From Minisyncoccales bacterium (lineage in GTDB: Bacteria; Patescibacteriota; Minisyncoccia; Minisyncoccales; RBG-13-42-11): a stretch of DNA of 34,204 bases. How positions within the stretch are numbered: position 1 is the first letter of the stretch; each line of letters begins with the position of its first letter. The position numbers were made by a program, and so were the translations under genes. Where the stretch lies: positions 1 through 34,204 of the forward strand of contig JBNAUV010000003.1 in the NCBI GenBank assembly GCA_049700655.1, written 5' to 3'. Below, piece after piece: positions 1 through 34,204 of the stretch. Below the pieces are notes generated by a model. That model saw only the letters and a list, made by a program, of their open reading frames with translations, did no database searches and was not told where the DNA came from.

Positions 1-8877: not shown

Positions 8878-9882
8878 TTACCATTGATAAGCGACTATTA
8901 GCCAGTTAAGTATTTTTTTCATTTCTACAAAACGATCATCACTACCATTGGCGCCCAAAACAAGATTAATTAAATAACCCTTATCTTTCGGCGCTACGGT
9001 CACCAAAAGCAAACAACCCCCTGCTCTTTCCGTATAACCTGTTTTGCCGCCTAAAATTCTTTTTTGCCAGCCATTTAAATCTTTTCCATTATTTAATAAT
9101 TGATTTGTGTTAATTAGTTCTGGACCGTAAAGCGAATAACTGGGCAGAGAAAGAATTTGCCAAATTAAATCTTTCTCTAATAAATTTTTAGCAAATTTTG
9201 CCAAGTCACGAGCGGTTGAATAGTTTATTTCACTTATCGGTCTGGCCGGAACAAGATTTTCTGGATCAAGGCCAGATGAATTATAAAAGAAAGTGTTTTC
9301 CAACCCCATTTTTTTAGCTGTTTCATTCATTAAATTCACAAAAATTGTTTCATTTATTCCTTCATAATCGTTGGCCAGAGCATAGGCTGCCGCATTACTT
9401 GATTCCATTAATAAAGGATAAAGAAGATATTCGGTTGGAAAGACTTGACCAGCAACTAATTTTTTCTTGCTTTCGCCCGGTTGGCTGGCAGCCAATGTTG
9501 AAATGGTAATGTTTTTATTCAAATCATAATTTTCTAAAACAACCAGGGCTGTCATTAGTTTGGTTAAACTAGCAATTGGTCGAATTTCATCGCTATTTTG
9601 TTCAAAAAGAGTTTTTTCTCGGCCATTTTTATCAACAAACACAGAGATGGCTGACTTGGCTGTTAAATTTAATTCCGGCGCTCCTCTTTTTTTAAATGGT
9701 TTGGCTTCATTAAATTTTTCTTCTAAAACTAATTCCGCTTTAAATACCCGGGTTTGTTGGCTAAGGCTATACCAATAAAAAAAATTATTTAAATGTTTGT
9801 ATCCTCCGCCAACATTAATTAAACACAGGGTTAGCAATAGTAAAACAAAAATGCCAATAGCTATTTTCTCGCGATAAACCAT
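8878..9882 (-). CDS. D-alanyl-D-alanine carboxypeptidase (peptidase S11)
   Basis: SxxK (ASLTK), SxN (SSN), KTG; N-terminal anchor. Confidence 0.9.
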   Translation of the reverse strand: MVYREKIAIGIFVLLLLTLCLINVGGGYKHLNNFFYWYSLSQQTRVFKAELVLEEKFNEAKPFKKRGAPELNLTAKSAISVFVDKNGREKTLFEQNSDEIRPIASLTKLMTALVVLENYDLNKNITISTLAASQPGESKKKLVAGQVFPTEYLLYPLLMESSNAAAYALANDYEGINETIFVNLMNETAKKMGLENTFFYNSSGLDPENLVPARPISEINYSTARDLAKFAKNLLEKDLIWQILSLPSYSLYGPELINTNQLLNNGKDLNGWQKRILGGKTGYTERAGGCLLLVTVAPKDKGYLINLVLGANGSDDRFVEMKKILNWLIVAYQW

Positions 9883-9892
9883 TTTTATAATT

Positions 9893-11287
9893 TTATTTCT
9901 TTTTGATAACTTTGATGTGAACTTCTTTTAATTGATTCTCTTCAACCCCTGAGGGCGCATCCATCATTAAATCGCGGTTGTCGCCAGTTTTAGGAAACGC
10001 GATTACTTCACGGATATTTGGTTCATTTAAAAGAATAGCTAAAAATCGATCAATGCCCGGCGCCATGCCGCCATGTGGCGGCACGCCATATTCAAAAGCC
10101 GATAATAAATGACCAAATTTTTTTCTAATATCTTCTTTTTTATGCCCCATTACTTCAAAAACTGATTCCAAAATTTTTGGTTGATGCGTTCTTAAACTAC
10201 CGCCGCCAATTTCATAACCATTTAAAACCAAATCATATTGATAAGCCAAAATTTTTTCCGGGTGTTTTTTGATTTCTTCCAGATTGTCGGTTTGCGGCCG
10301 GGTAAAAGGATGATGTACAGCGTCCCAGCGATTTTCTTCTTTTTTCCACTCAAACATCGGAAAATCAACAATAAAACAAAAAGCCAGCTCATCAGGATTA
10401 TTTTTATTATTTCTTAAATCCGGCTTATCGCTTTGATAATTTTTCATTGCTGTCGCATAAGAAATGCGCGGAAAAGGAATTTGTTTAATTCTCTTTTCGG
10501 GAAAGAATTTTTTTATTAAGGCGATGAAAAGGCCCTCCACTAATTTTAGAATATCTTCCTGTTCAATAAATGACATTTCTATGTCTAATTGAGTGAATTC
10601 GGCTTGTCGGTCGGCGCGCGGGTTTTCGTCGCGAAAACAGCGGGCAATTTGAAAATATTTTTCCAAACCAGCCACCATTAAAAGTTGTTTGTATTGTTGA
10701 GGAGATTGCGGTAAAGCGTAAAATTTTCCCGGTTGTAGGCGGGCTGGCACAATAAAATCGCGCGCGCCCTCGGGCGTGGCTTTGGTTAAAATTGGCGTTT
10801 CCACCTCAATAAACCCTTCATTGATTAAGAATTCTCGCATAAAATGAATGATTTTTTGTCGCCAAATGAGATTATTTTTCATTCTTTCTCTTCTCAAATC
10901 CAAATAACGGTATTTTAAACGTTTTTCTTCATTTATCTTATATCCATCATCATCAATATTAAAAGGCAAAGTTTTGGCTGAAGAAAAAATTTCCAAATTT
11001 TCAGCCACTAGTTCTACTTGACCGGTTTCAATTTTTGGATTTTGCATAGATCTTGGTCGCTCTTTAATTATTCCTTCAACGCTGATCACCCATTCTGGTC
11101 GTAATTTTTCAGCCAATTTAAAAAGTGGTTCATTTTCTCCTGAAAAAATCACCTGCAACAAACCGCTTCGATCTCTTAAATCAATAAAGAGAATTTGGCC
11201 ATGCGCTCGCCAATTGTTTACCCAACCGCAAACCTTTACTTTTTGATTAATATATTTAGTTGTTTCTTTAATTGGTATTCTTTCCAT
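9893..11287 (-). CDS. aspS: Aspartate--tRNA ligase, short form lacking the GAD insertion
   Basis: [37 protein letters not shown]; 464 aa. Confidence 0.96.
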
Positions 11288-11327
11288 AATTAAATAATTA
11301 TATCAAAATTGCTTAAAATTACAAATT

Positions 11328-11345
11328 CCGCGGCGAATGCCGCGG
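11328..11345. terminator. GC-rich hairpin, probable terminator between the response regulator and aspS
   Basis: CCGCGGC-GAAT-GCCGCGG with AT-rich flanks. Confidence 0.5.
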
Positions 11346-11367
11346 TCTCTCTTTTTAACTATATTTT

Positions 11368-11439
11368 ATTCCAACATTCTTAAGAATGTTGGAATGTTCT
11401 ATAGTTACATTATTCTAACATTCTGCAGAATGTTAGAAT
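11368..11439. repeat. Two 28-bp perfect palindromes in tandem
   Basis: ATTCCAACATTCTTAAGAATGTTGGAAT (11368-11395) and ATTCTAACATTCTGCAGAATGTTAGAAT (11412-11439). Confidence 0.92.
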
Positions 11440-11467
11440 GTTTTTACCAGGTGTTTTCTAGGTGTAT

Positions 11468-11839
11468 TTAAGTATTTTCTAAATATTTTTTAACTTTGTC
11501 AACGATTTCTTGGGGCGTGAAGTCGGTTTTGATTAAGTAATCTTTGATGCCTAATTTTTTTGCTTTTTCGCGTTTTTCTGGATGGTCATAATTAGAAAAA
11601 GCGATCACCGGCACTGAGGCAAATTCTTTTTGGCCGCTAAACCACTCCATAAAGCCAATGCCATTCTTTTTGGGCAATAAAATGTCTAACAAAATTAAAT
11701 CCGGCTTAATTTTCGGCACCGCCTCAATCGCCTCTTCGGTAGAGCCCGCTAAAAACGCTTCAAACCCCTCTTTTCTAAACTTCTCTTGATACATCTCACC
11801 TAACATTTTTTCATCTTCAATAATTAATATTTTTTTCAT
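11468..11839 (-). CDS. Single-domain response regulator (receiver only)
   Basis: ILIIEDE, PDLILLDILLP, YLIK; no output domain. Confidence 0.93.
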   Translation of the reverse strand: MKKILIIEDEKMLGEMYQEKFRKEGFEAFLAGSTEEAIEAVPKIKPDLILLDILLPKKNGIGFMEWFSGQKEFASVPVIAFSNYDHPEKREKAKKLGIKDYLIKTDFTPQEIVDKVKKYLENT

Positions 11840-11863
11840 ATTTTTTAATTTTAATTTTTTAAT

Positions 11864-13435
11864 TTATTTTATGGGTAATTCTACAATAAATGTGCTGCCT
11901 TTGTCTTTGCCAGTTGATTCTACCCAGATTCTGCCGCCATGGGCTTCAGCAAACTTTTTAGCCACGTACAAACCAATGCCCGTGCCGCTTACATTGAGTT
12001 CTGTGCCAGCGGAAGCGCGCGAAAACATCTCAAAAAGTTTATTGATTTCTTCCTGTGTCATTCCCTCGCCTGTATCAGCTACCGCAATTTTTAATTTTAA
12101 ATTTTCAATTTTTAATTTTATGGTTATTCCGCCCTGTTGAGTGTATTTTATCGCATTATCAATCAAATTTAAAATCACCTGCCTTAATTTATCTTTGTCC
12201 GCGGTAATCGGCGGCAACTTTTCTTTTGGTTTTACTATCTTCAAATATAATCCCTTCTTCTCCGCGTTAATTTTTAATTCACTAACAATATTTTCAATTA
12301 ATTCTCCAATAGAAATTGGCTCCCATTTAAACTCTATTCGACCCGCCTCTAATCTGGAGATGTTCAATAAATCATTGACTAATTTAATCAATCTTTCATT
12401 GCTCGCATAAACATTTTCCATTGGCTTTTGCATTTTTCCCGGTAATGGCCCATAAGTGCCCTCTAAAATCATTGAAATATACCCCTTGATAGCGGTCAAG
12501 GGCGTCCTCAACTGATGGGAGGCAATAGAAATAAACTCTGACTTGGCCTTGGACAACCTTTCTACTTCTTGCCTTAAACTAATTTCTCTTAAGGTGGCTT
12601 TAATGAGGTAATAGCCAAATAAACAAAAGAGGATAAAGATAGCGCCATTTAGGATTTTAAAGCTCAATTGGGGCGCAGTGATGGTTTGGATAATCAAAAG
12701 AAGGACAATAAAACAAACCAAGATTTCAGTTAAAATGACCTTGATATCAAACAACTGTTTCTTAACAATGGCATAGGCAGTAAAAGCGAGAAAGAAGATA
12801 GAGGAATAATTTCCCAAGCGGTAATATTGTTGACTGCCAATAATAAAAGGTAAAAAACTATTGAAAAACAATATTGAACCAATAAAAATCCCTAAACCAA
12901 GAAAAAAATATTTAAATTGTTGCTTTTCAATATTTCCTGCCTTTTTATATCGTTTAAAAATATTAAAGAAAAAAAGACCCACTAACACAAGGAAAAATGT
13001 TCCAAAAAAAGGAAGAAACAATTTCCCATAAACGACATCAAATCCCCATGGCTGAATGACTATTTTTTTAACCATTAAAGATGTAAAAAGGATTAAAATT
13101 GTCAATAAAGCACCTAAAGAGAATAATGTTAAAGAAATTTTTGATGAAATTTTTCTCTCTTCAGGAAAACTCAAAGAAAAAAGGAATAAAAAAATTATCC
13201 ACCAAAGCACTGCTCCATAAGTAATTTTAGTCAAAAGTATAGCCAAGGAAGGATTAGTAAGCGGGAAAAATTCAGACAAATAAGCACTCCCTATGAATAA
13301 AGTAGTAAAAATACAAATAAAAAGGAAATAACAATTAACATTCCTTTTTCTATCTTTGAAATAAACTAAAAAACCAAGGAACAAACTCAACAAGGTAATA
13401 ATACTTACCAAAATTATCTCCCAGAGCGGAGTCAT
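11864..13435 (-). CDS. Membrane sensor histidine kinase (HisKA_7TM-like + HisKA + HATPase)
   Basis: About 280 aa multi-TM N-terminus, H-box SHQLRTP, N-box NLIDNAIKY, DTGEG, GTGIGL. Confidence 0.93.
   Translation of the reverse strand: MTPLWEIILVSIITLLSLFLGFLVYFKDRKRNVNCYFLFICIFTTLFIGSAYLSEFFPLTNPSLAILLTKITYGAVLWWIIFLFLFSLSFPEERKISSKISLTLFSLGALLTILILFTSLMVKKIVIQPWGFDVVYGKLFLPFFGTFFLVLVGLFFFNIFKRYKKAGNIEKQQFKYFFLGLGIFIGSILFFNSFLPFIIGSQQYYRLGNYSSIFFLAFTAYAIVKKQLFDIKVILTEILVCFIVLLLIIQTITAPQLSFKILNGAIFILFCLFGYYLIKATLREISLRQEVERLSKAKSEFISIASHQLRTPLTAIKGYISMILEGTYGPLPGKMQKPMENVYASNERLIKLVNDLLNISRLEAGRIEFKWEPISIGELIENIVSELKINAEKKGLYLKIVKPKEKLPPITADKDKLRQVILNLIDNAIKYTQQGGITIKLKIENLKLKIAVADTGEGMTQEEINKLFEMFSRASAGTELNVSGTGIGLYVAKKFAEAHGGRIWVESTGKDKGSTFIVELPIK
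12459..12553 (-). repeat. 95-bp direct repeat, copy 1 (H-box)
   Basis: Identical to 15032-15126; encodes [32 protein letters not shown]. Confidence 0.95.
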
Positions 13436-13439
13436 GAAA

Positions 13440-14981
13440 TTAAATTACCATTTTTGGTTTTGGCCGTGATATATCATCTTGAAATAGTCCTTGACCAGAA
13501 AGAAAAATTTTAACTTGTGGCAAAACCCTGTCCGGGCTAATCCGATAAGCATCTTGATAATCAATGTTCGTTTTTAATAAACATTGATGCACAAGGTTTT
13601 GATATTTTCTTTCTAAATCGGCTTTTTCTTGGGGTGTGGGTTTTAGGTTGGGTTTTAATTCCAAATAAACTACCAATTTTACCTCTAAATTTTTATTGGT
13701 TTGAGTGGTAAGTTTAAAACTTTTTATTTCTTTGGCTTCTGGCATATTTAACAAGGGAGATAAATTTTGAGGTGAAATTTTAGCGCCTGAAAAAATAGTA
13801 ATCATATCATCGCTTCTTCCTAGAAAGATAAGAAATGGCCATTTAAAATATCCTTTTTGCCAACCTTCTTTTTCGAGTAAAGCAGGAATAGTGTAGCCAC
13901 AACTTTTTAATTTTTTTTCCATTTCTGAAAAAGAAACAATTTTTGCTGAATCCCCTATTTTATATCTAATTATAGGTACCAGGCTGGCAGTAGCGGTAAC
14001 AAGTAGATTATCTTCTTTTTCTTCTAAAAATATACTAAGGGGATTATATTGAAATAAGGAAAAAGGGGATTTTTGATCAAGCAATATTGATCTGAATTTC
14101 TCATCTTTTTTTGCTATTTTTTGAATTATCATTGGTAAAAGGGGTGTAAATCCTATTAATCCTGTATCTCCGGCAGCAAGAAGATTAAAAATTCGCCAAC
14201 CCTCTTTTCTTTCAGGATCAATTTTGGAAAGAATATACTCTTGAAAATCTTCTGATAAGTACTCACCCCCTAATTGGAGTTTTAAATTAAGTTTTTCCCA
14301 TTTTATTCCTTGTTCATCTCCTTCATCTAAAATTTTTCTTAAAAATGACGGAATAGTACTGATAATTACTTGGGAATAATTTTCTCCTACTTCTTTTAAA
14401 ATTTTCAAAACCATTTGAGAATCACAGCCGGTAGTGACATAAGTGATGTTGTATTTTCCGAGCACTCTTCCCATTAATAAATTAATAGTATAACCAAATG
14501 ACCAAACACCTAAAGGAGTAGTGTTTATAAAAAGAGTGTTATTTGAAGGTGAACAAATATCCCACATGTAATCAAGCCAACTGAGCCATCCTTGAAAAGC
14601 AGAAAAAAATATTTTTCTCCGATACAAAAATGGAGTAGGAATTCCAGTAGAACCAGAAGAAAAACATATTCCAAAAACTTTGTCAAACTCTTTACCGGTT
14701 AAATCAGCGAGGGAATATTTATGAAGAAAATTTTTTTTAGAACTAATTGGTACTTTTTCTTGAAAATCTTTTAAATTTTGAATTGTTTTAGGGTCAACAT
14801 TGTGTTTTTTGAGAAAATCCTTGTAAGCCGGCACTTTCTCTGCTGCCTCATGGAAGGTTCTTAAAGCCATTTTTTCTCCTTTTTTCTCCCAAAAGGAAGC
14901 TGGCATTGTGGTCATAAACCAAATTGCCCTTTTTGGGTTAGACATGATAAAGTTTTGCATTAAATCTCCTATCTTGGACAT
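13440..14981 (-). CDS. Phenylacetate-CoA ligase/F390 synthetase-like adenylate-forming enzyme
   Basis: VPAYKDFL, SSGSTG P-loop, GGE, PIIRYKIGD, GRSDD. Confidence 0.85.
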   Translation of the reverse strand: MSKIGDLMQNFIMSNPKRAIWFMTTMPASFWEKKGEKMALRTFHEAAEKVPAYKDFLKKHNVDPKTIQNLKDFQEKVPISSKKNFLHKYSLADLTGKEFDKVFGICFSSGSTGIPTPFLYRRKIFFSAFQGWLSWLDYMWDICSPSNNTLFINTTPLGVWSFGYTINLLMGRVLGKYNITYVTTGCDSQMVLKILKEVGENYSQVIISTIPSFLRKILDEGDEQGIKWEKLNLKLQLGGEYLSEDFQEYILSKIDPERKEGWRIFNLLAAGDTGLIGFTPLLPMIIQKIAKKDEKFRSILLDQKSPFSLFQYNPLSIFLEEKEDNLLVTATASLVPIIRYKIGDSAKIVSFSEMEKKLKSCGYTIPALLEKEGWQKGYFKWPFLIFLGRSDDMITIFSGAKISPQNLSPLLNMPEAKEIKSFKLTTQTNKNLEVKLVVYLELKPNLKPTPQEKADLERKYQNLVHQCLLKTNIDYQDAYRISPDRVLPQVKIFLSGQGLFQDDISRPKPKMVI

Positions 14982-14985
14982 AGAT

Positions 14986-16020
14986 TTAAAAATGATTAAT
15001 TATTATACCACAATATAAAAATTCAAAGAAACCCTCTAAAATCATTGAAATATACCCCTTGATAGCGGTCAAGGGCGTCCTCAACTGATGGGAGGCAATA
15101 GAAATAAACTCTGACTTGGCCTTGGAAAGTCGATCAACTTCTTCGTACAAATGTTGAATTTCTTCACGCCTCTTTATTTCTAAAAGTACAGATTTGATTA
15201 AAAAAATACCTGCAATACTAACAAAAGATAACAAAATAATATTTATTAATTTTTCTTGCCAATTTTCAGCTAAAAATATTTTAATTAATAAAAATATCCA
15301 TATTGAAAAAGTCAATAATTCAGTAGCAATAATTTTAATATTAAGAAAATGGTACCTTATAATAACCCAAGCAACTGCAATAGTTAGAAATAAGGTATAT
15401 AATGTAATCAAATTTGTTAATTCGAATTTCGAAAATAAAACAGGTAATAATAAATTTGTTATTAAACTAAAACTTATAAAGAAAAAAAGTCCAGATATTA
15501 ATATTCGATTCAATTTTTTAATTAATATATCTTTAGCTTGTTGATATCTTTTAATAATTTTAATAAAGGCCAAAATTAAACATCCCAACAAGAAAAATGA
15601 GTATAGCCAAATTCCCCAACCAAAAATTATCTCAGAAAAATTTTCTTTTATAATAATATCTTTGACCAAAAAAGATGAAGAGGAAATAAGGATAGATATA
15701 ATAGCTAAAACTAAGCTTATTATAAATAATTGTTTATTTGGTTTATCATCTGAAGGAAAAACTTCTGTAAAAAGTAGAAGGGCCCAAACAGCGATAGTTG
15801 TGCTAATAAAAATTAATCGGTTGCACCAAAGAACAATTTCTGTATTTTTTTCAAAATTAGAAAAATAATTAACAATAATCCACGTAACAATTCCTAGTGT
15901 CATTAAAAAGAAATACTTACTTGAACGCAAACTAAAACTATGAACTAAGATTAAGATAGCTAAAAGTAAATTAAAAATAACCCCTAATAATAAAATTAAG
16001 AAAGGAAAAGAAATAGTCAT
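14986..16020 (-). CDS. Truncated membrane sensor: multi-TM domain plus H-box, no ATPase domain
   Basis: Paralogue of 11864-13435; homology ends at MILEG and is followed by 14 unrelated residues. Confidence 0.8.
15002..15012 (-). promoter_or_regulatory. Extended -10 promoter for the ligase gene
   Basis: TGTGGTATAAT 20 nt upstream of the ATG at 14981. Confidence 0.6.
15032..15126 (-). repeat. 95-bp direct repeat, copy 2
   Basis: Identical to 12459-12553 and in the same coding phase. Confidence 0.95.
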
Positions 16021-16058
16021 ATATACTATTGGGTAATTATATCATAAATATAAAAAAT

Positions 16059-16096
16059 AAAAACCCTATTCACTTAATATTTTGAATAGGGTTTTT
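16059..16096. terminator. Intrinsic terminator after the GNAT gene
   Basis: AAAAACCCTATTCA-loop-TGAATAGGGTTTTT. Confidence 0.75.
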
Positions 16097-16102
16097 GTCT
16101 TC

Positions 16103-16735
16103 TTACCCTACCACATATTGATAATATGTGGGGTTTTTTTGATAAACCGAACTAAGTTGGTCTTTGATTGGAATAATAATGGGTATTGATGGTGAACCCA
16201 TATATTCCATTACAGGTCCAATTTCTATTAGCGACCAACCCAACCATTGCAGTAATTTATAAGCATTTAAATCCATTCCGGCCACATAAAAATCAATTTT
16301 TTCAATCAATGCAAACAAATAAAGTGCCTTATAAAGACCCCACGATATTCTTTTGCCTCTGGCAGTTTTTTTAACTGCTAAACTGCCAATTTCTGCTGAT
16401 TTAGCATCAAACAACATTTTAATTAAACTTTCACTTTCTGCAAAAAACTTATTTTCCCAAACAGCCAATGTTTCAAATGGTGGTCCTGGAGTAACCCTAA
16501 CAGTTCCCATTAATTCCTCTCCATTCAGCAACGCAACAATATAAATTGATGGCTCGGGATCTGGTATAATTCCATCTGGGTAGGGCGTGGTTATATACCC
16601 TACTTCCAAATAAACATCATGTCTTAATTTTTTTGCTTCTTTAATCTGTTTTCGATCATTAATTGTCTGGAATACTATTCCATCTTTTTGATGTAATTTC
16701 ATTATTAAACTTGGTTCAATTTTTTCAATTTTCAT
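16103..16735 (-). CDS. GNAT-fold N-acyl amino acid synthase (FeeM/LuxI-like)
   Basis: LRHDVYLEVGY, GTVRV, AEIGSLAV, IGPVMEYMGSP; strong SD. Confidence 0.72.
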   Translation of the reverse strand: MKIEKIEPSLIMKLHQKDGIVFQTINDRKQIKEAKKLRHDVYLEVGYITTPYPDGIIPDPEPSIYIVALLNGEELMGTVRVTPGPPFETLAVWENKFFAESESLIKMLFDAKSAEIGSLAVKKTARGKRISWGLYKALYLFALIEKIDFYVAGMDLNAYKLLQWLGWSLIEIGPVMEYMGSPSIPIIIPIKDQLSSVYQKNPTYYQYVVG

Positions 16736-16767
16736 GACTCTCTCCTCCTTTTTTATTTTTATTATTT

Positions 16768-17557
<790 letters not shown>

Positions 17558-17576
17558 ATTAAATATGATATCACAT

Positions 17577-17753
17577 TCAAAAAATTAAGAAAATACAATA
17601 AAAACAAACTATAGATTTACAAAATATAAATTTCCGAAACTTAATAGTACTTATTAATGAGATTTTTTTATCTCTAAAATAAACTGAAATTCCTAAAAAC
17701 AGACTCATTAAAACAATAACAACAACTAAAAGTATTTCCCAAATTGAGATCAT
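17577..17753 (-). pseudogene. Relic N-terminus of a third membrane sensor (not in the ORF track)
   Basis: MISIWEILLVVVIVLMSLFLGISVYFRDKK matches MTPLWEIILVSIITLLSLFLGFLVYFKDRK of the full kinase; homology shifts frame at an A7 run. Confidence 0.8.
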
Positions 17754-17758
17754 AAAAT

Positions 17759-17895
17759 CTAAATTAATAATTTAGGCTTTGCTCTCTTTTTATCTTCTTC
17801 AAACGGTCCTTCTTTGTATAGAAATATCTTAACAATAGGTGAAGCCAATTCCGGATTTAACCTGTAGGCATCGCGATAATCAAAATTATTTTTAA
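17759..17895 (-). pseudogene. C-terminal relic of a second PaaK-like ligase
   Basis: NFDYRDAYRLNPELASPIVKIFLYKEGPFEEDKKRAKPKLLI vs NIDYQDAYRISPDRVLPQVKIFLSGQGLFQDDISRPKPKMVI. Confidence 0.85.
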
Positions 17896-18044
17896 GTGAA
17901 AAAGGGACACGTCCATTTTTGGGGACCAGGTTAAACAATGACGGCATCTTGAGGTGTTACCAAAGTATCTCATCTTGTGCAGGTTTTGTTAAAATTTTCT
18001 TGAGTAAATAATTGATTTTAAACCTTTACGCTTTTACGCTAATG

Positions 18045-19001
18045 TTATTCTTTTGATTTGGTTATATTGTAAACTTCGGGGTGTTTTTCTAGAATTTGCA
18101 AATATTTCATAAATTGGTTATACATTTTTTTCTCGTGATTAATGATGCGGTCTTGATAACTTTGCTCTATATTATCTCTAATTATTTGAATGGCTTCTTC
18201 ATGATTCTTGCCGGAACGGTCTACCCAAGCCTGATATTTATCAATTAAAGTAACAATTAAATATTTATCTAAAAGTTCAAGATTTATGGCTTCAGCGGGT
18301 AAATCGCCATTAATCATGGCTGGATCATAGCCTTCTAAAGTATGATGAGAACTGGCCACAATAATTAAATCTTGAGGTATATCTTTATCGCCATATTTTT
18401 TAAGTAATTGATATGTCCAATAATCATGTTCCCGCCATAAATCTATTAACCGGTGTTTATTTAAATCTAATTTTTCTTCAATAATCGCCTTTTTCTCTTT
18501 GTAAAAAATATGTAATGTTAAGGTCTCTAAATACCTTTTAATTTCGTCCTTATTAGAAAAATTTTCAATCTCAATTGCTTCGTCAAGAGTTAATTCTCTG
18601 ATTTTTTTATTTTTAAATTTCGGATCTTGCGGGTTAAAATACTCTGTATTAAACATTTGGTTAATAATAATTTTTCTTTGTCTTTTATTTGCTTCAACCG
18701 GACCTGATTTACCAATATCATGGAATAAACAAGTCAATTTTATTTCAGAAAGGTTAAAATTTATTTTTTCTTTTTCAATATCTTCCCATAAAATTTCAAC
18801 AATTTGTTCCATTTTAACCGCATCTTCAAAGTGGGACTCTGGCAAATTGGATAATTCAACCAAACGTTCAAAAAGTTCAGGAAATTTTTCTATTTCAAAA
18901 TCAACTTCGTGAAATTTTTTAAAGACATATTCGGTGCCGGTCCGCTCTTTTGTTTCAAATTTCGCTTCTTCTTTGTTTGTAGGTATTTTTTCGTAATTCA
19001 T
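18045..19001 (-). CDS. HD-domain protein
   Basis: H...LFHDIGK...HD...SHH...D pattern. Confidence 0.7.
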   Translation of the reverse strand: MNYEKIPTNKEEAKFETKERTGTEYVFKKFHEVDFEIEKFPELFERLVELSNLPESHFEDAVKMEQIVEILWEDIEKEKINFNLSEIKLTCLFHDIGKSGPVEANKRQRKIIINQMFNTEYFNPQDPKFKNKKIRELTLDEAIEIENFSNKDEIKRYLETLTLHIFYKEKKAIIEEKLDLNKHRLIDLWREHDYWTYQLLKKYGDKDIPQDLIIVASSHHTLEGYDPAMINGDLPAEAINLELLDKYLIVTLIDKYQAWVDRSGKNHEEAIQIIRDNIEQSYQDRIINHEKKMYNQFMKYLQILEKHPEVYNITKSKE

Positions 19002-19172
19002 AGGTTTTACTTTAATTATTTTTAATTATTTTAATTATATTTATATTATAACCATAAAACCAAAAATAAACAATAAACAAACCAAAAACAATAACCACAA
19101 TTCTCCAACTCTCAATTAGTTATTCAATTAGTTACTCAATTAGTTGCCACTAATTCAATCAACTTCAATTTC

Positions 19173-19208
19173 TGACACCAAATCAGGCGTAGGCATTTTT
19201 TGGTGTCA
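19173..19208. repeat. 36-bp palindromic element, copy 1
   Basis: TGACACCAAATCAGGCGTAGGCATTTTTTGGTGTCA. Confidence 0.92.
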
Positions 19209-19283
19209 TTATTATTTAAATGGTGGATAAAAAATAAAGTAAAAATAAAAGATAAAAAATAAATAAAAATAAAAGGTGAAAAT

Positions 19284-19313
19284 AAAAGGGCGACGCAGCG
19301 CGTCGCCTTTTTT
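19284..19313. terminator. Bidirectional intrinsic terminator
   Basis: GGCGACGC-AGC-GCGTCGCC with A and T tails. Confidence 0.8.
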
Positions 19314-19337
19314 AAACTTATTTAATTTTTCAAGATT

Positions 19338-19460
19338 TCAATCAAGAGGAGTCAGTCCCTCACATTCTAAAATAAATTCATAAATTTCGAATAATAATTT
19401 AATGTTTGCTGCAATTAGTTCATCGCTTTTTTTAAGCAAATCACGAACTTCTTTCTTCAT
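19338..19460 (-). CDS. Small 40-aa hypothetical protein (not in the ORF track)
   Basis: MKKEVRDLLKKSDELIAANIKLLFEIYEFILECEGLTPLD; GGAGGTG SD; ATGA overlap with the upstream gene; terminator downstream. Confidence 0.65.
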   Translation of the reverse strand: MKKEVRDLLKKSDELIAANIKLLFEIYEFILECEGLTPLD

Positions 19461-19723
19461 TTGTCACCTCCCCCTTCTGTTTTTTGTTTTTTGGTCAAAC
19501 CTTCTAATTCTAAAATTTCCACTATTACTTCCCGATTATCGGGTTTGACCAGTTTCAAATGGCCGCCCTCCATAATAGTTTTAGCCACCAAAAGTAGCAG
19601 TTTTACTGCCACGGTAGCTAAAGCAGGAATTTTTAAATTTAGTTCCTTCATCACCTGCTCGTACACTTCAATTTCCGCTTGGCCCAAACGTACTATTACC
19701 GTCAGCCGATCATCTTTTCCCAT
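19457..19723 (-). CDS. Putative ribbon-helix-helix DNA-binding protein
   Basis: Alternating strand RLTVIVRL followed by two helices; strong SD; own promoter. Confidence 0.55.
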   Translation of the reverse strand: MGKDDRLTVIVRLGQAEIEVYEQVMKELNLKIPALATVAVKLLLLVAKTIMEGGHLKLVKPDNREVIVEILELEGLTKKQKTEGGGDK

Positions 19724-19772
19724 TTTCCACCTCCTCTTGGTTTTTTTATTAAAGAACCTTGTTAGATCTTAA

Positions 19773-19801
19773 AGAATAGCAAATTCTACAAAATAAGTCA
19801 A
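19773..19801 (-). promoter_or_regulatory. Sigma70 promoter
   Basis: TTGACT-17 nt-TATTCT with TG extension. Confidence 0.65.
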
Positions 19802-19808
19802 TTAAAAT

Positions 19809-19840
19809 AAAAAGAGGTGGTGAGCTTTCACCGCCTCTTT
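19809..19840 (-). terminator. Terminator after the second ThiF gene
   Basis: AAAGAGGCGGUGA-loop-UCACCACCUCUUUUU. Confidence 0.75.
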
Positions 19841-19849
19841 GTCGCTTTA

Positions 19850-20686
19850 TTAAAGAGCATAACAAATCACTGGCTGCGGCGCTAAGATGACTTCAGCACC
19901 AGCGAGGATTTTAATTATTGTTTCCACCACTATGGCGGTTGTCAAATAAGTGGTGGTTCCCAGTTGCGGAAATGACAGTTTGCCACTCCTTATTTCCTCG
20001 CCATATTTTTTCAAAAACTCTTTTAACGCACTATTATCTGGAATCCCTTTAAGAGTTTTATTAATTAACATTTCATAAAATTCAAATCCATAAATTTTTT
20101 TACCCTCAAAGATTTCAATCAAAGATGGAGTTTGTGGCGTTAAAATCAAACAATAAGCTATCCAGCCGCAATTAAGCGGATGAAATTCAATCTTATCGTG
20201 TTTTCGTGCTGCTTCGCTAATCAACCACATTGCTTGATTAGGATCAGCCATATTAACAATAAAATCATTTCTTTCTACTGCCGCACTAATATCTTCTTGT
20301 CTGCGGAGGAACTGCGGATAAACCTCAGTCTCAGCCTCGATATTGATTTCCTGAATTTTTTTGGCAGTTACTTCTGCCTTGTTGAAACCAACATCAAGCT
20401 GATTAAAAACCTGACGATTCAGATTATGTACTTCCACCTTATCGCCATCCCAAAGTTCAAAATGGCAAAATCCAGTTCGGCTGGCTAAAACCGCAATTTG
20501 ACTGCCCAAACCGCAACCAACTAGTAAAACTCTTGCTTGTTTAATTTTTTCTTGTGTTTCTGAAGAAATTAATCCCCAATTTCTTTCATAAATTTCCATT
20601 CTTTTTTCCCTCCTTTTTTCTATTTGGGCAATTACCCGTGGCATAATTTCTGCCACAATTTCCGGTCTTCCTGCTCTTCTTTTCAT
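19850..20686 (-). CDS. ThiF/E1-like adenylyltransferase, second paralogue (alternative start 20599)
   Basis: YERNWG, VGCGLGS, DGDKVEVHNLNRQ, GFNKA. Confidence 0.88.
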   Translation of the reverse strand: MKRRAGRPEIVAEIMPRVIAQIEKRREKRMEIYERNWGLISSETQEKIKQARVLLVGCGLGSQIAVLASRTGFCHFELWDGDKVEVHNLNRQVFNQLDVGFNKAEVTAKKIQEINIEAETEVYPQFLRRQEDISAAVERNDFIVNMADPNQAMWLISEAARKHDKIEFHPLNCGWIAYCLILTPQTPSLIEIFEGKKIYGFEFYEMLINKTLKGIPDNSALKEFLKKYGEEIRSGKLSFPQLGTTTYLTTAIVVETIIKILAGAEVILAPQPVICYAL

Positions 20687-20750
20687 TTATTCCTCTATTC
20701 CTCCTTTCTTAATTTATTTTTTAAATAGCTAATTAAGATAATTATTGTAT

Positions 20751-20779
20751 ATTATACTTAAAACCAATAATTTTGTCAA
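20751..20779 (-). promoter_or_regulatory. Consensus sigma70 promoter
   Basis: TTGACA-17 nt-TATAAT. Confidence 0.8.
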
Positions 20780-20794
20780 ATAGAAATTTTAGTC

Positions 20795-22102
20795 TTAAAA
20801 ATGTTTTGACAAACTATAAATGTCGCCGGCGCCCATAATGATTAAAATATTAAAATGAGAGAAATTTTTCTGTAAATAAGATAGAATTTTATTTTTCTTT
20901 AAATAAATTACATTTTCTCTGGCTATTTTTTTGACTAATTTTTGAGCGTTAACTTTGGCTTTAATTTGCGGATTTTCTCGGCCAGCCACACTATAAATAT
21001 CAGTAATAATTACCTGATCAATTGGACAATGTTGAAAAACTTTCACAAAATCATTAAATAAATAATAGGTCCGTTGATATTGATGGGGTTGAAAAACACA
21101 CCAGATTTTTTTATCAAAATATTTCTGGCGCGCCGCTTCTAAAGTTGCTTTTATTTCAGCTGGATGATGACCATAATCGTTAATGATTTTTAATTTCAAA
21201 TTTTTAATTTTTAATTCTAGCTCTTCAAAACGGCGCCAAGCGCCTCTGTATTGGCTGAGTGTATAAAAAGTGATCTTGTTGGGAATTTTTAATAATCGAG
21301 CAATAGTTAAAACCGCTAAACTATTGGCCACATTATGTTCGCCGGGAATTTTTAAAATTTTTCTTAATTTTTTACTTTCTGGTTGGCTGAGAGAATAATT
21401 TTTTATTTTAATCGGTAATTGCACAATTTGTTTTTGTAGTTGGACAATGTCTTGGTCATCTTTATTGGCCACCAAAATACCGCTAAAAGACAAACGAGAA
21501 ATAAATTGTTTAAAAGCGTTAAAATAATTTTTAAAATTTTTATAATAATCCAAATGATCAGGGTCTAACGAAGTTAAAACAATAATATCAGGTGAATAGT
21601 TTAAAAACGAAGCGAAATGCTCGTCAGCTTCAATTACCAAAAATTGGCTTTTTCCGGCTCGATAATTACTATTGCCAAATTCTTTTAATTTTGTACCAAC
21701 AATAACTGTCGGGTCTAATTTTGCTTTAGTTAATAAAAGGCCTATCATAGCGGTAACAGTGCTTTTGCCATGTGTGCCGCAAACGGCAATAGTCAAATAA
21801 TCTTGGGTTAATTCACCTAAGGCTTGAGGATAAGAAAGAATTTTTAAATTTAATTTTTGGGCAGCTTGTAATTCTGGGTTGTTGGCTTGAACGGCTGGAC
21901 TATAGACAACCAAATCTAAATTTTTATTAAGATTGCTTTTTTTATGCCTGCCAATTAAAATTTTTGCCCCTTTTTTCTTTAATAGTTCAGTAATTTCCGA
22001 GATAACCAAATCAGAACCGCTAACTTGATGGCCTTGATTTAAATAATGTTGGGCTAAAGCAGAAACGCCAATACCGCCAATACCAATGAAATGAATACGC
22101 AT
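20795..22102 (-). CDS. murC: UDP-N-acetylmuramate--L-alanine ligase
   Basis: HFIGIGGIGVS, GTHGKST, EADE, DHLDYY, DYGHHPAEI, FQPH, MGAGD. Confidence 0.96.
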   Translation of the reverse strand: MRIHFIGIGGIGVSALAQHYLNQGHQVSGSDLVISEITELLKKKGAKILIGRHKKSNLNKNLDLVVYSPAVQANNPELQAAQKLNLKILSYPQALGELTQDYLTIAVCGTHGKSTVTAMIGLLLTKAKLDPTVIVGTKLKEFGNSNYRAGKSQFLVIEADEHFASFLNYSPDIIVLTSLDPDHLDYYKNFKNYFNAFKQFISRLSFSGILVANKDDQDIVQLQKQIVQLPIKIKNYSLSQPESKKLRKILKIPGEHNVANSLAVLTIARLLKIPNKITFYTLSQYRGAWRRFEELELKIKNLKLKIINDYGHHPAEIKATLEAARQKYFDKKIWCVFQPHQYQRTYYLFNDFVKVFQHCPIDQVIITDIYSVAGRENPQIKAKVNAQKLVKKIARENVIYLKKNKILSYLQKNFSHFNILIIMGAGDIYSLSKHF

Positions 22103-22127
22103 TTTTTTAGTTTTTAATTTTAAATTT

Positions 22128-22691
22128 TTAAACTTGTTTTAAGGGAATGCTTTCTAAAACTAAATAGTCTGGGCCAGATCTTTTCAATTGACTTTCCATC
22201 ACTTCAATTGAATTAACTTCAAAACTTAAATCAATTTCTTCATCAATAATGGGTCGTTCTTCAGGTTCAATTTGACGAAAAGCCCAGGTTTTTAACCGGC
22301 CCAAAGTAATATGAGGTAAATAATTTCGTTTCTCTTTTTCTTTAACAATTGTTTGGAAAAGGATATTCTCTAAGTTATTTTTTAAATTAGTTAAAATTGG
22401 CGATTTCTCTCCCTCAACCCAAATCATGCGTGGCGGTTTGTCAGGCGGACCATAAATAATTCTTTTTAAAGCAATTGAAAAAGGACGATATTTATTTACA
22501 ACTTCTTTAGTAATTTTTAAAAGATTTAAAATTTCTTCATCAGAAAGATAACCCAGAAAAATCAAGGTTATATGCAAATTATCTTTTTTTGTCCAACGAC
22601 AAGGCAATTCCGGCCATTTTTCTTGAAAGGAGCTTAGTTCTCTTTTTATTTCTTCAGGCAAATTTATAGCAATAAAAATTCTATGTTTCAT
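22128..22691 (-). CDS. thpR: RNA 2',3'-cyclic phosphodiesterase (2H family)
   Basis: RIFIAI and two HITL motifs. Confidence 0.92.
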   Translation of the reverse strand: MKHRIFIAINLPEEIKRELSSFQEKWPELPCRWTKKDNLHITLIFLGYLSDEEILNLLKITKEVVNKYRPFSIALKRIIYGPPDKPPRMIWVEGEKSPILTNLKNNLENILFQTIVKEKEKRNYLPHITLGRLKTWAFRQIEPEERPIIDEEIDLSFEVNSIEVMESQLKRSGPDYLVLESIPLKQV

Positions 22692-22956
22692 ATATATTAA
22701 ATTAAAAAAATTTTAACATAAAATTAACCCTAATTCAATCCAATTTAAACCCAAACCTAGGCAAATACCCAGACCTTAATACATCTAGCCCTAAACTTAA
22801 GAATCCAAACTTAAACAACTTAGAGCTTAATTAAAACACAATTAGAACACAATTAGAACCTAATAAAACCTATAGAACCTAATAAAACCTAATTAATAAT
22901 TAAAAATAAAAACTTAATCTAGTTAGTCCTTTTATTATTATTATTATTGTTATTAT

Positions 22957-22992
22957 TGACACCAAATCAGGCGTAGGCATATTTTAGTGTCA
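22957..22992. repeat. 36-bp palindromic element, copy 2
   Basis: TGACACCAAATCAGGCGTAGGCATATTTTAGTGTCA. Confidence 0.92.
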
Positions 22993-23058
22993 TCACCGCT
23001 GATTATATTAATTATATTATTTGATTATATTATTCCAATTAATCTAAATTAATCTAAA

Positions 23059-23652
23059 TTAATCTAAATTAAAATAGCGACGCAAAAATTCCTCGTTGTC
23101 AATCTCTTTTGCTCGGATTAATAAAATATAAGGTTGAATGTTAAAAATGGCTTTAATAAATTCGATTTCATTTTCACATTCATAAGGGTAGACAAAAACA
23201 CTTTTCTGAATTTTATAAAATCCCAATTCTTTAAGTTTCTCCCGCAAAACTTCCCGAGCAAGTTTCTTTTTGTTTGGAATATCAAAAATTACAATTCTCC
23301 AAATTTTATCCCATTTTTTAGGTTTTGGGATTACTAAATCTTGAAATTTATATTTTAAAACTTTTTCTTCTCCTTTTTTAGTAATTTTAATAATAGTTTC
23401 TCCATTTTTTGTTTCTTTAAATTCTATTATTCTTTGTTTCCTCATTCTTTTTAAAGCAGCTCTTAATCTTCTTTGGTCATATTTTTTCCACTCTTCAACA
23501 AGTGGCTTCGCAGCAATTAAAACTCCAGGGGCCACCATAGCTAAAGTCAAAAAAGCTCCTCCAGCTAAAGCCAATAAAACTTTCTTAGTAATTTCTTTTG
23601 TTTGTTTTACCCTTTCTGCTTGTTTAATTCTTTTTATTTGTTTTGGTTCCAT
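23059..23652 (-). CDS. PaaX-like protein with winged-helix-like region and Cas2-like domain
   Basis: ITKKG wing; WDKIWRIVIFDIP..REVLREKLKELGFYKIQKSVFVYPY; no cas1 or array nearby. Confidence 0.8.
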   Translation of the reverse strand: MEPKQIKRIKQAERVKQTKEITKKVLLALAGGAFLTLAMVAPGVLIAAKPLVEEWKKYDQRRLRAALKRMRKQRIIEFKETKNGETIIKITKKGEEKVLKYKFQDLVIPKPKKWDKIWRIVIFDIPNKKKLAREVLREKLKELGFYKIQKSVFVYPYECENEIEFIKAIFNIQPYILLIRAKEIDNEEFLRRYFNLD

Positions 23653-23699
23653 TGATTTTGTTTTGGTTCCATTGATTTTGTTTTGGTTCCATTGATTTT
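23641..23699 (-). repeat. 20-bp tandem repeat x3 containing the start codon
   Basis: TTTTGGTTCCATTGATTTTG x3. Confidence 0.95.
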
Positions 23700-23722
23700 A
23701 TTCTAACAACTTTTTTTCTACT

Positions 23723-23758
23723 TGACAACAAATTAGGCGTAGGCTTTTTTTGGTGTCA
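23723..23758. repeat. 36-bp palindromic element, copy 3
   Basis: TGACAACAAATTAGGCGTAGGCTTTTTTTGGTGTCA. Confidence 0.9.
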
Positions 23759-24141
23759 GATTTGTTTTTTTGTTATTTTTTTAAATTTTTAAAATGTTAT
23801 AGATTAAGTTAAATAAAATTAAGTTAATGTTGTAAAATTAAGTTAAAATGTTGTAAAATTAATTAAAGGGAAGATTGATAAGCCATCCGGGGTCTTTCTT
23901 TGGTGTTTCAACTCTATCTTTAGAAACTTCATTAGCGCTAAAATCAGTTCGTTTCCAAGTGAAAGATTCTTTCTCTAAAATGTCTACCGATTCAGAAGCA
24001 CCAACTCGGGCTATTGCACCTAAATATACGTATTGCACCTAAATATACAAAGTATTTAAATATAAAGGCAGAATTATTGTAAAATAAAAGTAATAAAAAA
24101 AGAGATAAGTTAAAAAATAAAAAAGAGATAAATTTAGAAAG

Positions 24142-25194
24142 ATGATCGAGGCGCTTTTATATAAAAAACTAAAGAGAAAAAAGGTTGTTTCGTCCCGAGA
24201 TAGGGTTTCTGGTGTTATGATCCAATGTCAAAATTGCGGCCATTATTGTCGAATTGCACTGGGAAAAAGAGGTATTTGCGGGGTTCGCGAAAATATTAAT
24301 GGCAAGTTATATGCCTTAAATTATGGCAAATTAGCAGCTATTAATATTGATCCTATCGAAAAAAAGCCTTTTTATCATTTTTTACCAGGCAGCCGCTCTT
24401 TATCAATTGCCACAGTGGGTTGTAATTTTGTGTGCAAAAATTGCCAAAATTTTGATATTTCTCAAGCGCCCAAGCCAAATAAACCAATTACTGGTGAAGA
24501 ATTATCGCCAGAACAGATCGTTGAAACTGCTATTAAAAATAACCTGCCCAGCATTTCTTACACTTATGTAGAACCAACCATTTTTTTAGAATATGCTTTG
24601 GAAACTATGAAATTGGCTAAAAAGGCTGGTTTAAAAAACAATTGGGTGTCTAATGGTTTTATGTCAAAAGAATCAGCGAAATTAGTTATCCCCTATTTAG
24701 ACGCTAATAATATTGATATTAAAAGTTTTGATGACAAATTTTATCAAGAAAATTGCGGCGGCCGGCTTCAACCGGTTTTAGATACAGCAAAATTAATGAA
24801 AAAATCTGGTGTTTGGGTGGAAATTACAACTTTGGTTATCCCAACCTTAAGCGATTCAAAAGAGATGTTTAGAAAAATTGCTGAATTTATTTATAACGAA
24901 TTAGGGCCTGAAACTCCTTGGCATATTTCTCAATTCTGTGGCACGATTTCTTGGAAACTTCAACATTTGCCTGATACGCCAGTTGAAACACTACAAATGG
25001 GTTATAAAATTGGCAAAGAAACTGGTCTAAAATATGTTTACACCGGCAACGTGCCAGGCTTGCGTTCTGAAGATACTTTTTGCCCAAAATGCAACACTTT
25101 GTGTATTAACCGTTTTGGTTACTCAATAAACAGATATGATAAAAATGGCCAATGTCCAAAATGCGGCACCTTTTTAAATCTTATATTAAATTAA
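24142..25194 (+). CDS. amrS: AmmeMemoRadiSam system radical SAM enzyme
   Basis: CxxCxxxC..GICGVR, DPIEKKP, CNFVCKNCQN, YTYVEP, C-terminal CPKC pairs. Confidence 0.92.
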   Translation: MIEALLYKKLKRKKVVSSRDRVSGVMIQCQNCGHYCRIALGKRGICGVRENINGKLYALNYGKLAAINIDPIEKKPFYHFLPGSRSLSIATVGCNFVCKNCQNFDISQAPKPNKPITGEELSPEQIVETAIKNNLPSISYTYVEPTIFLEYALETMKLAKKAGLKNNWVSNGFMSKESAKLVIPYLDANNIDIKSFDDKFYQENCGGRLQPVLDTAKLMKKSGVWVEITTLVIPTLSDSKEMFRKIAEFIYNELGPETPWHISQFCGTISWKLQHLPDTPVETLQMGYKIGKETGLKYVYTGNVPGLRSEDTFCPKCNTLCINRFGYSINRYDKNGQCPKCGTFLNLILN

Positions 25195-25203
25195 AAACAA
25201 ACC

Positions 25204-25239
25204 TGACCACTTATTTTGCCATGGCAAAATAATGCGTCA
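25204..25239. repeat. 36-bp palindrome with TGAC...GTCA ends
   Basis: TGACCAC-TTATTTTGCCATGGCAAAATAA-TGCGTCA. Confidence 0.75.
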
Positions 25240-25279
25240 CAATTATTCAAAAAAATAAAATAAAAAATAAACTTAAATT

Positions 25280-25897
25280 ATGATAGTTTTTGCTTGTATT
25301 TCACCTCATCCGCCCATAATTTTACCTGAGGTTGGTTCGTCGGAAGATAGGGCTCAGGTTAAAAATACAATTGAGGCGTTAGAAAAATTAGGCGAGAAAT
25401 TAAAAGAATTAAAGCCTGATAAAATAATTATTTCTGCTCCTCATCAGGACTGGGGATTTAATGTACCACTTTTCTTTTTAGCCAAAGATTTTGAACAGGA
25501 AATTGAACAACATCTCATTGGCTTAGAATCGCCTCAATTTTATTTTGAAAAAGGAAAAGAAGTTTATTTAAAAATTAAAAATTTAAAATTAAAAATTGCC
25601 CTCATCGCCAGTGGCGATTTGTCTCATTGTCTAAAGCCGGATGGTCCTTATGGATTCCATCCTGACGGTCCAAAGTTTGATCAGGAATTTATTGAGGCTC
25701 TAAAGAAAAAAGATGTTGAAAGAATTTTGAAATTAGATGAATTGTATCCCGATGCTGGCGAATGCGGCCTGAGATCTTTTTGTTTCTTTTTGGGAATTTT
25801 AGAGGCCTCTGGGATAAATTATCAACCCGAAATTTTGTCCTACGAAGGCCCTTTTGGCGTCGGCTATTTAGTGGCAAATTTTAGATTAAGTCGATGA
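25280..25897 (+). CDS. AmmeMemoRadiSam protein B (Memo/LigB-like), short form
   Basis: PHPP, SAPH, ASGDLSH, AGECG, YEGPFGVGY. Confidence 0.85.
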   Translation: MIVFACISPHPPIILPEVGSSEDRAQVKNTIEALEKLGEKLKELKPDKIIISAPHQDWGFNVPLFFLAKDFEQEIEQHLIGLESPQFYFEKGKEVYLKIKNLKLKIALIASGDLSHCLKPDGPYGFHPDGPKFDQEFIEALKKKDVERILKLDELYPDAGECGLRSFCFFLGILEASGINYQPEILSYEGPFGVGYLVANFRLSR

Positions 25898-25945
25898 GAT
25901 AAATCTCATCTTCATCTTCGTTTTCGCTACGTGAAAACTCGATAA

Positions 25946-26668
25946 ATGAACTTAATTGAAATAAAAAACGCTCAAAAAATTATCTTTGTTGGCGATACTC
26001 ATGGCGATTGGGAAGCGAGCCAAAAAGTGATTAAGGATTATTTAAAGAAAGGAAGCAAAATTGTTTTTTTGGGAGATTATGTTGATCGAGGGCCTTATTC
26101 GAAAGAAAATTTAGATTTTTTACTAAAAACCAAAGAAAAAAATCCAGATCAAATTTATTTATTACAAGGAAATCATGAAGGGTATAGAATTCTACCATTT
26201 TCTCCAGCCGAATTCTGGCAAAGTTTAAACAATATAGATTATCAAAAATATTGTTTAATTGTTGAAAAATTTCCTTTGGTGGCAATGGCCAAAGATATTA
26301 TAGCGGCTCACGGAGCCTTGCCTAATATAGAAAACTTAGAAGAGATAAATCAAATAAAAATTGGCGATGAAATGTGGCGGACTATCGCTTGGGGCGACTT
26401 TCTTGATGAGCCGGGAGAAAATTTGGGTATCGATTTTTTTACCGGTCGACCACAATTTGGCGAAGATTATTTTTTAAAACTAATGAAAAGATTTAATAAA
26501 AAAGTTTTCATTCGTTCTCACCAACCCGATGCCCCCCAATTTATGTTTAATGATCGTTGTTTAACTATTTTCACTTCTATGGCCTATAGACGCGAGCGAA
26601 CCATTGCTATTTATGACTGCAGAAAACCAATAAAAACTGCCAAAGATTTAGAGATTATTAAAATTTAA
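25946..26668 (+). CDS. Calcineurin-like metallophosphoesterase (PPP type)
   Basis: GDTHG, GDYVDRG, GNHE, HG, RSH. Confidence 0.9.
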   Translation: MNLIEIKNAQKIIFVGDTHGDWEASQKVIKDYLKKGSKIVFLGDYVDRGPYSKENLDFLLKTKEKNPDQIYLLQGNHEGYRILPFSPAEFWQSLNNIDYQKYCLIVEKFPLVAMAKDIIAAHGALPNIENLEEINQIKIGDEMWRTIAWGDFLDEPGENLGIDFFTGRPQFGEDYFLKLMKRFNKKVFIRSHQPDAPQFMFNDRCLTIFTSMAYRRERTIAIYDCRKPIKTAKDLEIIKI

Positions 26669-26679
26669 AAAATAAAAAA

Positions 26680-27243
26680 ATGAATAATTACGTTTCATTA
26701 GCCAAATTGGCGGTAGAAACTTTTATTAAAGAAAATAAAATTATTGCCCCGCCCCGCAATTTACCAAAGGAATTTTTTGAACAAAAAGCAGGGACATTTG
26801 TTACGATTGAAAAAAATGGCGAACTAAAGGGCTGCATCGGGACTTATTTACCCTTGCGACAGAATATTGCCGAAGAAATTATTTATAACGCTATTGCCGC
26901 TGCTACTGAAGATTATCGCTTTGCGCCAATTCAAAAAAATGAACTCTCCAATCTTTCTTACACTGTCTATATTCTCCATCCGCCTCAATTAATCAAAGAT
27001 TTAAAAGAGCTGAACCCTAAAAAATATGGTATTATTGTTAAAACCGCGCCTCTTAGTCAGCCTGATGGTATGGATGTGATTTTTAATGGCCATTTAGTGC
27101 CCAAAACCGGCTTGTTACTTCCAGATTTAGAAGGCGTTGAAACAGTTGAAAAACAAATAATTATTGCCTGCCAAAAAGGAGGGATTGATCCCTTGAAAGA
27201 AAAAATTTTTATTTATAAATTTACAGTAGATAAATATGAATGA
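26680..27243 (+). CDS. amrA: AMMECR1-domain protein (AmmeMemoRadiSam protein A)
   Basis: GTFVTI, LKGCIGT, DYRF, GLLLPDL. Confidence 0.9.
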   Translation: MNNYVSLAKLAVETFIKENKIIAPPRNLPKEFFEQKAGTFVTIEKNGELKGCIGTYLPLRQNIAEEIIYNAIAAATEDYRFAPIQKNELSNLSYTVYILHPPQLIKDLKELNPKKYGIIVKTAPLSQPDGMDVIFNGHLVPKTGLLLPDLEGVETVEKQIIIACQKGGIDPLKEKIFIYKFTVDKYE

Positions 27244-27901
27244 AAAAATTGCCAAAATTCTCAATGAAATAGCCGATTTATTAGAAATTAAAGGCGTTGC
27301 CTTTAAACCAGCGGCTTATCGCAAAGCAGCCCACTCTTTACTTAATTTAAATCAGAATATCTCTTTAATTTTTAAAGAGAAAAAAATCAAGGGTATTAAA
27401 GAAATACCAGGTATAGGAAAAAGTATTGCTAAAAAAATCGAGGAATATATAAAAACAGGCAAAATTAAATATTTAGAAGAATTAAAAAAAGAAACGGCTA
27501 TTCGACAAATTATCACCCATTATTTTCAAACCAAGGGCGTCTCTTTAAAAGAATTAAAAAAGAATGCCAAAAAACGAAAAATAATCTATTCGCGTTTTAC
27601 TCGTCCGGCCAAACAGCTTTTAGAACTGGCTGGTTCGGTCGAAAAAGCAAACCAAGCTATCTCTACGGTGGCAGAATGGGCTAAATCGCGCGGTTTAGAT
27701 TATGCCATTGAAACAGTTTTTAAAAAGTGGTTAGAATTAGATCGACTAAAACCCAAAGAAATTGTTAAAAAACCTTATTATCAAGGCAATCCAATGGTTT
27801 GGTCAGAAACAAGAAAGAAATGGTATGTTATTTCGCCTGAAGGAGAATGGTTAGAATTTGCTGATAAAGAATCAGAAATTGAATGGCGAATTGTCACTTA
27901 A
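27236..27901 (+). CDS. PolX N-terminal helix-hairpin-helix domain fused to an unknown C-terminal domain
   Basis: IADLLEIKG..FKPAAYRKAA..IPGIGKSIAKKIEE..TG; no polymerase core. Confidence 0.75.
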   Translation: MNEKIAKILNEIADLLEIKGVAFKPAAYRKAAHSLLNLNQNISLIFKEKKIKGIKEIPGIGKSIAKKIEEYIKTGKIKYLEELKKETAIRQIITHYFQTKGVSLKELKKNAKKRKIIYSRFTRPAKQLLELAGSVEKANQAISTVAEWAKSRGLDYAIETVFKKWLELDRLKPKEIVKKPYYQGNPMVWSETRKKWYVISPEGEWLEFADKESEIEWRIVT

Positions 27902-27904
27902 TAT

Positions 27905-28747
27905 ATGGAAATTATTTTCATCGGCACATCAGAATTTGCGGCAATTATTTTAGAGGAACTGATTAAAAAAAACTATCAGCCAATTTTAGTTATTACCGCG
28001 CCAGACAAACCAGTGGGAAGAAAACAAATTATTGCTCCCCCACCGGTAAAAGTCGTGGCAAATAAATATAATATTCCTGTTGAGCAATCGTCAGAAATTA
28101 AAAATTTAAAATTAAAAATTAAAAATTTAAATCCGGACTTGGGAATTGTGGCATCTTTTGGTCAAATAATACCAAGCGAAATATTAAATATTCCTAAATT
28201 TGGCTGTTTAAATATTCATCCTTCTTTATTGCCAAAATACCGCGGGCCGTCTCCAATCCAAGCAGCAATTCTTAATGGCGACAAAGAAACAGGTGTTACA
28301 ATTATCAAAATGACAGAAAAGGTTGACGCTGGCCCAATTGTTTCTAAAATTAAATATAAAATAACTAATAATAAAATTAATTATCCAGAATTACATAATC
28401 AATTAGCTAAAATGGGCGCTGATTTATTAATTAAAACAATTCCTTTGTGGACAAAAGAAAAAATTAAAGAAAAGTTACAAGATGAAAAAAAAGCAAGCTA
28501 TACTAAAATCCTAAAAAAAGAAGATGGCTTAATTAATTGGCAAGATCCGCCAGAAGTAATCGAAAGAAAAATTCGTGCGTTAAATCCTTGGCCGGGCACT
28601 TATACCATTTATCACGGAAAAATGTTAAAAATATTAGAAGCAGAAATTATTAATAACCAATTAATCATTAAAAGGGTCCAATTAGAAGGAAAAAAACCAA
28701 TGGAATTTAAAGATTTCTTTCGCGGTCATCCTGATTTTAATATTTAA
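27905..28747 (+). CDS. fmt: Methionyl-tRNA formyltransferase
   Basis: PDKPVGR, NIHPSLLPKYRGPSPIQ, DAG, IRALNPWPG. Confidence 0.95.
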   Translation: MEIIFIGTSEFAAIILEELIKKNYQPILVITAPDKPVGRKQIIAPPPVKVVANKYNIPVEQSSEIKNLKLKIKNLNPDLGIVASFGQIIPSEILNIPKFGCLNIHPSLLPKYRGPSPIQAAILNGDKETGVTIIKMTEKVDAGPIVSKIKYKITNNKINYPELHNQLAKMGADLLIKTIPLWTKEKIKEKLQDEKKASYTKILKKEDGLINWQDPPEVIERKIRALNPWPGTYTIYHGKMLKILEAEIINNQLIIKRVQLEGKKPMEFKDFFRGHPDFNI

Positions 28748-28759
28748 AAATTAAAAATT

Positions 28760-34204: not shown

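Follow-up and report, generated by a model that had tools for sequence, protein, structure and literature searches.

Why should several genes for small-molecule enzymes, each group followed by a membrane sensor, be stacked ahead of a single kinase and a single receiver in a bacterium whose genome measures 539 kb? The question is raised by positions 11468–17947 of the window, the whole 34,204-nt stretch of DNA analysed here, from a Minisyncoccales bacterium assembled in 30 contigs. In the direction of transcription (all genes given below lie on the minus strand), the locus carries a ligase relic and a sensor relic (relic C); ThiF1, an acyltransferase (GNAT) and sensor B; ligase A and kinase A; and a receiver. 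An earlier note on this DNA had read the genes in this way, and all eight minus-strand open reading frames lie where it had placed them. It had overlooked that the whole island occupies a variable chromosomal slot, bounded upstream by MurC (20795–22102; Pfam Mur ligase domains) and downstream by aspartyl-tRNA synthetase (AspRS; 9893–11287; NF001750, 8e-204). MurC synteny is kept in locus L058 and in family relatives. The order kinase–receiver–AspRS is kept at five of eight family loci (L137, L138, L139, L141 and L143) and likewise in L058, L064 and L023, and family locus L142 has a short kinase fragment at this site. The slot also holds an orphan gene for a 318-aa HD-domain protein (18045–19001; PF01966, 3e-5), which the earlier note had passed over and which is a candidate member of the system only; no PDB relative was found for it, and it is present in none of the 25 family genomes.

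Kinase A (11864–13435; Pfam HisKA_7TM at residues 1–285, HisKA and HATPase_c) is the sole complete kinase at the locus. The stand-alone receiver (11468–11839; 123 aa; PF00072, 3.5e-20) is without an output domain and is 83% identical to the receiver of L058; the genome's four receivers all have open frames, each about 125–131 aa long. Sensor B (14986–16020) matches HisKA_7TM (2e-10) and the first 29 of 66 HisKA positions, and its HATPase domain is absent. Its HisKA_7TM domain is intact, and the protein is cut 20 residues past the phospho-acceptor histidine and ends in an unrelated 14-aa tail; its best homologues (40–47% identity) are full-length kinases of 517–562 aa. Kinase A (12459–12570, residues 289–326) and sensor B (15032–15143, residues 293–330) share a direct repeat at the H-box, missed by the earlier note, whose two copies are 95% identical over 112 nt. 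Outside the repeat, sensor domains A and B are about 27% identical, and third-codon positions are 90–100% identical within the repeat versus about 35% in the sensor domains. Relic C (17577–17753; a 58-aa open reading frame) begins with ~35 residues from the start of a 7TM sensor and continues into unrelated sequence; it is 50% identical to kinase A residues 2–35 and 62.5% to the start of the L058 sensor, and is cut elsewhere than the H-box. The ligase relic (17759–17947; 62 aa) is what remains of a ligase C-terminus (the final ~45 residues), with 52% identity to residues 468–513 of ligase A and 67% to the L064 ligase. Its upstream breakpoint is sharp, with no ligase homology upstream in any frame.

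Locus L058 is syntenic with the window from MurC through AspRS–Dac–MraY. It contains ThiF2, ligase A (72% identical) and a sensor A that is 64% identical to the sensor half of kinase A and cut at the H-box. Downstream of this truncated sensor lie other genes and, beyond these, another sensor, about 32% identical, that is joined to a core orthologous to the catalytic half of kinase A (75.7% nucleotide identity). The ligase-A/sensor-A pair is core-fused in the window and displaced in L058, and it is in this evolutionary sense that the earlier note's phrase 'interchangeable signal/receptor pairs' is supported. Within loci, H-box identity in 81-nt windows is 0.93 for the present locus, 0.97 for L058 and 0.84 for L060, against a between-locus mean of 0.574 and a 99th percentile of 0.78 (625 pairs); the jump extends to third-codon positions, and L017 contains a 300-nt repeat of 87% identity. 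The truncated sensors examined, five of five, stop 5–34 residues past the phospho-acceptor histidine. Among family relatives at the same site, the core is 60–64% and the receiver 52–65% identical, whereas the sensor domain is just 28–37% identical and the upstream enzyme gene differs from genome to genome. Our reading of these footprints is that H-box recombination exchanges enzyme-plus-sensor cassettes ahead of a fixed kinase core and receiver; the same repeat would be expected equally from H-box gene conversion and from insertion with duplication.

In pilE/pilS and hsdS shufflons, homologous recombination swaps variable parts before a constant part. The present locus resembles them in its constant expressed 3′ part, its alternative 5′ parts and the short conserved repeats at the joins. 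It differs from them in that the window locus bears no sign of reversible or programmed switching, the cassettes hold whole enzyme genes, and the displaced sensors, which are truncated, seem to be decaying. Such a pattern suits replacement in the course of evolution better than phase variation.

The linkage of enzyme and sensor extends across Patescibacteria. The PaaK-like ligase family has profile matches in 45 of 400 sampled genomes, and at 31 of 39 loci the ligase is followed, on its own strand and at most four genes downstream, by a HisKA_7TM kinase (29 with all intervening genes co-oriented and 10 with the sensor immediately next). Among closer metagenome relatives (44–72% identity), the sensor directly follows the ligase in 10 of 10. 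Homologues of the LuxI/FeeM-fold acyltransferase are present in 12 of the 400 genomes; all 12 adjoin a HisKA_7TM sensor, and six adjoin a ThiF. Because enzyme-to-sensor adjacency recurs in this way in other genomes, the arrangement in the window is more than chance. Across 32 loci, ligase divergence tracks that of the sensor domain (r = 0.51 by Spearman correlation; partial correlation 0.50; p = 0.001 by permutation) and not that of the catalytic core, although sensor and core belong to one polypeptide (core: r = 0.15; partial correlation 0.06; p = 0.24), figures whose significance is overstated, as these are Mantel tests applied to related sequences; the core may simply hold less signal. GNAT-linked sensors group together on the sensor tree (6 changes versus 12.1 in shuffles, with 0 of 500 as low), and they are not one clade, since the starred branches force at least three changes; sensor B is unplaced on a long branch. 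There is no simple rule pairing one sensor type with one enzyme type. The sample contains roughly 225 HisKA_7TM matches; about 80% of them do not lie beside this ligase or GNAT, and these have heterogeneous upstream genes. The interpretation in the earlier note accordingly survives in part: the co-occurrence and co-variation that it had proposed to check were both found, but its picture of sensors feeding one kinase probably fails for B and C, which look like displaced remnants of earlier fusions and not working inputs. A truncated sensor in L066 offers a parallel, having a dN/dS of 0.35 versus 0.05 for the neighbouring ligase.

Ligase A (13440–14981; 513 aa) is assigned to the PaaK family of adenylate-forming ligases from distant matches, to TIGR02155 (PaaK; 5e-12, 45 bits, below the cut-off of 646) and to PDB entry 4r1l (2e-6). 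Its model (pLDDT 90.7) has BT_0428, PaaK1/2, ClxA, AjiA1 and HCL as best folds. The predicted fold is like that of PaaK-family members, including AjiA1 and ClxA (TM-score 0.6–0.7), and alignment of the family shows a conserved Ser/Gly-rich loop, SSGSTG. Unlike those members, to which it is just 15–18% identical, ligase A is about 80 residues longer, and it belongs to a CPR-centred family of its own (120 homologues, mostly CPR) that no Pfam model matches above cut-off. AjiA1 and ClxA form ester or amide bonds independently of CoA. The acyltransferase (16103–16735; 210 aa; PF21926, 7e-9, 36.1 bits versus a cut-off of 27) was modelled at pLDDT 82, and its top PDB folds are LasI, FeeM (2g0b), BjaI, MesI and TofI. 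ThiF1 (16793–17557; 254 aa), an E1-like adenylating enzyme, matches PF00899 (8e-39), NF006077 (1e-53) and the 679-position ThiF–nitroreductase model NF011424 (2.5e-46). ThiF1-like genes flank the GNAT in L073, L074, L076 and L078, and ThiF1 is the acyltransferase's putative partner. ThiF2 (19850–20686; 278 aa; PF00899, 5e-31), also overlooked earlier, is a short ThiF, 56–59% identical to the one that immediately precedes the ligase in L058 and L064; ligases of this clade usually have a gene of this type as partner. Among members of the larger ligase clade, the ThiF partner matches the ThiF half of Rv1355c/TrzS (3.5e-81), the oxidase partner matches its C-terminal half (1.2e-17) and an Acg-family FMN oxidoreductase model (3e-59), and a ScyB-like amino-acid dehydrogenase (5e-93) also occurs.

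Similar enzymes are found in N-acyl amino acid and oxazolone pathways. The chemistry that the earlier note invoked, including the OxzAB oxazolone pathway, is correct according to the available parts of PMC12596934, PMC10404671 and PMC12856293. There, acyl-oxazolone pathways such as OxzAB (review PMC12596934), TyzABC (PMC10404671) and TrzAS (PMC12856293) combine N-acyl amino acid synthase, ThiF-like enzyme and flavin oxidoreductase activities, and the available text of PMC12856293 gives their physiological role as open. In keeping with these activities, a FeeM/LuxI-fold putative N-acyl amino acid synthase adjoins a ThiF-like enzyme in the window; in relatives, a ThiF that matches the N-terminal half of Rv1355c/TrzS adjoins an Acg-type flavin oxidoreductase. 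Unlike these pathways, the window contains no flavin (nitroreductase-type) oxidase, the sole nitroreductase in the genome being a classical one of 173 aa on a different contig, and the ligase cassettes have a PaaK-family ligase in place of an acyl-CoA-dependent acyltransferase. The pathways as described in the available part of PMC12856293 also have no dedicated sensor kinase, unlike the window.

It is proposed, at roughly even chances, that this is a composite two-component locus of stacked enzyme and HisKA_7TM cassettes, in which the enzymes' N-acyl-amino-acid-type product is sensed by the paired 7TM domain. The fixed module at the conserved MurC–AspRS site would be the kinase catalytic core (HisKA from the H-box on, and HATPase) with the stand-alone receiver. 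Before it would be stacked several cassettes, each made up of small-molecule enzyme genes and then their own HisKA_7TM sensor domain, with only the last (ligase A and sensor A) joined to the core. Recombination at or near the H-box, bringing in newer cassettes, would have disconnected sensor B (together with ThiF1 and the acyltransferase) as well as relic C and the ligase relic, whose former partner was probably ThiF2. What the analysis shows is the gene anatomy, the enzyme–sensor linkage and co-variation, and the footprints of recombination; for the chemistry, ligand recognition and output, we infer that a ligase and a ThiF, or the acyltransferase and a ThiF, would produce an N-acyl-amino-acid-type compound by a route resembling the first steps of acyl-oxazolone biosynthesis, and that the paired 7TM domain would sense this compound or a precursor, leading to phosphotransfer to the receiver.

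The strongest competitor, itself rather unlikely, is a substrate-sensing metabolic operon, in which the 7TM domain responds to a compound from outside, such as an aromatic acid or amino acid supplied by a host, which the adjacent enzymes activate, detoxify or assimilate, with no self-made signal. Enzyme–sensor co-variation is equally expected if both bind a common substrate, and PaaK-family enzymes are classically catabolic. The neighbours also suit metabolism: an aminotransferase and a prephenate dehydrogenase/dehydratase adjoin the L058 cassette, the larger ligase clade includes its amino-acid dehydrogenase, and other HisKA_7TM kinases adjoin amino-acid decarboxylases and methyltransferases. 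However, the fold predicted for the acyltransferase is shared with synthases of autoinducers and of N-acyl amino acids, the known role of ThiF-like enzymes is activation for biosynthesis and not catabolism (available text of PMC12596934), an MFS transporter within the L013 cassette suits export without proving it, and so small a genome retains little catabolism to regulate.

Neutral decay, by which pseudogene fragments arose from deletions in a shrinking genome and adjacency is inherited synteny with no functional coupling, is considered improbable. The relics are just 58 and 62 aa long, constraint on the L066 truncated sensor is relaxed, and related genomes are non-independent samples. Against this, adjacency persists across more than 40 genera despite shuffled gene order inside cassettes, the ligase and the GNAT, which are unrelated enzymes, both go with one sensor family, the sensor co-varies with the enzyme and not with its own catalytic core, the ligase-A/sensor-A pair occupies different positions in the window and L058, and at five loci the sensors are cut at closely similar points by the H-box.

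There is a similarly small chance that ThiF and ligase act on a protein or peptide, by ubiquitin-like C-terminal activation or ribosomal peptide modification, with the kinase regulating or sensing the modified peptide. For most characterised ThiF-like enzymes, the carboxylate that is adenylated belongs to a protein, peptide or tRNA (available text of PMC12596934), ThiF1 and ThiF2 also match ThiS/MoeB-type and Cap2-type models, and an 88-aa open reading frame ending in GGGDK adjoins ThiF2. That frame, however, matches no Pfam model and did not turn up in relatives, and no conserved small open reading frame lies beside the ligase or GNAT cassettes at other loci; ThiF1 is closest to the ThiF domains of ThiF–nitroreductase fusion models, and the long ThiFs match the cyclase half of TrzS. 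Although the window comes from a fragmented metagenome assembly and repeats of 80–300 nt can mislead assemblers, chimeric joins at the conserved H-box repeat are a very improbable source of the truncated sensors, as the sensor B copy runs into 46 nt of unique sequence and then the intact ligase A start, with no collapsed repeat, and the independent assemblies L058, L060, L066 and L017 have similar junctions with differing breakpoints and downstream genes.

The proposed composite locus invites comparison with quorum sensing of the LuxM/LuxN and LuxI types. As in these, a gene for an autoinducer-synthase-fold enzyme adjoins one for a polytopic membrane histidine kinase, whose membrane domain could bind the synthase product. 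Unlike in these systems, the kinase is non-hybrid and without a phosphorelay, its sensor is of the HisKA_7TM family, the receiver lacks an output part that binds DNA, a homoserine lactone is an improbable product, and one catalytic core is common to several cassettes. To our knowledge, no swappable signal-and-receptor system is known in this bacterial group; here, a bacterium with a tiny genome has what looks like one.

The candidate signalling island occupies the minus strand at 11468–17947, within a slot bounded by MurC (20795–22102) and AspRS (9893–11287). On the transcribed strand, its order is ligase relic, relic C, ThiF1, GNAT, sensor B, ligase, kinase A and receiver, with intergenic spacing of 4–97 nt. 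The gene-by-gene description in the earlier note was borne out by ORF and domain matches on this strand. The ligase relic (17759–17947) is a 62-aa ORF matching the C-terminal 46 residues of ligase A at 52% identity, and relic C (17577–17753), a sensor remnant, is a 58-aa ORF with 50% identity to kinase A residues 2–35. These are followed by ThiF1 (16793–17557; PF00899, 8e-39) and a FeeM-like GNAT acyltransferase (16103–16735), which scores 36.1 bits against PF21926 (gathering cut-off 27). Sensor B (14986–16020) consists of a HisKA_7TM domain and only positions 1–29 of the 66 in HisKA; it carries no HATPase_c, and the Pfam domain search did not recover a complete HisKA_7TM-kinase architecture in it. 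The PaaK-like ligase (ligase A, 13440–14981) is 513 aa in length. Kinase A (11864–13435) is the sole complete kinase at the locus and holds the full 7TM–HisKA–HATPase_c architecture in one protein (PF16927, 8.7e-9, 36 bits, cut-off 28.6; HisKA, 2e-17; HATPase_c, 1e-28), with a receiver-only protein alongside (11468–11839; PF00072, 3.5e-20).

An orphan HD-domain gene, an 88-aa ORF, a second ThiF gene (ThiF2, 19850–20686) and MurC precede the island on the minus strand, and downstream of the receiver are AspRS, a D-Ala-D-Ala carboxypeptidase homologue and MraY. The HD-domain protein (18045–19001) contains HDIGK and, later, HHTLEGYDP, a stretch reminiscent of the HD-GYP signature; searches of the PDB and of 25 genomes of the same family found no relative of this protein. 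The 88-aa ORF (19457–19723), which ends in GGGDK and has no Pfam match, shares an ATGA overlap with a second ORF of approximately 40 aa. As a strong GC-rich hairpin with a T-run (19307–19289, minus strand) follows this pair, ThiF2 and the two ORFs look like a transcription unit of their own. Promoter-like sites in the region occur at chance level overall (48 seen, 44.6 expected). Two perfect 12/12 sigma-70 consensus matches (TTGACA, 17 nt, TATAAT) lie on the minus strand, one upstream of ThiF2 (20751–20779) and one within the 3′ part of ThiF1, approximately 130 nt ahead of the acyltransferase start (16869–16897). Rfam and tRNA scans of the region returned no matches. The spacer between the receiver and AspRS contains a 7-bp all-GC hairpin (11328–11345) and a 26-nt inverted repeat with abutting arms (11356–11407, 85% complementary).

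The genome (539 kb, 30 contigs) encodes two histidine kinases and four receivers, all of them stand-alone. The receiver frames, on contigs C1, C3, C9 and C21, span just 124–131 aa and therefore leave no output domain. A 197-aa protein with a PaaX central Cas2-like domain (23059–23652; PF20803, 5e-22) is encoded 2.4 kb upstream of ThiF2, and PaaX-like genes occur at only four other fetched loci (L012 and L018, which are one contig, L033 and L118). A tie between this gene and the PaaK-like ligase was dropped, as it is absent from the syntenic locus L058 and has a cassette nearby at one place only.

A direct repeat of 112 nt with 95% identity, which the earlier note had missed, spans the phospho-acceptor (H-box) regions of sensor B and kinase A. 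In a codon alignment, the 7TM domains of the two proteins share 5–46% protein, ~45% DNA and ~35% third-codon identity. At kinase A residues 293–326, identity to sensor B leaps to 93–100%, third positions included. Past the repeat, sensor B continues for 14 unrelated codons to a stop, which is followed 4 nt later by the ligase start. Since identity at silent sites is not explained by protein conservation, the repeat is a recombination footprint.

H-box identities were compared in 81-nt windows after removal of duplicate loci. Between loci, identity had a mean of 0.574 and a 99th percentile of 0.78 (625 pairs, 36 genes), and within loci it reached 0.93 in the window, 0.97 in L058, 0.84 in L060 and 0.75 in L017; at L046, where two full kinases stand in tandem, it was 0.53. 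Identity between the window's own two H-boxes (0.93) exceeds that between the H-boxes of the orthologous sensors A in the window and L058 (0.76), so the H-box travels with the resident core (HisKA from the H-box onward plus HATPase) and not with the sensor. Gene conversion homogenising the H-boxes could be an alternative to insertion. Relic C was cut at a site other than the H-box.

Exchange at this position is visible in L058, a metagenome contig syntenic with the window (AspRS 89%, MraY 90% and MurC 72% identity). Its order is ThiF2 (56%), ligase A (72%), a truncated sensor A (64%), four ORFs of 200, 285 (ThiF), 199 and 84 aa, a full kinase, the receiver (83%) and AspRS. The sensor of this full kinase is only ~32% identical to sensor A, and its catalytic half is orthologous to that of the window (75.7% nucleotide identity over 795 nt). 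An 80-nt H-box repeat with 98% identity is shared by the truncated sensor gene and the full kinase gene. The same enzyme–sensor pair is therefore joined to the core in the window and detached from it in L058. Between MurC and the ThiF2–ligase cassette, L058 also carries (4905–8933) a class IV aminotransferase, an FAD-binding oxidoreductase and a fused prephenate dehydrogenase/dehydratase, biosynthetic genes that are unusual in so reduced a genome and could provide an aromatic substrate.

Similar arrangements were found elsewhere. The H-box is present three times in L060, where a truncated gene resembling sensor A is separated from the full kinase further down by genes for a flavoprotein, a transglutaminase-like protein and a DFP-family protein. 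In L017, from a distant lineage, a 328-aa sensor stops just past SHQLR and shares a 300-nt repeat (87%) with the downstream kinase. A 130-aa C-terminal ligase fragment 6 kb downstream of that kinase (11810–12507) is another cassette relic, and it is followed by stop-containing frames resembling a GAF domain end and an ANTAR-like helix. L066 is a mosaic, with 93% identity to the L067 kinase over the first 852 nt and a 3′ end and downstream DNA that follow L058. Among eight loci fetched around AspRS in family relatives, five (L137, L138, L139, L141 and L143) retain kinase–receiver–AspRS, L142 has a shorter kinase fragment, L140 has a receiver without a kinase and the L136 sequence stops at the receiver. 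In the loci that have these genes, identity is 60–64% for the core and 52–65% for the receiver, and only 28–37% for the sensor domain. The gene ahead of the kinase also varies among these genomes, from a canonical AMP-binding ligase with a shikimate-dehydrogenase-like protein to methyltransferases and proteins of no recognised type.

From these comparisons, we infer that the island was built by successive cassette replacement. The starting point would have been an operon like that of L064 (ThiF2, ligase C, a core-fused sensor C, receiver and AspRS), in line with the closer match of the ligase relic to the L064 ligase (67% identity) than to ligase A (52%). The core would then have been captured by the ThiF1–acyltransferase–sensor B cassette, and next by the ligase A–sensor A cassette. 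The decay states of C, B and A agree with their order along the operon. The anatomy of the locus and its evolutionary comparisons together form the well-supported part of the analysis.

The displaced sensors are probably no longer in use, judging from their sequences. Between the truncated sensor domain of L066 and the full one of L067, dN/dS is 0.35 (dS 0.14), and for the adjacent ligase it is 0.05 (dS 0.03); sensor B has its best homologues among full-length kinases. That truncated sensors are maintained as co-sensors is not favoured, given the relaxed constraint in L066, though L135 does encode 7TM-only proteins. There, two tandem proteins of 219 and 236 aa (4733–6063) end directly past the membrane domain, upstream of three small genes and a 940-aa HisKA_7TM–GAF kinase, so stand-alone sensor-domain proteins may be normal in some lineages.

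The pairing of enzyme and sensor extends well beyond the window. A ligase family profile matched 45 of 400 other sampled Patescibacteria genomes, from many families, and only one of 25 genomes of the window's own family. Forty ligase loci were fetched, of which 39 with a recognisable ligase ORF were counted (L021, with no annotated ligase ORF, was left out). At 31 of the 39, a HisKA_7TM gene in the same orientation follows the ligase by no more than four genes; all genes in between share that orientation at 29 of these, and at 10 the sensor directly succeeds the ligase. Three further loci have the sensor at five genes and five have none within five genes, one of the five being a region that stops after two genes. 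ThiF occurs within three genes of the ligase at 31/39 loci, and a nitroreductase-type protein or oxidase at 22/39. In genome and metagenome scans, closer ligase relatives usually show the order short ThiF, ligase, HisKA_7TM kinase and receiver, with AspRS next in L064, L017 and L058. Acyltransferase homologues are rarer than the ligase (12 of 400 other genomes, at most 32% identity). Within the 1.5-kb flanks examined, all 12 have a co-oriented HisKA_7TM sensor or kinase as neighbour; candidate synthase and receptor genes are linked at 12/12 GNAT and 31/39 ligase loci. ThiF is adjacent to the acyltransferase at six of the 12, four of these being ThiF1-like.

HisKA_7TM itself is widespread (168 of 400 other genomes, ~225 matches), and the majority of these kinases therefore have neighbours other than the ligase or GNAT. 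The upstream genes at 40 further HisKA_7TM loci (37 usable) are heterogeneous: a scan of 43 upstream proteins found five methyltransferases, three Orn/Arg decarboxylases, single cases such as a histidine decarboxylase and an aminotransferase, and many proteins without a Pfam match.

Co-variation was examined in 32 loci with a ligase and a full-length kinase. Duplicates were removed ahead of trees and tests (L011, identical to L010; L018, identical to L012; L070, close to L069; L063 and L065, close to L064; L062, close to L061). L010 and L011 have identical gene order, ORF lengths and match scores, and one record is titled as a Kerfeldbacteria genome and the other as an ‘uncultured Gammaproteobacteria’ bin, one of which is probably mislabelled or contaminated. 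Ligase distances correlated with sensor-domain distances (Spearman r = 0.51; partial r = 0.50 with the core controlled; permutation p = 0.001), and they showed no such correlation with distances in the catalytic core of the same protein (r = 0.15; partial r = 0.06; p = 0.24). The core acts here as an internal control, though one that may hold less signal, and Mantel tests are liberal for related sequences. A FastTree ligase tree of 57 rows contains two well-supported clades: one of 21 rows, which holds the window and has a short ThiF or a methyltransferase as partner, and one of 36 rows, partnered by a long ThiF and an oxidase. On the sensor tree (76 rows), GNAT-linked sensors cluster (6 changes against a shuffled mean of 12.1; 0/500 shuffles as low), at least three origins are needed for them, and sensor B sits unplaced on a long branch. 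The tree rules out one sensor clade per enzyme type.

The predicted chemistry resembles that of N-acyl amino acid and acyl-oxazolone pathways. The acyltransferase model (pLDDT 82) has the three-layer autoinducer-synthase fold, closest to LasI (TM 0.71), FeeM (2g0b), BjaI, MesI and TofI, and the protein is a candidate N-acyl amino acid synthase of the acyl-oxazolone type. The ligase model (pLDDT 91) adopts a PaaK-type two-domain adenylate-forming fold, nearest to BT_0428 and PaaK1/2 and then to ClxA, AjiA1 and 2-hydroxyisobutyryl-CoA ligase (Foldseek E-values of 6e-24 to 4r1l and 2e-22 to PaaK2, 2y4o), and it falls below the cut-off for phenylacetate-CoA ligase (TIGR02155, 45.1 bits against 646.3). 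For ThiF1, the nearest PDB entry is 9egb, an unnamed protein of ThiF type for which a literature search found no publication, followed by TcdA. Among NCBIfam models, ThiF1 is nearest to NF006077 and the ThiF part of the ThiF–nitroreductase model NF011424 (2.5e-46; 158 bits, cut-off 1170), and it matches Rv1355c at only 1e-18. In the larger ligase clade, the long ThiF matches the N-terminal half of the Rv1355c family (3.5e-81), the oxidase is an Acg-family FMN oxidoreductase (201 bits, cut-off 199) and a dehydrogenase is nearest to the tryptophan dehydrogenase ScyB (5e-93, below cut-off).

Rv1355c is TrzS, a fused cyclase–oxidase that produces N-acyl tryptazolones (PMC12856293). The Tyz study describes TyzA as a FeeM-like N-acyl amino acid synthase, TyzB as a ThiF cyclase and TyzC as a nitroreductase-superfamily oxidase (PMC10404671). 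Given the enzyme matches to these proteins, the cassettes hold parts of acyl-oxazolone chemistry. In ligase cassettes, the PaaK-family ligase may form the amide in the acyltransferase's stead. The window contains no nitroreductase-superfamily flavin oxidase, and the genome has only a 173-aa nitroreductase, on contig C20. Any product of the window would thus go no further than an N-acyl amino acid or a saturated ring, and the locus, which borrows enzymes from oxazolone pathways, is not a full member of them.

A signalling function for these cassettes, as the earlier note had supposed, is a hypothesis for which metabolic sensing is the rival. The proposed working plan is that of quorum-sensing synthase–receptor pairs, but the window lacks a hybrid kinase or relay and a known output and is not a full member of that class either. 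A tentative reading, which we consider less likely than not, is that the core and receiver between MurC and AspRS are a docking site for exchanged cassettes. Strains would then capture and exchange whole units of signal synthase and cognate 7TM receptor by H-box recombination, and each tiny epibiotic lineage would own a private N-acyl amino acid or oxazolone-type channel, with displaced sensors recording earlier ones. HisKA_7TM kinases would then be the long-sought acyl-oxazolone-like receptors. The tryptazolone authors note that the compounds resemble signalling molecules and propose such a role as possible (PMC12856293).

The literature search found no paper on signalling in Patescibacteria that involves HisKA_7TM kinases, N-acyl amino acid synthases or oxazolone enzymes, and nothing relevant on sensor-cassette recombination in histidine kinases. 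Relative to the literature found, two aspects are new: that these enzymes are systematically paired with HisKA_7TM sensors in Patescibacteria, and that enzyme-plus-sensor cassettes are stacked and exchanged at the H-box ahead of one constant core. Patescibacteria have minimal genomes and depend on other cells, and to our knowledge almost nothing is known about how they sense their partners or one another. If the pairing is functional, it would provide a candidate signal-and-receptor system for the phylum, and the locus suggests a place to seek an acyl-oxazolone receptor. The H-box junctions show how a kinase can gain a new input along with the enzymes for its synthesis or processing, a form of rewiring of general interest for the evolution of two-component systems.

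Follow-up and report, generated by a model that had tools for sequence, protein, structure and literature searches.

In the agr system of Staphylococcus, a hypervariable block takes in the signal-making genes agrB and agrD and the membrane-sensor half of agrC; it leaves out the conserved kinase core and regulator, so that signal and receptor change together (PMC10482373). In Rhs systems, an orphan toxin fragment has been described as fused to the main rhs gene by recombination (PMC3967940), and displacement arrays of T6SS effector-immunity genes have been described together with homology-facilitated illegitimate recombination (PMC5361080). For histidine kinases (HKs), Alm, Huang and Arkin (2006) reported that kinase-domain trees conflict with upstream sensory domains and called the mechanism of HK expansions unclear (PMC1630713). 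Sensor shuffling in HKs has so far been inferred by comparison, and its molecular steps have rarely been caught.

We analyzed a 34,204-nt window of a Minisyncoccales genome (contig JBNAUV010000003.1) in which two 7TM sensors, A and B, share a perfect 95-bp direct repeat. We propose, with a probability of about 0.55, that this repeat is a recombination scar, left as cassettes replaced one another at a hypervariable two-component locus and sensor B became an orphan. As in agr, a variable block, here made up of enzymes and a 7TM domain, is combined with a conserved kinase core and regulator, which keep a syntenic position. Unlike agr, the locus has neither an AgrB/AgrD peptide pathway nor a LytTR regulator according to Pfam; its enzymes are a PaaK-like ligase, ThiF, a FeeM-like acyltransferase, methyltransferases and others, its kinase is of the HisKA type, and its regulator is receiver-only. 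The agr alleles replace one another, and we know of no case in which they are stacked with an orphan sensor.

The locus also resembles the Rhs, CDI and T6SS arrays, as one gene part is constant and the other variable, and a displaced fragment homologous to the constant part lies beside the main gene, the 95 bp being the handle of sensor B. Its polarity is the mirror image of that in Rhs and CDI, with the constant part at the 3' end and orphans accumulating on the 5' side, and the locus carries enzymes and a sensor domain in place of toxin and immunity genes. Moreover, the Rhs fusion was seen, whereas the fusion of sensor B to the kinase is predicted from sequence. The sensor/kinase discordance known from HK domain shuffling recurs here; Alm et al. 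compared architectures across genomes, whereas the window possibly shows a base-level intermediate at a syntenic locus, with two readable junctions still intact, a homologous one at the start of the H-box and an illegitimate one after the first DHp helix. If the enzymes make ligands, the locus would be an agr-like polymorphism of signal and receptor based on small molecules, in ultra-small, host-dependent bacteria about whose signalling hardly anything is known.

Conserved kinase core and variable upstream genes

All features described below are on the minus strand. The intact 523-aa 7TM histidine kinase HKA (11864-13435; sensor A, DHp and CA) matches HisKA_7TM (PF16927, E 8.7e-9), HisKA (PF00512, complete at profile positions 1-66 of 66) and HATPase_c (PF02518, E 1.2e-28). 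Its partner is a receiver-only response regulator (RR; 11468-11839; PF00072, E 3.5e-20), and AspRS (9893-11287), recognized from its ORF and synteny, forms the conserved downstream flank. An HK and/or RR adjoins AspRS in 17 of 22 family loci, with DacA and MraY coming after AspRS in most of them, and the RRs of relatives at the same site are 52-65% identical to that of the window. Among eight extended family loci, rSAM-LigT-MurC synteny is present in five (L145-L148, L150), and the full order rSAM-LigT-MurC, a variable 1.4-4 kb, then HK-RR-AspRS in four (G008, G012, G021, G023). HKA and RR are, by gene order, the resident, syntenic two-component system of this Patescibacteria family.

By genome, the genes directly upstream of the HK vary, being an AMP-binding ligase with a shikimate-DH-like gene, a 326-337-aa ORF with no Pfam match that follows UPF0047 (to which G012 adds a polyprenyl synthase and a NUDIX gene), or a methyltransferase. 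In two members of the same genus (G008 and G021), amino-acid identity in the flanks is 88-95% and the enzyme-plus-sensor segments are non-homologous, with homology returning at about HK residue 270; the kinases are 81.6% and the sensors 27.3% identical. Seven HK pairs combine kinases at least 80% identical with sensors at most 50% identical, and their change points correspond to HKA residues 207-292. These comparisons show an exchange of enzyme-plus-sensor cassettes on conserved kinase cores in the family, with breakpoints at the sensor/linker/H-box boundary. The earlier note had suggested looking among relatives for sensor-kinase swaps; exchange at this boundary was found, and the particular pair of LIG-sensor A and sensor B cassettes was in none of the relatives compared, all from other genera.

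Phylogenies of 85-86 HKs (quick searches, LG+G4, SH-aLRT support only), from loci picked by likeness to B-type sensors, place sensor B in a clade supported at 99 with L036 and P0003-13, and seven of the ten members of the sensor B clade have kinases that fall in another clade. For groups named with both trees already seen, AU tests rejected kinase monophyly both for rows with B-type sensors (p 4e-6) and for rows with sensors linked to the ligase gene LIG (p 1e-119). Sensor and kinase histories are discordant in these HKs. The relatives near sensor A in one tree and near the kinase half of HKA in the other are mostly the same. In the sensor tree, almost all other LIG-linked kinases fall into a single clade (support 98) to which sensor A does not belong; this makes it less likely that sensor and enzyme are always transferred as a unit.

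The 95-bp repeat and the orphaned sensor

Sensor B (14986-16020) is a 344-aa 7TM sensor with half an H-box. It matches HisKA_7TM (E 2.1e-10) and only positions 1-29 of 66 of HisKA, and HATPase_c is absent in the Pfam profile search; because of this incomplete HisKA and missing ATPase domain, it is a fragment rather than a kinase. It has full-length relatives, about 520-560 aa long, to which it is 40-47% identical. The closest context is that of L036, where an intact ThiF-FeeM-HK module includes a 560-aa kinase. Upstream of sensor B in the window are a FeeM-like N-acyl amino acid synthase of the GNAT fold (16103-16735; PF21926, E 7e-9), which is 41% identical to the gene adjoining the L036 HK and occurs in only one of 400 other genomes of the class, and the E1-like adenylyltransferase ThiF1 (16793-17557; PF00899, E 8e-39), which is 55% identical to the L036 ThiF. 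Sensor B therewith reads as the probable displaced remnant of a ThiF-FeeM-HK module. Comparable scars occur at other loci: at L100 and L084, 7TM sensors that lack a kinase lie beside full HKs, at L054 a duplicated HK 3' end surrounds 2.4 kb, and at L070 tandem HKs share perfect patches of 124, 74 and 29 nt.

Base-by-base comparison and alignment showed that 95 nt at 12459-12553 (copy A, the H-box and first DHp helix of HKA, codons 295-326) and 15032-15126 (copy B, an A-type H-box joined to sensor B) are perfectly identical at a spacing of 2573 bp; a repeat finder returned them as a single two-copy family of 112 nt at 95% (12459-12570 and 15032-15143, spacing 2573). By blastn, the repeat has only these two copies in the whole 538,623-bp genome. 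Both copies lie within ORFs and begin at codon position 1. The earlier note had claimed that the H-box DNA is identical including synonymous sites, that the TM domains are highly diverged and that sensor B stops being kinase-like at the repeat end, and all three claims held. All 95 positions agree, compared with 77 of 95 bases and 14 of 31 codons in the G031 kinase, which has the same 32 residues; outside the repeat, the two sensors agree in 24% of aligned columns (identity is 38% in the best BLASTP segment, repeat included); and 14 non-kinase residues and a stop codon follow the repeat in sensor B.

Chance was ruled out as the cause of the 95-bp identity. Constraint on codons or protein was also rejected, because the identical peptide in G031 is encoded with only 77 of the 95 bases; among six full-length matches scored, the best of the other H-boxes shares 81 of 95. 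The residues of copy B are of the resident A type (LSKAKSEF...), matching HKA and G031, and other B-type sensors have LDNAKSEF. The GC content at third positions is 0.61 in the repeat, 0.37 in the kinase, 0.30 in sensor A and 0.17 in sensor B. The 95-bp segment is, by these features, resident-type H-box DNA, and the repeat is recent in origin. The linker of sensor B, upstream of the 95 bp, is likewise resident-type, and its DNA differs from that of the HKA linker (5/15 bases).

Plain decay is an unlikely alternative. Under it, ThiF-FeeM-HK_B and LIG-HK_A would have been tandem modules with complete, paralogous kinases, whose kinase halves were partly homogenised by ectopic gene conversion, and a later deletion would have taken away the rest of HK_B as far as the LIG upstream region. 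Sensor B would then be a recent pseudogene without function, and the repeat would be incidental. Tandem pairs of 7TM kinases do occur whose kinase halves are perfectly identical in patches: in L070 these patches, of 124, 74 and 29 nt, lie in an alignment that is 74.7% identical overall. L111 is a further tandem pair of 7TM kinases. A deletion ending inside a converted tract would carry identity up to the junction, the locus holds other deletion remnants (17577-17947), and the genome is small (0.54 Mb). On the other hand, decay needs two independent events with coinciding traces and leaves unexplained the resident-type linker of sensor B with DNA unlike that of HKA; the 344 codons of sensor B are still open within a stretch of 24% GC, so that any decay would have to be very recent.

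Possible routes and alternative configurations

If the repeat is instead a scar of cassette turnover, the kinase core (DHp and ATPase) and the receiver-only RR would stay at the MurC-variable-HK-RR-AspRS site, and the upstream small-molecule enzyme genes and the 7TM sensor domain would be replaced together, with the right-hand exchange point where the last membrane helix ends, in the linker or in the H-box. Three generations would then be stacked 5' to 3' in the window: an oldest one, represented by the stub of a ligase/HK junction; a middle one, the ThiF-FeeM-sensor B module, since orphaned; and the current one, in which LIG-sensor A is joined to the kinase. Sensor B would have been grafted earlier onto a resident-type linker, and its last 95 bp would be resident H-box, followed by a single illegitimate junction into the region upstream of LIG.

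The order of events is a narrative that we infer, for which at least three topologically distinct routes could yield the same sequence: a circle may have integrated by a single crossover, a tandem duplication may have occurred, or a deletion may have followed conversion. The first had been raised by the earlier note, and a perfect direct repeat of the target around the insert (tail, LIG and sensor A), with one repeat end abutting non-homologous DNA, does fit a Campbell-like integration; tandem duplication or conversion plus deletion accounts for it equally. Neither a circle nor a replicon or integrase is known at this locus, which sets it apart from Campbell integration.

Recombination between the copies, which the earlier note expected to excise 2,573 bp and fuse sensor B to the ATPase domain, is geometrically sound. 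The distances from the ORF starts to the repeat are multiples of three (13435-12553 = 882 = 3x294; 16020-15126 = 894 = 3x298), and the computed deletion removes LIG and sensor A and is in frame, giving a protein of 298+229 = 527 aa. The genome encodes RecA, ComEC and DprA, and since RecA is present, a RecA-mediated deletion of 2573 bp is feasible, by which sensor B would be joined in frame to the kinase with a linker one heptad longer than that of HKA. This 527-aa fusion and the 2573-bp deletion are what cassette turnover predicts. The alternative form did not appear in the searches: no sensor B-kinase fusion was among the scored proteins of 189-602 aa in a collection of 5.8 billion proteins, in which the best non-self match to sensor B is 47% identical, the 44-nt core of the repeat had no exact match in metagenome contigs, and neither the deletion product nor the circle was seen in the proteins or metagenome contigs searched.

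These results also bear on a programmed reversible switch, in which the 2573-bp LIG-sensor A unit would be excised and re-integrated at the H-box repeat, in the manner of phase variation, to alternate two signal/receptor pairs. The copies are perfect, in frame and 2.5 kb apart, the linker length of the fusion occurs in intact relatives, and RecA is available. Recombinase, integrase and transposase families were absent from the 37 window ORFs scanned, a set that covers, up to 31.8 kb, all but five of the 39 ORFs of at least 90 aa and part of the antisense ORFs; in lacking a dedicated recombinase there, the locus differs from shufflons, invertase systems and integrons, and a programmed switch is for this reason unsupported. 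A circle with no replication or maintenance function would make the deletion effectively one-way, the second configuration was missing from the protein collection and the metagenome contigs, and comparable loci have degraded repeats, with none found at L100 and with the copies of an HK 3' end, duplicated around 2.4 kb, being 90% identical at L054. Such a switch is thus very improbable.

An assembly artefact, although improbable, must be considered as well, in which a path through a 95-bp repeat common to co-existing strains was mis-resolved and the stacking exists in no single genome; for example, a sensor B-kinase fusion might belong to one strain, and a second strain might have some other orphan upstream of LIG-HKA. 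The genome, binned from a metagenome, comprises 30 contigs, some of its scaffolds contain runs of N, 95 bp is below what some assembler k-mers resolve, and hypervariability of the locus between close relatives makes strain mixtures plausible. Against this, the edge from the H-box end to the LIG upstream region would need real reads, such that the junction between the H-box fragment and LIG should survive regardless; the assembled order seems to be the only linear path using all four edges once, and the alternative path would leave a 2.6-kb circle with no replication gene.

Returning to cassette turnover, gene linkage suggests that the enzymes may produce or modify the ligand that the sensor next to them detects. 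It is conceivable, although rather doubtful, that some Patescibacteria keep displaced sensor-plus-enzyme cassettes as H-box-handled orphans upstream of one kinase core, as a receptor-switching archive, and that RecA-mediated deletion, or uptake and re-integration, would rewire which small molecule is sensed, whether made by the cell itself or by a neighbour.

The ligase, its upstream junction and older remnants

LIG (13440-14981), 4 nt upstream of HKA, is a distant PaaK-like adenylate-forming ligase. A Pfam search gave no match to it; its similarity to TIGR02155 PaaK (E 5e-12) is under the cut-off, and it matches the phenylacetate-CoA ligase of PDB 4r1l with E 2e-6. The family is found in 34 of 400 other genomes of the class, often adjoining ThiF and 7TM HKs. 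Between the repeat and the LIG start is a 50-nt junction (14982-15031), which holds the 14-aa tail of sensor B, its stop codon and the promoter-like TGGTATAAT, a consensus resemblance spotted by eye. The earlier note took the tail to be the LIG promoter. The resemblance to the consensus is there, and a promoter scan found a weak site with 9/12 consensus positions at 15026-14999, but promoter-like sites in the region are no richer than in shuffles (46 vs 43.5).

Further upstream are the stub of an older HK (HK'; 17577-17753), whose first 30 residues resemble the HKA N-terminus (60% over 30 aa), and a remnant of an older ligase (LIG'; 17759-17947), whose last 45 residues are 53% identical to LIG aa 469-513. 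The LIG'-to-HK' start spacing is as tight as that of LIG and HKA. The LIG'/HK' junction has only 66.7% nucleotide identity over 234 nt to the LIG/HKA junction, and because of this low value, the stub is assigned to a much older event, possibly unrelated to the repeat. This third ligase/HK junction remnant at 17577-17947, the resident status of HKA-RR and the reading of sensor B as a displaced remnant are observations beyond those of the earlier note. The upstream part of the variable region (18045-20686, Pfam) encodes an HD-domain protein, an 88-aa ORF and ThiF2, possibly the rest of the oldest cassette. These genes sit between the HK and the conserved upstream flank MurC (20795-22102, with Mur ligase domains), where other genes occur in relatives.

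The repeat shared by HKA and sensor B

The intact kinase gene HKA (11864-13435) and the gene for the kinase-less sensor B (14986-16020) share a perfect repeat, 12459-12553 (copy A) and 15032-15126 (copy B), in which exactly 95 bases are the same and the first base of each copy is the first base of a codon; the perfect, in-frame repeat described in the earlier note is thus borne out. No copies besides these two were found in the genome. To the left of the repeat, both genes are homologous yet diverged, with five differences in the preceding 15 bases and an overall identity of 24% between sensor A, the sensor half of HKA, and sensor B. To the right, the kinase sequence goes on from copy A, and copy B is followed by 50 nt of unrelated AT-rich DNA and then by the start codon of the ligase gene LIG. 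Because diverged homology lies on the left and unrelated DNA on the right, the left edge resembles a point of homologous exchange, and the right one an illegitimate junction. The suggestion that the tail of sensor B serves as the promoter of the ligase gene found nothing in its favor past a consensus match.

The kinase of G031, a relative, has the same 32 residues at this position, yet only 77 of the 95 bases and 14 of 31 codons are identical, and the best DNA match to the H-box among the six full-length matches scored is 81/95. On this comparison, the identity of the 95 bp cannot be accounted for by protein constraint. The repeat peptide (33 letters, the same in G031) is of the type found in sensor A relatives and in the resident kinases, i.e., those of the conserved HK-RR system, whereas the rest of the sensor B clade carries ...LDNAKSEF... 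plus longer linkers. The linker of sensor B (18 letters) likewise resembles in length and type those of resident and A-clade kinases (P0048, P0061, P0060, and G015) and is unlike the type of its own clade. This linker type indicates that a resident-type linker, differing in its DNA from that of HKA, was already attached to sensor B before the 95-bp identity arose.

A hairpin within the repeat, with a 7-bp stem (CCCTTGA...TCAAGGG, 12483-12502 and 15056-15075), was set aside as near chance. Stems of at least 7 bp occur at 6 of 86 H-box sites, which reduce to four distinct loci because the window and G015 each contribute two; chance is about 1 in 10 by a rough estimate made by hand, and the codons for PLTAIKG are near-palindromic by nature.

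A conserved HK-RR system with a variable upstream block

The contig, C3 (34,204 bp, the whole window), comes from a genome bin of 538,623 bp in 30 contigs, and relatives of its 7TM kinases are annotated as Patescibacteria. Reading along the - strand, the locus comprises MurC (20795-22102), ThiF2 (19850-20686), an 88-aa ORF (19457-19723), an HD-domain protein (18045-19001), ORFs of 62 aa (17759-17947) and 58 aa (17577-17753), ThiF1 (16793-17557), a FeeM-like acyltransferase (16103-16735), the 344-aa sensor B, the distant PaaK-like ligase LIG (13440-14981), the complete 523-aa 7TM-HisKA-HATPase_c kinase HKA, a receiver-only response regulator (11468-11839), and AspRS (9893-11287). The locus is embedded in housekeeping genes: on one flank are MraY, DacA, FtsW, MurG, MurD, and GluRS; the opposite flank holds LigT, a radical-SAM/Memo/AMMECR1 set, Fmt, and EF-P. 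The last 45 residues of the 62-aa ORF are 53% identical to the ligase end and the first 30 residues of the 58-aa ORF 60% identical to the HKA start; this ligase/HK stub (17663-17895) shares only 66.7% nucleotide identity with the LIG-HKA junction and is therefore taken as an older layer. Self tblastx and blastn found no further kinase or response regulator fragments at 11-21 kb, and none of the 37 window ORFs scanned matched recombinase or transposase families.

Among the AspRS loci of 22 family relatives, viewed with flanks of 1.5 kb only, AspRS is adjoined by a histidine kinase and/or response regulator gene in 17. Eight extended loci were fetched, and the order rSAM-LigT-MurC-[variable]-HK-RR-AspRS-DacA-MraY is present in G008, G012, G021, and G023. 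G016 (L150, G016:C23, 8509-10762) has MurC-RR-AspRS with no kinase gene between, and its resident kinase seems to have been lost. The genes directly upstream of the kinase differ: a shikimate-DH-like gene and an AMP-binding ligase in G008; polyprenyl synthase, UPF0047, NUDIX, and an unknown ORF in G012; UPF0047 and an unknown ORF in G015; and a methyltransferase in G021 and G023, whose kinases have an added stretch, GAF-like as read by eye, between the membrane domain and the H-box. G008 and G021 carry one genus code; amino acid identity in their flanks is 88-95%, whereas their enzyme and sensor segments (~3.8 kb vs. 2.5 kb) are non-homologous. Homology returns near residue 270 of the G008 kinase; identity is 81.6% between the kinase halves and 27.3% between the sensors. 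The linkage of the enzyme genes to the kinase genes suggests that the enzymes may produce or alter the ligand that the neighboring sensor detects. In G023, the resident kinase (L147, G023:C1, 3313-4039) matches HKA as two overlapping pieces, which suggests a possible frameshift in the ATPase half.

Discordant histories of sensors and kinases

Quick maximum-likelihood trees (LG+G4) covered 85 kinase and 86 sensor halves, drawn from 69 locus kinases, 15 proteins of the database, and the two genes of the window. The HKA kinase half falls in a 98* clade of eight rows nested in a 99* clade of 27. Sensor B belongs to a 99* clade of 11 rows with P0003-P0013 and L036, a locus on a Moranbacteria contig. 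Identity of the L036 products to their window counterparts is 55% for ThiF (to ThiF1), 41% for the FeeM-like protein, and also 41% for the sensor part (to sensor B) of a kinase that is complete at 560 aa. A FeeM-like gene was present in one of 400 other genomes of the class. On this gene content, sensor B is what remains of a module like that of L036.

It is less likely that LIG and sensor A were inserted into an intact B-type kinase, the kinase half having originally been that of sensor B. Natural chimeras give this some support: the kinases of P0011-13, three of the ten B-type clade partners of sensor B, lie in the large clade of HKA, so B-type sensors do occur on A-type kinases. The kinases of the other seven partners, however, fall in a different clade, and sensor A groups with largely the same proteins as does the HKA kinase half, in a 99* clade of 13 rows. 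When family residents were added, G015 and G012 entered the sensor A clade and all residents the HKA kinase clade. Third-position GC also places sensor A (0.30) closer to the kinase half (0.37); the value is 0.17 for sensor B, 0.40 for the regulator, and 0.61 for the repeat.

The discordance between sensors and kinases extends beyond the window. Kinases linked to LIG homologues lie nearly all in one 98* sensor clade and are scattered across the kinase tree. AU tests rejected kinase monophyly of the ten B-type rows (p 4e-6) and of 20 LIG-clade rows (p 1e-119), for loci picked by likeness to B-type sensors and groups named once the trees had been seen. Seven pairs combine kinase identity of 80% or more with sensor identity of 50% or less, and their change points fall at HKA residues 207-292; the left edge of the repeat in the window is at residue 295.

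Routes to the repeat and comparable loci

The best reading of the repeat is cassette displacement at a hypervariable locus, which left sensor B orphaned with a 95-bp handle. Three routes can leave an insert with a perfect repeat of its target at either end, and the sequence fits each of them equally: integration, by a single crossover, of a circle with one H-box copy; tandem duplication, after which the upstream copy was replaced; or conversion with later deletion. The genome encodes RecA, ComEC, and DprA, so that the copies could feasibly recombine and foreign cassettes be taken up. A 2573-bp deletion between the copies would yield a 527-aa sensor B-kinase, with a linker 7 residues (one heptad) longer than that of HKA; the predicted fusion linker has the same length as in intact relatives. 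This deletion product was absent from the database proteins compared and the metagenome contigs searched; in the latter, the 44-nt core of the repeat had no exact match, and HKA as a query recovered only nine distant kinases (23-35% identity), which were left out of the analysis. The sensor swap proposed earlier thus finds partial support, in that the comparisons favor evolutionary exchange of sensor cassettes at this boundary and the deletion is feasible, but a working or programmed switch is unsupported.

Similar layouts appear in published work on other systems. The agr hypervariable region likewise pairs a variable block with a conserved core (PMC10482373). Orphan Rhs toxin fragments fuse to the main gene through recombination (PMC3967940), and sensor B resembles them as an orphan with a homology handle; this orphan-with-handle layout is also reminiscent of T6SS displacement arrays, whose proposed mechanism is homology-facilitated illegitimate recombination (PMC5361080). 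Kinase domain shuffling is established by comparison, its mechanism being called unclear (PMC1630713). A limited search of the literature on histidine kinases and quorum sensing in Patescibacteria and on HisKA_7TM found no description of a locus of this type.

Comparable scars were sought among 80 loci from a genome-contig scan with a B-type sensor alignment. L100 (2810-7470) has a 315-aa kinase-less 7TM sensor with a stop just ahead of the H-box; next come an oxidoreductase-like gene and a UbiA prenyltransferase gene, and then a full kinase. In L084 (5962-9002), a 338-aa 7TM-only ORF separates a full kinase gene from a downstream regulator. In L054 (7352-9877), a 7TM kinase gene has its final 128 nt repeated 2.4 kb downstream (90% identical), the copies enclosing a TPR-like ORF and an MvdD/RimK-type ATP-grasp gene. 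L070 (1586-5454) holds tandem full-length 7TM kinases of 723 aa (with GAF) and 544 aa, whose kinase halves align over 735 nt at 74.7% identity with perfect patches of 124, 74, and 29 nt, which looks like patchy gene conversion between neighboring genes. The database protein P0002 (351 aa, 47% identical to sensor B) ends within the H-box with an unrelated tail and may be a second such truncation or a frameshift; its contig was not recovered by the scan.

Several other features were observed. L005 (G031:C6, 5410-14391) has an operon-like order of a TrmB regulator, an aromatic amino acid lyase, a LIG homologue, a ThiF-domain protein, a protein that matches nitroreductase over a short stretch, a methyltransferase, a 7TM kinase (matching HKA residues 146-523 at 51% identity), and a regulator, which suggests a kinase linked to a putative aryl-acid-derived product. 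Close to the variable locus of the window, a 197-aa protein (23059-23652) contains a PaaX central Cas2-like domain (E 5e-22). Radical-SAM, LigB/Memo-like, metallophosphoesterase, and AMMECR1 genes stand in a row at 24142-27243, which we take to be an AmmeMemoRadiSam-type set, and its radical-SAM gene is kept next to LigT-MurC in relatives. Two perfect 12/12 sigma-70 consensus sequences (TTGACA-17-TATAAT) lie on the - strand, at 20751-20779, upstream of ThiF2, and at 16869-16897, within the end of ThiF1 and upstream of the FeeM-like gene.

Follow-up and report, generated by a model that had tools for sequence, protein, structure and literature searches.

The window considered here, a stretch of 34,204 bp from a Minisyncoccales bacterium (Patescibacteriota), harbours a short gene for a PaaX-related protein, termed mini-PaaX, in the company of LigT-like, MurC-like, ThiF, HD-domain and radical-SAM genes. 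The gene is bracketed by two copies of a 36-nt palindromic element, and a further copy lies upstream of the HD-domain gene (Table 1). An earlier, sequence-only reading of the window had reported three copies in the same orientation, two of them 70 bp upstream and 66 bp downstream of the gene. Positions, orientation and distances were all borne out, and there is a fourth copy on another contig. A search tolerating up to 8 substitutions finds exactly four copies in the whole genome of 538,623 bp, and the 36-mer of copy 1 has no match in 100 shuffles. The length of 36 nt given earlier is also correct, but the consensus written down at that time comprises 35 letters, one T short, and a 35-nt pattern matches nothing.

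Table 1. Coordinates of the palindromic elements and associated features (positions in the window, unless a contig is named)
Feature	Position	Strand	Description
HD-domain gene	18045..19001	-	
Copy 1	19173..19208	+	reference 36-mer, 0 mismatches; solo site
Canonical terminator	19289-19307		serves the preceding genes
Interval between LigT-like and radical-SAM gene starts	22692..24141		1450 bp; site-gene-site plus AT-rich short tandem repeats
Copy 2	22957..22992	+	2 mismatches to the 36-mer of copy 1
Mini-PaaX gene (P0001)	23059..23652	-	ORF, 197 aa; between copies 2 and 3
Promoter-like match	23700..23728	-	TTGTCA-17-TAGAAT, TG before the -10; 10/12 consensus positions; faces the mini-PaaX gene
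Copy 3	23723..23758	+	3 mismatches to copy 1; proposed autoregulatory operator
Copy 4	contig C1:54530-54565	-	identical to copy 3

The copies in the window are spaced by 3.7 kb and then 0.73 kb. Copy 1 precedes the start of the HD-domain gene by 171 bp and is placed beyond the terminator listed in Table 1, and copy 2 precedes the start of the LigT-like gene (22691) by 265 bp. Relative to the genes around them, copies 1-3 are in antisense and copy 4 is in sense orientation. The arms of copy 1 pair at 10 of 10 positions, with outer half-sites TGACAC-N24-GTGTCA, and those of copies 2 and 3 at 9 of 10 each. All copies share the identical 10-nt core AGGCGTAGGC. This core had been described as conserved and asymmetric; conserved it is, but the asymmetry amounts to a single mismatch (GCCT vs GCGT halves) in the GC-NNNN-GC dyad centre of related sites.

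The mini-PaaX protein combines a PaaX-type winged helix (residues ~42-104) with a Cas2-fold domain (~112-193). The Pfam family PaaX_M (PF20803) matches the protein at 5.1e-22 (78.2 bits, cut-off 24) and also matches all homologues checked, and two Cas2 families yield weak matches (Pfam CRISPR_Cas2, 4.9e-05, 23.9 bits, cut-off 23.8; NCBIfam, 28.3 bits, cut-off 24.5). The NCBIfam PaaX equivalog (TIGR02277) aligns only over model positions 32-147 of 279, with 34.4 bits at a cut-off of 264.55. A Foldseek search of the PDB returns E. coli PaaX (8a39) as the top match, followed by Cas2 structures. The counterpart of the Cas2 beta-1 Asp is D124, and a Q-x-S-V/A motif aligns with Cas2 as well; D124 is invariant, and therefore room is left for catalysis beyond binding alone. 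The family is present in 74 of 301 sampled genomes (about a quarter) with 1-10 copies each, some of which carry internal stops, and within what was searched it is confined to Patescibacteria-type genomes.

A repeat length of 36 nt next to a protein with weak Cas2 family matches had raised the thought of CRISPR, and the locus might thus be taken as a remnant or minimal CRISPR-like system. To this possibility we assign practically no weight. The absence of a spacer array and of cas1, already stated in the sequence-only reading, extends to the whole genome: Cas1 (PF01867) gives 0 matches in an assembly scored 100% complete, with a control search matching in 7 of 14 known genomes. Moreover, the 730-bp gene would have to count as the “spacer”, its product is a PaaX-type fusion, and relatives have perfect palindromes, 20-52 bp long (median 38-40), as their corresponding sites. 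On these grounds, CRISPR repeats were rejected.

A check proposed at the outset, namely whether other PaaX/Cas2-like genes of this bacterial group possess flanking palindromes of their own, turned out positive. All 12 homologous loci examined at the family level carry their own, differing palindrome on both flanks, one of them (AT-rich) judged by eye only. For another 79 loci, the highest-scoring segment common to the upstream and downstream flank has a median score of 16, compared to a median of 9 for a null of 300 mismatched flank pairs, and 46 of the 79 exceed the 99th percentile of that null. An element common to both flanks, defined by a score of at least 15, accompanies 42/74 mini-PaaX genes but only 6/245 neighbouring ORFs in a set of 80 further loci. 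In one genome with 7 paralogues, the upstream sites agree with their own downstream sites at 27-30 of 36 positions and with those of the other paralogues at 9-24. Of 94 sites, 60 have a self-complementary central hexamer, where chance would give 1 in 64. Asymmetric sites mostly flank their gene as direct repeats (direct vs inverted scores of 20 vs 7, 26 vs 11 and 32 vs 14, for example), but inverted pairs also occur (18 vs 8, 22 vs 13, 24 vs 17).

The pairing of gene and palindrome is mirrored in the protein sequences. Across 76 distinct proteins, three pairs of residue and base rise above all others (z 16.3, 14.3 and 10.3; next best 6.3). Lys or Arg at residue 150 goes with A/T at base 1 (57/57) and Glu, Asn or Gln with G/C (8/8); Glu at residue 127 goes with G at base 2 (40/45); and at residue 134, Glu is linked to G at base 4 (26/26) and Arg to C (5/5). 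Phylogenetically independent pairs, taken from a tree built without the three covarying columns, agree by 6 to 0 (p 0.031), ~5.4 to 0 (median p 0.031) and 4 to 0 (p 0.125). Covariation between the arms and the winged helix is weak (best z 5.8). Judged by these patterns, the Cas2-like half of the protein seems to recognise the central part of the site. The residue-base covariation and the individual flanking pair of each homologue strongly support the notion that the palindromes are the neighbouring protein's own and that it recognises them, a premise shared by both interpretations in the sequence-only reading (operator sites or a REP/RAYT-like element), which on the whole was partly supported. 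Together with the dyad symmetry, these two lines of evidence argue for cognate double-stranded DNA sites rather than CRISPR repeats.

Palindromes at both ends of a gene could also act as RNA, i.e., as transcribed hairpins serving as terminators, stabilisers or targets of the Cas2-fold domain at both ends of the mRNA. Both flanking copies could indeed fall inside the transcript, many solo copies are located 14-66 bp past a stop codon, and the stem of copy 4 would take in a GGTG positioned 6 nt before the start codon of a MiaB-like gene. Yet the self-complementarity of the central hexamers far exceeds chance, which the loop of a hairpin does not require, and of 44 downstream sites just 3 are followed by a T-run, at a background of 11.9%. 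None of the 36-nt sites was called terminator-like in a scan that did call the canonical terminator nearby, the orientation relative to transcription is not kept, and an Rfam search of the window gave no match. Hence, a role at the RNA level is very improbable.

The site-gene-site cassette is a lineage-specific insertion. Of 16 relatives, 13 have the LigT-like and radical-SAM genes as divergent neighbours 76-218 bp apart, with neither palindrome nor mini-PaaX gene between them; in the remaining three the distance is 352 bp (one genome) or ~1.2 kb including a sigma-70 gene (two genomes). The empty site sought in relatives thus exists, but it lacks any palindrome instead of retaining one copy. 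This bears on the idea of a recombination cassette, in which the flanking copies would be att-like direct repeats, and the gene would leave as a circle and integrate again at solo copies. The insertion as such, the existence of solo copies, the direct orientation of the pair in the window and the prevalence of direct pairs among asymmetric sites would all suit this scheme. It is nevertheless unlikely, given empty sites devoid of a palindrome, flanking pairs that are inverted at some loci, and an inserted interval of 1450 bp that far exceeds the site-to-site span of 802 bp. The agents would be a host recombinase or RecA, with mini-PaaX as accessory or directionality factor, but each paralogue has a different site and a single host recombinase therefore cannot serve all of them.

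Beyond the flanks, the palindromes form small dispersed families. Two families of this genome count 4 and 2 copies, and 10 and 8 copies are present in two other genomes (G061 and G006, respectively). The palindrome of one paralogue (C4) occurs only on the two flanks of its own gene, and thus the C4 paralogue, if it is a regulator, would have no regulon. A fourth palindrome family of this genome lies in-frame within two ORFs. Fourteen solo sites from three genomes show no tie to promoters; four of them are situated between convergent genes, and the neighbours are unrelated housekeeping genes without a common theme. The 10 copies in G061 differ at 4 of 36 positions only, an invariance (32/36) that is tighter than in usual operators and resembles young repeats. 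The flanks of the solo copies are unrelated, the identity ends at the edge of the palindrome, and no target-site duplication was seen.

Such dispersal would fit a selfish or domesticated system of the REP/RAYT type: the Cas2-fold site would cut at the dyad centre and mobilise or maintain the palindromes, and the solo copies would be non-autonomous offspring. The layout resembles that of RAYTs, with a short gene, flanking repeats and a paralogue-specific repeat family, as described in a review (PMC3337134). The gene-specific flanking and the dispersed solo copies, which end sharply in unrelated intergenic contexts, are in line with this part of the sequence-only reading, as are the in-frame copies, the patchy distribution of the family with its decayed members, the cassette being an insertion, and the invariant Asp. 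On the other hand, the protein has no match to Y1_Tnp and hence no HUH/Y1 domain, and none of the three Y1_Tnp genes elsewhere in the genome adjoins the palindromes. The copies number 2-10 rather than hundreds, the symmetry through the centre points to recognition of a duplex and not a hairpin, target-site duplications were not observed, and the few variable positions in G061 with all others fixed indicate selection on the sites rather than recent copying. Altogether, we regard a REP/RAYT-like origin as possible but doubtful. The same degree of reserve applies to a bolder variant, according to which mini-PaaX proteins would be Cas2-fold enzymes of a new, site-specific class. Their recognition code would be simple to read, the centre through residues 127, 134 and 150 and the arms through the winged helix, and by cutting or nicking the dyad they would propagate and maintain their own palindromes together with the cassette. 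This would make them a REP/RAYT- or homing-like selfish system, possibly akin to the ancestor of the Cas2 employed in CRISPR adaptation.

The operator interpretation finds its best case in copy 3. The -35 hexamer of the best promoter-like match coincides with the last 6 nt of copy 3 on the minus strand, and this overlap makes autorepression of mini-PaaX likely. The match itself is weak evidence, because the region contains 12 promoter-like matches compared to 8.6 +/- 2.7 in shuffles, i.e., no enrichment. A review gives TGATTC(N27)GAATCA, the layout seen here as well, as the operator of E. coli PaaX, which represses its own promoter (PMC9493321). Accommodating the downstream copy is harder, as the sequence-only reading had anticipated: of 74 loci with a called downstream ORF (6 of 80 had none), 27 have a convergent gene on that side. 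The downstream and solo copies may serve as roadblocks or insulators, or else may be the product of REP/RAYT-like spread.

Taken together, we consider it probable, if by no means assured, that the 36-nt elements are double-stranded DNA dyad sites of mini-PaaX, which bracket an inserted, self-repressing cassette. In this model, mini-PaaX would bind its site as a dimer with two-fold symmetry. Its two Cas2-fold domains would be placed over the GC-NNNN-GC centre, with residues 150, 127 and 134 reading bases 1, 2 and 4 from the dyad, as the covariation suggests, and the winged helices would take the outer 10-bp arms by analogy to E. coli PaaX on its operator. Site, gene and site would make up a self-contained accessory unit, the insertion of which between the LigT-like and radical-SAM genes is evident from the relatives. 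Mini-PaaX bound to the upstream site on the -35 of its likely promoter would repress its own gene, and additional binding would take place at the downstream copy and at both solo copies. As a best guess, and the least supported step, the bound protein might bracket the cassette as a roadblock or insulator against transcription from the neighbouring genes.

To our knowledge, Patescibacteria (CPR) contain very few recognisable regulators and have seen almost no experimental genetics. The mini-PaaX family offers hundreds of natural protein-site pairs, from which a testable recognition code may be derived, and if the code holds, these proteins could represent a set of orthogonal binders of long DNA sites (36-46 bp). 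A gene bracketed by its sites, a patchy occurrence and an insertion that is clean when set against the empty site of relatives together suggest that the unit is a small mobile or selfish one, of a type and with a site-gene-site layout for which no description was found in the literature searched.

Several known systems share individual features with the locus. E. coli PaaX has the same succession of winged helix and Cas2-like central domain (PaaX_M; fold match 8a39), and its widely spaced inverted hexamers, TGATTC(N27)GAATCA in the review cited above (PMC9493321), compare to the putative operator TGACAC-N24-GTGTCA. In contrast to PaaX, mini-PaaX stops after the Cas2-like domain and thus lacks the C-terminal effector (phenylacetyl-CoA) domain; no paa catabolic genes are found nearby, and the gene context varies from locus to locus; the sites bracket the gene on both sides; and the site centre is conserved and covaries with Cas2-fold residues. 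The REP/REPIN-RAYT systems likewise feature a short gene between palindromic repeats, one repeat family per paralogue and extra intergenic copies (PMC3337134). However, RAYTs are relatives of HUH/Y1 transposases that act on single-strand hairpins and come with tens to hundreds of REPs, rather than a winged helix-turn-helix plus Cas2 fold with 2-10 copies of sites symmetric through the centre.

In the immunity region of phage lambda, the repressor gene cI is located between OL and OR, its own operators, which cooperate by looping and control the outward early promoters of the phage. Mini-PaaX similarly lies between its own predicted sites, but no relative turned up in viral contigs, and convergent genes are frequent on the downstream side. 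Winged-helix proteins of the AspA/TubR type bind palindromic sites near their own genes, and AspA chains are the nearest solved sequences to the winged-helix part of mini-PaaX (E 0.001); yet the match is weak and covers ~50 residues, no partition ATPase is encoded nearby, and up to 10 paralogues share a chromosome. Finally, the Cas2 of Cas1-Cas2 complexes has the same fold, and its beta-1 Asp and Q-x-S-V/A motif align, but here neither Cas1 nor an array is present and the Cas2-like part is joined to a winged helix. In the Cas1-Cas2 integrase, Cas2 dimers sit along the prespacer's central duplex, and Cas2 is not known to recognise a particular sequence. The Cas2-fold domain is usually seen as a dimerisation or scaffold module; in mini-PaaX, it appears to read DNA bases.

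The 36-nt palindromic site occurs three times in the window (copies 1-3) and once on another contig (copy 4; see table). A scan of the whole genome (538,623 bp, 30 contigs, completeness score 100%), as proposed in the sequence-only reading, retrieved exactly four copies while tolerating up to 8 substitutions, and the shuffle control for the window search gave 0 matches in 100 shuffles. The earlier positions of the window copies were borne out, as were the spacings of 66 bp past the stop codon of the mini-PaaX gene and 70 bp before its start; the consensus written there lacked one T, and this 35-nt pattern drew zero matches. The 10-nt core has the same letters in all copies, and what had been described as its asymmetry comes down to one mismatch in a GC-NNNN-GC centre, the halves reading GCCT and GCGT. 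The motif (up to 3 mismatches) is absent from the 60 relatives searched; the site sequence itself is lineage-specific. Four metagenome stretches matching the core pattern were dismissed as chance, as they lack the arms and any similarity to this genome, and Rfam families gave zero matches in the window.

Positions of the palindromic sites and associated features (contig C3, the window, unless another contig or a locus is named)
Feature	Position	Strand	Remark
Copy 1	19173-19208	+	reference 36-mer, 0 mismatches
Copy 2	22957-22992	+	2 mismatches to copy 1
Copy 3	23723-23758	+	3 mismatches to copy 1
Copy 4	C1:54530-54565 (locus L001, 6531-6566)	-	identical to copy 3
HD-domain gene	18045..19001		copy 1 lies 171 bp upstream
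Canonical terminator	19289-19307
Mini-PaaX gene (P0001)	23059..23652	-	between copies 2 and 3; 197 aa
Short tandem repeats	22830-22880, 23040-23075, 23640-23700, 23790-23860, 24010-24045		in the inserted interval
Radical-SAM gene, LigB/Memo-like gene, third ORF	24142-26668		in this order; Pfam domains
C18 paralogue	C18:5571-6126 (locus L016, 1495-2056)	-	frameshift in A-rich run
Sigma-70-containing gap, relative G023	locus L148, 558-1403
Sigma-70-containing gap, relative G012	locus L149, 2574-3578
Y1_Tnp genes	C6:7414-7752, C2:9153-9458, C8:27255-27494		IS200/RAYT-type
GC-rich palindrome, recurrence	C21:7875-7904		first copy near the C8 Y1_Tnp gene
CGCGATCGCG-centre family	6463-6494, 7328-7359
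CGCGATCGCG-centre family	C15:48-79, 1172-1203, 6310-6341, 10116-10147
CGCGATCGCG-centre family	C17:9047-9078
PP-loop-like protein gene	6502..7788	-	428 aa; KNYAIA in linker, palindrome 7328-7359
DeoR-HTH protein gene	C15		194 aa; KNYAIA
28-bp palindromes	11368-11395, 11412-11439		perfect
Response-regulator receiver gene	11468..11839	-
Neighbouring gene	9893..11287	-

The protein encoded between copies 2 and 3 matches PaaX_M, the Pfam family for the Cas2-like domain in the middle of PaaX (5.1e-22), with CRISPR_Cas2 as a borderline hit, and aligns to the NCBIfam PaaX equivalog over model positions 32-147 of 279 only, far under the cut-off. The best PDB match of its AlphaFold model (pLDDT 77.6) is E. 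coli PaaX (8a39, 184 columns), followed by many Cas2 structures that cover the C-terminal half. Given these family and fold matches, we term the protein “mini-PaaX”, a winged helix joined to a Cas2 fold without an effector domain. An invariant W-D..W-R..F-D-I block runs through the alignment of 11 homologues, and the Asp of this block falls at the alignment position of the beta-1 Asp in a Cas2. The homodimer prediction scored 0.12 against a mark of 0.42 and was counted neither for nor against a dimer. A CRISPR reading of the locus fails, because both an array and Cas1 are absent. Viral contigs searched for relatives of the protein contained none.

The bracketing of the gene by its own palindromes recurs among relatives, a point that the sequence-only reading had proposed to check for other PaaX/Cas2-like genes of the CPR. 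Homologues in 7 of 26 same-family genomes make up 12 loci, including three in the genome studied here (the window gene and its paralogues on contigs C4 and C18), and all 12 carry a palindrome on both flanks, approximately 5-90 bp from the gene ends. The palindrome sequence differs from gene to gene, and the gene neighbours vary from locus to locus; at one AT-rich locus (L011) the palindromes were recognised by eye only. The C18 paralogue, which may be a pseudogene or reflect an assembly error, is likewise flanked once its true ends are considered, by palindromes with the centres CCTAGG and CGTAGG.

Beyond the family, a search that took one genome from each species returned at least 599 stretches, of which at least 587 were confirmed, and the best 80 of these confirmed loci all stem from Patescibacteria-type assemblies or bins labelled so. 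The best ungapped segment common to the 200-bp upstream and downstream flanks (79 of the 80 loci usable) scored a median of 16; the 300 mismatched flank pairs had a median of 9 and never exceeded 16, and 46 of the 79 loci surpassed the 99th percentile of this null. Scores of at least 15 were reached by 42 of 74 mini-PaaX genes vs 6 of 245 neighbouring ORFs. A stricter dyad caller, applied to 92 genes, placed sites on both flanks of 37, on one flank of 41 and on neither flank of 14. In a genome with seven paralogues (six testable), the upstream site agrees with its own downstream site at 27-30 of 36 positions and with the sites of other paralogues at only 9-24.

Gene order shows that the mini-PaaX cassette is an insertion between the LigT gene and the radical-SAM gene. 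Relatives keep the order MurC - LigT / radical SAM - LigB/Memo, and 16 of the 17 loci retrieved show both the LigT and the radical-SAM gene. In 13 of these 16 the two genes stand next to each other in divergent orientation, separated by 76-218 bp that contain neither a palindrome nor a mini-PaaX gene; the gap measures 352 bp in one further relative and approximately 1.2 kb in two, where it contains a sigma-70 family gene (split into two ORFs in G023). The corresponding gap of 1450 bp in the genome studied here comprises site, gene and site plus AT-rich short tandem repeats. In the 13 relatives, the empty sites that the sequence-only reading had proposed to look for exist as gene-free gaps, but these lack any palindrome. 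Regulator genes seem to land preferentially between LigT and radical SAM. One 20-bp tandem unit, present three times, contains the mini-PaaX start codon and thereby yields three ATGs in different frames. The radical-SAM, LigB/Memo-like and third ORFs next to the gap look like a cluster of the AmmeMemoRadiSam type.

The family has a patchy distribution, with matches in 74 of 301 genomes sampled across the phylum, 1-10 copies in each of these and internal stops in several matches. Around the C4 paralogue, the LemA-HtpX pair is kept in 17 relatives, none of which harbours a mini-PaaX gene behind it; this locus was rejected as a clean empty site, since the far neighbour is not conserved.

The outer arms of the sites are variable, the spacer is rich in A/T and the GC-NNNN-GC centre is semi-conserved; the median length is 38-40 bp. 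Of 94 even-length sites, 60 have a self-complementary central hexamer (chance 1/64; the choice of sites somewhat favours symmetric candidates), most often CGATCG (33), CTATAG (9) or CCATGG (4). A hairpin loop could do without such central symmetry, whereas a protein with two-fold symmetry that sits on duplex DNA requires it. The sites do not resemble terminators: the scan that did call a canonical terminator elsewhere in the window made no terminator-like call near the mini-PaaX gene, and 3 of 44 downstream sites are trailed by a T-run (background 11.9%).

Covariation between every alignment column of 76 distinct proteins and 20 half-site positions singled out three residue-base pairs (z 16.3, 14.3 and 10.3; next 6.3), with all residues within the Cas2-fold domain and all bases within the site centre. 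Counted outward from the dyad (the symmetry centre) and in P0001 numbering, Lys or Arg at residue 150 accompanies A or T at base 1 (57/57), and Glu, Asn or Gln accompanies G or C (8/8); Glu at residue 127 goes with G at base 2 (40/45) and Gln with C (3/3); at residue 134, Glu goes with G at base 4 (26/26), Arg with C (5/5) and Asp with either G (12) or A (14). Phylogenetically independent pairs were drawn from a tree built without columns 127, 134 and 150. Residue 150 and base 1 changed the same way in 6 pairs, with none opposite and none unchanged (sign test, p 0.031). For residue 127 and base 2, approximately 5.4 of 8 pairs changed the same way, none oppositely and 2.6 not at all (median p 0.031), and for Arg, Lys or Gln at residue 134 vs C at base 4 the counts were 4/0/0, pairs too few to reach 0.05 (p 0.125). 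The pairings would be chemically sensible if the residue makes contact with the base itself or with the one paired to it (Arg-G, Glu-C). P0001 itself carries N127, E134 and K150, a trio that accompanies GC(A/C)T centres in relatives; one half of the window sites reads GCCT.

In the mechanism favoured here, a mini-PaaX dimer would bind every palindrome in its duplex form, with the Cas2-fold pair reading the centre and the winged helices taking the arms. The winged helices are placed on the arms by the precedent of the E. coli PaaX operator, given as TGATTC(N27)GAATCA (PMC9493321), because covariation between winged helix and arms is weak (best z 5.8).

What binding may achieve differs between sites. 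Among promoter-like matches directed at the mini-PaaX gene, the best (TTGTCA-17-TAGAAT, 10/12 positions, with a TG ahead of the -10; such matches are not above shuffles) takes its -35 hexamer from copy 3, and protein bound there would thus repress its own promoter. To this extent the earlier operator reading is supported; it fits the downstream copy poorly. The downstream neighbour is convergent with the mini-PaaX gene in 27 of 74 loci, so that the second flanking copy is not simply the operator of the next gene. We take the flanking pair to bracket the cassette, possibly as a roadblock or insulator, or by looping.

Solo copies are found in some genomes. The palindrome of the C4 paralogue is confined to its two flanks, while the relative G006 harbours 8 copies of its cognate site and G061 (a single 840,672-bp contig) 10 copies of a cognate 36-mer. 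The latter vary at four positions only, which argues that selection for binding keeps the copies. All site copies examined are intergenic, and sequence identity ends at the palindrome edge, the flanks being unrelated. The 14 solo sites of three genomes lie mostly between co-directional genes (4 convergent, 1 divergent), many of them 14-66 bp past a stop codon, and their neighbours in the two other genomes are unrelated housekeeping genes without a common functional theme. Given these mixed placements and neighbours, the solo copies are neither a conserved regulon nor all promoter operators. Copies 1-3 differ from copy 4 in orientation relative to local transcription. Copy 4 shares the orientation of a MiaB/RimO-like radical-SAM gene and stops 3 nt short of its ATG. 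The sole Shine-Dalgarno-like GGTG of this gene falls within the 3' arm of copy 4, so its translation would be expected to change when the protein binds or when a hairpin forms.

Further palindromes occur in the genome. A fourth family with a CGCGATCGCG centre has 7 copies and no cognate mini-PaaX gene in the assembly, where PF20803 finds three loci only. Two copies lie in-frame inside ORFs, both encoding the peptide KNYAIA; the one in the PP-loop-like protein was rejected as a clean insertion, as the protein is just 5 residues longer than its homologues and the linker is variable. The two perfect 28-bp palindromes, 16 bp apart, have nearly the same arms and the centres TTAA and TGCA, and sit between the response-regulator receiver gene and its neighbour. 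A 36-bp GC-rich perfect palindrome lies approximately 400 bp from the C8 Y1_Tnp gene.

The chief alternative is a REP/RAYT-like system, one of the two options of the sequence-only reading, here with a Cas2-fold domain that would also cut. RAYT genes are short, have repeats on their flanks and are each paired, paralogue by paralogue, with a repeat family of their own (PMC3337134); the parallels to mini-PaaX are close. However, P0001 is devoid of an HUH/Y1 domain, the sites occur in few copies and they resemble duplex sites; moreover, none of the three IS200/RAYT-type Y1_Tnp genes in the genome adjoins the mini-PaaX palindromes. The literature searched, mostly at the level of abstracts, describes no palindrome-bracketed PaaX-like genes or CPR REP-like elements. 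We consider it unlikely that mini-PaaX is a categorically new Cas2-fold enzyme driving its own palindromes. The finding is rated as a probable PaaX-type protein-operator pair, to which the gene-bracketing layout, the cassette behaviour and a putatively base-reading Cas2 fold would be the new additions.
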